A DNA stretch of 64,000 nt, from the IMG/VR virus record IMGVR_UViG_3300038393_001148; one strand, given 5' to 3'. The translations under genes and the position numbers were made by a program. Shown piece by piece: positions 1 to 64,000 of this stretch (within the stretch, counting starts at the first letter, position 1; each line of letters starts with the position of its first letter). The notes beneath the pieces were generated by a model. That model worked only from the letters and a program-made list of their open reading frames with translations, ran no database searches and had not been told where the DNA came from. This stretch comes from a virus (taxonomy: Duplodnaviria > Heunggongvirae > Uroviricota > Caudoviricetes).

Positions 1-134
1 GTAGGCATGTTGGTTGTGTTGAAGCCATAGACGCGCCTCATGTTCTCCCCACAGCCTCGGCAGACAATCGGAACGCTGACATAGCTTTCCTTCACTACGT
101 CGCAATGGTCACATTTGTATTCATAGGCAGGCAT
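1..134 (-). CDS. FmdB-like zinc-ribbon protein (3' end runs off the window)
   Basis: Manual translation MPAYEYKCDHCDVVKESYVSVPIVCRGCGENMRRVY; the MPxYEYxCxxC...CxxCG pattern is typical of this family. Confidence 0.7.
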   Translation of the reverse strand, partial: MPAYEYKCDHCDVVKESYVSVPIVCRGCGENMRRVYGFNTTNMP

Positions 135-596
135 CTAGCGGTACCACGAAGCGCCGTGCTTCTTCCTCGCGTGTTCGCTGTTGATCTTGCGGCCCTGAGG
201 GTGAGACCGGTTGTAGATCCCCGCCACGATGGACGGATCCGGGGTGCCGTTCACCGGGAAGATCTCCCGACGACGACGACTCTGCAAGTGCTCCTCGAAA
301 AGAATGGGATCTGCGCCTCCGATCCCCCTCGCCTCACCCTCTCCCTGATACCAGATATGGCCTTGCATGCAGGAGTATTCAACAAACTCCAAGACCAATT
401 CGTTACCGGCTTCGTCCTTGAGCCCCTGGCTTTCGGAGCGGACCTGGCCCGTATGTTTTCCCCTCCCCTTGCATTCGCGGCAGATCTCTGAACGCGCGTC
501 CTGACGCAGCCAATCGTCAGCCATAAGCTCTAGCTGACGATTGGTGTACGTCTTACCCTCCTCAAATTCAGGAGTCTCCTCTTCTTGTCGCCACAT
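135..596 (-). CDS. Hypothetical protein with CxxC
   Basis: 153 aa ORF packed in the minus-strand operon. Confidence 0.7.
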   Translation of the reverse strand: MWRQEEETPEFEEGKTYTNRQLELMADDWLRQDARSEICRECKGRGKHTGQVRSESQGLKDEAGNELVLEFVEYSCMQGHIWYQGEGEARGIGGADPILFEEHLQSRRRREIFPVNGTPDPSIVAGIYNRSHPQGRKINSEHARKKHGASWYR

Positions 597-1039
597 TAGA
601 TGATCAACCCTACTTCATCATCTACGAAAGCGGGCTTTGTGATCACTACGCCATTGAGAATGATCGTGTCATCGGCGAAGTAGCGCTCGCTTAGCTGCTT
701 CATCGCCTGCTCAACATATTGTCCGACTGACACGGTAGTGATTTTCATAAGCTTCGCCACGTCTCTCTGCTTCTGATCGAGTATGACATTATACCATACA
801 GCTTCACGCTTCCGTGGAGACAAATCCTTGAGACCATCCATCAGGTCCCAGAAGCTTATTGTCACGCTGATCTTCTGCTTGACTGTCCCATCATCATTAT
901 AGATGAAGTATCCGTGATCGATTACATGATGTCCGGTGTGTCCTACATATTCTCGGAACTCGATATAGTGCCGAAAGATCTCTCGAAGAATCCTGTGCTT
1001 GGGAATCTCCTCCGTAAGCTGTCCCTTAACTTGCGCCAT
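596..1039 (-). CDS. Sigma-70 family (ECF-like) RNA polymerase sigma factor
   Basis: Region-4-like HTH (LSPRKREAVWYNVILDQKQRDVAKLMKITTVSVGQYV); start reassigned to ATG 1039 after a GGAG SD. Confidence 0.65.
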   Translation of the reverse strand: MAQVKGQLTEEIPKHRILREIFRHYIEFREYVGHTGHHVIDHGYFIYNDDGTVKQKISVTISFWDLMDGLKDLSPRKREAVWYNVILDQKQRDVAKLMKITTVSVGQYVEQAMKQLSERYFADDTIILNGVVITKPAFVDDEVGLII

Positions 1040-1052
1040 AATCTCCAATATA

Positions 1053-1577
1053 TCATGGGGTACTGTTAGAGTACCCCAATGTAGTGAGACCAATAGCAAT
1101 AGCGTCTGACTCATCAAACACCTTGGTCCACTTGCTCTTCTTAGGCGCAAGTTCTGGTAGCAATTGTAATACCCCATTCCGCACCGCTACCTTAGTTGCT
1201 TTGGGACTCCCGCCGATGCGCTTCTTTACTGTCACAGCGGCCACCTGGGTCACCTGAGCGCCGAAAGCAAAAGCGATGCCCTGGACCGCAGCTAGGGCAG
1301 CATGAGCCAAGAATACTTGGGAGGAATTGGTGAAGCCCCGGACCGGAAGAACTTCGCAAGCGACCTGATCGGGCTCGTGAAACGCGAAGAGTTGCTCGGC
1401 GTTCTCGACCATCTCCTGAACGACGCGAAGCCGGTACTCCTGATACTTCATGGAGTCCGGCTTGTGCGTTTCCCAATAGGTCGAGTAGACATACTCGACC
1501 ACATTTGTCTTCTCGTCGTAATCGAGAATGGCTACGCCCATACGACCCGCGCCGGGGTCGATGGACGCCAACCTCAC
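1053..1577 (-). CDS. ruvC: RuvC-like Holliday junction resolvase
   Basis: SIDPG, VACE, VKKRIGGSPKATK and DESDAIAI motifs; GTG start overlaps the upstream TGA. Confidence 0.85.
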   Translation of the reverse strand: MRLASIDPGAGRMGVAILDYDEKTNVVEYVYSTYWETHKPDSMKYQEYRLRVVQEMVENAEQLFAFHEPDQVACEVLPVRGFTNSSQVFLAHAALAAVQGIAFAFGAQVTQVAAVTVKKRIGGSPKATKVAVRNGVLQLLPELAPKKSKWTKVFDESDAIAIGLTTLGYSNSTP

Positions 1578-2305
1578 AACTTTGGACCGACGAAGGGCAG
1601 TATCTCTTCTCGGTCCTCGGGCTCTTCGCCCGCTGCTATGCAATCACCTACGAACTTCCACTTTTCATAGATTGCGTCGATAAGCGGTTGGTTACGAACA
1701 TACTCATACTCTTTGAAATCATGAGGCGAATCTTTCGAGACGCACAGGATGATGGCCCGCTCTAGGTCAAACCAGTCCATGTAGATATTAACCTGGGCCT
1801 CGTACTTGGGAGCACACCAGGCCGGAAGGCTCATCTGCTTGAAATCAAACGAGCCCATCGTTTTGATATCGATGAGGTAGTCGCCGTGAACGGGGAGCTT
1901 GCACGGGGCGATGTCGGCTGATCCTGTGGCCCACCGAAAGGGTCCCGGATCCCAGCGGCGTTGTCCCTTAACCTCGATGGCGTCCCAGCCACAGAAACCG
2001 AGCTTTTCGACTACGATGTATTGAATGTAAGCATGCCAGAAATGACCAACCTGGAAAGTTTTCTTAAGGGATACGGGATGAGGCTTACCTTCAAGACGAG
2101 CAAGAGCATTAACTCCACGATGATATAGGTCTATCGCCTTCGGCGTACAGTCGCCACTCGGATGCCAGGCATCGTCGCCCAGTTTGGGACCGAACTCAGC
2201 CGACCACGTAAATTCATCTTGGGCGATAGCGCTGTCGATATGCTGAGCTAGCTTGTGGTTCTTGACAAGACCTCGAACGAAGTCGGTCTTCTTGAGCTTA
2301 ATCAC
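1574..2305 (-). CDS. PD-(D/E)XK exonuclease, Cas4/YqaJ-like
   Basis: GHFWH, GSAD, IDIKT and QVNIY motifs. Confidence 0.7.
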   Translation of the reverse strand: MIKLKKTDFVRGLVKNHKLAQHIDSAIAQDEFTWSAEFGPKLGDDAWHPSGDCTPKAIDLYHRGVNALARLEGKPHPVSLKKTFQVGHFWHAYIQYIVVEKLGFCGWDAIEVKGQRRWDPGPFRWATGSADIAPCKLPVHGDYLIDIKTMGSFDFKQMSLPAWCAPKYEAQVNIYMDWFDLERAIILCVSKDSPHDFKEYEYVRNQPLIDAIYEKWKFVGDCIAAGEEPEDREEILPFVGPKL

Positions 2306-2651
2306 GCAACTCTCTTTCGGCGTCGTCTCGTGTCGGCCGGACCGTGAGATCCACCCAGCCTTCGACTCCTGCCAGAGGAGACTCGGGACAGAAAAGACGT
2401 AGGCAGAGGGCCGCTCTTTTGCCCTCTGCCCAAGCCTCGTCCGATACCTTTTCTAACTGGGTCAGAATCGTTGAGCGCTTAGACCTCTCCCCTGGAATAC
2501 CAGTGGCCTTGCACTCAAAGATCGTCTCCAAGGTTTTGACACGTACATCGCCCTTGTCCGTATCCGAAGCGCCGCTGCTGCGAGAGCGAACACCTCCATA
2601 TGTCTTGGCGACCCAGTTCTCATGGGTCACCGAAACTTCCTTCTTAGTCAT
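2298..2651 (-). CDS. Hjc-like PD-(D/E)XK nuclease (resolvase type)
   Basis: HE...SSGA...GDV...FECKAT motif order. Confidence 0.6.
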   Translation of the reverse strand: MTKKEVSVTHENWVAKTYGGVRSRSSGASDTDKGDVRVKTLETIFECKATGIPGERSKRSTILTQLEKVSDEAWAEGKRAALCLRLFCPESPLAGVEGWVDLTVRPTRDDAERELRD

Positions 2652-2971
2652 TATTCGCGAGTCTTCCTTATCTGGTGAAAGATGTCCTCGCACAGGGTGC
2701 AGATCTCTCCTACTAGTCCGCCGAGGCCGTCGCCGTCTGAGCGAACGTATGGGATCTCCATCGTGCCGGTGAGGTTGCAGGCACCCGAAGACCAGACGTA
2801 ATCCGCCTCGATGTTTCCGGAGCCCTTAATCCGCACCTCCATGATGCGGAGGTTCGATGCCGGGCGACCGCTCTTGCGGGGGAGCGGGGACCGCGCGAAT
2901 GGACCCCCTATGTAGACTAGTTCGTCTGTGCATGGCAAATCCACCGCGTTACGCTTCATCTTACCCATCAC
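2651..2971 (-). CDS. Hypothetical protein
   Basis: 106 aa ORF overlapping both neighbours. Confidence 0.55.
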   Translation of the reverse strand: MMGKMKRNAVDLPCTDELVYIGGPFARSPLPRKSGRPASNLRIMEVRIKGSGNIEADYVWSSGACNLTGTMEIPYVRSDGDGLGGLVGEICTLCEDIFHQIRKTRE

Positions 2972-4025
2972 TATCCTCCTGTGGATCGGTCCGGAAAACC
3001 GGCTTTGTTACGTTGCGAACGTTAAGAACCTTTAGAACTTCATCTCGGATCGTATTTATGGCACCGGGGTTCCCTTCGAAGAAGGTCGTGGCGTCGGCGG
3101 ATCCTCGAATTTTCCCTCCGGGGAATACGTCGTGGTAATACCATCCGCCTCCTCCGGTCTTTAGAACACCGGTTCGCTTACCGGTGTTCAATATATCAGA
3201 TATCTTATCGACGCCGAATGGGAGATCATCGGTCTCCATCGAGTAGTGATCGAAGACCGCGCGCTTGTTAGTTCCCTCGTCCTTCTTGGTGCGCTTGATA
3301 ACGGCGACGATAGATCGACCCGCAATGACATCATCGCCATCGACCTTCACTGTGTAACGCTCTCGGCCCGGCTTTAGCTGGACTCGGATCTCAGCCGTAT
3401 GCTTGAGCGCGTGTCCACCGGGAGATTCCACCATGCCTGGAATACGGGCGTTCATGTCATCGCGGATTTGGTTTAACAGGATGATAGTCTTCTTACGCTT
3501 CCACGCAGGAGTTTGAATGCGCTTAATACCCCAAGTGATCAGCGCAGACTGACCACCCTGGGAAGGCCTCCCATTATCCCCCGCTTCAGAGGGGCGAAGG
3601 ATCGCCCCGATAGAGTCAAAGATAATAAACTGGATATCATCATCCATGACCATCTCGTATAACGCAGTGAAGGCTTGTTCTCCTTCATCCGGCCATACGA
3701 TGACGAGCTTATCGAGATCCACGCCATTCTTCTCGGCCCAGGCAGGATCGAAGCCTGGCTCTACGGCAACAAGGCCACACATCTTACCCATCTTCTGGGC
3801 TTCGACAATGGCATTGAAGCCGATGATGGATGACTTTCCAATGTCGGGCGGTCCGAAGACCTCAATGACTGTGCCGTCAGGCCAACCGCCTGTTCCCAGG
3901 GCATAGTCCAAAGAGAGAATACCCGTAGGGGTCACAGAAGTTACAGGAGTGAACCGTCCCGATGCCGCCGCCTTGTGCCCAAACTTACGCTCAAAGCGCT
4001 TAGCGATATCGTCAGCGCTTGTCAC
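2961..4025 (-). CDS. recA: RecA/UvsX recombinase
   Basis: TGILSLDYALGTGGWP, GPPDIGKS, FDSIGA, NQIRD and PGGHALKH motifs. Confidence 0.95.
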   Translation of the reverse strand: MTSADDIAKRFERKFGHKAAASGRFTPVTSVTPTGILSLDYALGTGGWPDGTVIEVFGPPDIGKSSIIGFNAIVEAQKMGKMCGLVAVEPGFDPAWAEKNGVDLDKLVIVWPDEGEQAFTALYEMVMDDDIQFIIFDSIGAILRPSEAGDNGRPSQGGQSALITWGIKRIQTPAWKRKKTIILLNQIRDDMNARIPGMVESPGGHALKHTAEIRVQLKPGRERYTVKVDGDDVIAGRSIVAVIKRTKKDEGTNKRAVFDHYSMETDDLPFGVDKISDILNTGKRTGVLKTGGGGWYYHDVFPGGKIRGSADATTFFEGNPGAINTIRDEVLKVLNVRNVTKPVFRTDPQEDSDG

Positions 4026-4037
4026 TATATCCCTTGT

Positions 4038-7000
4038 TCATGATAGTTTCATTCCATCCTCGAAGTGAATCCCTCGGTCCGTCTTCTTGAGCATAAAGAT
4101 TCCTGGCGTTCGTTCCTTCCACAAGAACTTGTATGCCATCCACTGCTGAGGGAACACAGCGAACTCTATGGTTTCTGAGCCCCACTCGATCTTGATGATG
4201 CCCATATCTTTTCCTGCCGCCTTGGTCTTGACAGGCCTTATATTTACAATAGTTCCTGGAAGTCTAGCAGCCGTTGCAGATACCGAATCTTGGAACCACT
4301 GGTACTCGTCGCACTCGTCTACCAAGTCCTGATTGTTGGCGAACGCTTCATCACTGTTATCCGTCAGGATAATGCCCAGAAGCTCCTTCTCAGCCTCTTG
4401 AATGACTGACATGGACACCGACCTCTCCACGTAAGCGTCAAAGGCTCCTACGCGATTTAGCGCTTCTATGAGGTTGGACTTGCAACGCATTTTGGGCGAT
4501 GGTTCTTTGAACTGGGCGGGGTTTCCACTTTCTTTGTGAGCCTTTTTCCGCGCCGTCCAATCCTCGCTCTCCAGGGCAAGGGCCTGCTGGAAATCCTCAA
4601 GGGACCAGACGTTATGACGCTCCGCTAGCTCCTTGATATATGCGGCAGCATTCTTTACGCCCTTGACATTCGAGAGTCCGAAATAAATGGCGTCGTCCTT
4701 TACCGCTACGTCCACCTCTGACTTGCGGATGTCGGGCGGGCGGACGGTGATCCCTAGGCGGCGACCCTCGGCAACGTAGAGCCCGGCATCATCCGGATTG
4801 GTTCGGATGCACGCCATAATGAACTCGGCGGGCGCGTAATACTTCGCGTACAGGGTCCTGAAGGCAATCGTTGCGTAGCAGAGCGAATGCGACTTGTTGA
4901 AGGAGTAGAGCGCGAACTCCTCCAACTTGCTCCAGATCGCGTCACTAGACGATCCTAAGAAATTTGGAGCGATGTCCGAGTAGCCCTTACCCTTCCATTC
5001 GCCCTTGCCGTTGCGCAAGGCCTTCATGTCTTCGGGCTTCTTCTTACCGAGAATCTTCCGGACGGCATCGGCGTCAGATTCCGAATACCCCATCTTCGAG
5101 AACAGAGAGATTACCTGCTCCTGATAGATGAATAGGCCGTAGGTGTCCTCTAGGATACTCTCTAGGAAGGGATGATCGTAATCCACCGGTTCATCGCCAC
5201 GGCGACGAGCTACGAATCGATCTACGGTTCCAGAGCGGATAGGACCAGGACGGTTCAAAGCAACAATGATCGATAGATCCTCTACCGACCGGGGCTTGAA
5301 GTCAATCGCTAGCTGACGGACGAAAGATTTATCTTCAATTTGGAAGATGCCCGTAGCCAAACCACGGTCAAGCATCTCCCACATTTCTACAGGATGATCC
5401 TTGGCTTCTAGACCGGACCACTTCACGTTTACACCTTGGCCCTCCTTGACTTGACGATGCCAATCCTGTAGGGTGTCAAGCGTTCGGAGACCAAGAATGT
5501 CCTGCTTGACGAATTGGCGCGTTTCCACTTCCGTCATCGGGAATACCGTTGCTTGACACTCCTGAGAGGCAGACCACATTGAAGGCAGTTCCGCATCTAG
5601 AGGAATATCTGACACAACCACTCCTGAGGCATGCACGCCGTATCCGGAGACACGAGAGGTCACAACCTCAAGAAAATTCATCCAACGAGAGAGAATCGTG
5701 CGCCGATCTTGAGGCTGTTGGTCAATCCATCGCTGAATATGACCACCCACATGATCCCACACGTAGATCTTCTTCCCCGATCCGTCATCCTTCCAGCCGA
5801 TAGAGTCGGACCCAAGGATCTCGATATCAGGGACGGTAGCAACGATCTTCTTTACCTGTTCCTTTTCGAGGAACGTAACGCCCATGGCGTTATAGGTCTT
5901 GTCCAGCGCTGCCTTGGGTTTCATGCGCGTGACCGTTCCGATGGAGCGCACGTTGTTCGAGCCCCATCGCTTTGCCAGGTACTCCTTGATCTTCTTGCGA
6001 TCACCCTGGGGAAAATCGTTATCGATATCAGGGAAGCCCTTGGCGCGGCCGGGGTTATAGAACCTCTCGAACGAAAGCTTGTAGCGAATCGGATCTACGT
6101 CTGTGATGCCTAGTGCGTATGACACCAGGGCTCCGGCTGCCGATCCTCGTCCTGGACCTCTAGTGATCTCTTCCTGATCACAGAACTGACAGAAGTCCCA
6201 TGCTTGAAGGAAGTAATGCTCTAGTCCACCTTCAAGGAAGACCGTCATTTCCTTCTCCGCACGATCCCAGATCGATTGATCGGGATTGTCTCCATAACGC
6301 TCATGGATCCCAGCCTCCACCAAGTCAATGAAGAGCTTGGCGGCCGACTCCTCCTCTTCTACCTCTAGGTAAGGACACTCACTAGGTATAAACGCTGGCA
6401 AGTGGCGACTTACCGCAGGAAGTTCTACATCGCAACGCTCAGCTATTTCGACGGTATTACGAAGGGCTTCATCAACGAGAGAAGCAGGAAGATAATGCAG
6501 AGCATCACGGATTTCGAACTCATCCATCATGTAAAGAGCCATCGGGTGCCACATCTTGCGATCCTGGATCGGCGTATCGACGGACTCACCTGTCTGCATC
6601 GCCACGTATGCGTCGTGGACGGGGTATTGATTGGGGAACGCGAAGTGAGCATCGTTGGCGTACACCACGGGGATCCCACGCTCTTGCGCTACTTGCGCAA
6701 GCATCAGGTTGAGTTTTTCTTGGTCGCTCCCAGGGTAGGTGTGGAGTTCAATGAAGAAATTGTCCTTGTAGATTTCAAGGTACTTATCCAGGGCCGTCAG
6801 GTCCCCATTCTCTAGACCCTGAGGGACCAACCCCTGAATGCAGGCTGAGGTAGCGAACAGCCCTTCGCTGTAGCGCTCCAGGTCGTCCCAGTGGACACGA
6901 CCGACATAGCGGAAGTTCTTAGAAGCACTATCTACGAGACGCCAAAGGTTCTTTAGACCTTCGCTCGTCATGGCACCCGCGACAAAATGCGCTTGATCGC

Positions 7001-7253
7001 GCTCGTTCCGGGTCCAGTTAGAGAATCCCTTCGGCTTTACGCCGTGATAAAGCTCCGAGCCGAAGATGGGCTTAATGCCTTTATCCTTCAAGGCACGAGC
7101 AAACTCTAGGTGCCCACTGACGGTACCGTGATCTGTGATACCGACAGCGGGGCACCCGAGTTCTTCTGCCCTCTGCACAATTTCGCGACAGGTGGATAGA
7201 CCGTCAAGTGCTGAGAACTCACTATGATTATGCAGAGGACAAAAGATACACAT
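4038..7253 (-). CDS. dnaE: DNA polymerase III alpha subunit
   Basis: PHP domain (LHNHSEFSALDG, ITDHG, NDAHF), GPGRGSAAG, FPDIDNDF, YSFNKSHS, C-terminal OB fold. Confidence 0.97.
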   Translation of the reverse strand: MCIFCPLHNHSEFSALDGLSTCREIVQRAEELGCPAVGITDHGTVSGHLEFARALKDKGIKPIFGSELYHGVKPKGFSNWTRNERDQAHFVAGAMTSEGLKNLWRLVDSASKNFRYVGRVHWDDLERYSEGLFATSACIQGLVPQGLENGDLTALDKYLEIYKDNFFIELHTYPGSDQEKLNLMLAQVAQERGIPVVYANDAHFAFPNQYPVHDAYVAMQTGESVDTPIQDRKMWHPMALYMMDEFEIRDALHYLPASLVDEALRNTVEIAERCDVELPAVSRHLPAFIPSECPYLEVEEEESAAKLFIDLVEAGIHERYGDNPDQSIWDRAEKEMTVFLEGGLEHYFLQAWDFCQFCDQEEITRGPGRGSAAGALVSYALGITDVDPIRYKLSFERFYNPGRAKGFPDIDNDFPQGDRKKIKEYLAKRWGSNNVRSIGTVTRMKPKAALDKTYNAMGVTFLEKEQVKKIVATVPDIEILGSDSIGWKDDGSGKKIYVWDHVGGHIQRWIDQQPQDRRTILSRWMNFLEVVTSRVSGYGVHASGVVVSDIPLDAELPSMWSASQECQATVFPMTEVETRQFVKQDILGLRTLDTLQDWHRQVKEGQGVNVKWSGLEAKDHPVEMWEMLDRGLATGIFQIEDKSFVRQLAIDFKPRSVEDLSIIVALNRPGPIRSGTVDRFVARRRGDEPVDYDHPFLESILEDTYGLFIYQEQVISLFSKMGYSESDADAVRKILGKKKPEDMKALRNGKGEWKGKGYSDIAPNFLGSSSDAIWSKLEEFALYSFNKSHSLCYATIAFRTLYAKYYAPAEFIMACIRTNPDDAGLYVAEGRRLGITVRPPDIRKSEVDVAVKDDAIYFGLSNVKGVKNAAAYIKELAERHNVWSLEDFQQALALESEDWTARKKAHKESGNPAQFKEPSPKMRCKSNLIEALNRVGAFDAYVERSVSMSVIQEAEKELLGIILTDNSDEAFANNQDLVDECDEYQWFQDSVSATAARLPGTIVNIRPVKTKAAGKDMGIIKIEWGSETIEFAVFPQQWMAYKFLWKERTPGIFMLKKTDRGIHFEDGMKLS

Positions 7254-7261
7254 ACACTTAC

Positions 7262-7477
7262 CTATCGCTTGATCTTGTATTCATAAGAACCCGTCTCGGG
7301 GTTCTTGCGGGAAATAATGTCAATTCCCTCAGCGCGAAGCTCGCGCAAACGACGCAAGCCCTCGGTTCCGCCGATCTCTGGCTTGGTTAGCTCGTATCCG
7401 GGAACGTACTTGCGCTGTGACTTGAGGTAGGAATAAACGCGCTCCTTCCTTGTCATCGTATTTGCAGTACTAGTCAT
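7262..7477 (-). CDS. Small winged-HTH-like protein
   Basis: 71 aa; GLRRLRELRAEGIDIISR...YEY pattern. Confidence 0.55.
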   Translation of the reverse strand: MTSTANTMTRKERVYSYLKSQRKYVPGYELTKPEIGGTEGLRRLRELRAEGIDIISRKNPETGSYEYKIKR

Positions 7478-7505
7478 TTCACCTCCTTCCTTCTATTGCC
7501 AAGAT

Positions 7506-7964
7506 TTACTTCCATCTGGCCTCCTTCCTTGCCTTAACGGCAAGCTTGTCTGCTTGCTCGTTGTACTTGACCCCTATATGACCACGTACATGTCGCCACT
7601 GAACCCAGTTATGAAGTAGGACGGCCTCGTCTAAGGCATCCCACAGATCTTGGTTTACGTTCCTAGCACGACTAGGGAACTGACAACCAAGCACTACGTA
7701 ACTTGAGTCAGAGACAATTTCGATTTCGCACGATCCGTACTCGTCATATAAGCTCTGCAAAGCCTCAACTTGGCTTTGCATCTCCATGCGGTTATTGGTC
7801 GTAGGGGGCGGGACGAATCCAGAGCCTTCAACTACTGCTCCAAATCCGTCAACCGCCACCCACGCCCAACCACCGGGTCCTTCCTTTGTTGAGAAGGACC
7901 CATCGGTATAACAAAGTATACCCTTAGATGGATTCAATTCCATGCTGGGCAGTCGCCATCCCAA
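7506..7964 (-). CDS. rnhA: Ribonuclease HI
   Basis: YTDGS, TNNRME, SDSSYV, HVRGH and NEQADKLA motifs. Confidence 0.95.
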   Translation of the reverse strand: MGWRLPSMELNPSKGILCYTDGSFSTKEGPGGWAWVAVDGFGAVVEGSGFVPPPTTNNRMEMQSQVEALQSLYDEYGSCEIEIVSDSSYVVLGCQFPSRARNVNQDLWDALDEAVLLHNWVQWRHVRGHIGVKYNEQADKLAVKARKEARWK

Positions 7965-8190
7965 TCAGGAAACCGATAATTACCCATGATCTTGCTGCTG
8001 CCCGTGAATCTGGAACAAAATCACCCACCCGTTCAATGAGATACGACTGAGCCGAATGATCTAATCCAAAGAATTCAGACAGAGCACTTATGGCCTCTGC
8101 ATACTCTCTAGAGTCCTTGCCATAATGCACCATGGCTATGGTTTCGAGATGCTCAAATCCTTTAGCGATATGATCATCCGTTACTTGCAT
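7924..8190 (-). CDS. Hypothetical protein
   Basis: 88 aa ORF in operon. Confidence 0.6.
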   Translation of the reverse strand: MQVTDDHIAKGFEHLETIAMVHYGKDSREYAEAISALSEFFGLDHSAQSYLIERVGDFVPDSRAAARSWVIIGFLIGMATAQHGIESI

Positions 8191-9122
8191 TAGCCCTCGT
8201 GCATCGCCCTAAGCGCCTGGAAATTGGCACCCGCGCGGCCAGCTTCGCGCTGCGAAGGGCGGGCCGGTGCCTTTGCGGGAGCAGGCGTGCTACCGCCTCC
8301 GAAGCGGTCCTCAATGTGATCGATCGGTCCGACAAGGCGCTCGTAGCGCTCGGCATCGGCAAGCTCATTGAGCCGCTTATCGAGCAGGCGGTCACCGATC
8401 TCTAGTGCTACATCCAGAGGCTCAGCGGTCAGGTCGAGGTCGTCAAGCTCCCCGCGCAGGTAGGCAACCCCGCCGATGTTCTCAAACAGATTGCCGTAAT
8501 CAATAGGCTGATCGAGATACGGCGTGAAATCGTACGCCGTGTTTGCATCCTTGCCCCGGCGAAGGATTTGTAGCGGCACTTCCTCAATCGGAGCCGTTGA
8601 CTCATTGAACGAGCCAACCCAACCGAAGAAGTTGTTGCTGGATTGGACGATGACTCCGATCAACGGAGCCTCGACCTCCTCGGTTCCCCCGTCTTCGGTC
8701 TTGCGGGTGAAGGTTTCCGTTTTGACCTCGAATCCCGTAGGACGCTTACGGCCATTCACCGTTGAGTAAGTTGGCTCAAGCTCCACCGCTGCTGCGATGG
8801 TTCGTAGCTGAGCCTTGCGGCCGAGGCGGTCGGTCAGATCATCTGCCGCCTCGCCGATGGCCGGATCAGTACGAGAAATGAACTGCTCATACTTGGTGTA
8901 GGTCTTACCAGCCTTGCTGGTTCCCGTTCCAACCGGAATAAAGCTGTGAAGCTCCACGGTTGGAATGTCCTCTGCGCGATTGAGAAAAGCGATGAACTTC
9001 TCTTCGCGGTCGTTGTTCCACTGGATCTGACGTACGAACGTCGGATAAGGATTGGTGCCCTGGCCCCGCTGAGCATCAGCGGCCTCCTGCATTGCGGTCA
9101 TTCCGCGCCGAAAATCCGGCAT
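8190..9122 (-). CDS. Putative single-stranded DNA-binding protein
   Basis: 310 aa, aromatic/beta-rich N-half and low-complexity tail, located between RNase H and primase; function inferred from context. Confidence 0.45.
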   Translation of the reverse strand: MPDFRRGMTAMQEAADAQRGQGTNPYPTFVRQIQWNNDREEKFIAFLNRAEDIPTVELHSFIPVGTGTSKAGKTYTKYEQFISRTDPAIGEAADDLTDRLGRKAQLRTIAAAVELEPTYSTVNGRKRPTGFEVKTETFTRKTEDGGTEEVEAPLIGVIVQSSNNFFGWVGSFNESTAPIEEVPLQILRRGKDANTAYDFTPYLDQPIDYGNLFENIGGVAYLRGELDDLDLTAEPLDVALEIGDRLLDKRLNELADAERYERLVGPIDHIEDRFGGGSTPAPAKAPARPSQREAGRAGANFQALRAMHEG

Positions 9123-9212
9123 TTGTTTTTCCTTTCGTTAGTTAGCGCTATTGAGCTACAAGAGCTACTTCGGTGCGCGTTTATTTCTACTGCGTAGTTT
9201 ACAGGGACGTGC

Positions 9213-9380
9213 TTACGAGTCCTCTTCGTCCAAACGGTCAGAGACAGTTGCTCTTTCCGAATCGGACATTTCGCCGACGCTGGTCTTGCCCGTCTTGCGA
9301 AGTTCATCGGCAATCGCCGCGTGGCCTTGCTTAGAAACCACCTCGGTCTTTTCGACTGATTGGTACTTCTTAAAACCCAT
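9213..9380 (-). CDS. Small hypothetical protein (55 aa)
   Basis: Manual translation MGFKKYQSVEKTEVVSKQG...EEDS; fills the operon gap. Confidence 0.6.
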   Translation of the reverse strand: MGFKKYQSVEKTEVVSKQGHAAIADELRKTGKTSVGEMSDSERATVSDRLDEEDS

Positions 9381-10374
9381 AAGTCACCCCCTTCAGGTGA
9401 ACCGATACCTCATCGGGACTCAAATCTCCGAGATCCGCCCCCTCTCCTTCTACGAGAGGGACGCGAAGGATCTTGACGTATCGATCTAACTCTTTCATGG
9501 CCGTATTCATCCAATTTGTACCAGCCAGGTCATTATCGGGAGCTAAGATCACGCCTTGGTAAACAAACACTCGCAGGAGGCGCAACTGCTCCCTTGTAAT
9601 CTGAGATCCGAAGGTCGAGACGGCCGAGTAGCCCTGCCCAATCAACATCAGCGCTGTGGGCACGGACTCTACGATGATGGGTGGCTGTTTCTGAGTCTTC
9701 GCCCTGTCATAGCCCCACAAGGTTGTCTCGCGCGGGAAGTCGGTTGTGTTGGTGTACTTGCCGAGCCACTTGGGACGGTCGGGATCAAGCCAGCGCGACT
9801 GCCAGCCGACTAGGCGTTCCTTCCAAAAGTGGGGAAGGATAATCGCTGGTCCCTCGTAGGAGCCGTCCTTGGTCATCCGCTTAGCGACGGCATCATAGCC
9901 GAGGCGGAACTCTTCACGGACATCCTCGTAGATATGGCGATCTACGAACCATGGGTGAAACTTATCAGTCCAGGACTCGATGACTCGCTCGTTGAAATGA
10001 GGAAGTGGCTTAATTTCCTCCTTCGGCCTCTCCATCATCTTGGCGACTCGCGAATAGAAGTCCTGCGGAGACTCCTTCGAGTACGCATCGACAAATTGGT
10101 AGAGGTACTCGGTCGCCAACGAATAGTCGATGCCCTTGACCTCCATCACCAGGCTTAGCATCGACCCGCCGCCGCAGACCCAGCAGTTATAGACACCCTT
10201 GCTCCGGTTGATTGCAAGCTTGCCCGTGGTGTCACCGTTCTTATGGTTCTGGGTCATGAGACAGTAACCCTTGTCCTCATCCCCCGACGAGAACGTCGGC
10301 TCCCATCCCAGATCCTCGTAGAGCTTGTCGTAATCCAAGCGGTCTACGAGATCCTGAAGGTTTAGGGTCTTCAT
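9370..10374 (-). CDS. dnaG: DNA primase (Zn finger + TOPRIM)
   Basis: YNCWVCGGG, IIVESVPTAL and LAPDNDLAG motifs. Confidence 0.9.
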   Translation of the reverse strand: MKTLNLQDLVDRLDYDKLYEDLGWEPTFSSGDEDKGYCLMTQNHKNGDTTGKLAINRSKGVYNCWVCGGGSMLSLVMEVKGIDYSLATEYLYQFVDAYSKESPQDFYSRVAKMMERPKEEIKPLPHFNERVIESWTDKFHPWFVDRHIYEDVREEFRLGYDAVAKRMTKDGSYEGPAIILPHFWKERLVGWQSRWLDPDRPKWLGKYTNTTDFPRETTLWGYDRAKTQKQPPIIVESVPTALMLIGQGYSAVSTFGSQITREQLRLLRVFVYQGVILAPDNDLAGTNWMNTAMKELDRYVKILRVPLVEGEGADLGDLSPDEVSVHLKGVTYGF

Positions 10375-11036
10375 GGGGCGATCCGGTTATTCCCGACAAA
10401 CGCCGCTGCGGTATCTGGCATCACGTCTCCCCACAATTGTTCAATGGCATCGGCGTACTCTTGAATTTCGTAAATAGCATTGTCTTCGTTGCGAAGGCTC
10501 AGGAAATTCATTAGGCTGCGAGCGTTGATCGAGAAAATAAATTCGATGTAAAGGTTCATCGGCATGAACAACCTAGCTTGCTCTCGTGCAATCCCTCGAT
10601 CTATGGCTTCACAGTAAAGCTTGTACCCCATATCAGAGTATGCCTTGAGGCGAGCTTGTAGCCACTCGGTTTGTTCAGGAAACTCCTCAAAGGTATAAGA
10701 TCCTGGTTTCCCGATTTGTTGTCTCGCGAACTCTGGAAGATAAAAGTCGGGTCGAAGATCAACGTATCGAGCCGACTCGACGTTGTATGAGGCGATCCGG
10801 TGTCTCTTCCAATCCCAGAATACGAAGATGGGCGCGCGGACCCGGAACTTCATATAGTTGTGCTCAAAAGGGGTGCCGTGACGCTCGCGCATCAGGAACC
10901 GGAGGAGTTTTCCCTCGTTCTCCCCGTACTCCTGCGCTTCCTTGGCGAAGCTGACCTTAGCCGCATTGATGACCGAAAGATCGTCTGCGCAAGACGCGAT
11001 CAACTCTACGGATCCATGTGGCGGAAATACAATCAC
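10371..11036 (-). CDS. thyX: FAD-dependent thymidylate synthase
   Basis: HGTPFEH, RHRIASYNVESARY, AREQARLFMP, NARSLMNFLSLR. Confidence 0.95.
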   Translation of the reverse strand: MIVFPPHGSVELIASCADDLSVINAAKVSFAKEAQEYGENEGKLLRFLMRERHGTPFEHNYMKFRVRAPIFVFWDWKRHRIASYNVESARYVDLRPDFYLPEFARQQIGKPGSYTFEEFPEQTEWLQARLKAYSDMGYKLYCEAIDRGIAREQARLFMPMNLYIEFIFSINARSLMNFLSLRNEDNAIYEIQEYADAIEQLWGDVMPDTAAAFVGNNRIAP

Positions 11037-11260
11037 TCAGGAAACCTCAACAATATTGTCTTGCTGTTCTCTTCCAACTGTTCCTTGCGCTCTTGCCTAA
11101 GCTCTTTCATCCTTGCGATAGCCCTAGCTTGAGCCACTTCTTGATTGGATTCACACCCGCTGGCGATACACACCGCAGTATCAGCCGTACATAAATGAAC
11201 TGTCCACGTTCCATCGCTCGCAGCCCTTATCTCATATTCGCTTCTCCTTAGCCATGACAT
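11033..11260 (-). CDS. Hypothetical protein
   Basis: ATG overlaps the helicase stop (TAATG). Confidence 0.55.
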   Translation of the reverse strand: MSWLRRSEYEIRAASDGTWTVHLCTADTAVCIASGCESNQEVAQARAIARMKELRQERKEQLEENSKTILLRFPE

Positions 11261-12501
11261 TACTCTTCTACCTTTCCATTTAGCTTGATGCCACATGTCG
11301 AACGCATCATAACTTGGGCCTCCCAAGTCATGTCTCCATAATTTCGCGAGGTCAGCGTTCCCAAGTGTACTATATTAGACTTACGCATCTCCTTATTTGC
11401 CCATAGTCCTAGGACAAGCGTTCCGCATTCCTCCACCGCCGAGGAGCCCTTGATCTGCTGCATGTCGGGAAGGCCTTCGGCGTTCATAACCGACCGGTTG
11501 AACTGATGGACAACCCAAACCGGGCCATCGTCGGAGTAGTCACGGAAGCGATTGATGACCTCGAAGTAGTCCTTGGTGTCGTTGGTCGCTCCGATGGCGA
11601 TTCCCCGTTTGTTCTCTACATACTGAAGCTGATCTACGAAGATGCAGTCGGCTCCCGCATCGCGGGCACGCTGAATGAGCACATCTACTCCTCGCTCACC
11701 GTCTTGAGGCTTCTCGACCACGAAGTTTCCCCAATCCCTGAGAAGTTCGGAGGCTTCCTCTAGGCTCTCTTGGTCCTGAGGAGAGAGTTGGTGCTGGAGA
11801 TATTTCCAGTACGGAATCTGCGCGGCCATGCATCGCAGGCGCATGTCGGTCTCTTCAGCAGGAAGCTCCAACGAGTAGAGATATGGGAATTTCCCGTCCT
11901 TGATGTTCTCTAGGACTGCTCGAACCGTGAACCACGACTTAAACGATTTGGGAGCGCCGACCATGAAAGTCAGGCCTCGTTGTCCATAAAAGTAGTCGTC
12001 TAGGTCTTGGAATCCAAGAGAGGGTCCGCGCCCTTTGACTACGCTGGCGTGATAGCGCGACATCGCTTTTGCGTAATCTTCTGAACCAAAAGTCTTACCT
12101 CTGGGCGTCAAAATTTGGTAGAGCCGACGACCCTCGCTGAGCATCGCCTTGGCAAGCCCTTCCGGATCACCTATGTGAGTCTGAGTAAGCTCTAGGATCG
12201 CCTCCCGGCCTTTGTTATCCGCGTATCGCTGCCGGAGGCGCTCAATGAGATCTCCGATAGCCGCCTGGGGCTCAGTGATGTGAACGCCTACATCTTGAAA
12301 CTCATGCTCCAAAACTGAACCGGTGGCAGGCTTGCCATGCTCGCGTTGATGGGTAAGCTGAAATTCGTATGCAGCCTTGACTACCTCGTCCTCTAAAAGT
12401 TCTGGAGCAAGACTTTCATCACGTATAACTTGCCAAGAATCCGGGACCGCTAGATGCATGAGGAAGTCCCAATCGATGTCCAAGGCGAATATCTCAGTCA
12501 T
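11260..12501 (-). CDS. dnaB: DnaB-like replicative helicase
   Basis: Walker A GAPKSFKS, SLELP, FVDQLQ, VHQFNR and GSSAVEE motifs. Confidence 0.9.
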   Translation of the reverse strand: MTEIFALDIDWDFLMHLAVPDSWQVIRDESLAPELLEDEVVKAAYEFQLTHQREHGKPATGSVLEHEFQDVGVHITEPQAAIGDLIERLRQRYADNKGREAILELTQTHIGDPEGLAKAMLSEGRRLYQILTPRGKTFGSEDYAKAMSRYHASVVKGRGPSLGFQDLDDYFYGQRGLTFMVGAPKSFKSWFTVRAVLENIKDGKFPYLYSLELPAEETDMRLRCMAAQIPYWKYLQHQLSPQDQESLEEASELLRDWGNFVVEKPQDGERGVDVLIQRARDAGADCIFVDQLQYVENKRGIAIGATNDTKDYFEVINRFRDYSDDGPVWVVHQFNRSVMNAEGLPDMQQIKGSSAVEECGTLVLGLWANKEMRKSNIVHLGTLTSRNYGDMTWEAQVMMRSTCGIKLNGKVEE

Positions 12502-12677
12502 CGCATACGCCCAAACTTGATCGACAGACTAGTCTCGGCTCCCAAGAACATGTTGAACCCGGTTCGGTATTCACCCGGCGCATTTACGCGCCAAAACCAA
12601 ACTTCAAACTTGAAGAACGAGTTCTCGATGATGAGCACCCGCTGATCTTTTTGGTCCCAATGATTACGGACTTTCAT
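12498..12677 (-). CDS. Small hypothetical protein (59 aa)
   Basis: Manual translation MKVRNHWDQKDQRVLIIENSFFKFEVWFW...; overlaps both neighbours by 4 nt. Confidence 0.55.
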   Translation of the reverse strand: MKVRNHWDQKDQRVLIIENSFFKFEVWFWRVNAPGEYRTGFNMFLGAETSLSIKFGRMR

Positions 12678-13465
12678 GTTATAGGCCTTCTCTCATCATT
12701 CATGATTAGCTCTAGATCTTTCTTAGCCATCCATTCTTGTCGGGCGTCGGCCCCAGTCATCTCGACGCGCATCTGCTTGGCACTCAGCAAGGAATAGATC
12801 CTCGGATAGTGCTCCTCTAGTTCCTCCTCAGAGAGATTGGTCGTGATGATCGTAATGGCATTGTAATTGGTGCGGTTACGAATCACGCTCTCCAAAGCAT
12901 GAGAGATCGGAGCAAAGCCTTTGTCGGAGAAGGGTATCTGAAGCTCATCGAGAATAAGCACCTTCACCGATTCCAGCTTGGCCTTAACAACCTCATCCTT
13001 CTGCATGAAAGCGTTGACCATCTGGTTGAACGGCAAGAAGAACACCGTCTCCCTGCGCTTGATCAACTCCTTGCCGATAGTGGTAGCGGCGAAGGTTTTC
13101 CCGACTCCCAGACTCTTGCCGCCGAACTCCAGGCCCATGCCGTACAGTTTCATCCCCTCCCACTTGTCGAGGTAGATGCGTACGGCATCCTTGGCCTCCT
13201 GGGATCCGGTGAAGTCCCGCTCCCAATCGATCCGCATGTACTGATCTGGGATATTGGCTAGTAAATAATGCTTACGCAGCATCACCTGCTGCGCGCAGTC
13301 GCAGACATGCTCTTGACCCCCGTAGCGATAGGTCCCGCTAGGAAAAACCCCGTCCTCATCCCGACTATTGCCACACGTTGGGCAGGTGTCAAGATCGATC
13401 CCTGAGGGAATTGCCCGCGCCTGAACCTCGTCTGCTTCTAGGTCATTCAGATGTCGTAGCTTCAC
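12674..13465 (-). CDS. DnaC/IstB-like helicase loader ATPase
   Basis: N-terminal CxxC/CxC, GVGKT, LILDEL, TIITTN and RIYS motifs. Confidence 0.85.
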   Translation of the reverse strand: MKLRHLNDLEADEVQARAIPSGIDLDTCPTCGNSRDEDGVFPSGTYRYGGQEHVCDCAQQVMLRKHYLLANIPDQYMRIDWERDFTGSQEAKDAVRIYLDKWEGMKLYGMGLEFGGKSLGVGKTFAATTIGKELIKRRETVFFLPFNQMVNAFMQKDEVVKAKLESVKVLILDELQIPFSDKGFAPISHALESVIRNRTNYNAITIITTNLSEEELEEHYPRIYSLLSAKQMRVEMTGADARQEWMAKKDLELIMNDERRPIT

Positions 13466-14048
13466 TAACCAATACCGTTTCTAATACCTTAGCCAACCTT
13501 TCATCCGGATCTTCCGGAAGGGCTATGTACTGGACGCCCAAGGCTTCGGCCGCCTCAGGAATGTGATCATCAACCGCCGCCTCCCACTTGACATCATCTT
13601 CATCCTTACGCTCTTCGCTAAGCGGTAGATAGAAAACGTGATCGTACTCGAAGGCATCATGACGCATGATACCCATGAAGGTCATTGATACACTCGCACG
13701 ACGATCATTTTGAAGCTCTCTTAGCGTCAAGGCTCCATCTTCAGACCGATGTTGTATAAGAGCTTGAATGGCGTTGTATACCGTGGATTCCACAATGGAG
13801 CCGCAGGTCACGAGAACGTCAGGCTTCTTCGCTAGAGCCAAACGCTCGAATTCCCAACGCCCGATGGCCGCTTGCACGTTGCCGAGATAGGAGGCAAAAT
13901 GACCCAACGTATTGTCGGATCGATTTTCGATCTCTTCAATGTAATTATCTACAACTTCAACTTGCTGCTCCGACAAGGCTCCCACCAGTTGATGGGCTAG
14001 CACCGTTTTGCCGGATGACGGTGCCCCGATGAGCGCGATTTTCTGCAT
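13443..14048 (-). CDS. P-loop NTPase/kinase (NadR-type AAA_28-like)
   Basis: KIALIGAPSSGKT; YDHVFYLP. Confidence 0.65.
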   Translation of the reverse strand: MQKIALIGAPSSGKTVLAHQLVGALSEQQVEVVDNYIEEIENRSDNTLGHFASYLGNVQAAIGRWEFERLALAKKPDVLVTCGSIVESTVYNAIQALIQHRSEDGALTLRELQNDRRASVSMTFMGIMRHDAFEYDHVFYLPLSEERKDEDDVKWEAAVDDHIPEAAEALGVQYIALPEDPDERLAKVLETVLVSEATTSE

Positions 14049-14322
14049 TGTTCCTTTGCTCCACCATTTCTAAGAGGGTTACTGTGGCCTCGACCAGATA
14101 AAGACGTTCATCACTGATGCGTCCTAGCTTCGAAGCGATGCGCGCCATGAGGCGAATCTCGCCCGTGGTCAGACGACGATCTCCGTTTCCGTCGCGGGGA
14201 AACGTAACCAACCCTTGGCGCTCCCAGTGACGCAGGGTCACCGGCGACTTCCCCAGGAACCGAGCCAGGTCGGTTACTGTGAAGGAAAAGACAAAATTTT
14301 GTGGGTCGGTTGTGGTTTTCAT
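13957..14322 (-). CDS. MerR-type HTH DNA-binding protein
   Basis: FTVTDLARFLGKSPVTLRHWERQGLV...RDGNGDRR. Confidence 0.8.
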   Translation of the reverse strand: MKTTTDPQNFVFSFTVTDLARFLGKSPVTLRHWERQGLVTFPRDGNGDRRLTTGEIRLMARIASKLGRISDERLYLVEATVTLLEMVEQRNNAENRAHRGTVIRQNGASPSTGGSLVGAAS

Positions 14323-14528
14323 AGTTTCTTCTGTTCCCACCAGTCAGACCAGTTTTCCGGGTCTTGACGATTAAGAACGTGCTGTTTCAAAAACGATTGA
14401 AGAACATGTATTGCTTGAACGACTTCATCCGTGTTATAGGTAAGACGCCCACGCGGGTCCATGTCGTAGATGGCGTCCATAGCCGCCAAAATGGCCTCGC
14501 TCGCCCGCTTTTCACGCTCAGTCAACAT
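14319..14528 (-). CDS. Hypothetical protein
   Basis: 69 aa ORF in operon. Confidence 0.55.
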   Translation of the reverse strand: MLTEREKRASEAILAAMDAIYDMDPRGRLTYNTDEVVQAIHVLQSFLKQHVLNRQDPENWSDWWEQKKL

Positions 14529-15072
14529 CCATTTCCTCCGGTTTCGCCTTGCGTGGAGCTATAAGCCGAGGCTGGGGTCGGGGCATCGTTAGATAAGGGC
14601 GAAGCGCCTGTACCTGCTCGGGCGTGAGATCTTCCAGAGGCCGTAGCTCGCGGCGAGTGATCTCGTGAGTGATCGCCTCCCATAGCTCCGGTTGCTCCTG
14701 GGCTAGCCCTTGATCGTCCAGGGAAGGAGCGCCCTCCGAAATGGATCGCTTGTACACGTAGCCATCAGACCTGTTGATGTAGGTGAATTCCCTTAGCTCG
14801 GGGTCCTCTTCAAGAATAACGTGCCAGCCTTCCTCGTCCTCACGCACATCCTTGACAAGATGGCGATGAAAGAGGCGTTGAGCGATGCGCAAGGCCTCCT
14901 CCTCGGTTTCAGCCTCCACATGCTCAACGGACTGTTCCGGTAACTCTGATCCTAATTCCGTCGTAGCCAGTTCGAAGAATTCTCGCTTAGCCGCATCCTT
15001 CTCCTTCTCCAGCCTCTTCCAGCTACGATAGGCCTCACCCAACTTAGAAGTGGCATCATCTAGATTACTCAT
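14518..15072 (-). CDS. Hypothetical protein
   Basis: ORF from MSNLDDATSK. Confidence 0.65.
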   Translation of the reverse strand: MSNLDDATSKLGEAYRSWKRLEKEKDAAKREFFELATTELGSELPEQSVEHVEAETEEEALRIAQRLFHRHLVKDVREDEEGWHVILEEDPELREFTYINRSDGYVYKRSISEGAPSLDDQGLAQEQPELWEAITHEITRRELRPLEDLTPEQVQALRPYLTMPRPQPRLIAPRKAKPEEMDVD

Positions 15073-15514
15073 CGTGGCTCTCCCACATGGACCACATGGA
15101 AGGCCCATTACAACGAGGACAAATGCGATCTCGTCGTTGCTCCTCAGTGGGCTCTTCGGGGCCCTCCATTTCGTTCCATCCGCAGTGTTCTAAATGTGCG
15201 GTCTTTTGGTGTTTGCATTGTCCTCGATAATGATAGGACATACATTCGCATACATGTTGCTCAGAGCGATTAGCCCATGGGTTTACATGTACGACATATT
15301 CCTTATCCGGATCCGAAGACGAGGTTACGAGCTTTGGATACCAGCCGTCCAAGCTGCAACACTGCATTGCGGGAACGATGTTCATTCGGGGCCTCCTGTA
15401 GCCATCGAAATAACTTAGCACCCGACGCTTCCGCGCGGCACTGCTAGGCAATCTGTCATAGAAAGACAAAAGCCCGGCTAGAAACCGGGCCTCTGCCTCA
15501 GGAGGAAATACCAC
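15065..15514 (-). CDS. SWIM zinc-finger protein
   Basis: CECMSYHYRGQCKH plus C-terminal CPRC. Confidence 0.7.
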   Translation of the reverse strand: MVFPPEAEARFLAGLLSFYDRLPSSAARKRRVLSYFDGYRRPRMNIVPAMQCCSLDGWYPKLVTSSSDPDKEYVVHVNPWANRSEQHVCECMSYHYRGQCKHQKTAHLEHCGWNEMEGPEEPTEEQRRDRICPRCNGPSMWSMWESHDE

Positions 15515-15532
15515 GCTATCAAGCGGTGCAGA

Positions 15533-15850
15533 TTATTCGCCCGGGACCGTGGCCTCCACCGCGCCGAGCTTTTCGTTGACCTTGGCAGGCTTCCAAAGCC
15601 AGTGGTGGGCGGCTAGCGCACCAACAACCGCCGTGAGCACTAGCTGGATCGTCGGGTCATTCCAGCCGAAGACGTTCGTGTCGAGCGCTGTAAACAGGGC
15701 TCCGACCACGGCCGCTACCAAGACCTGAACAAAACCCTTCACACTTTCGCTTACCCAAGGACCAACGTGGTTTAGTACGTACGATACCAAAGGTGTGAGA
15801 GATCCTAGAATTAGAACAATAAGTTGCTTGTTTGCAAGAAGTAGATTCAT
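15533..15850 (-). CDS. Holin-like membrane protein
   Basis: Three hydrophobic segments in 105 aa. Confidence 0.55.
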   Translation of the reverse strand: MNLLLANKQLIVLILGSLTPLVSYVLNHVGPWVSESVKGFVQVLVAAVVGALFTALDTNVFGWNDPTIQLVLTAVVGALAAHHWLWKPAKVNEKLGAVEATVPGE

Positions 15851-16174
15851 TTAGTAACCTCCTTTCCGCCTATTTACCTCGCGCCCGCATCTGTTTGCAA
15901 GTAGACTTAATCTGGTTTCTCTCCACATACACACGCATCAGATTTTTCTTCCTATTAGGCCTATATTGAGCCGACATGCGCGCGTAGCACAGAGCGCTTA
16001 CGGGATCTTCTAGACGCTCTAGCCCCTTGCTCTCCCTCGTTTGATTTCATGGTCTGCCAGCAAGCGAGCTTTCCACTTCTTGGCTCCTCTGGGCGAGCAC
16101 TGAAGAGATACGAAATCTTTAACCAATCGGGAGAGTAAGTGGCTGTTGTAACTAGGGACCCTGAGGTTCCTACT

Positions 16175-17803
16175 ATGTCTCAATTTGCGGAGACGATCTA
16201 TAAGCAAAAGTACGCCTTCAAGGATGAGGTAGGTAATGTTGTCGAAACTTGGGCGGATACCGCTGATCGAGTAGCAAGCAATGTGCTTGCTGCCCTGGGT
16301 TACTCCGAGGACTCGTCAGAATTTTTTGCTATTTCTAGGCTAATTCGTCAGCGGAAGTTCATGCCGGGAGGACGTTATCTTTACGCTTCCGGAAGAGACC
16401 TTCATCAAACTCAGAATTGTCTCCTACTCAAGGCAGAGGATTCTCGCGAAGGATGGTCAGAGCTTCTTTACAAGTCATCAATGGCGTTGATGACGGGCGC
16501 AGGAATCGGAATTGATTATTCCGATGTTCGTCCTGATGGTTCCCCTATCAATAAGACAGGTGGACTAGCATCAGGACCTATTTCGTTGATGCAAATGATC
16601 AACGAGTGTGGAAGACATATTATGCAGGGAGGATCGAGACGTTCCGCTATCTGGGCTGGACTCAAATGGAATCACCCTGACTGTCCTACCTTTATTCGTG
16701 CTAAGGACTGGTCAGACGTTATCCGTGCTGAAAAAGAGAAGGACTTCAACTTTCCTGCTCCTCTAGATATGACCAACATCTCGGTCATTCTGGACGATGA
16801 ATTCTTTACTGCGTTTGATGACCCAAGTCATGAACAACATGAGTTGTCACATACTATTTATGATTCTGTCGTTAGAAGGATGCTTAAGACGGCAGAGCCA
16901 GGATTCTCGGTTGATACAGGCGATAACTCAGGAGAGACGCTAAGGAACGCCTGTACAGAAGTAACATCATCCGATGACTCAGATATTTGTAACCTCGGCT
17001 CCATCAATATGGCGAGGATCGACTCGCTGGATGAGTTCAAGGAGGCGGTACGCCTAGGAACGCTCTTCCTATTGGCGGGCACGGTTTATTCTCACCTCCC
17101 CTATGAGCAGGTGGCCGACACGCGGGCCAAGAATCGGCGGCTAGGTCTCGGCCTGATGGGGATCCATGAGTGGCTTCTCAAGCGCGGCTATGGCTATGAA
17201 CCGAATCGAGAGCTTCAGACGTGGCTTGAAGAATATGCGAAATCGACGGAGCTTGCCCACGCATGGGCGGACGAGCATGGGCTATCACGGCCGGTCAAGA
17301 CTCGCGCCATCGCGCCTACGGGAACCATCGGGATCATCGCCGAGACGACCACTGGTATCGAGCCAATCTTCTGCGTGGCATATAAGCGCCGGTACCTCGC
17401 GGACGGCAAGGACTGGAAGTTTCAATATGTCATCGATCCCACGGCCAAGCGGCTGATCGAGGACTACCAGATCGAGCCCGAAAAGATCGAGGATGCCTAC
17501 TCGCTGGCGTACGATGTAGAGCGCCGCGTAGCCATGCAGGCGTTCGTTCAACGCTACGTCGATCACGGCATTTCTTCCACGATTAACTTGCCGTACGTCT
17601 ACGAAGATGAAGCCGAGATCGAGGACTTCGGCAAGATGCTCATCGACTACCTGCCGGGGCTTCGAGGGATTACTTGCTATCCCGATGGAGCCAGGGGCGG
17701 GCAGCCCTTGACGGCGGTGGGGTATCAGGTGGCCGCTGGGCAGGAAGGCGTGGTCTTCGAGGAGGTCGAAGAACGTTGCGTCGGCGGTTCGTGCGGCATA
17801 TAG
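16175..17803 (+). CDS. nrdJ: Class II (B12-dependent) ribonucleotide reductase
   Basis: PGGRYL, GAGIG, NACTE, CNLGSIN, TRAIAPTGT, ISSTIN and C-terminal CVGGSC. Confidence 0.9.
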   Translation: MSQFAETIYKQKYAFKDEVGNVVETWADTADRVASNVLAALGYSEDSSEFFAISRLIRQRKFMPGGRYLYASGRDLHQTQNCLLLKAEDSREGWSELLYKSSMALMTGAGIGIDYSDVRPDGSPINKTGGLASGPISLMQMINECGRHIMQGGSRRSAIWAGLKWNHPDCPTFIRAKDWSDVIRAEKEKDFNFPAPLDMTNISVILDDEFFTAFDDPSHEQHELSHTIYDSVVRRMLKTAEPGFSVDTGDNSGETLRNACTEVTSSDDSDICNLGSINMARIDSLDEFKEAVRLGTLFLLAGTVYSHLPYEQVADTRAKNRRLGLGLMGIHEWLLKRGYGYEPNRELQTWLEEYAKSTELAHAWADEHGLSRPVKTRAIAPTGTIGIIAETTTGIEPIFCVAYKRRYLADGKDWKFQYVIDPTAKRLIEDYQIEPEKIEDAYSLAYDVERRVAMQAFVQRYVDHGISSTINLPYVYEDEAEIEDFGKMLIDYLPGLRGITCYPDGARGGQPLTAVGYQVAAGQEGVVFEEVEERCVGGSCGI

Positions 17804-17816
17804 CTCGAAGCAACGT

Positions 17817-17846
17817 TTGACAGGCAATGTTGCGTGCTGCTATCGT
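17817..17846 (+). promoter_or_regulatory. SigA-like promoter
   Basis: TTGACA-N18-TATCGT, 8 nt before ATG 17855. Confidence 0.6.
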
Positions 17847-17854
17847 GCTCGCTC

Positions 17855-18727
17855 ATGTCGATCACCGAAACCCCGGTGGTCTCCACGAACGGACTGATTG
17901 GGGACGCGAAGATTACGTCCCAGGTCCAGATGCCGGTCGTGGAGATCACCCCCGCCGTTGCCAAGCGTCTGCTTCAGGGCAACATTAACAACCGCAACCT
18001 GCGCAAGCGCAAGATCGAGACGTACGCGACTGCGATGAAGGCAGGTCAGTGGCGTCCCACGCGCGAGCCCATCGAGTTCGCCGAGGATGGCACCCTACTG
18101 AACGGCCAGCACCGTCTGCACGCCGTCATCGAGTCGGGTGTCACGATTCTGAATCCCGTCAAGCTCGGCGTGGATCCTCGCGAGCAGCTTGTCATGGACA
18201 CCGGCATGAGCCGGATGGCCTCCGACGTGCTCGCGATGAACGGGTACGAGGATGCAACCCAGCTTGCCGCTGCGGCCAAGATCCTCTACCTGTGGCGAAA
18301 CGCCCCCGGCATGACGATGCTCCGCGCCGGGTCCTCTCGGATCAACAACGAGATCGTGGAGGAGTTCGTGGAGCAGAACGCGAGCCTCACCGATAGCGTG
18401 AAGCTGGCGAAGGAGGCCACGAAGTCCTTCAAGCTTCTCCCGGCTTCCGTGATGGCCGCGCTGCACTACGAGATCCGAGGCAAGCACGGGCAGACCAAGG
18501 CCGACGAGTTCTTCCGCCAGTTCGCGGAGGGGTTCAACCTCCAGCCGGGATCCCCGATCCTCGCGCTCCGCAATGTCCTGCTGAAGTCCACGACGGCCTA
18601 CACCAAGCCGCCGACCGAGCTTCGCATGGCTTGGACGATCCACGCCTACAACAAGTGGCAGTCGGGCGCGACGAACGTCAAGATCATCAAGCACAGCAAG
18701 GCGATGGAGTTCCCCACCATCGACTAG
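17855..18727 (+). CDS. ParB/Srx-like N-terminal domain protein (NGQHR motif)
   Basis: ITPAVAKRLL..NINNR...GTLLNGQHRLHAVIES. Confidence 0.65.
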   Translation: MSITETPVVSTNGLIGDAKITSQVQMPVVEITPAVAKRLLQGNINNRNLRKRKIETYATAMKAGQWRPTREPIEFAEDGTLLNGQHRLHAVIESGVTILNPVKLGVDPREQLVMDTGMSRMASDVLAMNGYEDATQLAAAAKILYLWRNAPGMTMLRAGSSRINNEIVEEFVEQNASLTDSVKLAKEATKSFKLLPASVMAALHYEIRGKHGQTKADEFFRQFAEGFNLQPGSPILALRNVLLKSTTAYTKPPTELRMAWTIHAYNKWQSGATNVKIIKHSKAMEFPTID

Positions 18728-18743
18728 CCGAATATATTTCGGC

Positions 18744-18772
18744 TTGACGTTTCAGCGGGGACCTGCTATGCT
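18744..18772 (+). promoter_or_regulatory. SigA-like promoter at the head of the RNA island
   Basis: TTGACG-N17-TATGCT. Confidence 0.7.
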
Positions 18773-18977
18773 CCGTCGAGCGGAGTGGACCCCGTGCGTT
18801 GGGCGGGTCACTTATTTTGGGTGGCCCGCCTAGCATTAACCCTTAGAAAGAACTATGAGTACGACGTATAGAAATCAGCCTAAGCCGGAATGGATCGCAT
18901 CAGCGATGCACTTCGTGCTGCGCGGAGGCGATACCATCTAACCCGTCTTGTATTTCCATAGGCAAGGAAGCAAGACG

Positions 18978-19003
18978 GGACCGGCCACAAGCCGGTCCTT
19001 TTT
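18978..19003 (+). terminator. Rho-independent terminator
   Basis: GGACCGGC-CACAA-GCCGGTCC followed by TTTTT. Confidence 0.7.
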
Positions 19004-19007
19004 GTTG

Positions 19008-19081
19008 GCCCTGGTAGCTCAGTTGGATAGAGCAGCAGACTTCTAATCTGCCGGTCACTGGTTCGAGTCCAGTTCAGGGCG
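19008..19081 (+). tRNA. tRNA-Arg(TCT)
   Basis: Full cloverleaf, loop CTTCTAA. Confidence 0.92.
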
Positions 19082-19110
19082 TTGACGGGCGAATATTCTC
19101 GTGATATAGT
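19082..19110 (+). promoter_or_regulatory. SigA-like promoter
   Basis: TTGACG-N17-TATAGT. Confidence 0.75.
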
Positions 19111-19118
19111 CCGTCGAG

Positions 19119-19254
19119 ACATAGACAGTAGCCCAATGGGCCACTGGCGCAGCCGTCAATACGGCAGAAGGTGGCGTGGATCCAGGCATATATACCCTGG
19201 CTCTGCACGGCATCGAGTTGCTAAAGGGTCGCACCCGAGGCAGTGTGTCTATGT
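19119..19254 (+). ncRNA. Unclassified structured RNA A (136 nt)
   Basis: Closing stem ACATAGACA/TGTCTATGT, internal hairpins, own promoter. Confidence 0.6.
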
Positions 19255-19262
19255 AAGTCTTA

Positions 19263-19344
19263 GGCGGGATAGCGAAGCGGTCAAACGCAGCGGACTGTAA
19301 ATCCGTCCTCTCCGAGTTCGAAGGTTCGAATCCTTCTCCCGCCA
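19263..19344 (+). tRNA. tRNA-Tyr(GTA)
   Basis: Cloverleaf with long variable arm, loop CTGTAAA. Confidence 0.92.
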
Positions 19345-19348
19345 CTTT

Positions 19349-19608
19349 AAGCGAAGTCATACGGCGTGCCCCAAAGATGTTATTAGACGTGGCCCTATAC
19401 GGGCGAAGGACTGGGTGACTACCTTCACATTGAGTAAGGATACCCACGACCGAAAGGTAAGCGCTCTCGTCCCTGGCTCTCAACCAGGAGATTATCGGGA
19501 GTATTCAGTGGTGAAATTGGTATACACGCCAGCCCTATAAGCTGGTGCCTACGGGCGTACGGGTTCGAATCCCGTCTGAATGCAGCTAACGAACGTATGA
19601 CTTCGCTT
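19349..19608 (+). ncRNA. 260-nt structured RNA enclosing a tRNA-Leu-like body with a TAT anticodon (19501-19584)
   Basis: Perfect 15-bp closing stem AAGCGAAGTCATACG/CGTATGACTTCGCTT; embedded cloverleaf with loop CCTATAA. Confidence 0.65.
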
Positions 19609-19661
19609 TATCTTGCAAGAGGCTGGGAGCTTGCCTAGCGTGTTCACGGAAAAGCTCCAAT

Positions 19662-19747
19662 GCGGTTGTGGCGGAATGGTAGACGCGCTTGGTTGAGGGC
19701 CAAGTGGGATTTATAGTCCCGTGGAAGTTCGAATCTTCTCAACCGCA
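19662..19747 (+). tRNA. tRNA-Leu(GAG)
   Basis: Cloverleaf, long V arm, loop TTGAGGG. Confidence 0.92.
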
Positions 19748-19759
19748 CTTATAGTCTTA

Positions 19760-19834
19760 GGAAGTGGCGTGAACGCACGGGGAAGTAAGGGCGAGCAGTG
19801 GGCTCGTACCTGCTTTTACACAAAGAACGCTTCC
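19760..19834 (+). ncRNA. Small structured RNA candidate
   Basis: Ends GGAAG..GCGT/ACGCTTCC pair; nested hairpin GCGAGC/GCTCGT. Confidence 0.35.
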
Positions 19835-19839
19835 GCTCT

Positions 19840-19921
19840 GCGCCCTTGGTGGAATTGGCAGACACGTCAGGTTTAGGTCCTGATGCCGCGAGGTGTGAAG
19901 GTTCGAGTCCTTCAGGGCGTA
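19840..19921 (+). tRNA. tRNA-Leu(TAG)
   Basis: Cloverleaf, loop TTTAGGT. Confidence 0.92.
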
Positions 19922-19923
19922 CT

Positions 19924-20099
19924 AGGTCAAGGACGGTTAAATTCCGCCCAGCAGCATGCGCTGGGATAAGAAGTGACTACCTTAGTTCTCTACTGACAAC
20001 GTTTGCTACGTCTAGGAATATGCGTTAGGGCCAGAGGGTTAGGCAAGCCCGCCCGTTAACGTGAGAGCAGAGAAACAGAGCTTCCCATATACTTGACCT
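19924..20099 (+). ncRNA. Unclassified structured RNA C (176 nt)
   Basis: Closing stem AGGTCAAG/CTTGACCT begins 2 nt after tRNA-Leu; hairpin CCCAGC/GCTGGG. Confidence 0.5.
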
Positions 20100-20106
20100 T
20101 ACTCTT

Positions 20107-20225
20107 GTCGTCCTGCCCAATACATGGGCCGGTGTGAAGCGCGACCGATGTAGTGGACCTGCGCGTAGGTATACATGCGCGCATAACAATTCTTACTAGG
20201 TCAAACAGGGCGTGGCAGTGACGAC
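20107..20225 (+). ncRNA. Unclassified structured RNA D (119 nt)
   Basis: Closing stem GTCGTC-CTGCC/GGCAG-T-GACGAC; internal GCCC/GGGC and GCGCG hairpins. Confidence 0.45.
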
Positions 20226-20472
20226 TGTTGGAGGCAACTCTACGGATAAGGGTGTCCCGTTGTTTAGCGATGATATCTGACCGGACCGGGCCACATTGGC
20301 ATATATAACCAATGTGGCATCTTCTGCTGATTAGAATTCAGCCGGGAAAGTTGAACTAGAGCCTAACTCCGATACATATCCCCCGAGGGTGCAGTTGCGC
20401 GGTATCCCTTTCGGCCCACCTCTTCTGTGGAACCCCCGTGCCACATAAAACAAAGACCGGGAAAGATTTATT

Positions 20473-20548
20473 GGGCGAATGGTGTTAATGGCTAACATGG
20501 GAGTCTCCAAAACTCTTGCTCTAGGTTCGAATCCTAGTTCGCCCGCCA
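20473..20548 (+). tRNA. tRNA-Trp(CCA)
   Basis: Cloverleaf, loop CTCCAAA; the only tRNA here with an encoded 3' CCA. Confidence 0.92.
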
Positions 20549-20622
20549 CGGGGAGTGGCGCAGTCTGGTAGCGCGCTTGCTTTGGGAGCAAGATGTCGCA
20601 GGTTCGAATCCTGTCTCCCCGA
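20549..20622 (+). tRNA. tRNA-Pro(TGG)
   Basis: Cloverleaf, loop TTTGGGA. Confidence 0.93.
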
Positions 20623-20624
20623 CT

Positions 20625-21008
20625 ATGAGTAACGTAATCAAGTACAAGGGAAATGATCGAGTTAAGGTCATAGTCGATATCGACCGATATCAGCTAGACG
20701 GAACGCTAGATAGCGTAGTCGGCTATCTTGCGGGTCTAGGCGTAGGCCTTGAGGATCCTACCCTCGATCTCTCTGTACACGAGGGACCCTACTACGATCC
20801 TATCGTAGTTGAGTTTACGCTGACGGGTTATCGTGAGCCAACTGAGGAAGAACTTACGGCTCACGAGAAGAAGAAGGTTCGTGACGCCGAAGCAGCCAAG
20901 AAGCGAGCAGAGAAGGAGAAGGCGGAACGTGTTGTAAAGCGTCAGAAGGACGCTGAGAAGGCACTCAAACTCGCCAGGAAGGAATTTCCGGAGCTATTCA
21001 AGGAATAG
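20625..21008 (+). CDS. Hypothetical protein with a basic coiled-coil tail
   Basis: ATG 2 nt after tRNA-Pro; no SD. Confidence 0.7.
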   Translation: MSNVIKYKGNDRVKVIVDIDRYQLDGTLDSVVGYLAGLGVGLEDPTLDLSVHEGPYYDPIVVEFTLTGYREPTEEELTAHEKKKVRDAEAAKKRAEKEKAERVVKRQKDAEKALKLARKEFPELFKE

Positions 21009-21017
21009 CTCCATTTA

Positions 21018-21090
<73 letters not shown>

Positions 21091-21116
21091 CTTGACGTGT
21101 GCGCCTGTAAGTCAAT

Positions 21117-21240
21117 ACATACAGGCATTGTCTAAACGTTACTGTTGGGCGGGAACCCAACAGAGCGGTCCCAAGGATGTAATTCCCTTGGAAGCGTGTT
21201 ACGTGACAAGAGGCGCACCTTGGAGGCGGTGCCTGTATGT
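21117..21240 (+). ncRNA. Unclassified structured RNA E (124 nt), related to RNA A
   Basis: 11-bp closing stem ACATACAGGCA/TGCCTGTATGT; hairpins CTGTTGGG/CCCAACAG and CCAAGG/CCTTGG. Confidence 0.6.
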
Positions 21241-21251
21241 CTCGTTCCCGA

Positions 21252-21323
21252 GCCCGGATAGCTGAGTGGTGTTAGCACCTGCCTTACAAGCAGGAGACGT
21301 AGGTTCGATTCCTACTCTGGGCA
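21252..21323 (+). tRNA. tRNA-Val(TAC)
   Basis: Cloverleaf, loop CTTACAA. Confidence 0.9.
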
Positions 21324-21324
21324 T

Positions 21325-21516
21325 ATGGCAAAGAAAAAGCAGGGATACGGAACCAAGTGCGATAAGTGCGAGGCCAAGCTCGGCGATGTCGAGATGAAGC
21401 GGGGCAAGCCGGTGCTGATTGATGGGAAACCGGTCAAGATCCCGATCTTCTCGTATGCCCGCGAAATCGGCGGAAAGTGCGAGACTCGCTGCCTCAAGCA
21501 CTTGACATCCAAGTGA
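21325..21516 (+). CDS. Small basic Cys-rich protein
   Basis: ATG 1 nt after tRNA-Val; CDKC...CETRC. Confidence 0.65.
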   Translation: MAKKKQGYGTKCDKCEAKLGDVEMKRGKPVLIDGKPVKIPIFSYAREIGGKCETRCLKHLTSK

Positions 21517-21535
21517 GCCTTGCTAGGCTACGCAT

Positions 21536-21757
21536 ATGAGTCATCCCGTGTTCATCTCTATCGGCCCCAAGAAGGTTGATACGGAGATCATCAAGAAGGC
21601 GATTAGCCTGAAGGAGAAGGATCTAGGTCGCCATCTCACTTCGACCGAGATTCTTCAGACGATGGGCGAGGTCTACGAGCCGGATGCGTCAAAGCGCACC
21701 TTCATCTCCTCCCGACCGCCCTCAAAGATGCCCAAGCTACACCTGCCGAGGTCTTAG
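21536..21757 (+). CDS. Hypothetical protein
   Basis: 73 aa ORF. Confidence 0.55.
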   Translation: MSHPVFISIGPKKVDTEIIKKAISLKEKDLGRHLTSTEILQTMGEVYEPDASKRTFISSRPPSKMPKLHLPRS

Positions 21758-22007
21758 TATGTGGAAAACTGTTTGGAATGTCATTTCGCTGCTCGCGTTC
21801 GCGCTGAGGTGGTGCGCGGACACGCTGGGCGAGGCCCAGTACTGGGCCTGGGAAAAGGCGGGCAGCCCTGGTGCCCAGGAATCATAACTCACTCTTCCGG
21901 ACCTACATGAGCCATCAGAAACGGGAGGATCTGTACACGTACTACAGATCATGGGGTCATAGTCGCCTCTTCTCCTGGTGGATGTCTCGCAGGTACGGAC
22001 AAGATTA

Positions 22008-22080
22008 GGGCCACTAACTCAGTTGGTAGAGTATTCGCTCGACACGCGAAAAGTCACTGGTTCGAGTCCAGTGTGGCCCA
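22008..22080 (+). tRNA. tRNA-Val(GAC), atypical C33
   Basis: Cloverleaf, loop TCGACAC. Confidence 0.8.
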
Positions 22081-22083
22081 CTA

Positions 22084-22186
22084 GGGAAGTCTATCTACAA
22101 CCGGTTGAACATATTCCTCCACTGGAAATAGTTACCGTGGTACGCCGCGAGGCGGTCAGACTGGAATCTGGCAGGTAGAACTTCCC
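22084..22186 (+). ncRNA. Structured RNA candidate (103 nt)
   Basis: Closing stem GGGAAGT/ACTTCCC, 3 nt after tRNA-Val. Confidence 0.45.
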
Positions 22187-22195
22187 AACCTTGTC

Positions 22196-22380
22196 ACAAT
22201 CACCATAACAAGCCCCAAAGGCGAGATGCATACTTTGTAAGGCCACATTGTGAGAGGCTAATGCAGACAAAGTATGCATCTCTGATCTTTGTACGGTCAA
22301 CATTAGTTGCGACGCTTCTTTGGAGCAAAGTTGTGTGTGGTGAGTACGCATAAGCGGTCAGGCGGGAACCTGGCGATTGT
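22196..22380 (+). ncRNA. Structured RNA candidate (185 nt)
   Basis: Closing stem ACAATCACCA/TGGCGATTGT (9 of 10 pairs); internal perfect 16-bp helix 22223-22238/22267-22282. Confidence 0.5.
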
Positions 22381-22387
22381 AGTACAT

Positions 22388-22935
22388 GGGGAGGACAGGC
22401 ATCGATTCGGTTCGACAACCTATCCACCTAGTTGTAGCGGTATGAGCACACCTACAGGCTCAAAGCCATAACTGGCGCTGATACTCATCAGTTCGCTCTC
22501 GCTGCCTAACCGGTAGCGAAAAAGCCGGGCCGCTGGAAGCCTGGGAACAGAACACCAGCGAGGTTAGAATCCTCCTGTGATCCGCAGAAGATCTAAGGTC
22601 CTCGACGCTGCCGCACTGGCGGCAGCGTAGGTGACTGAGCGCTCATAACGCTCGATTCGAATGGATAGCGACCAAGGTTTGGTGCCGACGCCTACTTTTA
22701 CCGGAGGGCCATCCTTGCAAGCAGAATTCTTCCGGTGTAGCCGGGAGTGGGTTGCTGAGACCTTAGGTAAATAGAATTCAGACAGTGCTAAGCGGACTCG
22801 CGATGTAAAGGCCCTTCCAGAAGGGAACGACCACCTCTCCGGCACGCACAGATAGCGAATTAGCACAGCAGTACAAGCTACTAGAAGACTAGAGATAGTG
22901 AACTGAAGACGAGGGTTCGAATCCCTCCCTCTCCA
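22388..22935 (+). ncRNA. ssrA: tmRNA, 548 nt, with an inserted domain
   Basis: Acceptor GGGGAGG/CCTCTCC-A with G3.U70, TPsiC arm, pk1, tag frame 22474-22509 (GADTHQFALAA*) after ATAACT. Confidence 0.93.
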
Positions 22936-22937
22936 CT

Positions 22938-23043
22938 TGGGATAGATGACACCGACTCCACGGTAGATAAGGGAGCACGGCTCTATGGCCGGTCAGGCAT
23001 TAGGTGATGCCGCACCTTTCGCAAACCCCGCCTCACTATCCCA
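22938..23043 (+). ncRNA. Structured RNA candidate (106 nt)
   Basis: Closing stem TGGGATAG/CTATCCCA, 2 nt after tmRNA. Confidence 0.5.
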
Positions 23044-23051
23044 TTCACTTG

Positions 23052-23267
23052 GAAGGACGGCCTGCGACACATTCTGTGGTTGAATTCCACAAGCGAAGTG
23101 TCGATACCCAGACCCGGCTTGAAAACCGGGAGCAAAGGCGGAAGACCCAGTGACAGAGCACCAGGCCTGCAACCTGGAGGTCGCCGGTTAGAGTCCGGCC
23201 GAGGGCTGGCCCTCGTAGCTCAGTGGTCCGTGACTAGCTGACTTTTATGCCCGACGAACGTCCTTCA
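23052..23267 (+). ncRNA. Structured RNA containing a circularly permuted tRNA-like domain
   Basis: Closing stem GAAGGACG/CGTCCTTC; order is D-3' strand, anticodon arm, T arm, acceptor hairpin, D-5' strand. Confidence 0.65.
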
Positions 23268-23283
23268 AATTTTGCCGCAGGAT

Positions 23284-23358
23284 GCCCGAATAGCTTCAAC
23301 TGGATAGAGCGCTTCCCTCGTAAGGAAGAGGTTATGGGTTCGAGTCCCATTTCGGGCT
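23284..23358 (+). tRNA. tRNA-Thr(CGT)
   Basis: Cloverleaf, loop CTCGTAA. Confidence 0.9.
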
Positions 23359-23373
23359 TACGCCCTACTGCTG

Positions 23374-23446
23374 GGCCCCATAGCTCAACGGTCAGAGCGC
23401 TTGTCTTATACGCAAGTGGTTCTAGGTTCGAATCCTAGTGGGGCTA
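23374..23446 (+). tRNA. tRNA-Ile(TAT)
   Basis: Cloverleaf, loop CTTATAC, acceptor GGCCCCA resembling Ile2. Confidence 0.85.
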
Positions 23447-23453
23447 CCTACTT

Positions 23454-23526
23454 GCCCTTATAGTGAAGATGGATATCACGAGTCCCTCCTAAGGACTAGT
23501 CACGGGTTCGAGTCCTGTTGAGGGCG
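23454..23526 (+). tRNA. tRNA-Arg(CCT)
   Basis: Cloverleaf, loop CTCCTAA. Confidence 0.9.
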
Positions 23527-23534
23527 CTAAATCT

Positions 23535-23902
23535 TAACGCAGCACGAATGGAAGCTAAGTTCCTCTTAGCAGGTGCAGGACTGCGAAGCATCGGACCTTG
23601 GAATCGATGTGGAGTCACTGTTTCTCAAAGTCTGGTTAGAATCCGGCTGCTTTGAAGGGAAGGTGAGTAGGCTCAAATACTCTCACTTTCCCGAAGGTGA
23701 TCTGTGACCATTAAAAGGTGAGCGGAATCCCAGATCGCATGCAATCTGTCCGCAAAGGAGTAGGGAGAGGTGAATAAAGGCGCTAGTAGGGTCGGTTTAC
23801 CGACTGCCGAACGGTCTTTACGACCCTGTAGTACTCGACCGAAACCCGGAATCCGAGCTAGGGAATTTGCTACTCCCTTGACTGACTCGGCGCGCTGCGT
23901 TA
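23535..23902 (+). ncRNA. Large unclassified structured RNA (368 nt)
   Basis: Closing stem TAACGCAGC/GCTGCGTTA; several long helices; T-loop-like hairpin; no convincing ORF. Confidence 0.6.
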
Positions 23903-23912
23903 CTCTTGCAAT

Positions 23913-24341
23913 ATGCTGCTACGACGCATTCATCGCAATGCGCTCTCGTGGGTCAACGAAGAGCGGGCCTTGGCTGGACTGGACCCGATAGGCGACTTCC
24001 CAACGGGATTTCGCGGGGGTGATGCCAACCCCATCACGAACGCCTTGGGATCTCATGAGCGCGAGGTCGCCCCGAAGTTAGACGAGGCCATAAAGGAAGC
24101 GGAGGCGGACCCGCTCGGAGCGGCGTTAGAGGCTGCGGTTATTCCTAGCCCCATGTCGGCCTTCTTTTGGTTTGCGCTCTTTACGGTTGGGTTCTATCCC
24201 AAGTACGACCAGGCCAAGATGTATGAGAGGCTTCCGCCAAAGCGCCGTGCCCTTGTAGCAAGGAGGCTGCGGAACCTACCAAGCGATGCGCGAGAGCGGT
24301 ATTACCGCGTAGAGCAAGTGGTAAAAATGCTGAAGGAATAA
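23913..24341 (+). CDS. Hypothetical protein
   Basis: 142 aa ORF ending at the 5' end of tRNA-Ser. Confidence 0.65.
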   Translation: MLLRRIHRNALSWVNEERALAGLDPIGDFPTGFRGGDANPITNALGSHEREVAPKLDEAIKEAEADPLGAALEAAVIPSPMSAFFWFALFTVGFYPKYDQAKMYERLPPKRRALVARRLRNLPSDARERYYRVEQVVKMLKE

Positions 24342-24427
24342 GGAGAGGTGCCTGAGTGGTCGAAAGGGCTCGCCTGCTAAGCGAGTGTAGTTAATACCTA
24401 CCAGGGGTTCGAATCCCCTTCTCTCCG
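24342..24427 (+). tRNA. tRNA-Ser(GCT)
   Basis: Cloverleaf, long V arm, loop CTGCTAA. Confidence 0.92.
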
Positions 24428-24428
24428 C

Positions 24429-24457
24429 TTGACACCTGAAACGAAGTACGATAGGCT
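24429..24457 (+). promoter_or_regulatory. SigA-like promoter, near-leaderless
   Basis: TTGACA-N17-TAGGCT, ATG 6 nt later. Confidence 0.7.
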
Positions 24458-24463
24458 GAAGAT

Positions 24464-24925
24464 ATGAAGCTCGGAGAAGCACTAACATTACGAAGCGACC
24501 TAGTGTCGCGCTTGGGTGAGGTACGCAACCGTATCTCTTCCAACGTCCTGGTCCAGGACCAGGAGCGGCCAGCGGAGGACCCGAACGCCCTCATCGAGGA
24601 GCACGGAAACCTCTGCGATGAGCTTGAGAGCTTGGTCACCAAGATCAACCTCACCAACTCCCAGACGCGCCTTCCCTCCGGGGAGACGCTGACGGAGGCC
24701 CTCGTCAAGCGAGACGTGTTCGCCCAGCGTCTCAACGGCCTGCGGCAGGCGGCGCAAGCTGCCGATGTCACCCACGCCCGTCGCTACTCCCTCTCGGAGA
24801 TCAAGATGGTTCCGACCATCAAGGTTGCCGATCTCAATGAGGAGATCGATGGCTTGGCGAAGCAGCGCCGTCAGCTTGACACGGCGATCCAGGCCCATAA
24901 CTGGACCACGGATCTAGTAGAGTAA
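24464..24925 (+). CDS. DIP1984 family protein
   Basis: MKLGEALTLRSDL...VQDQERPAEDP...TLTEALVKRD...RYSLSEIK...IQAHNWTTDL matches the family pattern as I recall it. Confidence 0.8.
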   Translation: MKLGEALTLRSDLVSRLGEVRNRISSNVLVQDQERPAEDPNALIEEHGNLCDELESLVTKINLTNSQTRLPSGETLTEALVKRDVFAQRLNGLRQAAQAADVTHARRYSLSEIKMVPTIKVADLNEEIDGLAKQRRQLDTAIQAHNWTTDLVE

Positions 24926-25158
24926 GTTAGTTGGTAGTCGTAAAGTAGCGAATGTCAGGGCTGACTATGCGCCTTAAGCTAGTCCCATCGGAGACCCGAA
25001 ATCTCGCCTCCCCGCTGCGCGAAGGGAATAAGTTACCGTTCCGCGCCAACCGGGTACAGATGATCGTCACCGTTCATAAGTTACTACCAGACATTGAACT
25101 TTGCGATGAGGGATGGCATTACCCTGTAGGTAATGCCGGGTTCGGGGACTTAACTTAC
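24922..25158 (+). ncRNA. Structured RNA overlapping the DIP1984 stop codon (237 nt)
   Basis: Closing stem GTAAGTTA/TAACTTAC; TGGTAGT/ACTACCA; AATGTC/GACATT; 9-bp hairpin GGCATTACC/GGTAATGCC. Confidence 0.55.
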
Positions 25159-25163
25159 AACGA

Positions 25164-25237
25164 CGCGGGATAGTGGAAGCATGGCGCCACGCTAGCCTCA
25201 TAAGCTAGAGATCTGGGTTCGAATCCCGGTCCCGCTA
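25164..25237 (+). tRNA. tRNA-Met(CAT), initiator-like acceptor
   Basis: Cloverleaf, loop CTCATAA, C1:U72 mismatch, no 3GC anticodon stem. Confidence 0.85.
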
Positions 25238-25238
25238 C

Positions 25239-25311
25239 GCCTTCTTAACTCAATTGGCAGAGTAACTGACTCTTAATCAGGAGGTTCTGGGTTCGAGTCC
25301 CAGAGAAGGCA
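25239..25311 (+). tRNA. tRNA-Lys(CTT)
   Basis: Cloverleaf, loop CTCTTAA. Confidence 0.9.
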
Positions 25312-25313
25312 CT

Positions 25314-25485
25314 TAGACGGTACGAAAGAGTTGCCCGTTACAAAACGGCTGGAAACAACGGGACATCCAACCTCAGAGCGGTTAGAATCCGCCATTCTAG
25401 GGCTTAGCGGCCCTACGTGCCTTAGCGGGCATAAGAATAAGGGAAATCGAGAGGTGCGAGCCGAAACACCCTCGCGCACCGTCTA
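25314..25485 (+). ncRNA. Structured RNA candidate (172 nt)
   Basis: Closing stem TAGACGGT/ACCGTCTA, 2 nt after tRNA-Lys; GCGG-TTAGAAT-CCGC and TAGGGC/GCCCTA hairpins. Confidence 0.55.
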
Positions 25486-25549
25486 TCTATAATAACTTCG
25501 GAGCCGAGATCGAAGCGGCCAACTCTGACCCGGAGTCTAAATGGGTAAT

Positions 25550-25623
25550 GGGTGATTAGCTCAGTTGGTGAGAGCGCTCGTCTGATAAGCGAGAGGTCCC
25601 TGGTTCAAGTCCAGGATTGCCCA
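25550..25623 (+). tRNA. tRNA-Ile(GAT)
   Basis: Cloverleaf, loop CTGATAA. Confidence 0.93.
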
Positions 25624-25625
25624 CT

Positions 25626-25720
25626 AGAGGACCGGTCGATGGATAAGTTCGAACTATTCCATCCCTCAGACACAAGCGGCCATGCTGTTGTCTGCGTATG
25701 AACTGGCGACCGCATCCTCT
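25626..25720 (+). ncRNA. Structured RNA candidate (95 nt)
   Basis: AGAGGA-CGGTCG/CGACCG-TCCTCT closing helix, 2 nt after tRNA-Ile; two internal hairpins. Confidence 0.5.
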
Positions 25721-25728
25721 TAATCTAC

Positions 25729-25901
25729 TGATCCCATGGGTCAGCCTGTTCTCGCCAGGGAAATTGCCTACAACTGTGTGGCGATATGTTTGTAGGAAGC
25801 CGCCCTCCCACGCCAGGGGCCAGAATAGCGGCAGCGAGAAACTTAACTCACCAAGCCCAACCTCTATTGGTAAGAATAGAGTAGTATCCCTTACCGGATC
25901 A
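25729..25901 (+). ncRNA. Structured RNA candidate (173 nt)
   Basis: TGATCC/GGATCA ends; TTCTCGC/GCGAGAA internal helix. Confidence 0.4.
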
Positions 25902-25966
25902 ATGCGAAAATCCTCCATGTTGGCATGGTCGCGGGAGCAAGGATTGGAATCCGAGGCTCCCACCAA

Positions 25967-26038
25967 TGGTGGGTGCTCGATAGGCAAGAGAACGGACTGT
26001 TAATCCGCTGCATGTGGGTTCGAATCCCACCCCACCAG
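25967..26038 (+). tRNA. tRNA-Asn(GTT)
   Basis: Cloverleaf with short D stem, loop CTGTTAA. Confidence 0.8.
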
Positions 26039-26046
26039 CTAATGGT

Positions 26047-26124
26047 TTCACAGTTGTCAGCACAGGTTGACTCCCTGTCAGGAGAAATTTGGCCCTCCGT
26101 CTGACTCAAAGACCTGACTGTGAA
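26047..26124 (+). ncRNA. Small structured RNA candidate (78 nt)
   Basis: TTCACAGT/ACTGTGAA closing stem. Confidence 0.35.
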
Positions 26125-26194
26125 CTTATCTCATAGATATTCGGTAATCTGACAAGGAGGTAGTGGTTAAGTTCGAACTGTAGCGAAGTAACTT

Positions 26195-26266
26195 GGCGGG
26201 GTGGCGGAATGGCTTACGCACGGGTCTGCAAAACCTGTTATACGGGTTCGATTCCCGTCCTCGCCT
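26195..26266 (+). tRNA. tRNA-Cys(GCA)
   Basis: Cloverleaf, loop CTGCAAA, U73. Confidence 0.9.
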
Positions 26267-26268
26267 CT

Positions 26269-26460
26269 ATGCAGTTGCTTACTATCGAAGAATTTCATGC
26301 ACTACCCGAAGGTACCGAGCTAATCTCAATTCTTGATGAGGTCAAGATCAAGGGCAGGGATTATATCGATCTTGACACCCGCGCCGGGTTGATAGCTTGG
26401 TATGTTCGAAAGCTACCTGAGCCTACGCTTGCGGACAGTGAATGGATCGATAATAGTTGA
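26269..26460 (+). CDS. Hypothetical protein (63 aa)
   Basis: ATG 2 nt after tRNA-Cys. Confidence 0.6.
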   Translation: MQLLTIEEFHALPEGTELISILDEVKIKGRDYIDLDTRAGLIAWYVRKLPEPTLADSEWIDNS

Positions 26461-26463
26461 CTT

Positions 26464-26550
26464 GGAGGGTTGGCAGAGTCCGGTTTAATGCAACGGTCTT
26501 GAAAACCGTCAGGTGTCACAGCCTCCTGGGTTCGAATCCCAGACCCTCCG
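26464..26550 (+). tRNA. tRNA-Ser(TGA)
   Basis: Cloverleaf, long V arm, loop CTTGAAA. Confidence 0.92.
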
Positions 26551-26553
26551 CTT

Positions 26554-26674
26554 GGGGCGAATGGTAAGGTAGCCCGTCAATTCGTGGCGTCCGGTGTCGT
26601 TCGAGCCGACGTTAAACATATGGATGCAAATAGGGTAGTTCCCGCCTACTTGGGTTCGAATCCCAAGCGCCCCA
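26554..26674 (+). ncRNA. tRNA-like RNA with an expanded anticodon arm (121 nt)
   Basis: GGGGCG/CGCCCC-A acceptor, TTGGG-TTCGAAT-CCCAA T arm, GCGTCC/GGATGC stem with a 29-nt loop. Confidence 0.55.
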
Positions 26675-26707
26675 TCTGCGGAGTCAAGGTTCCGTACCTT
26701 AATATGT

Positions 26708-27253
26708 ATGAACCTCCGCTGGGCCGCTTTCCTTGATGCGCTAGAAATTATCGTTCGGTACAGTTCGGTTCTCCTTGCTGTAGGATTATTGACCTGGGCC
26801 GTTTCTTCTATCACGGTTAACAAGAAGACACAAGAGATAAATCGCATTGTTCGCACTATCCAGGAAGCCAAGCGTGGACCTCGGGGTGAACGTGGTCCGT
26901 CTGGACCTCAAGGATTGCGAGGCCGCGAAGGTGCGGTTGGACCGAGAGGCGTTCAGGGTCGGACGGGCGCTAGCGGCCCTAGAGGACAGAGGGGTCCACA
27001 GGGCGCACAGGGCCAGCGAGGTGCCGAAGGGCTTCGGGGACCCCAGGGTGTACAGGGCGCTACAGGAAAAACTGGAGCAACTGGTCCCGAAGGCCCTCGC
27101 GGTGAGCGAGGCCCAACTGGCGCTCAAGGAGCTACGGGGCTACGCGGCCCTCAAGGAATCCCTGGAGTCCAGGGCCCGTTGGGACCTGAAGGGCCGATTG
27201 GCCCACGAGGACCAATCGGTTCGGTCACTTGTCAGGTTTTACAAAGCTGCTGA
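26708..27253 (+). CDS. Membrane-anchored collagen-like protein
   Basis: N-terminal TM helix followed by about 38 Gly-X-Y triplets. Confidence 0.85.
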   Translation: MNLRWAAFLDALEIIVRYSSVLLAVGLLTWAVSSITVNKKTQEINRIVRTIQEAKRGPRGERGPSGPQGLRGREGAVGPRGVQGRTGASGPRGQRGPQGAQGQRGAEGLRGPQGVQGATGKTGATGPEGPRGERGPTGAQGATGLRGPQGIPGVQGPLGPEGPIGPRGPIGSVTCQVLQSC

Positions 27254-27303
27254 AGGCGGTGTAGTAAAGCTGGAGTTAAGTGGATGGATTATCCAACGCT
27301 GAG

Positions 27304-27376
27304 GGCAACTTAGCTCAGTTGGTAGAGCGGCAGACTGAAAATTTGCGCGTCACTGGTTCGAGTCCAGTAGTTGCCA
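27304..27376 (+). tRNA. tRNA-Phe(GAA)
   Basis: Cloverleaf, loop CTGAAAA. Confidence 0.92.
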
Positions 27377-27389
27377 TCGACTTACACAT

Positions 27390-27462
27390 GCCGGGTTGGT
27401 CTAGCGGTTAGGACGCCTGTCTTTCACACAGGAAATCACGGGTTCGAACCCCGTACCCGGTA
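27390..27462 (+). tRNA. tRNA-Glu(TTC)
   Basis: Cloverleaf, loop CTTTCAC. Confidence 0.92.
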
Positions 27463-27564
27463 CTTACTCCCAACAGTGAAAGTCGCCTTGCCCGGCTTGT
27501 CCTAGGAAAGCTCCGGGCGAACAAGAAGTAGCAAAGCCCTGATTGTGGGCAGTTTCCGATCTAC

Positions 27565-27649
27565 GCCGAAGTGACGGAACCGGTAGACGTAGCGGACTCA
27601 AAATCCGCCGCCCCATAAAGGCGTGAGGGTTCGAGTCCCTCCTTCGGCA
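27565..27649 (+). tRNA. tRNA-Leu(CAA)
   Basis: Cloverleaf, loop CTCAAAA. Confidence 0.92.
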
Positions 27650-27664
27650 TTGAGTAGAACCCAC

Positions 27665-27736
27665 TGCGGAGTGGTGTAATTGGCAACACATGGGTTTCTG
27701 GTACCTAGATTCGGGGTTCAAGTCCCTGCTCCGCAT
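27665..27736 (+). tRNA. tRNA-Gln(CTG)
   Basis: Cloverleaf, loop TTCTGGT. Confidence 0.88.
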
Positions 27737-27745
27737 TATTGATTT

Positions 27746-27829
27746 GGCGGCGTGCTGGAATTGGAGATACAGGGCAAGCTTAAACCTTGCTGCCTTCGGG
27801 GATTGTGGGTTCGAGTCCCACCGCCGCTA
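27746..27829 (+). tRNA. tRNA-Leu(TAA)
   Basis: Cloverleaf, loop CTTAAAC. Confidence 0.9.
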
Positions 27830-27891
27830 CTGTGAGATACGGGGTGAGCCCGCCTGCGCGATGAGCGTAAAGAGGAGGAAGATATTGTGTG

Positions 27892-27964
27892 GGTCCGGTA
27901 GCTCAGGGGAAGAGCGCCAGCCGTTATAAGCTGGAAGTCGTTGGTTCGAATCCAACCTGGATCA
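27892..27964 (+). tRNA. tRNA with an 8-nt anticodon loop (CGTTATAA; Ile(TAT)-like)
   Basis: Acceptor GGTCCGG/CTGGATC, D arm, CCAGC/GCTGG stem, canonical T arm. Confidence 0.7.
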
Positions 27965-28022
27965 CGGTCTACTCGACCTTAAGGAGTGGCACATCATCCG
28001 AATCCCATGAACGTATCTTGTC

Positions 28023-28051
28023 TTGACTGTCCGTAGATGGACTGGTATCAT
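28023..28051 (+). promoter_or_regulatory. SigA-like promoter
   Basis: TTGACT-N17-TATCAT, ATG 6 nt later. Confidence 0.7.
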
Positions 28052-28057
28052 GGATCT

Positions 28058-28207
28058 ATGACTCAATATTACGTAGGAGCGGTTATCGGGGCCATCCTAG
28101 CCGTCATCGGTTACCTCGGCCCCGAGGATGGAGGGACGCTAGAGCTTATTGGCCTTGCGATTCTCGCTGTTGCCCTCTATAAGCTTTTCGACCTGAACTG
28201 GTTCTGA
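28058..28207 (+). CDS. Small two-TM membrane protein (49 aa)
   Basis: Manual translation MTQYYVGAVIGAILAVIGYLGPEDGGTLELIGLAILAVALYKLFDLNWF. Confidence 0.65.
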   Translation: MTQYYVGAVIGAILAVIGYLGPEDGGTLELIGLAILAVALYKLFDLNWF

Positions 28208-28208
28208 G

Positions 28209-28601
28209 ATGGCCTTCAAGTTCTGCAACACAGAAACCCTGATCCGGCTCAATAACGAGTGCATCGATAATCCTCACTGCAATCGAGCTATTGATGAGAA
28301 GGCCTATGAGTTGCTTGACCCTGAGGGCACGCACCTTTTTGACTCGTCGCACATCGTCTTCCGGATGGCCGGTCATGGATTCGTCCGCCCGATGGTCAGC
28401 ATGAAGATGAAGGACACTATGGAGCCGGTGCAGGTCACCATGGATCTCTCCGATGAACAGTGGAATTCCCTTCGTACGTTCACGAAGGAGATGGACGATA
28501 TGTTGAAGTCGGGCAAGGAATGTGTGGACTGTGGATACGTCCGCCCGCACCAACCCGGCGACTACATTTGTCTGATCTGTAGGACCAGCGGTAAGAAGTA
28601 A
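28209..28601 (+). CDS. Protein with C-terminal DYxC Zn-ribbon tag (member 1)
   Basis: CVDC-x9-DYICLICR. Confidence 0.75.
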   Translation: MAFKFCNTETLIRLNNECIDNPHCNRAIDEKAYELLDPEGTHLFDSSHIVFRMAGHGFVRPMVSMKMKDTMEPVQVTMDLSDEQWNSLRTFTKEMDDMLKSGKECVDCGYVRPHQPGDYICLICRTSGKK

Positions 28602-28606
28602 ATAGT

Positions 28607-28680
28607 GTGGGGATAGCATAATTGGTTAATGCCCTTGGTTGTGGACCAAGACAATGTGGGTTCGAGTCCCACTCCTCACC
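28607..28680 (+). tRNA. tRNA-His(GTG)
   Basis: Cloverleaf, loop TTGTGGA, C73; T rather than G at -1. Confidence 0.9.
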
Positions 28681-28686
28681 CCTCAA

Positions 28687-28759
28687 GCCTCCGTAACTCA
28701 ATTGGCAGAGTGGCTGACTTTTAATCAGAACGTTGCAGGTTCGAGTCCTGCCGGGGGCA
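28687..28759 (+). tRNA. tRNA-Lys(TTT)
   Basis: Cloverleaf, loop CTTTTAA. Confidence 0.92.
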
Positions 28760-28761
28760 CT

Positions 28762-29109
28762 ATGTTCCAGGTTGGTGATGTACTCAAATATGCCAAATCT
28801 GAACTTGACCCTCCGATGATTTGCCAGCACGGAGAATACGTTGGCACAGTGCTGGCTATCGAGGAGGGTGGCCGGATGCGTGTTATGTGGCACTGGGATC
28901 CCGTAGAATATTGTCGCATCCATGGTTCCTCGATCTCTCGGATCCAAGAAACTTGGAAAGGGCAGTCGGGGGTTAGGGGTTATTGTGCCTCGGTTTCGGC
29001 CTTCTTTTATTTCTCCAATGATTGCGCAGTATGCGGCAGGACGATTGGGCACGTTTTGGATTACATCTGTAGTGAATGTCGTAACATGGCCGATTCGTCC
29101 AGTGGTTAG
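28762..29109 (+). CDS. Zn-ribbon tag protein (member 2)
   Basis: ATG 2 nt after tRNA-Lys; CAVC-x8-DYICSECR; stop codon lies inside tRNA-Glu. Confidence 0.7.
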   Translation: MFQVGDVLKYAKSELDPPMICQHGEYVGTVLAIEEGGRMRVMWHWDPVEYCRIHGSSISRIQETWKGQSGVRGYCASVSAFFYFSNDCAVCGRTIGHVLDYICSECRNMADSSSG

Positions 29110-29159
29110 GACGCCAGCCTCTCACGTTGGAAACACGGGTTCGAATCCCGTATCGGCTA
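29088..29159 (+). tRNA. tRNA-Glu(CTC)
   Basis: Cloverleaf, loop CTCTCAC. Confidence 0.92.
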
Positions 29160-29197
29160 CTCTTGATCCATTCTCCCGCGTTTGGTAGTATCTTCTC

Positions 29198-29533
29198 ATG
29201 AGAGTCCGCGCTGTATACACCCTCAAGTCCTTTGCCGAACTAAAGGATGCTCTTGAGTACGCCAAGAGCATCAAGGCGGGAGCGGGAAGCCATGCGGACG
29301 CTGAGCTAGAGATTGAGTTCGATAAGAAATCAAAGAAGCTCGGATCCCTCGGCGGCAAAGGACTCACAGCGATCTTGCCCACCTCACCTCCAGAGGAAGA
29401 GGAGTCAGCGCTTCCCTGGAAGGTGGTCGTGGTCAACGAGGATCCGGTGCCCGGAGGAAGTCCCTGCGCCGAGTGTGACCAGCCCCATTTCGAGGAAGAC
29501 TTCCTCTGCTCTGATTGTCGAGCCGCCGCATGA
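29198..29533 (+). CDS. Zn-ribbon tag protein (member 3)
   Basis: CAEC-x7-DFLCSDCR. Confidence 0.75.
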   Translation: MRVRAVYTLKSFAELKDALEYAKSIKAGAGSHADAELEIEFDKKSKKLGSLGGKGLTAILPTSPPEEEESALPWKVVVVNEDPVPGGSPCAECDQPHFEEDFLCSDCRAAA

Positions 29534-29820
29534 TCTTCTACAAGACCCGTACGGTGCAAAAGGGTAAAGAGCTTCACGACATCGAAGCTGTGAAGAAACG
29601 TTTGAAGGAAATTCACGACCATCCTAAGTCGGCTTATCACAAGGCGCTCAAGGAAAATCGTATTATGGTGTGCTACGACCAGAATCGCGCCACGCGGGGC
29701 AAATATGACATCATCGAATTCACCGAGGTCGAGCCTCCGGGCTCCTCGGTTTGCGGAGGTTGTCAGAAGAGGTTCTTTAGCCTAGAAGAAGACTATCTAT
29801 GTCCGAAGTGCCGCTCCTGA
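29530..29820 (+). CDS. Zn-ribbon tag protein (member 4)
   Basis: CGGC-x9-DYLCPKCR; ATGA overlap with member 3. Confidence 0.75.
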   Translation: MIFYKTRTVQKGKELHDIEAVKKRLKEIHDHPKSAYHKALKENRIMVCYDQNRATRGKYDIIEFTEVEPPGSSVCGGCQKRFFSLEEDYLCPKCRS

Positions 29821-30071
29821 ATCCAGAACTCCTGCGCCCCGGATTGGTTATGAAGGATTCTCGATGGACTGATTGGTACACCGTTGCCGAAGTCCATGGG
29901 CGCGAATTCATCTTTGATGGCTATCCCAATGCAGTGTATGATTTCTTTAGTCCGATAAGCGGTGGTACTTGGGTTATTCCTAACGCTAGTTGGTGTGCAT
30001 CTTGCGAAGAACCCGCACTAATAAATGACTACCTATGCCATCATTGTAGAAAGGAGGAGAATAATGGCTAG
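29799..30071 (+). CDS. Zn-ribbon tag protein (member 5)
   Basis: CASC-x7-DYLCHHCR. Confidence 0.7.
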   Translation: MSEVPLLNPELLRPGLVMKDSRWTDWYTVAEVHGREFIFDGYPNAVYDFFSPISGGTWVIPNASWCASCEEPALINDYLCHHCRKEENNG

Positions 30072-30711
30072 CCGCGCCCGTAGCGTCTCAATTAACGACC
30101 AGACTTTGTGGTTCGACATGAAGCTGGCTCATCTCAAGGCCACCGACAAGCAGATAGAGCTTTTGGCGACTATCGAAGATCTTGAGATGGATGATCTGCT
30201 AGAGTCGAACGTGACGCAGGGCGACGTGCTCAAGCGCCTCCGCGAGGCATTAGGCCAGGCTCCAATCCCTCCAGATGTTCTGCTCAAGAGGCAGAAGTGG
30301 AGACGGGAACGTCAGACGCAGCCGCCCTGCCGTCTCTGCCACAAGATTGGCGACAGTACACGTCACCACTTCGTGAATAAGTGGATTCTGAAGGAATTGT
30401 CAGGATACGGGCGCGAGTGGTCTAACAGACAAGAGAACTGTATTCCACTGTGTATTGATTGCCACCGGGATCTGCACGATAGAAGCGGCCCGTCGAAATC
30501 AATTGCGCATGTCCTCACGGCGCGCGAGAAGGATTTCGCCAATCGCGCTATCGAACGGCTCTCGGAAGAGCGTCCTAAGCTTCTTATCCTCATTGCCAAG
30601 GGTTCCGATACGGTATATGAGGCTCGACTGATCAAAGACTGGTTCGAAGGTCTGTTCGAGGTGGAAGCTGCTGAACTCGCTGAGGATGAGCCTCTCGCGG
30701 CGGTTGCGTAA
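30064..30711 (+). CDS. HNH-like endonuclease domain protein
   Basis: CRLC...RHH...NCIPLCIDCHRDLH. Confidence 0.7.
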   Translation: MASRARSVSINDQTLWFDMKLAHLKATDKQIELLATIEDLEMDDLLESNVTQGDVLKRLREALGQAPIPPDVLLKRQKWRRERQTQPPCRLCHKIGDSTRHHFVNKWILKELSGYGREWSNRQENCIPLCIDCHRDLHDRSGPSKSIAHVLTAREKDFANRAIERLSEERPKLLILIAKGSDTVYEARLIKDWFEGLFEVEAAELAEDEPLAAVA

Positions 30712-30725
30712 AGGCCGCCACACTT

Positions 30726-30798
30726 GCGCCTGTAGCTCAGTGGATAGAGCGCATCCCTGCGGAGGATGAGGTCACTGGTTCAAATCCAGTCAGGCGCG
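30726..30798 (+). tRNA. tRNA-Arg(GCG)
   Basis: Cloverleaf, loop CTGCGGA. Confidence 0.88.
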
Positions 30799-30800
30799 CT

Positions 30801-31103
30801 ATGGCCGAATGTGCTAATTGTGAAATGCGGCAGGCCCCGGAGGAAGATTTCCTCTGCCAATCCTGTCGGGACTGGGAGAACGGGGAGATCAGCTTGGAGA
30901 GTATCTTCGTCGCCGAGTCTCATGATAAATTTGCTCCACCAGAGGCCGCCATGGAGATGGCGAGATGCGATAACGTCGTTTACTTCACGATGTGCAAGTA
31001 CGAGGAAGGTACTTTCCACCGCAAGGCTGATGTCAAGGCTACGTTCTCCATGGACATCAAGACGTTGCTCAAGGCCCTTCGAGCATTGGATGTGGTAGAG
31101 TAA
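30801..31103 (+). CDS. Zn-ribbon tag protein (member 6, N-terminal tag)
   Basis: ATG 2 nt after tRNA-Arg; CANC-x8-DFLCQSCR. Confidence 0.75.
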   Translation: MAECANCEMRQAPEEDFLCQSCRDWENGEISLESIFVAESHDKFAPPEAAMEMARCDNVVYFTMCKYEEGTFHRKADVKATFSMDIKTLLKALRALDVVE

Positions 31104-31107
31104 ACTC

Positions 31108-31302
31108 ATGGCTCCTAAGAAGAAAGCGGCCTTCGTGCCGCAAGAAAAAGATGATGGCACTCGTTGGCGCGTCATGCGCTACACTGAGAAGGGTGTCACT
31201 GAGGTCTACCCGGCACGGTCGGGCCTCATGAAGCGCGAGGCTCAGCGACTAGCCGAAGGATTGGCGCTAGGGGGAGCCTTCATCGAGCAGGTCGAAGAAT
31301 AA
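31108..31302 (+). CDS. Hypothetical protein
   Basis: 64 aa ORF. Confidence 0.6.
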   Translation: MAPKKKAAFVPQEKDDGTRWRVMRYTEKGVTEVYPARSGLMKREAQRLAEGLALGGAFIEQVEE

Positions 31303-31304
31303 CT

Positions 31305-31378
31305 GCCCTTGTCGCCTAACGGATATGGCACTTGACTTCGGATCAAGAATAATGCGGGTTCGAATCCTGCCGGGGGCG
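31305..31378 (+). tRNA. tRNA-Arg(TCG)
   Basis: Cloverleaf, loop CTTCGGA. Confidence 0.88.
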
Positions 31379-31386
31379 CTCGTCTA

Positions 31387-32469
31387 ATGGACAACAATAT
31401 GCTGATCACACAACAGGAGCACAACGCCTACTCCTATCCGGCTCAGAGGTTTAATGAGACGGTAGAAGAGCTAAACCTCCCGCATCAGAGATACGCTCAG
31501 TGGAGCACTGATGCAGAAAACGCCGATCTTCAGGTGTATGTGGAGAGAGGCTTTTCGAGTCGTTACAACGACGACAATAGTCTCTACGTTGCCTTTACGG
31601 AGAGCGATAGCAAGGCTGCGGGTTGGATCCAGCTTCAAAGCGGTTTGGTATACGTCACCGTTGCGGCGCAAACGGCTGAGCGAGCGGAGTCCCTGCTAGC
31701 GGACATTGAGAATGTCATTCCTCGCTCCGAGGAGACGGACACGGAGTCCGAGGTTTCCATCGGCTTTTGGTCGCTCGGTCCGCAAGGTCCGAGCCGCATG
31801 AACCGGCGTATTGCGGTCCCAGTTTGGGACGAGATCAAGAATAATTACACCAAGGATGTCAAGGAGTCGCTTGAGTCCTTGATGGAGATTAAGAGCGGCA
31901 AGGATCTTGGCGACGGTCAGCTTATTCTCTGGCAGGGAGAGCCCGGCACGGGCAAGACCTATGCCCTGAGATCGCTAGCCTCGGCATGGCACAAGTGGTG
32001 TGAGTTTCATTACATCACCGATCCAGAGCAGTTCTTTGGAAGTCATTCCAACTACATGTTGAATGTCATCCTCCACGACAGCAACCCATATGGGGTGGAG
32101 GAGGAGCCAAGGTGGAAACTCCTCATTCTGGAGGATTCCGGCGAGCTATTGCGCGCCGATGCCAAGCAGGTCGTCGGTCAGGCGCTTTCTCGCTTGCTCA
32201 ACACGGTTGATGGTCTGATCGGTCAGGGCCTCCGTCTCTTGGTTCTCGTCACCACTAACGAGGAGATGGAAAAGCTCCATCCCGCTGTGTCCCGTCATGG
32301 GCGCTGCCTCCAGCAGGCAGAGTTTGGCCCCTTGACAAGGGACGAGGTTCGCGCTTGGATGGACGAGAATGACATCGAAGGCGATGTCGTCCCGATGTCG
32401 GCAGCTAACCTCTACGCCTTGAAGAACGGCAAGAAGGCTGAGGAAAAGCGCCTCGTAGGCTTCCACTAG
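31387..32469 (+). CDS. AAA+ ATPase (DUF5925-like N-terminus)
   Basis: GEPGTGKT, LILED, RLLNTVDGLIGQG, TTNE and PAVSRHGRC motifs. Confidence 0.85.
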   Translation: MDNNMLITQQEHNAYSYPAQRFNETVEELNLPHQRYAQWSTDAENADLQVYVERGFSSRYNDDNSLYVAFTESDSKAAGWIQLQSGLVYVTVAAQTAERAESLLADIENVIPRSEETDTESEVSIGFWSLGPQGPSRMNRRIAVPVWDEIKNNYTKDVKESLESLMEIKSGKDLGDGQLILWQGEPGTGKTYALRSLASAWHKWCEFHYITDPEQFFGSHSNYMLNVILHDSNPYGVEEEPRWKLLILEDSGELLRADAKQVVGQALSRLLNTVDGLIGQGLRLLVLVTTNEEMEKLHPAVSRHGRCLQQAEFGPLTRDEVRAWMDENDIEGDVVPMSAANLYALKNGKKAEEKRLVGFH

Positions 32470-32475
32470 CAGTTT

Positions 32476-32549
32476 GCGGCTGTAGCTCAGTTGGCTAGAG
32501 CGTCTCCTTGCCATGGAGAAGGTCGAGGGTTCGAATCCCTTCAGCCGCT
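32476..32549 (+). tRNA. tRNA-Gly(GCC)
   Basis: Cloverleaf, loop TTGCCAT. Confidence 0.93.
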
Positions 32550-32606
32550 TTGTTTGGCATCTTTTGGGAAGGGTATTCCTAGTACAAACCCTTTTCGAAA
32601 GGATTT

Positions 32607-32765
32607 ATGTCAGTCTTACTTTGGATACTCGGTATTATCCTCGTCATATTTGGCTTCTTCTGGATTCTCGGAGGATCGCTGCTATATGGCATCATCGCCA
32701 TTGTGATAGGCCTACTCCTAATGGGCTATCTCGGCGGTGGGTTTGGATATACCCGACGATTGTAA
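32607..32765 (+). CDS. Small two-TM membrane protein (52 aa), resembling actinobacterial GPGG-motif proteins
   Basis: Manual translation MSVLLWILGIILVIFGFFWILGGSLLYGIIAIVIGLLLMGYLGGGFGYTRRL; GAAAGGA SD. Confidence 0.65.
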   Translation: MSVLLWILGIILVIFGFFWILGGSLLYGIIAIVIGLLLMGYLGGGFGYTRRL

Positions 32766-33260
32766 TCATCAGGGCAACCGTATGCAGTAACTTGGGCTCC
32801 CGAGAGGGAGCCCTTGTTATTGAGGAAAGTCCGGACACTGCGCGAGCCACTGAGGCTGGAACCTCAGCAGGGACGGGTAACAATGGAGGGAGATCGCTGT
32901 CGTCCGTACCCCTTAAGTGGGACGACTTAATGCTCATGTGGGAGCGGCGTCACTTGTACCTCAGCCGACAGTCAAGCGGTGCAACCTCAAGCTGGTCAAG
33001 GGCATGACCTAGGTAGAGGGCAGTCCTTCGGGACCAACGCATTGGTAGTAGAAGATACGATCCACAAATTAGCTACACGTCATTGGCTGCGAACGGCCAC
33101 TCCGGTTACTAAGAGTGGGATGACGGGGCCAGGGTGGAGAATCGGGAATCCCTGGATGCGTTGAGATGGATATACGGATCGCAGGTAGTAATAGGTAGAG
33201 GCAGGCATCACGTCGCTACCTAGCGTGTAGAACAGAATCCGGCTTAAAGCCAGATGATTA
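32763..33260 (+). ncRNA. rnpB: RNase P RNA (divergent, about 498 nt)
   Basis: P4 strands GAGGAAAGTCCGG (32822) and ACAGAATCCGGCTTA (33232); P1 TAATCATC/GATGATTA; P2 CCGTAT/ATACGG. Confidence 0.88.
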
Positions 33261-33276
33261 CTGACACGTAAGTGTC

Positions 33277-33564
33277 GTGAAGTCCCTATGGGCGACCATT
33301 CAGGACAATCCTGTCTTATTCAGGAGGATAAACGGGTGGCTCACCGTGGTTTGGTTCATTGGGGCCATTCCAATTTGTTTGTTCTTAGCAAACTCGGTTC
33401 CATTCTTGGTGTTCATCTCCGTTTATGCCGTAGTGACGGGCCACCTTTCTACTTGGCAGGCCGCGAACGTAGAGGTACGCCAAGAGGAAGAGTCTCAAAA
33501 GCGAGACGATGAAGCTCCTGAGCGTATCGAGAAGAAGGTCGAGCAATTGAACAAGCAGGTGTAA
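33277..33564 (+). CDS. Membrane protein, two TM helices plus an acidic/basic tail
   Basis: 95 aa, GTG start. Confidence 0.6.
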   Translation: MKSLWATIQDNPVLFRRINGWLTVVWFIGAIPICLFLANSVPFLVFISVYAVVTGHLSTWQAANVEVRQEEESQKRDDEAPERIEKKVEQLNKQV

Positions 33565-33569
33565 CACTT

Positions 33570-33640
33570 TGGGGAATGAGGTAACGGCAGCCTGCGAGGT
33601 TTTGGCCCTCGTCGTCCTGGTTCGAATCCAGGTTCCCCAG
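33570..33640 (+). tRNA. tRNA-Gln(TTG)
   Basis: Cloverleaf, loop TTTTGGC. Confidence 0.88.
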
Positions 33641-33682
33641 CTTTCAGCTAGATAATCAAGAAGTCCGAGAGGTAACCTATGA

Positions 33683-34294
33683 ATGGGTTACCTTAACGGC
33701 CGACTTCCATCAGCAGTTCTTGCGTCCATCCCTGGTGGACGCCTGCGTAGGGATGCGGCCAAGGCATTCAACGCTATGAATGCTGAGTCCGAAGCCCGCT
33801 TCGGAGTCACGCTGCGGCCTACGGGTAGGATGTCGTCCTACAGGACGTTGAATGAGCAGCGTTATCTCTACAACCTGTACCTCCAGGGTAGAGGGAACCT
33901 AGCCGCCGTTCCTGGCACATCCAACCACGGTCTGGGCCTTGCCGTTGACTTGGCAACGCATCAGATGCGTGATATAGTAGACCAAATAGGCGCAAAATAC
34001 GGCTGGGCCAAGAGATGGTCAGACGCGCCTTCTGAATGGTGGCACATTAAGTGGAGGAGCGGAGTTTGGAACGGAAAGGTACCAGATAAATACAAAACCC
34101 TAAAGCGGGGACAGACTGGGCCTTCGGTTCTACGAATGAAGAAGGCGATGAGGAAACACGGACTTCAGCAATTCAATGCCTACACTCCGTTTTTCGATAA
34201 GCGGACGGAGGCTGCACTAAAGCGGCTTCAGCATCGTCATGGGTTGAAGGCAGACGGGATCTGTGGACCTAAAACATGGTCTCTGATCACCTAG
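33683..34294 (+). CDS. Peptidase M15 (D,D-carboxypeptidase-like) with a PG-binding domain; endolysin-like
   Basis: SYR..EQ, PGTSNHGLGLAVD and EWWH motifs; C-terminal LKADGICGPKTW. Confidence 0.88.
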   Translation: MGYLNGRLPSAVLASIPGGRLRRDAAKAFNAMNAESEARFGVTLRPTGRMSSYRTLNEQRYLYNLYLQGRGNLAAVPGTSNHGLGLAVDLATHQMRDIVDQIGAKYGWAKRWSDAPSEWWHIKWRSGVWNGKVPDKYKTLKRGQTGPSVLRMKKAMRKHGLQQFNAYTPFFDKRTEAALKRLQHRHGLKADGICGPKTWSLIT

Positions 34295-34366
34295 CCTGTC
34301 TAGCTCAATTGGTAGAGCGCCAACCTTGTAAGTTGGGGGTTATCGGTTCGAGTCCGATGGCAGGCT
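34294..34366 (+). tRNA. tRNA-Thr(TGT)
   Basis: Cloverleaf, loop CTTGTAA. Confidence 0.92.
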
Positions 34367-34369
34367 CTT

Positions 34370-34579
34370 ATGCTTGATCGCAGTGCAAGACTTCTTACTG
34401 AGTACCAGTATGAAATTGCTTTGAAGAAAGAGCAAGAGTGGTTTAATCGTGTATCGCTTGAATGTCCAGAATGTGGGGTTAGGACCATCCTCCCTAGGGA
34501 GGACTATCTCTGCGCGGAATGTCGCCTATCCTATGGCGACAACGGCGAAATGGGCTATACCATGCCCGACTTGCGATGA
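34370..34579 (+). CDS. Zn-ribbon tag protein (member 7)
   Basis: ATG 3 nt after tRNA-Thr; CPEC-x9-DYLCAECR. Confidence 0.7.
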   Translation: MLDRSARLLTEYQYEIALKKEQEWFNRVSLECPECGVRTILPREDYLCAECRLSYGDNGEMGYTMPDLR

Positions 34580-34844
34580 AATTCCGCGTCTCCAGCAGTG
34601 GTGTCCTGACTGTCGTGATCGTGGCGTAGCCACGAAGGGCCTAGGCCGCAACCGCAGTGGTAACGTCATGCTTGAGCAGATGAAGCTTGAGCGGCAGAAA
34701 ATGGAGATGGAGGCTGCTCAGGAAGCTGAGCAAGCTCGTATCGAAAGTCGTACCATGATGTGCCCAGAGTGTGATACACTGGGCTTCGTGGAAGAGAACG
34801 ACTATATTTGTACGAAATGCCGTAATGATGTCTCGGGGGTGTAG
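34533..34844 (+). CDS. Zn-ribbon tag protein (member 8)
   Basis: N-terminal CPTC/CPDC and C-terminal CPEC-x9-DYICTKCR. Confidence 0.7.
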   Translation: MATTAKWAIPCPTCDEIPRLQQWCPDCRDRGVATKGLGRNRSGNVMLEQMKLERQKMEMEAAQEAEQARIESRTMMCPECDTLGFVEENDYICTKCRNDVSGV

Positions 34845-34907
34845 CTCAGTTGGTAGAGCGCCTGCTTTGCAAGCAGGATGTCAGGGGTTCGAGTCCCCTC
34901 TCCTCCA
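34835..34907 (+). tRNA. tRNA-Ala(TGC)
   Basis: Cloverleaf, loop TTTGCAA, G3.U70. Confidence 0.9.
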
Positions 34908-34962
34908 TGAAACAAACTTGGCGACGAGCCAGGGCAACGCGATAGCGCGACTACGGTCGATA

Positions 34963-35039
34963 ATGAGACGGGCGGCTGGTGCGGCTAAGGGAGTCATGTC
35001 CCTCTATGCTGAGGTTCGAATCCTCGAAGCTCGTCTCAT
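34963..35039 (+). ncRNA. Degenerate tRNA-like RNA
   Basis: 11-bp ATGAGACGGGC/GCTCGTCTCAT stem, GAGG-TTCGAAT-CCTC arm, AGGGA/TCCCT arm with a 6-nt GTCATG loop. Confidence 0.45.
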
Positions 35040-35041
35040 AC

Positions 35042-35113
35042 GCGGGTAAGGTGTTACTGGCTGCACGGGAGCCTTCCAAGCTCTAAGAACGGGTTCGAGT
35101 CCCGTTACCCGCT
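35042..35113 (+). tRNA. tRNA-Gly(TCC)
   Basis: Cloverleaf, loop CTTCCAA. Confidence 0.88.
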
Positions 35114-35116
35114 TAA

Positions 35117-35255
35117 GTAACCTATCCTAGGGGCCGGAACCCTGATGATGGTCGGGTTGCTGCCTGAGTAGCTCAGAAATTGTCACCAGACGGAGCGAGC
35201 CGGAACTCGCATTGATGTCTGTAATGAGAGCGGCAGAACTTATCCTGTAGGTCAC
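35117..35255 (+). ncRNA. Structured RNA candidate (139 nt)
   Basis: GTAACCTA/TAGGTCAC ends (7 of 8 pairs); two CCGGAA hexaloop hairpins. Confidence 0.45.
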
Positions 35256-35284
35256 GGTCTGACGAACCGTCTCGGGCGACACTT

Positions 35285-35569
35285 ATGTTGAACGATTTCG
35301 GAGTTCCCACTTCGGCTTCCAAGAGGAAATGTCGCAAGCCAAAGTACCTGAAGGGTTACAAGGCCTGGTGCGGGGTGCATCAGGAGACCCGGAAGATGGC
35401 GGCTCGCGCTAGCAGGAAGAATAATCGGATCGAGATGACAATCGACCCGGCGAAGATGAAGCGCACGCCCGATCAGGGCAAACGGCAGGTCGCGGCTAAT
35501 CGCTGCGGCAACGGTTGCGGCCGTCGTGCTGTAATGAAGGATTATCTTTGCCCGCGCTGTCGCGGGTGA
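35285..35569 (+). CDS. Zn-ribbon tag protein (member 9)
   Basis: CGNGC-x7-DYLCPRCR. Confidence 0.7.
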   Translation: MLNDFGVPTSASKRKCRKPKYLKGYKAWCGVHQETRKMAARASRKNNRIEMTIDPAKMKRTPDQGKRQVAANRCGNGCGRRAVMKDYLCPRCRG

Positions 35570-35572
35570 TCT

Positions 35573-35646
35573 GGAGACGTAGCTCAGTTGGTTAGAGCGC
35601 TGCCCTGTCACGGCAGAGGTCGCGGGTTCGAGCCCCGTCGTTTCCG
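35573..35646 (+). tRNA. tRNA-Asp(GTC)
   Basis: Cloverleaf, loop CTGTCAC. Confidence 0.93.
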
Positions 35647-35669
35647 CTTAGTATATTTAGTCAATTGCT

Positions 35670-36059
35670 ATGCCTAACATATACTATTCCCCAGAGAAGT
35701 TCGGCCTCAAGGTCGTCGCGGAGCTAGAGTACTCAGACATGAACTATGTGTTTGACACACTGGTTGTGTGGGCCGATGAGAATGGAGTTCTCTATTCTGC
35801 ACGCGATGCAGGTTGTTCATGTCCTACTCCGTTTGAGGATTATGGATCCATCGCTGAGCTAGATCGCGTTCACTATTCCTCTCTGAGGGATGAGGTGCAG
35901 GCATCTAGGGGCGATGGGAACCCAGATTTTGATCGGGATCGGCGAGTCTTCTTGCTCGACGTGAAGAATTTCACGGGTTGGGATACCAACCCATGCGCTG
36001 ATTGCAGACAGCCAGCACTCTTGGGTGACTACCTCTGCAAGGCCTGCCGGGAGGCCTAA
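35670..36059 (+). CDS. Zn-ribbon tag protein (member 10)
   Basis: CADC-x7-DYLCKACR; N-terminal domain with DAGCSCPTPF. Confidence 0.75.
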   Translation: MPNIYYSPEKFGLKVVAELEYSDMNYVFDTLVVWADENGVLYSARDAGCSCPTPFEDYGSIAELDRVHYSSLRDEVQASRGDGNPDFDRDRRVFLLDVKNFTGWDTNPCADCRQPALLGDYLCKACREA

Positions 36060-36069
36060 TCCCGGTCCC

Positions 36070-36144
36070 GGCTCTATAGCTCAGTTGGTTCAGAGCGCAC
36101 GACTCATAATCGTGAGGTCGAGAGTTCAAGTCTCTCTAGAGCCA
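36070..36144 (+). tRNA. tRNA-Met(CAT), elongator type
   Basis: Cloverleaf, loop CTCATAA, G1-C72. Confidence 0.9.
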
Positions 36145-36187
36145 TACTTAATACAAAAGCCTCGGGTGCGACTGGATAACAAGTGCT

Positions 36188-36961
36188 ATGGCACTTCCAT
36201 CCACCCCTCCTCGTGGGCTTGTCTATTCCGTGTCATTAGGCGACACAGGATGGCCGGTTTATGCTGCGCAATGCGCGCTAGATAGTATTCGTTTCGCGAC
36301 CAAGGAAACTTGGCCGAACCTCACCCCTGACGGTGATTTTGGGCAGTTCACAGATGAGGCCGCCCGAGCATTTCAGTTGAAGTATGGGCTGACGGTCGAT
36401 GGCAAACTTGGCCCGGCATCAGCCCGCAAGCTCGTGGAGCTTCTGGACCACAGGGTCCATACCCTACTCCCCGCCGTTCCCGATGGACTAATTCGCGGAA
36501 TGGCCGAGGGTGAGGGAGGAGACATCCTCGCCGCCGTCAACTGGTCCATCCCTGGTGGCGTCGATTGCGGCATCATGCAATATCGCGTCTATGGCCCGCC
36601 GTACGATCTCGAAGCCATGAGATCTGCGTTCAATCCGGTTCAGGCGATGCTTAGAGCAGGAACCGATTTCTTAGCTCGTACCGAGGCTTTTACGGCCTAC
36701 GCGGCGGTTCGGAACCACGCCAAGCCGCAGGAGTTCGCCAAGCGCCTCGCCGTCCTGGCCCACAACTGGCCCGCAGGCGCTCTGGACCTCGCCAAGGACG
36801 GCCTTCTCTCACGGCCGAATGATCTCGCCACTTGGGTCCCTTCCGGAGCCAAGTTCCCCGATGGCACAGCGGTGAAAACCCGTCTGCAATGGGCACAGTT
36901 CTACGCCTTGGGCGGAATCCATGGCGAAGCGGTGATCGCAAAATACGTAAAGGAGTGGTAG
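36188..36961 (+). CDS. PG-binding domain plus putative lysozyme-like domain (endolysin-like)
   Basis: DGDFG..TDEAARAFQLKYGLTVDGKLGP; E...GIMQ motif downstream. Confidence 0.7.
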   Translation: MALPSTPPRGLVYSVSLGDTGWPVYAAQCALDSIRFATKETWPNLTPDGDFGQFTDEAARAFQLKYGLTVDGKLGPASARKLVELLDHRVHTLLPAVPDGLIRGMAEGEGGDILAAVNWSIPGGVDCGIMQYRVYGPPYDLEAMRSAFNPVQAMLRAGTDFLARTEAFTAYAAVRNHAKPQEFAKRLAVLAHNWPAGALDLAKDGLLSRPNDLATWVPSGAKFPDGTAVKTRLQWAQFYALGGIHGEAVIAKYVKEW

Positions 36962-36963
36962 GC

Positions 36964-37725
36964 ATGAATTTTAAACTGGGTAAGAAGCTTGGCGTTGTTG
37001 AAGATCCTCGGACCTTCAAACTGAAGGATATTGTGTCGTCGGATATAATTCCGCCTGATAAATATCACATCGATCATAATCAGACGGAGTTTCCGCTGTT
37101 TGCTAATGATCAGTATGGCGACTGTACTTGTGCATCCCAGGGCCACCGAATCGTTGCTCAGGAGCGCAACGCCAGTCAAAAGGAGCTAGCGCTAACCGAT
37201 GAAGACGTTCTTGAAGTTTATTCTGCTGTTACTGGTTTTCGTCCTGACGACCCAAATACTGACAATGGTGCTTATTGCCTTGACGTTCTTAACTATATGC
37301 GCCGTGTGGGGATGGGACAGGAAAAGGACGGAACCTCCCATACCATCTACGCCTATGCTAAGGTAAATCACAAGGACCATAACGAGGTTAAGCTTGCCTC
37401 CTATATCTTTGGAGGGGTATACACCGGAGTGGCCCTACCGATTAGTGCGCAGTCCCAAGTGGGTGATGTCTGGGAGATCGTCCCCGGATCCGACTCGGCC
37501 TACGGAAGCTGGGGAGGTCACGCGATGTCCACGGTCGGCTACGACGAGACGGGGCCGATTTTTATTACCTGGGGAGCCCTCCAGCATGCGACCTGGGACT
37601 GGTGGCACAAGTACGTCGATGAGTCGTACGCGGTGATCAGCGAGGATCTGATCCGTTCGCGCGGAACGACTCGTTTGGGCTTCAACCTAAACCAGCTTCA
37701 GGCCGAGCTTGCCAATCTCCGCTGA
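36964..37725 (+). CDS. Papain-like cysteine peptidase
   Basis: NDQYGDCTCAS, GGHAM..VGYD and ITWG motifs. Confidence 0.8.
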   Translation: MNFKLGKKLGVVEDPRTFKLKDIVSSDIIPPDKYHIDHNQTEFPLFANDQYGDCTCASQGHRIVAQERNASQKELALTDEDVLEVYSAVTGFRPDDPNTDNGAYCLDVLNYMRRVGMGQEKDGTSHTIYAYAKVNHKDHNEVKLASYIFGGVYTGVALPISAQSQVGDVWEIVPGSDSAYGSWGGHAMSTVGYDETGPIFITWGALQHATWDWWHKYVDESYAVISEDLIRSRGTTRLGFNLNQLQAELANLR

Positions 37726-37766
37726 TCTGCTAGCGTATAGAGCGTCAATAGACCACGTAGTAAGCG

Positions 37767-37786
37767 AGGCCCGGAAACGGGCCTTG
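37767..37786 (+). terminator. Terminator-like hairpin
   Basis: AGGCCCG-GAAA-CGGGCCT with a short T tail. Confidence 0.55.
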
Positions 37787-37894
37787 TTCTGTAATCCAAC
37801 GAAAGGAGTTGTTCCACCGGCTTGCGCCGCCGCCCCGTGCGATGGGGCTATTTGAAGTCACGTAATGAAGTGGCGCGCAAGACGAGGGTAAGTT

Positions 37895-38302
37895 ATGCAC
37901 GTCTCACTAGTGACTGCGGCCATTGTGGTAGCCGCAGCCGCTCCGCATGGAGCGAAGTCCCACAACGGCTGCAATACGCAGGCCTGCACGGCTCGTGTAT
38001 GTCAGACCGTAAGCTGTAAGACGCGCGTTCAGTCCAAGAAATGGATTAAGCTACAGCGCGCCCTCCCCGCGTCCACTAAGGCGATGCTCGCCCGACTGCG
38101 GGGCTGTGAAACACGAGGGATTCCATTCCCTACAAACTATCGTTATGACGGGCATCATGACGGGGCCTATCAGTACGATGGGCCTACCTGGCATGAGGCC
38201 GGTGGCTGGGGATATGCCTATCAGGCGAGTCCTGCGGAACAGGATGTACGGACCGCTTGGTTCTACCCATCCCACCGTGGCCGTTGGGAGTGTGTGGCTT
38301 GA
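37895..38302 (+). CDS. Secreted Rpf-like (resuscitation-promoting factor) transglycosylase
   Basis: Signal peptide; LRGCE...GAYQYDGPTW...ASPAEQD...W motif of the Rpf domain. Confidence 0.75.
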   Translation: MHVSLVTAAIVVAAAAPHGAKSHNGCNTQACTARVCQTVSCKTRVQSKKWIKLQRALPASTKAMLARLRGCETRGIPFPTNYRYDGHHDGAYQYDGPTWHEAGGWGYAYQASPAEQDVRTAWFYPSHRGRWECVA

Positions 38303-38327
38303 CAAAGTGACTAGCACCTGATAAGGT
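38299..38327 (+). promoter_or_regulatory. SigA-like promoter
   Basis: TTGACA-N17-TAAGGT. Confidence 0.7.
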
Positions 38328-38577
38328 TCCCCATAGAGCAAGAGGTAGCAATCGAACGATGTCCCTCACGCAGCGGCGGTCGTTGGCCTGGTACCGGGTC
38401 GCTTAAATGCTTACGACGACACCGGCTGAAGATACAAAGCGGTTTCGCCTGCCCGCCGAGATATACGGTTCGGCCCTCTCACCTAGTAACGCCCATTCCG
38501 TCACTTGGCGGGAACCAAGGATAGACGAATTAGTCTGGGCCTGAAGAGTAACCGAGAAGGAGTCCAGCGATATCAAG

Positions 38578-38603
38578 AGGCCCGCCTAGTGCGGGCCTTT
38601 TTC
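38578..38603 (+). terminator. Rho-independent terminator
   Basis: AGGCCCGC-CTAGT-GCGGGCCT followed by TTTTT. Confidence 0.8.
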
Positions 38604-38630
38604 TTTGCCTGATCGGGCTGATAAGAGGCG

Positions 38631-39371
38631 ATGGCCTTTGTGAGTCCGAACATGTCTTTGAAAGTATGGAATTCGTCCCAGGATTCATACGATCACGAGC
38701 AGTTAGCAGATAATTTCCTCAAGCTCGACCAGCATAACCACACGATGGGCCAGGGAGCCCAGATTCCTACGGGTGGTATCGCCGATGGATCGATCACGGT
38801 AGCTAAGCTCGCCGGGGATACCCTTTCCGCCATCGGGACTGGTATCCCTACGGTGACCTCCCTGCCGGGCTCTCCCGTTGATGGACAACAGGTTTACTTC
38901 ATAGCCGACAACACCAAGGGTGTAATTTGGCACTTGAGGTATCGAGCGGCTAGCTCTTCTGCGTTCAAATGGGAGTTTGTTGGCGGGCCTCCGATTCGTA
39001 ACGGACTCGGAAGTGTAGTCAAGGTGGCGACTACCGCCTATGCCCAGATGTCCCTAGCAATCTCGCTAGTTGCCCCGTTGTCCGGCGACTATGAAGTCCA
39101 ATTAACGGGGAACAGAATTCAGAATAACGCTGTTGGCGTGGCAGTATATGCATACCTAGTTTCTACGGGAGCGGGGGACGCCACGGGTGACAATGACATG
39201 GCGTACGCCTTGATCGGCCAGTTTCAGTCGGCTCCGTTAGCGGTACGAAGCGCATTAACTGGTGTGACGGGAGGAAACACCATCGATGCGAACGTTGCCC
39301 ACGGGGATATTACCTCCAGCGTGTCGTATAAGGGTCTACGTTTGACCGCTACTCCCGTGAGGGTCGGATAA
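38631..39371 (+). CDS. Virion fiber/tail-associated protein, paralog 1
   Basis: N-terminal ~60 aa shared with the next two genes; beta-rich C-terminal domain. Confidence 0.65.
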   Translation: MAFVSPNMSLKVWNSSQDSYDHEQLADNFLKLDQHNHTMGQGAQIPTGGIADGSITVAKLAGDTLSAIGTGIPTVTSLPGSPVDGQQVYFIADNTKGVIWHLRYRAASSSAFKWEFVGGPPIRNGLGSVVKVATTAYAQMSLAISLVAPLSGDYEVQLTGNRIQNNAVGVAVYAYLVSTGAGDATGDNDMAYALIGQFQSAPLAVRSALTGVTGGNTIDANVAHGDITSSVSYKGLRLTATPVRVG

Positions 39372-40366
39372 TGCAGACCTCCGTCAACATGTCCTTAACC
39401 ATCTGGAATAATCCTGATGATGCTTACGATCATAACGAGCTAGCTGCAAACTGGCAGGCCCTAGATTCCCACAACCATACCAGCGGGAAGGGCGTCCAGA
39501 TCCCTTCTGGCGGTATCGCTGACGGCGCGATCACCACCAACAAACTTGGTGCAAATGCCGTTACGACAACTCAGATTGCTAATCAAACGATCCTTGGTAC
39601 CGATATCGCCAATGGGGCCATTGGTGCCCAGCAGCTAGACAATACATTATTCTCCAAGCTGGTTCCTTTGGGAGCGGTAACGGCGTGGTTCCGTCCTTCC
39701 ACTTCGGTTGCCGTTCCTGCCGGGTGGGTTATCGCAGTAGGACAGACCTTGACGACGGGCCAGCACGGTTGGACGAGCTTTACCAACGTGACCCTACCGG
39801 ACCTACGAAACGCCTTCATCTTGGGCGCGGCTACCTCGGGTACCGGAACAGGCCCGTCGCAGCCACCGGCTGAAAATGCTACGGGAGGGGCAAACACCCG
39901 CACTTGGAACCACTCCCACACGGTCCCTGGGCACTCGCATACTGTGAATGCTCACTCTCACACGGTGAACGATCACTCGCACAGTATGCCCTCTCACTCC
40001 CATTCTATTAGCGGCGATGGGGACCACAACCATGGGATGCATTCTCGTTTAAACGCTTTTATTCAGAACATCCAAGTAAAGGATATTGCTAATAATGTCC
40101 GCTCAAATAGCTTGCAGTCGCTTTATGTAGCTGGCTTCAATCAGGGATCCGACGATGTCGCAGCGCCTAATTCGGGCTCGCACTCGCACGGAGGAGCCAC
40201 GGGGGCGGCTTCTGGAACTACGGGCGGCGCTACTCCCGGAACCTCAAACGCCTCTCCCGGAACGTCGTCGGTTGGCCTTACGACCGACGCAGCCACGGCG
40301 GGGGGAGATATCCGCCCGACCTTTGTGGGGCTTCTTTACATTATGAAAGTTTTGGATCCAAGTTAA
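39371..40366 (+). CDS. Tail fiber/collar-like protein, paralog 2
   Basis: Collar-like VPLGAVTAW..LPDLRNAFILGA; HSH repeats. Confidence 0.75.
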   Translation: MQTSVNMSLTIWNNPDDAYDHNELAANWQALDSHNHTSGKGVQIPSGGIADGAITTNKLGANAVTTTQIANQTILGTDIANGAIGAQQLDNTLFSKLVPLGAVTAWFRPSTSVAVPAGWVIAVGQTLTTGQHGWTSFTNVTLPDLRNAFILGAATSGTGTGPSQPPAENATGGANTRTWNHSHTVPGHSHTVNAHSHTVNDHSHSMPSHSHSISGDGDHNHGMHSRLNAFIQNIQVKDIANNVRSNSLQSLYVAGFNQGSDDVAAPNSGSHSHGGATGAASGTTGGATPGTSNASPGTSSVGLTTDAATAGGDIRPTFVGLLYIMKVLDPS

Positions 40367-41076
40367 TGGCTCGTACCACTACGAATATCGCTCTCAAAGT
40401 TTGGGACCTGATCACCGATAAGTTCAATCACAGTGATCTCGCTGGAAATTGGGATAAAATGGATGCCCATGACCATACCTCGGGAAAGGGTGTTGCTATC
40501 CCGTCAGGAGGTTTGGCCCCCAATTCTGTGATCACGCCTAAGGTGCTCGATGGCGCTATCACGACGCCCAAGATTGGAGACAACCAAGTCACCTATCAAA
40601 AGATGGCTAAGGACGGTCTTGGTCCAAGCGTGGGAGCGTTTTATGTATATCGCAGTACTGGCAATACCGCGTCGGTGGCTCATTCGGCGCAGGTTCCATT
40701 TAATGCTTGGGCATTTGACCTATCCAGTGTTTACAATCTCGGCACGAACCGCTTCCAGCCCACAGTAAAGGGCTACTATCGTCTGAGTTGGCAAGTTGCG
40801 TTATATGCTGCGCTGGCCGCCGATACCTACTTCTACACAAGCCTCTACAAGCCTACAGGTGTAGGTGCAGGTCATGTAAATTACGGTACCACAATCTTCC
40901 AGCGCGGTAGCACCCCCATGAGCAATGGTGGCTCAGCGCTAGTTCTAGCCAATGGCACCACTGACGCATATCAAATTTTGAATTGGTATGGAGATTCTGC
41001 GTCTCACGCGATCAATGGATCGCCAGAGGGATCATTGACTTGGTTCTGTGGTGAGTTCGTTGGTCCGGTCACCTAA
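40366..41076 (+). CDS. Fiber protein with a C1q/TNF-like C-terminal domain, paralog 3
   Basis: VPFN..FD...YN..TNRFQPTVKGYYRLSWQV pattern. Confidence 0.65.
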   Translation: MARTTTNIALKVWDLITDKFNHSDLAGNWDKMDAHDHTSGKGVAIPSGGLAPNSVITPKVLDGAITTPKIGDNQVTYQKMAKDGLGPSVGAFYVYRSTGNTASVAHSAQVPFNAWAFDLSSVYNLGTNRFQPTVKGYYRLSWQVALYAALAADTYFYTSLYKPTGVGAGHVNYGTTIFQRGSTPMSNGGSALVLANGTTDAYQILNWYGDSASHAINGSPEGSLTWFCGEFVGPVT

Positions 41077-41168
41077 CTTCTTCTTTGTTTCCCTGTAGTA
41101 AGGGGTGAATCCAAGGTGCGTACCACTGCGGCTGGCGCACCGAGAAACCCGAGGAGGGTAAACAGATT

Positions 41169-41678
41169 ATGGCAGAACTAGTTGAAGTACGCGGGTTGAA
41201 CCGTCGCGGAGTACGCATTGGTACTAAGACGGTCACCAATAAGTCGTCAAGTGTTATCGATCTCGATGACGCGGTAACGCGCCGCGACGTATCGAAGCAC
41301 ACGACGATTGGGGCCCTAGCAATTTTGGGCTCTGTTCCTGTAGCAGTTGCTTCAGGCGCAGTGGTTTCAAACGGAACAACTACCACGATTTCTACCACTG
41401 CCGGTTCGCTTCTGCGAAACGACGGTCAGGTAGTCACGGTAGCTGCGGTTAACAATGCAGCGTTGGCATCGGCTCCCGATGCGACGAACCCGCGCATCGA
41501 TCTTGTCGTGGTTGACAACGCATCGGGCGCGGTAACGAACGTGGCAGGAACGGCAGCGGCAACGCCTGTCATTCCGGTGCCAGCGGCAGGCAAGACGGTG
41601 CTGGCAACGGTCCGTGTAGCGGCAAACGCCTCTACATCTGCGGGTGTGGTAATCACAGACGTAGCTCCACGTCTGTAG
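41169..41678 (+). CDS. Putative virion protein
   Basis: Ala/Thr/Val-rich; APDATNPRIDLVVVD motif; structural context. Confidence 0.55.
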   Translation: MAELVEVRGLNRRGVRIGTKTVTNKSSSVIDLDDAVTRRDVSKHTTIGALAILGSVPVAVASGAVVSNGTTTTISTTAGSLLRNDGQVVTVAAVNNAALASAPDATNPRIDLVVVDNASGAVTNVAGTAAATPVIPVPAAGKTVLATVRVAANASTSAGVVITDVAPRL

Positions 41679-41784
41679 CTTGTTGTTAGTCTCATAGTTG
41701 TAGGAGGTGACCCTATCTCGCATTGTGCCCGCTATTTGGCGGGCACTTTGTGTTTAACACTTGCCCTCGTGTTAATATAGGACT

Positions 41785-42198
41785 ATGAATCGTAAAGCTT
41801 TACGCGACGACCGTATGGATATTGGCAAGGAGTTTGCTCATGCAGCGGGCGACCTTACCGATACCGAGGTCACGCAAATCTTCAAAGTGGTGGAACAGGT
41901 TCGACTCCGCTACGCGGGGAAAAAGAACACTCCGGACAATTTGGAACATCTCCGCGACGAGGTGCTGACCCGCCTTATGGAGATTGGGATCCTCGCTACG
42001 CTTGACCCCACTCCTTGCTATTACGGCGAGCCTCCAACGCTAGAGATTATCGGAAAGATCACTGGCGACTCCATTCACAAACATGGCTTTGACCATGAGA
42101 AGAAAATGTATGAGGTTCGAAAGGCCGTTGAGCGCAATGAGGAATGGCTCGGCGAGAAGGAAGGCGTCAATAAGCGCAAGGACGGCGACAAGAGATGA
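41785..42198 (+). CDS. Hypothetical protein (position suits a small terminase)
   Basis: 137 aa, directly upstream of the large terminase. Confidence 0.5.
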   Translation: MNRKALRDDRMDIGKEFAHAAGDLTDTEVTQIFKVVEQVRLRYAGKKNTPDNLEHLRDEVLTRLMEIGILATLDPTPCYYGEPPTLEIIGKITGDSIHKHGFDHEKKMYEVRKAVERNEEWLGEKEGVNKRKDGDKR

Positions 42199-42204
42199 TG
42201 TTCC

Positions 42205-45036
42205 GTGGACTTCTTTGATGAAATCCAAAAGGGACTGGCAAGTAAGCGGGTAGGGATAGAGGAATTCTGCGAGAGCACCGATTTCTGCGGCAAGCGCCTT
42301 TATCCCCGTCAGAAGCTCCTCCTTAAGTTGATGTTCTTGGAGGAGTTGACGGGCAAGGAGGAAGACATCCTCAACTACTGGATTAAGGGTGGCCGTAGCG
42401 GCAAAGAGATCCTGATCTCGCCGCTGATCCGGGAGCGCGTCCAAACCCTCCGCGACATGGGCTACTCCCATTTCCGCGAAATAGTGCTGGTCGGAGGGCG
42501 ACGATCATCCAAGGGCTTCGTCACCGGGATGGCCCTAGCCAAGAAGATGTATGACACGCTCCAGTTGCAGGACCCTGGAACGTATTACGGCATCGACCCG
42601 GACAAGGAAATCTATTTCACCTGCCTAGCGTCTTCGCAGGATCAGGCCAAGAAGTACCAGTACGCCGACTTTTCTTCCACGATTGCTCGTTGTCGCAATA
42701 TGGAAGACAGCATCACGAAGATCCAGGAGCTTGAGTTCTCGGTCGCCACCGAGGCCGACAAGCAGATGATGGGGCGTCACAAGCGCGCTGCCGGTCGCAT
42801 GGGCCGCGATATCTCGAAGCTTCGCGGACAGGCCCTCGCCGCCAACGCTTCCACCCTCCGTGGTTCGGCCACCATCGCCATCTGCTTTGACGAGATGGCG
42901 CACATGCAGCAGGAGGGCGAGTCTGCTCAGACCGCCTCATCGGTGTACGAGGCCGCGATGCCGTCGCTCGCGCAGTTCGGTAAGGACGCCATGGTCTTTT
43001 GTAACCCACCGGAGGCTCCAATGTGGATGGCGGATCTTTCATTTAAGCCGATTGGAGATGTGCAAGTCGGAGATCGCGTAATTGGATGGCATAAACCAGA
43101 GGGTAAGGTTCACCGCGAGCTTTGCGACTCGGAAGTTTTAAACGTAATACGCAGAGAGTCTGCGATGGTGAAAATCACCATGGAGTCCGGTCGAGTGTTT
43201 CGCTGTACTCCTGATCATAGATGGTTAACCTTATCTAGCGGAGGTAACAAGGAAACCCACGGGGGAGAGTGGTATGCGCCGCCAAAGGTCGGACGCAAGC
43301 TTGCTCATGTCGTAGATCCAACTCCTGAGCTAAGCCATGATCTGATTAGGGATGCCGCCTGGTTAGGCGGAATGTTTGACGGGGAAGGTTATGCTGCGCG
43401 AGCCAAACAACTTACTATTTGCCAGTCACGTTCCGTAAACCCCCTTGTATGTGGAAGAATTGAAAAAACGTTAGATCGACTAGGGTTTCAGTGGGTATAT
43501 CATCCTATCAATGGTAAGTTAGGAGAGGGTGGCGCGTATCATATTCTGGGGGGTAAACAGACATTAATTGATTTCGCAAATTGGACTCGACCTGCTCAGC
43601 TTCATAAACTCCAAGATAAGGCGCTTACGGGTCGCTGGCGTACAGAGGATAAAATTGCCTCTATCGAAGACGGTGGTTACGGAGAGGTAGTCGCGCTCAC
43701 CACGACAACTGGTAATTATATTTGCAATGGATACGCATCTAAGAACTGCAACTCCTCGCCGTACACCAAGATCGGCAAGTTCTACGAGCGCTACGAGGAC
43801 GGTCTACGAGTCAAAGACGGTAAGCCTCTCGCCCCCTTGATGTTTACCTTCCAGTTCCCATCGTGGGCGCTCTTTGAGGGCTGGCAGGACGATCCCGAGC
43901 GCCGCTTCCGCAAGGCGATTACCGTCTCCCCGGACTGGGACCCGGAGGAGAAGGTCCCCGAGACGGATAAGTACTACCACTCGCCCGAGGACCGCGATGC
44001 CATCATCATCGCCCGCGACGAGGAGCGCCAGGATCCCGACACCTACAAGGTCGAGCGCCGGGCAGAGTTTGCCGAGATCGTGGACGCCTTCCTACGCCCC
44101 GAGATGGTAGACCGCGCCTATCTGGGACGCCCGACGCGAGACGGCGGCTTCATCGGCCTGAAGAACAACTTTAACAACTCGTCGTTCATGTACAAGTACA
44201 AGGCCCATCTAGACCCGTCGTCCACCACGGCGGGGTTCGGCTTTGCCATGGGTCATGTCGAACAACTTGAAGAGGACGATGGTCGTCTGCGTGACCATGT
44301 GGTCATCGACATCGTTCAGCGCTGGACTCCGGATCGATTCCCCGAGGGCGTTGTTGACTGGCAGGTCGTGCTCAAGGATATTGTCAGGTACATTAACTTG
44401 TTCGAGCCGTACGAGATCACCTTCGACCAGTTCCAGTCGCAGGCTCCGATTCAGTGGCTCAACAAATGGCTGCGCGAGAACAACATGAGCAATATCATGG
44501 TGTATGAGAAGACAGCCACCGCCCAGTACAACTGGAACCGCGCTGAGGTGTTTCGTACCGCGTTGTATCAGGGCCTAGTCCATATCCCTAATGACACCAG
44601 GGATGCGGAATATTCGGCTCAGGAACTCAAGCACCTCCAGCAGGTCAATACAGCCGGGCGCTTCCCTCGCGTGGACAAGCAGGAGATCGGCCCCGTCCAG
44701 ACCAAGGACATGGCCGACTGCATCATGGAGGTCACCGAGGCGCTGATTGGTAATGTCATTGCCAACGAGACACGTACTAACCTAGGTGAGCTATCACCCC
44801 AGGTTGGTGCTCAGGGCGGATATCAAATTGGTGGACGCAATGAGCAGATGGACAACTTCTATCACTCACGTAAGGGCACGAATACCTTCAGGGAACAGAA
44901 GTCTAGCGCAGCCGAAGCTACCAACCAATTTGACAAGGTTCGTAATAATCTTGATCGTCTAACAGCCTCTCGATCCGGGTCTTGGAATGCCCGTGGCCGA
45001 CGTGGTGGCGGTGGAGGAAGAGGACGAGGTTACTAA
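42205..45036 (+). CDS. terL: Terminase large subunit with an intein
   Basis: VLVGGRRSSKG, CFDEMAH, NSSP, HLDPS, TFDQFQS and KDMADC motifs. Confidence 0.85.
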   Translation: MDFFDEIQKGLASKRVGIEEFCESTDFCGKRLYPRQKLLLKLMFLEELTGKEEDILNYWIKGGRSGKEILISPLIRERVQTLRDMGYSHFREIVLVGGRRSSKGFVTGMALAKKMYDTLQLQDPGTYYGIDPDKEIYFTCLASSQDQAKKYQYADFSSTIARCRNMEDSITKIQELEFSVATEADKQMMGRHKRAAGRMGRDISKLRGQALAANASTLRGSATIAICFDEMAHMQQEGESAQTASSVYEAAMPSLAQFGKDAMVFCNPPEAPMWMADLSFKPIGDVQVGDRVIGWHKPEGKVHRELCDSEVLNVIRRESAMVKITMESGRVFRCTPDHRWLTLSSGGNKETHGGEWYAPPKVGRKLAHVVDPTPELSHDLIRDAAWLGGMFDGEGYAARAKQLTICQSRSVNPLVCGRIEKTLDRLGFQWVYHPINGKLGEGGAYHILGGKQTLIDFANWTRPAQLHKLQDKALTGRWRTEDKIASIEDGGYGEVVALTTTTGNYICNGYASKNCNSSPYTKIGKFYERYEDGLRVKDGKPLAPLMFTFQFPSWALFEGWQDDPERRFRKAITVSPDWDPEEKVPETDKYYHSPEDRDAIIIARDEERQDPDTYKVERRAEFAEIVDAFLRPEMVDRAYLGRPTRDGGFIGLKNNFNNSSFMYKYKAHLDPSSTTAGFGFAMGHVEQLEEDDGRLRDHVVIDIVQRWTPDRFPEGVVDWQVVLKDIVRYINLFEPYEITFDQFQSQAPIQWLNKWLRENNMSNIMVYEKTATAQYNWNRAEVFRTALYQGLVHIPNDTRDAEYSAQELKHLQQVNTAGRFPRVDKQEIGPVQTKDMADCIMEVTEALIGNVIANETRTNLGELSPQVGAQGGYQIGGRNEQMDNFYHSRKGTNTFREQKSSAAEATNQFDKVRNNLDRLTASRSGSWNARGRRGGGGGRGRGY
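43000..43746 (+). mobile_element. Intein with a LAGLIDADG homing endonuclease (249 aa)
   Basis: Starts C(NPPEAP), block A/B-like IGDVQVGD and CTPDHRW, WLGGMFDGEG, ends TGNYICNGYASKN before +1 Cys; AT-richer codons than the exteins. Confidence 0.85.
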
Positions 45037-45081
45037 TTCACTTGAAAAGTTCCTCGTGCAACATTGTAATGAACGAAACCC

Positions 45082-46134
45082 ATGCCTGCTACACCTACTT
45101 ACGTATTCGATGATGATGGTAAGGCCTACGCCTACCTCGCTGGCAAGATAGTCGCGTCCGCAGATGACATTGACGAGCTTGAAGAAAAACTAGCTGGCGG
45201 TCATGCCTCTGATTGCGGTTGCGGATTTTGCCTAAACAAGGGCAACATCGGCCAGTCTAAGGACTCTGAGGAGGAGTCAGAGACTCCGGACGACGAGGAA
45301 GAGGTAAAGGAGGCGAAGGTCACCCTTGCCAATGCCACGCACATTCAAACTCCGAATGGGCTCAAGGGCACCATCTTGGGCAAGCAGCGCGGCCTCTGGG
45401 GTGATCAGGTCACCATCCGCTTGGAGAATGGGCGCATCGCAAAGTTCGATGTCGCCCCGGATTCCAAGGTGAGCTACCTCAAGGAGGAGACTCCGCAGAA
45501 GGTCTCCGCGATTCCGACATTGCAGGAGCGTCTAGCTAAGACTCCTGACGGAACTCGCCGGTCTCTACTGGACCGCCTCGAAGAACTTAAGTCCATCAAG
45601 AAGGATGCGGCACAGCTAGTCACCTCTGCGCCATACACCGATGGCGAGACCTTGGACAATATGATCGTCCAGGCCGACTACGAGATGCGCGAGATCGGGG
45701 AGGCGCTTGACGCCCTTGAGGGCGCGCAGGCGTTCGAAGCCCCCGCGCCATTTTCTACCGGGGTAGCGGAGCAGGCCTCTCTCGGCGGGAACGACACAAG
45801 CTGGCTGGAGCGCACCGTCGAGGACATGGTTTCGGAGAATGAAGCACAGGACTTCGACCAACTGATGGATGAAGGTCCCGACGAGTTTGTCTCCGAGCTA
45901 GAGACCCCGGTTCTTCAAGATGATGATCTTGTAACCGAGTACGCCAGCGAGTACGTCTCATCCAAGACCGCTGGCCTAGATGCTGAGGTCGTGCATAACT
46001 TCCGTCAGGCCTTTGTCGCCCGCGCGCTGACCGCGCGAGATCGTGAGCTAGAGGCACGCGAGGTTGAAGAGGGCCAGCAGAAGGAAGCGTCAACCGACAC
46101 CTATGATGGCCCAGACGAGGCGATCTTCTTTTAA
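45082..46134 (+). CDS. Acidic hypothetical protein (head-associated?)
   Basis: 350 aa between terminase and portal. Confidence 0.6.
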   Translation: MPATPTYVFDDDGKAYAYLAGKIVASADDIDELEEKLAGGHASDCGCGFCLNKGNIGQSKDSEEESETPDDEEEVKEAKVTLANATHIQTPNGLKGTILGKQRGLWGDQVTIRLENGRIAKFDVAPDSKVSYLKEETPQKVSAIPTLQERLAKTPDGTRRSLLDRLEELKSIKKDAAQLVTSAPYTDGETLDNMIVQADYEMREIGEALDALEGAQAFEAPAPFSTGVAEQASLGGNDTSWLERTVEDMVSENEAQDFDQLMDEGPDEFVSELETPVLQDDDLVTEYASEYVSSKTAGLDAEVVHNFRQAFVARALTARDRELEAREVEEGQQKEASTDTYDGPDEAIFF

Positions 46135-46136
46135 TT

Positions 46137-47795
46137 ATGTCCTTTGGAATTTTTGAACATCTAGCGGCAAATGATGACTCAAAGCGACTAGCCTCTCGTA
46201 AGGCGCTCGCCGTGGCTCGTGCTAGGGCCAACAAGCGCTTCGCGCGTTTCCTTGATGCGTCTCAGAACGCGCAGGAGCGCGAGGTGCGTCTAGCGCTGGT
46301 AGCGGGGGATCTCACGGAGACGGTGCGCCAGGCATGCGCCGACTGCGAACACGAGGACTGGGAGCCGGTCCTAGAGGCCGTCCAGAGCCATCTCGGCATG
46401 ATCGTGGAGGCTCGCCGCCCGAAGATGTGCCCCTTCCATCGTGAGGTCACAGACATCTCTCTTCAGGCTGGCGATCCACAGGCGGGCTTCACCGCCATGG
46501 GCCAGCACGCCTTCGGCGAGAAGTCTTGCCGTGGGGCCTATGAAGGAAATTGTAACTTCAAGCCCGAGATGACCACCCAGTCGTACTGGGATAAGAAGAC
46601 TGAGGAGGCCGATTCGCGCCGCCAGCAGCGCGAAGTCCAGCCCGAGGTTGCCAGCCCGGTTGACGATCTTACTGATATTACTGAGCTAAGAATCGAAGAT
46701 CTAGACGACTCGGGCATCGATTTCGCTAACGAGCCATCGGCGGTTGGCGACTTCTCCGAAGTTCCAGCGGGGGAGCCCGAGATGGCAATGGCGGCACACG
46801 TTGCGGCGGTTGTGCCGAGCCCTTTAGTTCATGGCGGATCGTTAGCGCCACTTTCGATGATCGCCCAGAAGAAGCCGGGGCTGATGATCAACGGGATGCC
46901 CTTTGAGCAATTCCAGCAGCAGGCTGCGTCTTCGGGGATGGCTCCAGACGCCTACGAAGCCTTAGAGGTATCTCACCCTCATCCTACCTGGGAAGGTATT
47001 GCTTCAGACATCCTTCGTGTAGGACATGACGGCCCTTTGCGTGATCACATGAAGCGCATGAAGGAACGTCGCGACCAACAGCAGCAGGCCGAGATGGCTC
47101 CCCCTCCGGTGCAGCAGCCTCCGATGGGTGGCGGCCCGGCGCTGGCTTCGCATACGGCTGAAGCATTAGAGACCGTAGATGTAACCCAGGGATCTGACAC
47201 CGCGCTTCCTAAGATGGATAAGCGAAAGTGGACTCCTCAGAACGTCAAGTTGGTTGATACGGAGATGAGCGGATCTCCGCATCCGACCGAGCATCAAGAT
47301 ATCGCACAACCGGCTTCGTACACGGATGAGTCATGGAACCCTCGCGATGAGAGCGCCGTCCTCAAGCACCAGGACATTGATAAGTCCATTGCTCCGTTCA
47401 ACGGCCAGGGCGGTTCCTTCGGGAAGGGTAATCAGGCAAAGCCTGTAACATCTCGTCAGGCTGATATCACCTCTCCCCAAGATGATCGTCGTCTAAGACA
47501 GCAGATTCGTCAGGATTACGACATCCATCATGATGAGCTTAATCAGCCAGCAAACGTCCCATGTCCGGTTTGTGGTGACCCTGGGGACAAGAGCGCAGGC
47601 GTATGCCAGGCTTGCGGTGCTCCCTTCGATGCAAGCGAGGGCATGAATAAAGCAACGCCTACGATGGATGACACGTATGACATGGCGGCTGGGCTGGATC
47701 CGGTAAATCGCTACGCAGCACAAGACGCTGAGAAGAATCCAATTCGTGAAGCGCTAGAGGCAGATGAGGAGGGTGAAGATGCCTTGTCCGTGTAA
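46137..47795 (+). CDS. Modular hypothetical protein with a C-terminal Zn ribbon
   Basis: 552 aa; CPVC..CQAC; low-complexity linkers. Confidence 0.65.
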   Translation: MSFGIFEHLAANDDSKRLASRKALAVARARANKRFARFLDASQNAQEREVRLALVAGDLTETVRQACADCEHEDWEPVLEAVQSHLGMIVEARRPKMCPFHREVTDISLQAGDPQAGFTAMGQHAFGEKSCRGAYEGNCNFKPEMTTQSYWDKKTEEADSRRQQREVQPEVASPVDDLTDITELRIEDLDDSGIDFANEPSAVGDFSEVPAGEPEMAMAAHVAAVVPSPLVHGGSLAPLSMIAQKKPGLMINGMPFEQFQQQAASSGMAPDAYEALEVSHPHPTWEGIASDILRVGHDGPLRDHMKRMKERRDQQQQAEMAPPPVQQPPMGGGPALASHTAEALETVDVTQGSDTALPKMDKRKWTPQNVKLVDTEMSGSPHPTEHQDIAQPASYTDESWNPRDESAVLKHQDIDKSIAPFNGQGGSFGKGNQAKPVTSRQADITSPQDDRRLRQQIRQDYDIHHDELNQPANVPCPVCGDPGDKSAGVCQACGAPFDASEGMNKATPTMDDTYDMAAGLDPVNRYAAQDAEKNPIREALEADEEGEDALSV

Positions 47796-47847
47796 CGGCG
47801 ATTGTGTTTGTGGCAAGTAAACTTGCCTCTGCTGTATATTAAGTCTT

Positions 47848-50172
47848 GTGGATACAAGTAAGCTCGATCAGCAAGTAGCAAATCTTGCGAAACGCGGTGT
47901 AGTTCTGCCTAAGCACCCATTGCGGGCCAGGCAGGACGCGCAGGCGATGCACCAGATGGCTCGTAATCCAGGGGATCTACGGGCCACCATCGCCTCCACC
48001 ATTAAGCCGGGAGATCCTAATGCCGCGACCCTGCGGCAGATGGATGGTAACAACGCTCTAGCTCGCCGCATGCGGACCAGCCGGATGAATAAGACGGGGG
48101 CCTCCGATACGTGGGCCGCGATGCCGCGCTTCTACGATCCCATGGAGTACTGGGATCTCTCGGGCCTGCCGTGGAATATGGCCGACGAAGGCCATCGCCA
48201 CAAGCTTCATAAGTGGCTGCGTCTGTTCTATTCAACGCACTACTTGATACCTATCCTGATTGACATCTTCACCCGCTTCCCGCTGGTGGGTATGGAGATG
48301 TACTGCAAGGATCAGGCGCTCGCCAACTTCTACGAAGAGTTGTTCATGAACAAGCTCGACTACCCCAACTTCCTCGTGTCGTTGGGGCGAGAGTTCTGGA
48401 CGGTCGGCGAGGCCTTCCCGCTGGGTTCGTTCGATGAGGATCTTGGAGTCTGGGAGCGCGAGGAGCTAATCAACCCCGAAGACGTGGTGATTAAGAACTT
48501 CCCGATGTTGGGGTCCAAGCAGATGTTGATCACCCCTCCGGACTACCTCAAGAAGTTGGTCCAGGAGAAGTCGCCCGCACGCGAGTATCGCCAGCTAGAG
48601 CTAAATTTCCCAGAGTTAATCCCGTATCTGCGCCGTAATGAGCACATCCCGGTTTCGGGCGTCTTGCTCAAGCAGGTCGCCAATAAGCTCACGGACTGGG
48701 ACGATCACGGCACGCCGATCCTCTTGCGAGGCCTGAGGACGCTCATGCACGAGGAGAAGCTGATGGCCTCTCAGGATGCTATTGCCGAGCGCCTGTACTC
48801 GCCGTTTATTTTGGCGAAGCTTGGAATTCAGGATCTTGGAGATGGTCAGCCACCATGGGTGCCGGATGAAGATCAGCTAGAGATGGTCCGAGATGACATT
48901 GACATTGCGTTGTCCTCGGACTTCCGTCTCATGGTCCATCACTTCGGCTTGGACATTGAGAACGTCTTCGGCCGCGAGCAGATGCCTCGACTGGGAGACG
49001 ACTTCGACCGCATCGAGCGTCGGCTCATGCAGATCTTCGGCGTCAACCCGAGCCTCCTATCGGCCGGTGCCGCCACCCAACCGTACGCCTCCAGCGCACT
49101 CCAGGCCGAGTTCCTCAACCAGATCCTCCGTACCTTCCAGGATTATCTCAAGGCACACTTCGAGTCGCGCGCCCTTGTCGTAGCAGAAGCCCAAGAGCAT
49201 TATGACTATGAAATGCGTGGATCCACCAAGGTTCCGCTTTACGAGGAAGTTGTAGAGTATGACAAGGACGGTAACAAGACGATCCAGACTCGTCCGAAGC
49301 TACTTATACCAGAACTACAGTTTCAGACGTTGGATCTACGTGATGAGGCTACTGAACGCCAATTTATGCAGAGCCTTCGTGCTATGGGCGTTCCTTTGTC
49401 TGACAAGCGACTCATGGTCGGTGTTTCGTTTGATGTCGCGGATGAGATCGATGACTACAACGAGGAGCTAGTCAAGAAGACGGTCAAGCAGCAGGAAGCC
49501 AAGATGAAGACCTACACCATCTTGCGCGAGCGCAACCTGCCGATTCCTCCAGACCTCAAGGCCGAGGTCGAGTCCGTCCTCCAGGCTCCGGGTTCGCCAT
49601 CGGCGCTGCCTCCAGCAGCCACAGGCGGCGGCGGACCAGCGGGCCCAGGCGGGGGAGCCGGTCCCTCAGGTGGCCCCGGAGAGGCGATTGTTATGCCGTC
49701 GCCTCCGCAGGGCCTCATGGGGCCGGGCGGCATCGGCAATGACATGTCCATGGGCGGTGCTCCCGCCGCCACTCCGCAGGGCGCTATGGGACCAGGAGGA
49801 GGCTCTACCGCGCCTCCGGTCTCTATGGAGCGTCGAAAGGGGATGCCACAGATGGCGAGCGTCGAAGCGCAAGGGAAGGACGCCTCGCATACAGAACCGG
49901 AAGCACAGGACGATAAAGTTTCAGAGCGTGAAGTGGTGCTGCTGCCTCGCAGCGCCAAGACCAAGGAAAACCGTAAGAAATACTCCATTGTTGATGATGA
50001 GGAAATAAATGACGAAGCCGATGCTGACAGTGGCAGAGGTAGCGGAGATGACGGGCCTGACGAAGAAGGCAATCCGTCGTCGCTGCGAGAAGGGCCAGAT
50101 CAAGTGCCAGGTGGAGGGTCCGGGTCTTCCTCGGATGATTCCGAGGGAAGAGGCAAACCGCCTACTAGCTGA
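47848..50172 (+). CDS. Probable portal protein
   Basis: Follows terminase; helical ~550-aa core plus a Gly/Pro-rich tail; assignment by context and overall pattern. Confidence 0.6.
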   Translation: MDTSKLDQQVANLAKRGVVLPKHPLRARQDAQAMHQMARNPGDLRATIASTIKPGDPNAATLRQMDGNNALARRMRTSRMNKTGASDTWAAMPRFYDPMEYWDLSGLPWNMADEGHRHKLHKWLRLFYSTHYLIPILIDIFTRFPLVGMEMYCKDQALANFYEELFMNKLDYPNFLVSLGREFWTVGEAFPLGSFDEDLGVWEREELINPEDVVIKNFPMLGSKQMLITPPDYLKKLVQEKSPAREYRQLELNFPELIPYLRRNEHIPVSGVLLKQVANKLTDWDDHGTPILLRGLRTLMHEEKLMASQDAIAERLYSPFILAKLGIQDLGDGQPPWVPDEDQLEMVRDDIDIALSSDFRLMVHHFGLDIENVFGREQMPRLGDDFDRIERRLMQIFGVNPSLLSAGAATQPYASSALQAEFLNQILRTFQDYLKAHFESRALVVAEAQEHYDYEMRGSTKVPLYEEVVEYDKDGNKTIQTRPKLLIPELQFQTLDLRDEATERQFMQSLRAMGVPLSDKRLMVGVSFDVADEIDDYNEELVKKTVKQQEAKMKTYTILRERNLPIPPDLKAEVESVLQAPGSPSALPPAATGGGGPAGPGGGAGPSGGPGEAIVMPSPPQGLMGPGGIGNDMSMGGAPAATPQGAMGPGGGSTAPPVSMERRKGMPQMASVEAQGKDASHTEPEAQDDKVSEREVVLLPRSAKTKENRKKYSIVDDEEINDEADADSGRGSGDDGPDEEGNPSSLREGPDQVPGGGSGSSSDDSEGRGKPPTS

Positions 50173-51274
50173 CCTTCAGGGGCGAGGCATAACCGCTCCC
50201 GTTCATTCTGGTGTAAAAATTGACGAGGACAAGGCCGAGGTTACCTCTGGGGTAACCTCAGTGCTTTCTGACCCTGACACGCTCCTGCGCGAACGAGGCT
50301 TGGATCCTGCGGACTGGGAGGTCACCCATCTAAAGGTCAACGAGTGGGACGGACCGAATGGTGAACCGCTCAAGCAGCTAACGGTCAACGTCCGGAAGTT
50401 GGCCCATAGCTTCTTCCTCCAACCAGCCTTCGTTCCAGATGATTATGTTGCTCCTCCGAAGTCCGAGCCAACTGATCAGGAGTCGGAGTTGGTGGTATTG
50501 GTTGGAGATCAACAGGCTCCTTACCACGACCATGACCTACACAGGGTCTTTTGTGATTGGCTAGCTGAGAATACTCCGAATCGCGGAGTACTCATGGGAG
50601 ATACGGTAGATTTCCCCGATATCTCTCGCCATCCCAAGAATCCTGATCATGACCGGACAGTCCAAGAGTGTCTGAATTCTGGCTATCTCCTATTGCGGGA
50701 TTATGTCCAGAGATCCGAGAACACACGTTGGACCAAAATCATGGGCAACCATGACGAGCGAATCCGAACGCATTTGTTGCAATATGCTCCAGGATTGCAT
50801 AATATACGCCGGGCGGACGACGGAGCGCCAGAAGCTCCCGCGCTCAGCCTCCAGCACTTGCTTCGGCTGGACGCTCTGGACATCGAATTCATCGACCCGG
50901 AAGGCCCCTACACCAATGCGCAGACCAAGATATCGGACAAGCTCGCCGCTCGCCACGGTTGGCTTACCCGCAAGGGTTCGGGAGCATCGGCCCTAGGAAC
51001 CCTGGAGCACCTTGGCTATTCCGTTGTCGTAGGCCATACTCACAGACAGTCATTGGTTCATAAGACAACGCATGATATTGATGGCACGACAGCCACCTTG
51101 GCTGCGGCCGAAACAGGCTGTATGTGTCGTAACGATGGCTTGGGCTACGCCGTAGCCCCAGATTGGCAACAGGGTTTTGCTACCGCGACCGTTTACCCAG
51201 ACGGAACCTTTAAGCTAGACCTAGCAACGTTTGTAAATGGAATCCTCTATTGGAGAGATCAGCGCTATGAGTGA
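50009..51274 (+). CDS. HTH domain fused to a calcineurin-like metallophosphoesterase
   Basis: N-terminal LTVAEVAEMTG HTH; GDQQ, GDTVD, GNHD, RHG and GHTHR motifs. Confidence 0.85.
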   Translation: MTKPMLTVAEVAEMTGLTKKAIRRRCEKGQIKCQVEGPGLPRMIPREEANRLLADLQGRGITAPVHSGVKIDEDKAEVTSGVTSVLSDPDTLLRERGLDPADWEVTHLKVNEWDGPNGEPLKQLTVNVRKLAHSFFLQPAFVPDDYVAPPKSEPTDQESELVVLVGDQQAPYHDHDLHRVFCDWLAENTPNRGVLMGDTVDFPDISRHPKNPDHDRTVQECLNSGYLLLRDYVQRSENTRWTKIMGNHDERIRTHLLQYAPGLHNIRRADDGAPEAPALSLQHLLRLDALDIEFIDPEGPYTNAQTKISDKLAARHGWLTRKGSGASALGTLEHLGYSVVVGHTHRQSLVHKTTHDIDGTTATLAAAETGCMCRNDGLGYAVAPDWQQGFATATVYPDGTFKLDLATFVNGILYWRDQRYE

Positions 51275-51683
51275 TAAAGAAGAACTTCTCATAGAGAAGT
51301 TTAAGGCGGCTAATGAGAATGAGAAGAATGTGTGGTCTAATACAGTAACCAGTAGTCATAGTTATTCGGTACCGATGACTGGGGCATCTCCTTACACAGT
51401 GCCCCCCTCGACTTACACCCCGACTTACACGACGCCGCCAACTTACACGACCTTTCCCAACCCCGCTACCAACCCGACCACCTCCATCATTCAGTGTGGG
51501 GAAGAGCTGGGGACGCTTCTCTACATTCTTGATGTAGAGCCCACCGAGCCACCCCTCCTTCCGGGCGGCATTTACTTCACCTACGAGGGCAAGTACTATG
51601 GGTTGGTTCCTCTATTGAAGCAGCATGTTATACTAATGGCAAAGGCCGCAGTGATGGCTAACGAATTACTGGAGAGCAAGTGA
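51267..51683 (+). CDS. Hypothetical protein with a Thr/Pro/Tyr-rich segment
   Basis: ORF from MSDKEELL. Confidence 0.55.
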   Translation: MSDKEELLIEKFKAANENEKNVWSNTVTSSHSYSVPMTGASPYTVPPSTYTPTYTTPPTYTTFPNPATNPTTSIIQCGEELGTLLYILDVEPTEPPLLPGGIYFTYEGKYYGLVPLLKQHVILMAKAAVMANELLESK

Positions 51684-51820
51684 AGACCAACGCAGTGTCA
51701 GTAACAGTCTACGATCTCACAGGGTCGCCAATAAATCCGAAGGCGATCAAGGAGCTAGAGAAGTTCGTGGAGAAACTCGTCAAGCAGGAAGGTTTGGTTT
51801 ACAGTGTCGCAACAGCCTGA
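51680..51820 (+). CDS. Small hypothetical protein (46 aa)
   Basis: GTG overlaps the upstream TGA; MKTNAVSVTVYDLTG... Confidence 0.45.
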   Translation: MKTNAVSVTVYDLTGSPINPKAIKELEKFVEKLVKQEGLVYSVATA

Positions 51821-52076
51821 AGATAAGCCAGTACTAATCGAGTGTGGAGCTTCGGTTTCCACAGGAGGAAAGGTTCAACTCAAGAAGTACGAACTATCCT
51901 CGGACTACCATTTTCATCTTTCGGGAAAATGGGCTATGCCTCCCGGTATGACCGAAGAGGACGCCGAGACCTTCCGCTACGAGCAAGTCCTACGTCTTCG
52001 CCGAGAGCTTGAGCCGCTTGCTCAGGCAGAGGTGGACGATCTTATGGAGCAGAAGTCAAACCTCGAAGGGTATTAA
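51804..52076 (+). CDS. Hypothetical protein
   Basis: 90 aa ORF. Confidence 0.6.
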   Translation: MSQQPEDKPVLIECGASVSTGGKVQLKKYELSSDYHFHLSGKWAMPPGMTEEDAETFRYEQVLRLRRELEPLAQAEVDDLMEQKSNLEGY

Positions 52077-52343
52077 ATGACTACGCAAGAGCAGATTGCT
52101 GCCGTCTGTGACGACATCAAGGATTTGCTTTTGGCGAAAAACAAACAGTATGGAGATTCCGCCCTCAATCCGGTGCGGATCTTCTCCAAGGCCGACGTGG
52201 ACGAGCAGATCAAGGTTCGGATAGACGACAAGCTCTCTCGCCTCGTGCGCGGCAATGCCGACCTAGAACCCGATGATGAAATCATTCTAGACCTCATCGG
52301 ATACCTGACCATTTTGTTAGTGAATCGGAGAAATAATGCCTGA
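52077..52343 (+). CDS. DUF1599 / nucleotide-modification-associated domain 1 protein
   Basis: KNKQYGDS...RIDDKLSRL...DLIGY. Confidence 0.8.
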   Translation: MTTQEQIAAVCDDIKDLLLAKNKQYGDSALNPVRIFSKADVDEQIKVRIDDKLSRLVRGNADLEPDDEIILDLIGYLTILLVNRRNNA

Positions 52344-52581
52344 TCCCGTTGATGAGGTACTTAAGCCTATCGAAGTATACGAAGAGGATTTGGAGACGGT
52401 CCTTAACGTACTAAATAGTGTTTATCATTTCTGTCTCTCCAATGACCTGTTCAACCAGTATAAGAACCTCTCCAACACGGTTCAGCTTTCCCCGCTGACC
52501 AAGGAAGTTCGTAAGGCGAGTAACCGTGTTAAGGGCCTACTGGACGACTATCGAAATTCGCTGGAGGAGATTGATGAGTGA
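52336..52581 (+). CDS. Hypothetical protein
   Basis: 81 aa ORF. Confidence 0.55.
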   Translation: MPDPVDEVLKPIEVYEEDLETVLNVLNSVYHFCLSNDLFNQYKNLSNTVQLSPLTKEVRKASNRVKGLLDDYRNSLEEIDE

Positions 52582-52822
52582 GTTTAAGGATCATTCTGCC
52601 TTCACTCGCACTCCGGAGCAAGAGGAGCACCTAGAAAGCCTGCGTAAGCAGGCTCTTGCTCCTACGCCCAGGGCACACGAGAAGGAGAAACGCGCAATGG
52701 AACGCAACGCCGCTATCGACATGCTGGAGGCGGCTGCCAACCTGCTGGACGAAAAGGAATTCGAGCGCGCCATTGATCTTATCCATCAAGCGCGTGACCT
52801 AATGAACGATGAGACCGTGTAA
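52574..52822 (+). CDS. Hypothetical protein
   Basis: ORF from MSEFKDH, GGAGGAG SD. Confidence 0.55.
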   Translation: MSEFKDHSAFTRTPEQEEHLESLRKQALAPTPRAHEKEKRAMERNAAIDMLEAAANLLDEKEFERAIDLIHQARDLMNDETV

Positions 52823-52932
52823 TATGCTAAAATCATTGCTTCGTTGGGGTAGCGATAAAGTACTCGATCTTCTTTTGGGAGAGAAAGAAGAGTTCGATTA
52901 CGTCTCAACTACCGCGCCGCCTCCCATTCCTA

Positions 52933-53193
52933 ATGAACTATAAGCGTATTCTCTATTTTCCACGTCTTGTTTTTCAGATTTTTAGCCAGATTGTTTACTA
53001 CACCCTAACGGAGGCTGACACTTTCCTGTTGGCGTTGGTAAGCGTGTTATGGGGCCTCCAGGAGGGTTGGTTATGGGGTCTTATCGTGTTTTTCTCCGTC
53101 TACCTCGCGATAAGATTGGCGGGCATGTATATTGGACTACTAGCTTCCAAATTACATCGTCTCTCAGAGGTAATGGATAAGGAGAACCAATGA
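52933..53193 (+). CDS. Small membrane protein
   Basis: Hydrophobic 86 aa ORF. Confidence 0.6.
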   Translation: MNYKRILYFPRLVFQIFSQIVYYTLTEADTFLLALVSVLWGLQEGWLWGLIVFFSVYLAIRLAGMYIGLLASKLHRLSEVMDKENQ

Positions 53194-53750
53194 CTAATCT
53201 TCCAATGAATTGTCGTGTCGCTCTGCGTGATGGGGCGGACAATGTGTACATTTACGCCATGGCGGGGACCGAGGGATGGGTCCGAGCCCACAAGCTTGAC
53301 GATGAGGGTTTTGATCTTGTCAAGATCGAGTGGGATAAGCAACATTGGAGATATAACGGCCAACCCGATGGTTGGACCTACGCTGACCACTTCTACATTG
53401 TCGGGCCTCCCACCCCTCCCAAGCAAGAGGAAGAAGAGGGCGAGGTCCAGCTTCCCGAGATGCCCGCCTCCGAGAGTGAGCTAGACGAATATGTCGATGT
53501 CTTGACGCAGGCCATGGATGCGGCATCCGAATCCGAGGGCTTTATCATGTTGGCCGTCAAGCGGGCTCCGAATCCAGAGAAGCCCGACGAGATCATGTTC
53601 ATTCCCCAGATCTATCAGCACGCGGTCTCAAAGGAGGCCGCGCTCCTGTTGGACATGCAGATCGCCGAGGTGGCTGCTTCGAGCTATCAGGAGTTGGTCT
53701 TCAACATGATGCAGGCCATGAAGTCGGACGAGGGCGACGATGAATCCTGA
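53190..53750 (+). CDS. Hypothetical protein
   Basis: 186 aa ORF. Confidence 0.65.
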   Translation: MTNLPMNCRVALRDGADNVYIYAMAGTEGWVRAHKLDDEGFDLVKIEWDKQHWRYNGQPDGWTYADHFYIVGPPTPPKQEEEEGEVQLPEMPASESELDEYVDVLTQAMDAASESEGFIMLAVKRAPNPEKPDEIMFIPQIYQHAVSKEAALLLDMQIAEVAASSYQELVFNMMQAMKSDEGDDES

Positions 53751-53949
53751 CGAATCGGTCAAGCCCGATGATGTCGAGGAGTGCCGCTGTTGCAAGAACG
53801 CCAGGATCAACGAGGGCAAGCCTGCCCGTCTCCTCTTCGCGGTCAGCATGAAGGGCCTTCCTGATTATCTTCTCTGCGATTTTTGCGACGGAGACGCCCT
53901 GCGCATGGCGAAGGACAAAGAAGCAAAGCGCATGGCTTCGGGCGAGTAA
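53740..53949 (+). CDS. Small Cys-rich protein
   Basis: CRCC...CDFC. Confidence 0.55.
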   Translation: MNPDESVKPDDVEECRCCKNARINEGKPARLLFAVSMKGLPDYLLCDFCDGDALRMAKDKEAKRMASGE

Positions 53950-53956
53950 ATAATGA

Positions 53957-56305
53957 ATGTTGCCCGAAGTTCACGAAGTTGCCGGTAGGGGAGAACACAG
54001 TCGCCCAGGGCGACCCATTCTCTACTATCCTCACGCGCGCCAGGTCTACCTAGGACCGGAGGGTTGGTATCACCAACAGATGATGCTGGCTCATACGTAT
54101 AACCACGGCAAGTCCCTCCCTCCGGGGGAGCCTATGCGTGCGGTCTTGCATCAGGATGGCTATCTCGACACGTACGATGAGGTGCCCGAGGAGGTCTCTA
54201 CGGTGCTAGAGCAGCATACCGGCCTTCCCGTCAACGCCACGCCGCCTCAGTGGCGCACCGACAACAACTTGTGGAAGGAAGCCGATCTCGTTGGTGACGC
54301 TTTCCCCGGCCAGGAGCCTCAGGCTATCGCCGATCAGGCTGTAGCGCCGGATCGACACCGCGACTGGAATCCGACCCAGGAATACAAGTTCGTATATGCC
54401 AACGGCCAGCTTCATGTCTCAGAAGAGCATGAACATGAAGAGCTATTCGGTCATGCTGGCGTTCCCGACCTGACTCAGCACGCCGGTCCTATGGCGGTTG
54501 GACATATCCACGTAGACATGGGCAAGGCCACCTTCGAGATGGACTCCAACATCGGAGCCCAGGCCATCGCCCGTGTGCTCAAGGACTATGCCAAGCAACA
54601 GGGCTGGCGCTGGGGTGGGATGACGGACGCGAGCGGAGAGCCGGTTGGCACCGGATCGGAGTTCGCCCCGGTTAAGAGCTACTACTTCTCCTGCGTAAAT
54701 CAAGGACCTGCCACCGAACAGGAGCTAAGAATTGCAAGTAAGCGTCTTAATTCGTCCTTCAATGGCGTTGTCCACGTCGATCCTCCCTACGCGGACGCTC
54801 GTCCGCTTACGCGCGAGAACTACGCTGCGCTGAAGGAGTTCGCCGACGACCGTGGCTTACAGTTGGTGGCCGGTAATGATAATGTCCTTAAGAAGATCGA
54901 AGACCTAGAACAGGGCAATACATACAGCCCAGAGTGGAATGACGAGGATGACCATTTCACGATGCAGAGCCCCAAGGACGAGCGCCAGCCTGGCGGCGTC
55001 TACAAGTGCCCTCACTGCGGTCAGATCTTCCACTCATGGGGAATTTATCTACGCCATCGTTCCGAGGAAGAGCCTCCAGGAGACGAGTCCCCCGAGACCC
55101 ATGTAGACGAGTTTAGGAACATGGATGTTCCGATGCCTCCGCATTTCCATGACCAGCCCTCGTTTACCGAGGCGAAGCTGGCTCAAGATCTCCCACGGGT
55201 CGTTGATCTGCAAGAGGACGACTTCAACGTTCCTCCTACCAAGGATTTCAAAAACTATGGTTGGCGTAGGCCGGTAATTTATTACCCTGAGCATAACGTG
55301 GTTGGGCTTGGCCCTCATGGTTCTTATCATTGGGACGTGCATGACACCATGCGCAACTTGCATCACGACTTAGGGCGCGATTATCGTGGGTGGGTTTCCG
55401 TCGAGCCTCATGAATATACGCATCCAAGTGAGATGGATCGTCCGAGAGGATTTCATATGAGACAGGGAGACAACGCCATGATTCATGGTGTCCAACAGGC
55501 TCTCATTCCTCATGTGCCTGAGGCGCAGACCTATATTGCCAACCCTCACGGTGGAGATTCTGAGTGGATCACCGGCAAGGTGGCAATGGAGATCCCGAAG
55601 GTGATTAACATTACCGACGCTGACGGAGGGATGCAGAATGATCAGGCTAACTACGGTTGGCGTCGTCCCGTGCTGTACCACCCGGCAACAGATACTCTAG
55701 CCATCGGACCTACTGGGGCCTATCACTATAACCTCGTACATGCTTTGCAGGATCAAGGCTATCGTGGACAGGGCCTACAGCATTTCGATGAGGGATGGGT
55801 CTCTGTGGCGGAACCCCATCCTGAAGCGTATGATCAGGATCGTCCGCGAGGCTTTCATATGAGGTATACCGAGGCCACTACGGGACGACTCCAACAGGCG
55901 CTTATTCCTCACGCCCCGGAAGCTGCAAATTACATCGAAGACCCTCACGATGAGGATAGTATGTGGATGACCGGCAAGGTTGCAGTGTCGGCTCCCCAGG
56001 CCAAGGATCTCATACAAGCCGCGATCCCGTTCATCTATGACATCGACAAGGACACCATAGATGTAGGACAACCGGGAATGCGTACCTCCGACATCCCCGG
56101 ACAGTTCACCCCCGGAGGCATCGTGGAAGGACGTTATGAGCCAGGCGGCAAGGTATTCATCACGACGATGACCAATATGCCTTGGACGGCTCGCCATCTT
56201 CTAGAGTTATGGTACTACCAGTTTCCTCACATGGAAGTCCGCAGTCTTAATCTAGAGGATTCTGAGGGCAAGCGCACGAAGTTGGCAGAGTGGCAAGATG
56301 CTTGA
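53957..56305 (+). CDS. Modular protein: repeated PxxY-G-H domains plus a C2H2 zinc finger
   Basis: At least four copies of the repeat; YKCPHCGQIF...H. Confidence 0.7.
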   Translation: MLPEVHEVAGRGEHSRPGRPILYYPHARQVYLGPEGWYHQQMMLAHTYNHGKSLPPGEPMRAVLHQDGYLDTYDEVPEEVSTVLEQHTGLPVNATPPQWRTDNNLWKEADLVGDAFPGQEPQAIADQAVAPDRHRDWNPTQEYKFVYANGQLHVSEEHEHEELFGHAGVPDLTQHAGPMAVGHIHVDMGKATFEMDSNIGAQAIARVLKDYAKQQGWRWGGMTDASGEPVGTGSEFAPVKSYYFSCVNQGPATEQELRIASKRLNSSFNGVVHVDPPYADARPLTRENYAALKEFADDRGLQLVAGNDNVLKKIEDLEQGNTYSPEWNDEDDHFTMQSPKDERQPGGVYKCPHCGQIFHSWGIYLRHRSEEEPPGDESPETHVDEFRNMDVPMPPHFHDQPSFTEAKLAQDLPRVVDLQEDDFNVPPTKDFKNYGWRRPVIYYPEHNVVGLGPHGSYHWDVHDTMRNLHHDLGRDYRGWVSVEPHEYTHPSEMDRPRGFHMRQGDNAMIHGVQQALIPHVPEAQTYIANPHGGDSEWITGKVAMEIPKVINITDADGGMQNDQANYGWRRPVLYHPATDTLAIGPTGAYHYNLVHALQDQGYRGQGLQHFDEGWVSVAEPHPEAYDQDRPRGFHMRYTEATTGRLQQALIPHAPEAANYIEDPHDEDSMWMTGKVAVSAPQAKDLIQAAIPFIYDIDKDTIDVGQPGMRTSDIPGQFTPGGIVEGRYEPGGKVFITTMTNMPWTARHLLELWYYQFPHMEVRSLNLEDSEGKRTKLAEWQDA

Positions 56306-59171
56306 GATCAAACCGGTACAGGACCATGGGAACTTTGACTATTCCCATGGGACGAACGACTTCCCGTTCATCTATGATCAGAAGACGCACGAGGTCCATG
56401 TCGGCCCACGCAATACATATCATACACATGTCTTTCCACAATACAAGTATGGGGATCCAGATGTGTACATGGGCCGAGCCGATGACGGTGCCACTGGTGG
56501 CCCCAGCGCTCGGGCAGCGGATGGCAGCGAACCCCACATCTACTGGTATAGATCGCCTCACCCCAGCGAGCAAGGAGAAGTAGAACACGTCCTTGGTCAG
56601 CATCTTGGGGTCGAAACGTTTCACAACCCTTGGGCTTCAGTAGATGAAGGCCTTTGGGCTGAGGCCAAGGTGTCTACCGACCTAGCACAAATTGAAGAGG
56701 TAAACACGGACCTCTATCCTGAGAAGATAGAGGATCAATGGACGCCTGATCGCAGGGCGCTCATCTACGATCACGGTCTCAACCGTCTGTTTGTCGGAGG
56801 TCCGGGAAGCTCCCATAGACAGGTATACGAGCATTTTGATAAGGTGCATCCGGACTGGGATCCCGACCACATTCTTGAGGGCAGCATCGACAAGAATGGA
56901 TCTCGATTCTGGGATGATGGTTATGTGGGCGTCCATCCCGCAAGGGCGTATGCCGCCATTAAGGAGCGATACGGGGTGAATCCCGATCCTTCTGCTGATC
57001 AATGGAGCGACGAGAGCCTTTGGTCTGAGGCTTCGGCCGCTAACCGGGTTGACGAAACAACGCCCGCTAATGGGCATTATGTAGATTCAAAGGTCGCAGC
57101 GGGTTGGCAGGATTGGGAGGAGGGTTGGGACCACCCGGATCTCAAGGATTACCCCGCTGACGGGATGCCGGATTTTAATGTCACCCCCGGCAACCCCAAT
57201 CTCCCTCTTTACCGATACGTCCACGTAGAGCACAACGACCCAGAGATTGATCGCCTCATGGAACAGGGTCAGCATTCGGATGCGTTTGAACGAATGATGC
57301 CCTACATCGCGGGAGATAGAAATCCTGACTGGGCAGGACACTCTTTAAAGAATCTAGGCATGCATTGGACTCATGATCCCTCATTGCCGCGTTTCATAAG
57401 TAACCAGAATAGTAATGGCGCAGGATCGCACGGAGTAATCCTCCGCGCTGAGCATCCCGGTCTTGAGCACACGATGAGTTGGGATAACCCTCAGGACGCC
57501 AAGCTTCTGCATAGCACGGTTTTTGGAGGCCCTGATGCGGGGGTTCATCCGGAAGTCGCGGTTCGTCCCAACGCCCCGATGAACATCAATTCCGCTTATG
57601 TTATGGACGATCAGGATAAGTGGAATAAGGTCCCGATCCGTTGGGGCCATTTCGCCAATAGACATGCAAACATTCTGGATCCTGTCCACGATACGCTTCC
57701 TCCCCTTGTATGGGACGAAGCGGGAAGTCCTACACCTAAGCTCAAGCCCCATCACAACGAGTGGATCACTCGCGAGATTCACGCGCTATGTAAGCAATTC
57801 CACCCGGACCCAGAAAAGTGGCTACGCCTCGTCCTCACGGGATCGCTGACCACCTACCAGTACAGCAACACGTCCGACTGCGATGTCTCGCTGTTTATCG
57901 ATCCGCACTTCCTCCCCGAATGGAGCCGAGGCAAGTTAATCGGGTTGATGATCAAGGGCCTTGACGGGATCAAGCTTCCTGGCACCCCATACGAGATGCA
58001 GGGCTTCGTCGTGGCGAAGACCATCTCCGCTGCCGATCTTTATCAGCCCGGCCTTCGGGCGGGCTACGACTTGAGCACCGACGAGTGGCTCGTTCCTCCG
58101 GACAAGAGCCGCTCCCACGATGTGGCCCGCGAATATAACTTGGACTACATCTACGCCCTGGAGTCCGCCGACAAGATGGAGCGGCTGCTCCGCTACGACC
58201 CGGACACGGCGGTCCGCTTCTGGCACCAGATCCACCACCGCCGCATGAGGGATCAGACCGCTGGCAAGGGCGACTTCTCGCAGGCCAACATCGTCTACAA
58301 GATGCTTAACAATCGGGGCCTCTTCCCGGCGATTGAGCAAGCCTCCGGGGAACATATTGCGGCGCTTGATCATCAAGCCGTTCTGCTCCAAAACCAGGGT
58401 CAAAATCTTCAGGGACTTCCCGGACAGATCAACATGCCCGGTTATGGCCCACTCCAATTCCATAGCCACAGCGGCATCCAGAACGTTGCTAGTAGCTATG
58501 CCCAGTCTCGCGGGTTGCCGTACAACCGCCCTACGGACTATCGTAGGGTCGATCCCGCCATGGCGGCTGCGGTTGCCTCTGAATACGACAGGATGCCTCA
58601 TAACCCGAACGACCCCCAGGTGAAGGCGTCCTACGATGCGCTCAAGCGGGAGACCCTCGACCAGTACAATCATGCGGTGCAACACGGATACAACTTTGAA
58701 TTCTATCCACAAGGACATGATCCTTATCCAGATTCTCCCCGCCAGGCCGTCCTAGACTTACACCATAACAAGCACATGTATGTATACCCGACGCATGACG
58801 GGTTTGGATCGAGCGATGACGTACCCACCGACCATCCTCTTCTAGAAGACACGGGCCTCAAATGGGGTGGAAGGCCTGTCACCTACAATGATGCCTTCCG
58901 TGCCATCCATGATTTTTATGGACACGCCAAGGAGGGTCTAGGATTCCGCGCTGATGGCGAAGATAACGCCTGGCAGCAGCATGCTGCGATGTTCTCACCA
59001 TTGGCTCGCCCGGCGATGACGACTGAGACACGAGGCCAAAATTCATGGGTAAACTTCGGCCCCCATGGGGACCATAATCGCACGGCGACACAGGACACGA
59101 CGGTCTACGCTCCTCAGAAAGCTGGTATCATGCCTGAGTGGACGATGGACCCTAACTTGCATACATCATGA
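56298..59171 (+). CDS. Polyvalent-type protein: two repeat domains, ART-like, nucleotidyltransferase and HDxxGH domains
   Basis: LYRY..GMHWTHD..PEV; LTGS..SDCDVSL; AIHDFYGH..GEDNAW..TETRGQNSWVNFGP. Confidence 0.7.
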   Translation: MLEIKPVQDHGNFDYSHGTNDFPFIYDQKTHEVHVGPRNTYHTHVFPQYKYGDPDVYMGRADDGATGGPSARAADGSEPHIYWYRSPHPSEQGEVEHVLGQHLGVETFHNPWASVDEGLWAEAKVSTDLAQIEEVNTDLYPEKIEDQWTPDRRALIYDHGLNRLFVGGPGSSHRQVYEHFDKVHPDWDPDHILEGSIDKNGSRFWDDGYVGVHPARAYAAIKERYGVNPDPSADQWSDESLWSEASAANRVDETTPANGHYVDSKVAAGWQDWEEGWDHPDLKDYPADGMPDFNVTPGNPNLPLYRYVHVEHNDPEIDRLMEQGQHSDAFERMMPYIAGDRNPDWAGHSLKNLGMHWTHDPSLPRFISNQNSNGAGSHGVILRAEHPGLEHTMSWDNPQDAKLLHSTVFGGPDAGVHPEVAVRPNAPMNINSAYVMDDQDKWNKVPIRWGHFANRHANILDPVHDTLPPLVWDEAGSPTPKLKPHHNEWITREIHALCKQFHPDPEKWLRLVLTGSLTTYQYSNTSDCDVSLFIDPHFLPEWSRGKLIGLMIKGLDGIKLPGTPYEMQGFVVAKTISAADLYQPGLRAGYDLSTDEWLVPPDKSRSHDVAREYNLDYIYALESADKMERLLRYDPDTAVRFWHQIHHRRMRDQTAGKGDFSQANIVYKMLNNRGLFPAIEQASGEHIAALDHQAVLLQNQGQNLQGLPGQINMPGYGPLQFHSHSGIQNVASSYAQSRGLPYNRPTDYRRVDPAMAAAVASEYDRMPHNPNDPQVKASYDALKRETLDQYNHAVQHGYNFEFYPQGHDPYPDSPRQAVLDLHHNKHMYVYPTHDGFGSSDDVPTDHPLLEDTGLKWGGRPVTYNDAFRAIHDFYGHAKEGLGFRADGEDNAWQQHAAMFSPLARPAMTTETRGQNSWVNFGPHGDHNRTATQDTTVYAPQKAGIMPEWTMDPNLHTS

Positions 59172-59629
59172 CTCACTGGGAAGAAGATAATCTAGAAGAG
59201 CCTCTAGTCGAGGTTAATACGCATGCGCGAAGGAAGACGAAGACTCCTCCGCACACGGGCTCGTATAAGCCGCGCGTGTTGTTCAATAAGTTTCGGCCCG
59301 AGAGTATGCATCCTAAGGGTCCGGACGGATCGGAGATGCCGTTTATCTACGATCCCGCAGATGGCATAGTCCATCTTGGCCCTCCCGAGGCTTACCATCA
59401 CGAACTTATCGCGCGTACGCCCGAGCTAAAGACCCAGTATCCGCCGCTCACCAAAGCGCCCTTCCTGGAACGCCCCGAGCATGTCCACGGCCGGATGACG
59501 TGGCCGGGCAAGCAAACCGTGGTCTTCGGGGACCATACCCCCGAGCGCATCGCGGAGCTAAATGCGGCCCTGGGCTCCACGCCTAAGGAAAATCCTGCGC
59601 TGGCCGACGACGACCTCTGGCAAGATTAG
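59168..59629 (+). CDS. Single-copy PxxY-G-H repeat-domain protein
   Basis: PFIYDPADGIVHLGPPEAYH. Confidence 0.7.
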   Translation: MTHWEEDNLEEPLVEVNTHARRKTKTPPHTGSYKPRVLFNKFRPESMHPKGPDGSEMPFIYDPADGIVHLGPPEAYHHELIARTPELKTQYPPLTKAPFLERPEHVHGRMTWPGKQTVVFGDHTPERIAELNAALGSTPKENPALADDDLWQD

Positions 59630-59631
59630 CC

Positions 59632-59660
59632 TTGACATCCTAAGCTGAGCCTGCTAAGGT
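59632..59660 (+). promoter_or_regulatory. SigA-like promoter
   Basis: TTGACA-N17-TAAGGT. Confidence 0.7.
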
Positions 59661-59664
59661 GGTC

Positions 59665-59950
59665 GCCGTCGCAGATCTCTGCGATATTCACTTATGCGGA
59701 TCTTCCTGACAACCGGCCCGTTCAGACTTTCCTGGATCGAAACTACAGTTTGGTTTCTCCAGCAGGAGTCGGAACGGAGAGGCGGGAACCTCGTTGAAGT
59801 TCAACGGGCCTCTAACCTAATTGGGCCATGGGTGCCCGTAAGAGGCTCGCCGGGTCAGTCTGACCTAGCTTTGATTTTGAGTGACTATTGTGTATTCTTT
59901 GGGGTTAGGATAGTGCAGGGCGGGAACCCTGCGGCCCTCGTATTTGATGA
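59665..59950 (+). ncRNA. Structured RNA candidate (~290 nt)
   Basis: Follows a promoter; GGCCCGTT/AACGGGCC helix; two GGCGGGAACC hairpins; no credible ORF. Confidence 0.45.
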
Positions 59951-59961
59951 TAACGAAGTAC

Positions 59962-60010
59962 CCTGTGGTTTATCTGTTTGTCGCTATCCACTTGACAGAT
60001 AAACCACAGG
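59962..60010. repeat. Perfect 16-bp inverted repeat overlapping a promoter
   Basis: CCTGTGGTTTATCTGT-N17-ACAGATAAACCACAGG. Confidence 0.85.
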
Positions 60011-60020
60011 CTGGTATCTT
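59992..60020 (+). promoter_or_regulatory. SigA-like promoter
   Basis: TTGACA-N17-TATCTT. Confidence 0.65.
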
Positions 60021-60247
60021 GAAGGAAGGTCGGCCTACCTTAACAGCCCTCATGTCCTAGCTCATGAGTATATATTACGTTCCGGGTACTAGGTGCCGGT
60101 GTCTGAGACGAGAGGGGCGGGAACCCCGTAACGTTTGGTTCCTTATATGAGTCATTCGTTAGACCGCTCAGGCTAAGGGTGAGACCATACTGAGCCTCAA
60201 GCTCTGCCACTAAATTAGGCATCTGGAGAAGTATGGTACATAGCCGA

Positions 60248-60343
60248 GAAGGGTCCGCTGGATCAGGGTTTGAATCCCTCAGCGGGGTGGAAGCAGATTT
60301 GCTTGCCTGCTCAGCCTCCGCGATCACATAAGGCGGACCCTTT
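60248..60343 (+). ncRNA. Structured RNA with a T-loop hairpin
   Basis: 11-bp GAAGGGTCCGC/GCGGACCCTTT stem; AGGG-TTTGAAT-CCCT. Confidence 0.45.
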
Positions 60344-60351
60344 CTAGTTCC

Positions 60352-60380
60352 TTGACAAATCTTACCTGAGACGTTATCAT
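60352..60380 (+). promoter_or_regulatory. SigA-like promoter, near-leaderless
   Basis: TTGACA-N17-TATCAT, ATG 7 nt later. Confidence 0.7.
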
Positions 60381-60387
60381 AGTCCCC

Positions 60388-60927
60388 ATGAGCCGGGTAA
60401 GATTTGGCCTCCTAAGCCTCCTCCTGTTCTTCGTCCTCTCGGCCTCAGCCTCGGCTGACCGAGTGTACTTCGACGCCTGGAAGGTCGGCCAGCAGGCTGC
60501 AATCACCCACTGGGGAGGAAATCCTCCCTGCGGCGAGCCCGTCTTCGAGCGCATCCCGGACGACAAATGGCTCGACACCATCGGGCTGGCCGCGCCGATC
60601 ACGGTGGAAGACCACCCGGCCGCAGCCTACAAGGACACCTGTCGAGTTATTTACAACTCGACAATGTTCCGCTACGACCCGCTGACCCTCTGCACCATCA
60701 TCGTCCATGAGTACGGGCACCTATGGGGTCACGCGCACACGCAGGATCCCAAAGACATTATGTACGAGGGACCTGAGCAGCCGGATTGGGCGTGTCGCCG
60801 TCTCATGAAGCGCGCCCCTTACGCAGAGTATTGCAAACGGGCTCCCATTTCTGAACCCGGTCTACGGCTGACTGACTGTCGCACCATGTATGCTTGGAAA
60901 CTCCGCGCTCCGCTGCTAAATATGTGA
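60388..60927 (+). CDS. Secreted matrixin-like metallopeptidase
   Basis: Signal peptide; HEYGHLWGHAH and Met-turn DIMY. Confidence 0.8.
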   Translation: MSRVRFGLLSLLLFFVLSASASADRVYFDAWKVGQQAAITHWGGNPPCGEPVFERIPDDKWLDTIGLAAPITVEDHPAAAYKDTCRVIYNSTMFRYDPLTLCTIIVHEYGHLWGHAHTQDPKDIMYEGPEQPDWACRRLMKRAPYAEYCKRAPISEPGLRLTDCRTMYAWKLRAPLLNM

Positions 60928-61296
60928 GTGCCGAAGCGCGATAAGCGATACAGGGCAGCGGGCTCCAGGAAGGCTAAGGTCCGAGGAGTCTTTGTCGAGC
61001 ACGTCCGTCGAGATAAGCTACTGGCGCTATACTCCGGACGCTGTGGAATATGCGGCGATCACGTCAATCCCTACACCTTTACGGTTGACCATATCGTCCC
61101 CGCCTCGCGCGGAGGCGAGCACTCCTACGACAACTGCCAGCCCAGCCATCCGCTTTGCAATGCGCGCAAAGCGGACATGTCGCTAGAGGAATATGACCGC
61201 TTCTGGCCGGTTAAAGGGAAGAGGTATAAAAATCCCTATGTCAACCATGTGGACCGTCGAAAGCGCCGAAAAAAGTCATCCTCCCGTTCTTCCTGA
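60928..61296 (+). CDS. HNH endonuclease
   Basis: CGICG, VDHIVP.SRGG, NCQPSHPLCNARK. Confidence 0.9.
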   Translation: MPKRDKRYRAAGSRKAKVRGVFVEHVRRDKLLALYSGRCGICGDHVNPYTFTVDHIVPASRGGEHSYDNCQPSHPLCNARKADMSLEEYDRFWPVKGKRYKNPYVNHVDRRKRRKKSSSRSS

Positions 61297-63238
61297 GCGG
61301 GTTTATAAGTTGGGCTCCACCATTGCCGAGTGGTTCTTCTCAGAACCGGGCGTAGCGGTGATCCGGACCCTGGGCGGATCCGTCGATGACCGCTTCCTGG
61401 CCGAGACCATTGTGCGAGAACAACTCGCGGCCTGCGGCATACGCCAAGCGAGGTTCACGATTGCTCAGCAGGAGCAACTATTCGATCCTAGCGAGTATGG
61501 CAGGTCCCTCCCGGAAGTTATCAATGTCGATGGGGATCCGGAGTATGCCTACGAAGAGGGAAGGCCGTGGATCTACCATCCCCAATCAGACAAGCTCTAT
61601 GTAGGACAGCCCGAATGGCTCCATTGGGACCTGATTTTTAATCACCCTGATCTAGACGCGACTTATGTGCAGCAGGGCGGTCCTCCACAGCATAATGATT
61701 ACACGCATGGCCGTCTACGTGGAAATGAGAATCAATTTTACCATCGAGACTACGCCCATCTAGGTGGCCCTAAGTTAACTCCTGATCAGGAGGAGCGGAT
61801 CAATGCTGCGCTGGCTGCGCAGACGCGAGAAGAATATGGCGACGACATGTGGCATGACTCTAGGGTTGCCAACGGTGGGGAGTCCGGAGAAGATCAATTC
61901 ACTTGGACCCCAGGTCAGTACGGGAAGGGCATCCTCACGCAAGATGGTGTCCTACATGCTTGGGGCGTTGGTAGTTATAACGATGGGGACCCCATCCACT
62001 CTGACTATCAGCGAGCGCAGGGTATTGAGGATGGGCATACCCGCTTCTGGTTGCATCGCAATGGAGACGTTAATCTCTACACGTTGCCTAGATTCGTCAA
62101 TCATGAGCCCGAGGAGGTCATGCACTATGTACGTCAACATGTGCCTGAATCTCAATACAAGGGAAGAGGATACCCTGACGCTGAGAAGATGCTGAACGAT
62201 GAGGGTTGGGATTCTGAGCCAGAGCCGTCGTCCCGCTGGTCAAAAACTTCTCACTGGAACGACATCATGGCGAAGGCCAAGCGCCTCGTCCAGTCGGGCA
62301 ATGTCCAGTTGCTCCGCAACGGAGCCAACATCATCGTCGCCCATGTTATTGGAGATCACGGCGAGTACACCTGCGAGATCTCACGCGACGACCCTAACTC
62401 GCAGGCCATCACCCAGTGGACTTGTGAATGTCCTTGGGATCAGTACGCCTTCCAGCGCACCCGCAAATGGAAGAAATACGAGGGCCGTCCCTGTGCCCAC
62501 GTCCTCGCCGCCTACTGGAAGAGCCTTGGCACCCCGCTAGACGAGCAATCCCAGCCCGGACAGGAACCTGTCCCCACGGCGACCTCGCCCGAGGCTCCGA
62601 TGGGCAACGGGGGAATTGCTACACCCGATGGTGGCTTCCAGCCTTCGCCCAGCCCCGAAGGATTCGACCAGCCGTTTCCGCCCGCGCCGTCGATGGGGCC
62701 GCAGGCGGTCCCGATGCAGGCTCCCGGCCAGCTTCCCCCCGTAGGCCTCCCGCAAGGGCCGCAGGGCGCTCCCATGCCTCCAGGCTTCGCCCCTCCCGCC
62801 GACAACGCCATCATCCCGCCCTATCCGATGGATCCGGCGATGTACCAGCTTCCCGTCTCGGTTCCGGGAGGACGGCCAGGGCCTTATCCTGCTAACCCGA
62901 TTCAGCAGGGCGGCACGTTTTCCAAGACCTTAGTGGGAACTTATATGGCTGGAGCCAAGGACGAATTCATTCCAAACACCCGAGCCCGGCTAGAGGAAGC
63001 CACCTTGGGAAAGACGGTCGGTCGCGAGGGCGCGACTGATGCCGGACAGTGGTACGAGATCCCCAAGGGCTCCAACGTCGAGGTGGTCTATCAGGATCCT
63101 GCGACGGGATGGGTCGAGGTACATTTCCCGCTCAAGGGCGGGCCGATGACCTCATACCACGTTGAATGCTTTGTCGAGCCAGCTAAGCTTACGCCCCTCA
63201 TGGGAGACTCTCCGATGGCCCCACGTAGACGCCTCTAA
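61238..63238 (+). CDS. Modular protein: repeat domain, SWIM finger, Pro-rich linker, SH3-like C-terminus
   Basis: PWIYHPQSDKLYVGQPEWLH; CECPW...CAHV; IPKGSNVEVVYQDPATGWVEV; start uncertain. Confidence 0.65.
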   Translation: MSTMWTVESAEKSHPPVLPERVYKLGSTIAEWFFSEPGVAVIRTLGGSVDDRFLAETIVREQLAACGIRQARFTIAQQEQLFDPSEYGRSLPEVINVDGDPEYAYEEGRPWIYHPQSDKLYVGQPEWLHWDLIFNHPDLDATYVQQGGPPQHNDYTHGRLRGNENQFYHRDYAHLGGPKLTPDQEERINAALAAQTREEYGDDMWHDSRVANGGESGEDQFTWTPGQYGKGILTQDGVLHAWGVGSYNDGDPIHSDYQRAQGIEDGHTRFWLHRNGDVNLYTLPRFVNHEPEEVMHYVRQHVPESQYKGRGYPDAEKMLNDEGWDSEPEPSSRWSKTSHWNDIMAKAKRLVQSGNVQLLRNGANIIVAHVIGDHGEYTCEISRDDPNSQAITQWTCECPWDQYAFQRTRKWKKYEGRPCAHVLAAYWKSLGTPLDEQSQPGQEPVPTATSPEAPMGNGGIATPDGGFQPSPSPEGFDQPFPPAPSMGPQAVPMQAPGQLPPVGLPQGPQGAPMPPGFAPPADNAIIPPYPMDPAMYQLPVSVPGGRPGPYPANPIQQGGTFSKTLVGTYMAGAKDEFIPNTRARLEEATLGKTVGREGATDAGQWYEIPKGSNVEVVYQDPATGWVEVHFPLKGGPMTSYHVECFVEPAKLTPLMGDSPMAPRRRL

Positions 63239-63257
63239 AGAAGTTTGCAAGATTCCC

Positions 63258-63286
63258 TTGACAAACCTTCCATAGGCTGTTACCTT
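63258..63286 (+). promoter_or_regulatory. SigA-like promoter
   Basis: TTGACA-N17-TACCTT. Confidence 0.6.
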
Positions 63287-63341
63287 TCTCTCATCAAGTC
63301 AACCGGCCCACACAAACGGGCCACGAACTAGGAGAGATTCC

Positions 63342-63614
63342 ATGTCCGCCATCACGAAGCCGAAGACCACGCCGACGCTTCTCGCTCATCTGACCCGCCT
63401 GCACCAGGCCGGTCCGTCCGCCACCGCCCAGCAGGTCGACTCCAACGCCATCTACATGGGTCGCCTGGTCGAGCAGGGCCTCGTGGAGGTGATCGCCACC
63501 GTCAAGCACACCGACGAGCACGGCAACGCCCGTCGCGGTCGCCCGATGAACATCTACCGCCCGACCGCCAAGGGTCGCGCCCGCGCCCGCCGCGCGCTCG
63601 CGAAGCAGGCGTAA
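63342..63614 (+). CDS. Winged-HTH-like small protein
   Basis: RLVEQGLVE...GRPMNIYRPTAKGR; AGGAGA SD. Confidence 0.7.
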   Translation: MSAITKPKTTPTLLAHLTRLHQAGPSATAQQVDSNAIYMGRLVEQGLVEVIATVKHTDEHGNARRGRPMNIYRPTAKGRARARRALAKQA

Positions 63615-63623
63615 GCTCTCACC

Positions 63624-63854
63624 ATGTCCAACGACACCCCTCAGCAGAAGGCGATCTTGCGGCAGTGCAAGAGCGCGCGGAAGGTCCGCGCTACCTTCCC
63701 GGCAGGAACGCGCGTTGTCGTGGACGTGAGTGGCGTCGAAGGAACGGTGCGCCGTCACGTCCCAGGCACGGATGCCCAAGGAGGTTACTTGGTCGTTGAG
63801 TGGGACAGCGGCGTAACGGGGCGCATCACGCCGATTAACGTACGCCCTGAGTAG
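63624..63854 (+). CDS. Small SH3-like hypothetical protein
   Basis: FPAGTRVVV..GTV...VVEWDSG. Confidence 0.6.
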   Translation: MSNDTPQQKAILRQCKSARKVRATFPAGTRVVVDVSGVEGTVRRHVPGTDAQGGYLVVEWDSGVTGRITPINVRPE

Positions 63855-63860
63855 ATCCCG

Positions 63861-63885
63861 AGGCCCGTCTAACGACGGGCCTTTT
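63861..63885 (+). terminator. Rho-independent terminator
   Basis: AGGCCCGTC-TAAC-GACGGGCCT followed by TTT. Confidence 0.75.
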
Positions 63886-64000
63886 GGGGTTTACCACCTT
63901 GCTTGAAGATCGAGTCCTTGGGCGTCGAGATGATTTCGAACTTATAGTCGTGCTTGAGGCTTTCTTTTCTTCGGTGCATAGTTAGCTCCTGTCGAAGCTG

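What the first reader, a model, noticed from the sequence alone, without database searches (positions are those of the whole stretch)
32763..33260. Phage-encoded RNase P RNA, oversized, with an unrecognisable specificity domain
Seen: P1, P2 and both P4 strands are clear, and the length is about 498 nt. I cannot find the usual S-domain conserved strings (AGUGCAACAG-like CR II, GGUAAGAG-like CR III). There is an extra GGCTGGAACC-capped hairpin after P4/P5 and a long multi-helix region closed by CAACGCAT/ATGCGTTG. Established: CR II/III form the interdigitated T-loops that read the tRNA elbow. Inference: altered substrate range, possibly suited to the non-canonical tRNA-like and stem-closed RNAs in this island.
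Basis: partly seen in the sequence, partly recalled or inferred. Interest (0 to 1): 0.75.

Follow-up and report, generated by a model that had tools for sequence, protein, structure and literature searches.

The report
Expanded, remodelled phage RNase P RNA
An uncultured soil phage with 39 tRNA genes carries its own 500-base copy of the tRNA-trimming ribozyme RNase P: the catalytic half is intact, but the two universal tRNA-elbow-reading motifs are replaced by a different conserved module, and activity is untested.

Summary
Window 32762-33261 (+) is a P1-closed 500-nt RNA with the bacterial class A RNase P catalytic core: CR I, the P4 pseudoknot with its bulged U, J5/15 AA, P15 with GGU, CR IV and CR V. 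It scores only 25.4 bits against RF00010 (cut-off 100), and the model skips the whole specificity region.

It is not a one-off. Syntenic copies lie between tRNA-Gly(GCC) and tRNA-Gln(UUG) in related phage contigs, and at least 22 related RNAs of 208-500 nt sit in tRNA arrays. P1, P2, P4, P5 and P15 are kept by compensatory changes.

The specificity region is present but remodelled. The canonical CR II/III strings are absent. In their place, flanking a variable P12, is a covarying helix (GAGG/CCUC here) around a conserved loop, 5' GAG / 3' UUGNA. This module occurs in 13 of 22 RNAs against 1 of 2000 shuffles.

The extra length lies mostly in the catalytic half: a 129-nt insert after P18 with invariant loops, and a P19-like hairpin.

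No phage RnpA was found, and expression and catalysis are not shown. This scan has flagged miniature phage RNase P RNAs on other DNA before. I found no paper that describes any.

The parts
32762..33261 (+). Whole RNase P-like RNA gene, 500 nt, closed by P1
   Evidence: P1 search. RF00010 full-model hit at 32766-33261, 25.4 bits, E 7e-6.
32762..32775 (+). P1 5' strand (GUAAUCAUC, then GGC). The stop codon of the upstream 52-aa ORF (32763-65) lies inside it.
32778..32783 (+). P2 5' strand CCGUAU, followed by J2/3 GC
   Evidence: The register is the same in 19 of 21 family members.
32786..32821 (+). P3, an extended hairpin (AGUAAC..GGGCUCCC-GAGA-GGGAGCCC..GUUAUU)
   Evidence: L028 shows compensatory changes (GGGCCACC/GGUGGCUU).
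32822..32834 (+). CR I, GAGGAAAGUCCGG; P4 5' strand AAG(U)CCGG with the bulged U
32836..32841 (+). P5 5' strand CACUGC (pairs with 32976-81)
   Evidence: It covaries: CAUUGC/GUGAUG in L028, CACUUCG/CGAAGUG in L036, GCAUCC/GGAUGC in L039.
32850..32867 (+).
   Evidence: The equivalent hairpin is present in relatives with different stems and loops (GCUAA, GCGA, UCGGAA).
32874..32892 (+). 5' side of the derived CR II-position module: P10/11a CGG (32874-76), 9-nt bulge GUAACAAUG (32877-85), P11b GAGG (32886-89), loop GAG (32890-92)
32893..32953 (+). P12-position variable, probably branched expansion (61 nt)
   Evidence: Relatives in a metatranscriptome replace exactly this segment.
32954..32967 (+). 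3' side of the derived CR III-position module: loop UUGUA (32954-58), P11b CCUC (32959-62), AG, P10/11a CCG (32965-67)
32976..32984 (+). P5 3' strand GCGGUG, then C and the J5/15 AA (32983-84)
32985..33021 (+). P15 (CCUC 32985-88 / GAGG 33016-19) enclosing the P16/17 hairpin (32994-33009) and the L15 GGU (33012-14)
   Evidence: P15 covaries: UCUC/GAGA in L031, CCUU/AAGG in L036.
33023..33034 (+). P18 hairpin GUCC-UUCG-GGAC
   Evidence: by eye. Stems differ in relatives (GUCA/UGAC, GCCCUC/GAGGGC, GCGU/ACGC). My shuffle test was inconclusive.
33035..33163 (+). Insert after P18 ('P18a' module), closed by CAACGCAU/AUGCGUUG. It contains the invariant GUAGAAGAUACGAUCCA (33048-64) and a hairpin (33129-34 / 33150-55) with the invariant 15-nt loop UGGAGAAUCGGGAAU (33135-49).
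   Evidence: Shared with L031 and L039. Smaller hairpins occupy this site in other members.
33163..33177 (+). CR IV, GAGAUGGAU, followed by the P2 3' strand AUACGG (33172-77)
33180..33227 (+). P19-like hairpin inserted in J2/4
   Evidence: This is a variable insertion site: a hairpin is present in L031, L036, L163 and L174 and absent in most others.
33232..33246 (+). CR V, ACAGAAUCCGGCUUA; P4 3' strand CCGGCUU
33249..33261 (+). P1 3' strand (GCC, A, GAUGAUUAC)
32476..32549 (+). tRNA-Gly(GCC), the conserved upstream neighbour of the RNA
33570..33641 (+). tRNA-Gln(UUG), the conserved downstream neighbour of the RNA

Best explanation
This is a phage-encoded RNase P RNA, the catalytic subunit of the enzyme that removes 5' leaders from tRNA precursors. 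It derives from a bacterial class A RNA and is kept under selection inside the phage's tRNA gene array. Most likely it is transcribed with the array, folds on its own P1-closed scaffold, borrows the host RnpA protein (inferred; no phage copy was found), and cleaves the phage's own closely packed, CCA-less tRNA precursors through the conserved P4/CR I/CR IV/CR V active site, J5/15 and L15. In this lineage the substrate-measuring half has been remodelled. The interdigitated CR II/CR III motifs that read the tRNA elbow are replaced by a Watson-Crick helix (P11b) plus a small conserved asymmetric loop (GAG / UUGNA) at the base of P12. The catalytic half has gained a conserved 129-nt insert and a P19-like hairpin. 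Shown here: homology, family conservation, covariation of the core and of the new module, and genomic context. Inferred: expression, catalysis, use of host RnpA, and what the remodelled parts do.
For: - RF00010 matches over its full length at E 7e-6. CR I is identical to the consensus, CR V is near-identical, and CR IV, J5/15 AA and L15 GGU are present.
- Synteny: the RNA lies between tRNA-Gly(GCC) and tRNA-Gln(UUG), after a DUF5925 AAA gene, in the window, L028, L031/L032, L036 and L039. The adjacent AAA proteins are only 45-53% identical.
- 21 RNAs are delimited by P1 helices that all differ in sequence. P1, P2, P5 and P4 helices are stronger than shuffled controls, with mean scores 22.7 vs 16.1, 17.3 vs 11.1, 15.7 vs 10.2 and 14.8 vs 9.8.
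- P4 exists in 13 distinct, fully paired versions, always with a one-nucleotide bulge (U in 19 of 21).
- P15 covaries.
- The derived module NNGG.GAG...UGNA.CCNN occurs in 13 of 22 RNAs against 1 of 2000 shuffles. Its pairs covary: GC 11, AU 1, CG 1 at one position and AU 9, UA 4 at another.
- The insert hairpin stem shows compensatory changes in 4 of 6 pairs around an invariant loop.
- RF00010 hit boundaries in relatives coincide with my P1 boundaries, at 39-94 bits.
- All copies sit in dense tRNA arrays, several on IMG/VR viral contigs, including a 160-kb genome rated 100% complete.
- From the literature: the C-domain alone can cleave pre-tRNA, with reduced rate and substrate affinity, and Pyrobaculum RNase P RNA lacks nearly the whole S-domain (PMC4919922).
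Against: - The score is far below the Rfam cut-off (25.4 vs 100 bits).
- The canonical CR II/III strings are absent and P13/P14 are missing, so elbow recognition as known cannot operate unchanged.
- CR IV deviates from the consensus at two positions.
- L15 keeps GGU, the CCA-binding motif, although only 1 of 39 tRNA genes encodes CCA.
- No RnpA gene was found in the ORFs tested here or in a complete relative, so a protein partner is assumed, not shown.
- No promoter-like site lies nearby.
- There is no direct evidence of transcription, processing or catalysis.
- The cultured relatives Pupper and Mangeria lack a detectable copy.
Confidence: 0.68

Rival explanations
1. Specialised enzyme, a sharper form of the first reader's idea. 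The RNA is an active RNase P whose remodelled specificity region and invariant-loop insert redirect it to particular substrates. These could be the phage's CCA-less tandem tRNAs, its tmRNA, or the tRNA-mimic and stem-closed RNAs of the island. Alternatively the new parts could recruit a phage protein in place of elbow recognition.
For: - The CR II/III positions carry a different but strongly conserved module.
- The insert has a 15-nt loop and a 17-nt stretch that are invariant across phages whose neighbouring AAA proteins are only about 45% identical.
- The island holds many non-canonical RNAs according to earlier notes.
- tRNAs abut each other with spacers of 0-5 nt and lack CCA.
Against: - There is no substrate data.
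- The island's tRNAs score as ordinary tRNAs (47-74 bits), so a changed elbow reader is not obviously needed.
- Many relatives do without the insert (L028, L150, L036) or without most of the specificity region. These parts are therefore dispensable for whatever the family does in common.
Confidence: 0.15
2. Decoy or regulator. The RNA binds host RnpA, or host pre-tRNAs, without productive catalysis, and so diverts the host's tRNA maturation during infection.
For: - The RnpA-contacting region (P2/P3, CR IV, CR V) is kept while the substrate-reading motifs are altered.
- There is no phage RnpA.
Against: - Elements needed for chemistry and substrate docking, rather than for protein binding alone, are conserved. 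These are the P4 bulge, J5/15 AA and L15 GGU, kept through 13 different P4 versions.
- The location inside the phage's own tRNA array fits processing of phage transcripts better.
Confidence: 0.09
3. Decaying relic of a captured host rnpB gene with no present function.
For: - Very low Rfam score.
- Large insertions.
- Loss of the canonical CR II/III strings.
Against: - The position and structure are conserved across diverged phages, with compensatory changes in P1, P2, P3, P4, P5, P15 and the new module.
- The inserts themselves contain invariant loops.
Confidence: 0.03

Closest known systems
Bacterial class A RNase P RNA (Rfam RF00010; E. coli M1 RNA, T. maritima P RNA)
   Same: - Order of helices: P1-P2-P3-P4-P5 ... 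P15/16/17-P18-P2'-P4'-P1'.
- CR I, CR IV and CR V.
- Bulged U in P4.
- J5/15 AA.
- L15 GGU.
- A P8-position hairpin, a P10/11 stack and a P12-position arm.
   Different: - 25.4 bits against a cut-off of 100.
- No canonical CR II/III strings, which are replaced by helix P11b plus a GAG/UUGNA loop.
- No P13/P14.
- P18 is capped by UUCG, not GNRA.
- A 129-nt conserved insert lies between P18 and CR IV, and there is a P19-like hairpin.
- It is encoded by a phage inside a tRNA array.
- No cognate RnpA gene was found.
Pyrobaculum minimal RNase P RNA (Lai et al. 2010, as summarised in PMC4919922)
   Same: It is a precedent that an RNase P RNA can lose or radically alter the specificity domain and keep only the catalytic domain.
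   Different: It is archaeal and works with several archaeal proteins, and its S-domain is almost entirely deleted. Here about 150 nt of ordered specificity region remain, and the RNA is larger, not smaller, than normal.
Diverged RNase P RNAs of CPR bacteria (Lui et al. 2021, PMC8172020)
   Same: They score below Rfam thresholds, need manual refolding, and lack P13, P14, P18 and sometimes P12.
   Different: They are cellular, essential single copies. No replacement module at CR II/III and no P18a-type insert is described for them.
Phage miniature RNase P RNAs noted earlier in this scan (156-250 nt; unpublished as far as I could search)
   Same: - Same genomic niche (phage tRNA arrays).
- Same catalytic core.
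- Sub-threshold RF00010 hits.
- Members recovered here include L160, L178, L113 and L130.
   Different: The window copy is the largest found here (500 nt). It keeps a full-length but remodelled specificity region and adds conserved peripheral modules, rather than being stripped down.

Membership tests
Bacterial class A RNase P RNA (RF00010) | P4 long-range helix formed by CR I and CR V, with a bulged U | tested here: met
   AAG(U)CCGGA / UCCGGCUU in the window. There are 13 distinct paired versions in 21 relatives, with a bulged U in 19.
Bacterial class A RNase P RNA (RF00010) | CR IV followed by the P2 3' strand; P1 and P2 closing helices | tested here: met
   GAGAUGGAU followed by AUACGG. 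The P2 register is identical in 19 of 21 members. P1 and P2 score better than shuffles.
Bacterial class A RNase P RNA (RF00010) | J5/15 adenosines and a P15 internal loop with GGU, which binds the substrate 3' end | tested here: met
   GCAA-CCUC ... UAGGUA-GAGG. P15 covaries in L031 and L036.
Bacterial class A RNase P RNA (RF00010) | CR II and CR III (T-loop motifs, ACAGARA-like and GUGAAA-like) flanking P12 in the S-domain | tested here: not met
   Neither string is present, and the model leaves the region unaligned. Those positions hold GAGG.GAG and UUGUA.CCUC.
Bacterial class A RNase P RNA (RF00010) | P13/P14 arms | tested here: not met
   There is no sequence between the CR III-position loop and the P10/11 3' strand.
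Bacterial class A RNase P RNA (RF00010) | P18 hairpin with a GNRA loop | tested here: inconclusive
   A hairpin sits at the right place, but its loop is UUCG. Its covariation was seen by eye only, and the shuffle test was uninformative.
Bacterial class A RNase P RNA (RF00010) | Score at or above Rfam's gathering threshold (100 bits) | tested here: not met
   25.4 bits. No hit in the gathering-threshold run.
Bacterial class A RNase P RNA (RF00010) | Site-specific 5' cleavage of pre-tRNA, stimulated by RnpA | not testable with these tools
   This needs biochemistry. No RnpA was found in the tested window ORFs or in a complete relative.
Phage tRNA-array RNase P-like RNAs, GAG/UUGNA subgroup | Helix NNGG/CCNN enclosing 5' GAG, a P12-position insert and 3' UGNA | tested here: met
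   Window: GAGG/CCUC, GAG, UUGUA. Present in 13 of 22 RNAs against 1 of 2000 shuffles.

The most novel reading that the evidence does not exclude
The remodelled specificity region (helix P11b plus the GAG/UUGNA loop in place of the universal CR II/III double T-loop), together with the invariant-loop insert after P18, is a new recognition device. It would let a virus-encoded RNase P select its own precursors (CCA-less tandem tRNAs, tmRNA, tRNA-mimic RNAs) or dock a phage factor. On this reading a phage has re-engineered substrate choice in one of the most conserved ribozymes known.
Probability: 0.18. Interest if true: 0.88.

Novelty: new variant of a known kind. Interest (0 to 1): 0.7.

Why it matters
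RNase P RNA is regarded as a universal cellular housekeeping ribozyme, and CR II/III are among its five universally conserved regions. A virus-borne lineage matters for three reasons.

1. It extends the list of translation-related functions that large phages carry themselves, alongside tRNAs and tmRNA.
2. It offers a natural series, from canonical through remodelled to miniature, for asking what the specificity domain is needed for.
3. It shows that standard annotation misses these genes, because every divergent member found here scores below the Rfam cut-off.

The compact relatives and this expanded one are short enough to test directly in vitro.

Tried and rejected
- **blastn against deposited phages.** The RNA and a 7.8-kb structural region gave no match.
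- **Window-specific strings in IMG/VR.** Exact scans found none. The AAA protein search in IMG/VR also found none.
- **The only IMG/VR hit with the same long P4-P4 spacing (L027).** It is an ordinary class A RNA at 257 bits and is unrelated.
- **MAFFT plus RNAalifold.** On five full-length homologues the 3' halves were misaligned and the consensus is unusable. On ten specificity regions only P5 was recovered. I therefore used anchor-guided helix searches with shuffles.
- **My shuffle test for P18.** It was badly designed and is uninformative.
- **First regex for the GAG/UGNA module.** It missed members, and I replaced it (then).
- **Sequencing runs.** No RNA holder was listed for the 1.3-kb stretch. 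One rhizosphere metatranscriptome holds a few words. When laid, its short contigs come from relatives about 90% identical, cover 32767-32892 and 32954-33023, and replace 32893-32953 with other sequence. This shows that close relatives exist and that P12 is variable. It does not show transcription, and uncovered flanks are not evidence.
- **Search for RnpA.** The RNR-motif scan, Pfam on 10 basic or flanking small ORFs and PF00825 in three viral records all found nothing. Only part of the phage genome lies in the window.
- **Other tRNA-maturation enzymes.** None was found among 20 further ORFs.
- **Promoter scan.** None was found.
- **Pfam on the L036 ORF.** No hit.
- **Canonical CR II/III in the orthologue L039.** I read these strings by eye only; the Rfam model does not align them either.

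Full report
**What the window is.** The 64-kb window is part of an uncultured tailed phage. It encodes a DnaE-type polymerase, RecA, primase, helicase, ThyX, RNR, large terminase, portal and endolysins. The portal is about 38-42% identical to those of Bxz1-like cluster C mycobacteriophages and Gordonia phage Pupper, which suggests an actinobacterial host. Neither the RNA nor a 7.8-kb structural region has a DNA match among deposited phages. The phage is found in soil and rhizosphere DNA metagenomes. Thirty-nine tRNA genes lie on the + strand between 19008 and 36144.

**Checking the observation.**
- At Rfam's gathering thresholds nothing but tRNAs is reported.
- With permissive settings RF00010 (bacterial class A RNase P) matches 32766-33261 over the full model, at E 7e-6 but only 25.4 bits against a cut-off of 100.
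- The alignment places P1, P2, P3, CR I (GAGGAAAGUCCGG, identical to the consensus), P5, J5/15, P15 with GGUAG, CR IV, and CR V (ACAGAAUCCGGCUUA).
- It skips three stretches: 140 nt where the specificity domain belongs, 140 nt at the P18 position, and about 50 nt between P2 3' and CR V.
- A search for a closing helix gives P1 = GUAAUCAUC/GAUGAUUAC, so the RNA spans 32762-33261 and is 500 nt long.
- No canonical CR II or CR III string is found.

The description is therefore accurate.

**It is a conserved gene, not a chance resemblance.** I found relatives through the adjacent DUF5925 AAA ATPase (31387-32469). The same arrangement recurs in L028, L031/L032, L036 and L039: AAA gene, tRNA-Gly(GCC), the RNA, tRNA-Gln(UUG), then an endolysin. 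The neighbouring AAA proteins are only 45-53% identical.

A family-specific pattern around P15/L15 pulled further copies from JGI metagenomes and IMG/VR. In all, 21 RNAs could be delimited, and a 22nd (L317) came later. Nearly all are closed by a perfect P1 helix of 6-14 bp, commonly 8-14, with a different sequence in each. Total lengths run from 208 to 500 nt.

Anchor-guided helix searches beat shuffled controls, as mean helix scores:

| Helix | Observed | Shuffled |
|---|---|---|
| P1 | 22.7 | 16.1 |
| P2 | 17.3 | 11.1 |
| P5 | 15.7 | 10.2 |
| P4 | 14.8 | 9.8 |

P2 always sits in the same register. P4, the heart of the active site, occurs in 13 distinct, fully paired versions. Examples are AAG(U)CCGGA/UCCGGCUU, AGG(U)CAGGA/UCCUGCCU, AU(U)UCGGGG/CCCCGGAU and AGG(U)ACGGG/CCCGUCCU. 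A one-nucleotide bulge is always present, and it is U in 19 of 21. P15 covaries as CCUC/GAGG, UCUC/GAGA and CCUU/AAGG.

RF00010 finds most relatives at 39-94 bits, with boundaries that match my P1 boundaries. A few hit only the archaeal model RF00373, and L031 hits neither. None reaches the cut-off. The window copy, at 25.4 bits, is among the most divergent.

**The specificity region.** Between P5 5' (32836-41) and P5 3' (32976-81) lie about 135 nt with an ordered layout that the relatives share.
1. A hairpin at the P8 position (32850-67). Its stem differs among relatives, and in several its loop is GCUAA or GCGA, like P8 of ordinary class A RNAs. It is therefore not an extra element.
2. An outer helix, P10/11a. 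It is CGG/CCG here, GCGG/CCGC in L028, GAUGUA/UACAUU in L031, GUAG/CUAC in L071, CAUUU/GAAUG in L163 and UGCAA/UUGCG in L317.
3. An inner 4-bp helix, P11b. It is GAGG/CCUC here, AAGG/CCUU in L058, GUGG/CCAC in L130, L136 and L174, and CUGG/CCAG in L113.
4. A conserved asymmetric loop, 5' GAG and 3' UUGNA, at the base of a variable P12-position arm. That arm is 61 nt here and 10-157 nt elsewhere.

The whole module is present in 13 of 22 RNAs but in only 1 of 2000 shuffled specificity regions.

In ordinary class A RNAs these two positions, on either side of P12, hold CR II and CR III, which contact the D- and T-loops of tRNA (PMC4919922). By eye, some relatives still carry ACAGAGA and UGAAAC there (L049, L178, L120 and the syntenic L039). 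The Rfam model does not align that region in L039 either.

My reading is that the canonical double motif has been converted in this lineage into a Watson-Crick helix plus a small loop. UUGNA could still form a single T-loop-like turn. That last point is inference only.

**Where the extra length comes from.** It comes mostly from the catalytic half.
- After P18 (GUCC-UUCG-GGAC, 33023-34) comes a 129-nt insert (33035-33163) that is shared with L031 and L039.
- Within the insert, a hairpin stem shows compensatory changes in 4 of 6 pairs (CCAGGG/CCCUGG, GUCAGG/CCUGAC, CCGGGG/CCCCGG).
- That hairpin's 15-nt loop, UGGAGAAUCGGGAAU, is identical in all three, as is the 17-nt stretch GUAGAAGAUACGAUCCA.
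- Other members have a small hairpin at this site or nothing.
- A P19-like hairpin (33180-33227) fills J2/4, and P3 is extended.

I have no tested explanation for the invariant loops. A tertiary contact, a loop-loop interaction or a protein or RNA partner are all possible.

**Context that bears on mechanism.**
- Only tRNA-Trp encodes a 3' CCA.
- Several tRNAs abut each other with 0-5 nt between them, so cleavage by RNase P at the downstream tRNA would also define the upstream 3' end.
- No RnpA homologue appears among the ten most basic or flanking small ORFs of the window, nor in three viral records with relatives, one of them a 160-kb genome rated complete. The positive controls for that search did ring.
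- No other tRNA-maturation enzyme was seen in 20 further ORFs.
- No promoter-like site lies within 32300-33800, which fits co-transcription with the array.
- A rhizosphere metatranscriptome contains short contigs from relatives about 90% identical. They cover the RNA from P1 to the GAG loop and from UUGUA to P15, and they replace exactly the P12-position arm. This confirms that the arm is variable. It is at best a weak hint of expression.

**The wider picture.**
- Full-size canonical class A RNase P RNAs (181-280 bits) also sit inside dense tRNA arrays on IMG/VR contigs of 114-497 kb.
- Miniature forms near 200 nt are common.
- Phage-borne RNase P RNAs therefore span a range from canonical to stripped-down. 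The window's copy is a third kind: expanded and remodelled.
- The cultured relatives Pupper and Mangeria have no detectable copy.
- Earlier notes of this scan had already flagged miniature phage RNase P RNAs on other genomes, so the family is not a first sighting within the scan.
- Four literature searches and the 2024 review of the field (PMC11143913) gave no description of a phage-encoded RNase P RNA.
- The closest published parallels are the reduced RNAs of CPR bacteria (PMC8172020) and the Pyrobaculum minimal form (PMC4919922). The library is limited, so prior description elsewhere cannot be excluded.

**Verdict.** This is a phage-encoded RNase P RNA with an intact, selected catalytic core. 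Its specificity region is not lost or random: it is remodelled into a conserved alternative module. Its size comes chiefly from conserved insertions in the catalytic half. Catalysis, expression, the protein partner and any change in substrate range remain untested.

Noticed in passing
L036:2103-2742: Between tRNA-Gly and the complete 271-nt RNA lie two things. The first is a leftover 5' fragment of another RNase P-like RNA (P2, J2/3 and CR I), most similar to L058's. The second is a 181-aa ORF with CxxC pairs and a ...DFDH...N...CANCH motif, whose 3' end overlaps P1 of the complete RNA. This looks like gene replacement by a free-standing homing endonuclease. The ORF has no Pfam hit.
   Followed up: partly
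window 32607-32765; also L028, L031:7217-7384 and L150: A small hydrophobic ORF (52 aa here) sits directly upstream of the RNA in several relatives. In the window and in L150 its stop codon lies inside the P1 5' strand.
   Followed up: no
L001, L005, L006, L023, L024, L025 (IMG/VR contigs of 114-497 kb): Full-size canonical class A RNase P RNAs (181-280 bits, above Rfam's cut-off) are embedded in dense tRNA arrays of very large viral contigs.
   Followed up: partly
L130:7910-8338 (-) and L130:3205-3567 (-): The contig that carries a 238-nt RNase P-like RNA also carries a GOLLD RNA (158 bits) and a tmRNA, so several large structured RNAs travel together with the tRNA array.
   Followed up: no
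window 33048-33064 and 33135-33149: Two stretches within the post-P18 insert are identical in the window, L031 and L039, although the surrounding stems have changed. Partial complementarity between them (CGAU/AUCG, GAUCC/GGAAUC) hints at a loop-loop contact, which cannot be tested because nothing varies.
   Followed up: partly
window 31387-32469: A DUF5925-AAA ATPase gene lies within the tRNA island and is the conserved upstream neighbour of the tRNA-Gly and RNA unit. Homologues occur in many phage contigs and in Gaiellaceae and other bacterial MAGs.
   Followed up: partly
window 27892-27965: ARAGORN reports a tRNA with a four-base anticodon (ttat), that is, an 8-nt anticodon loop. Rfam scores it as an ordinary tRNA at 60.7 bits.
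   Followed up: no
window 32794-32821: The P3 hairpin followed by UUGUUAUU matches an intrinsic-terminator pattern. This is probably coincidental, because the U-rich run is the P3 outer strand.
   Followed up: no
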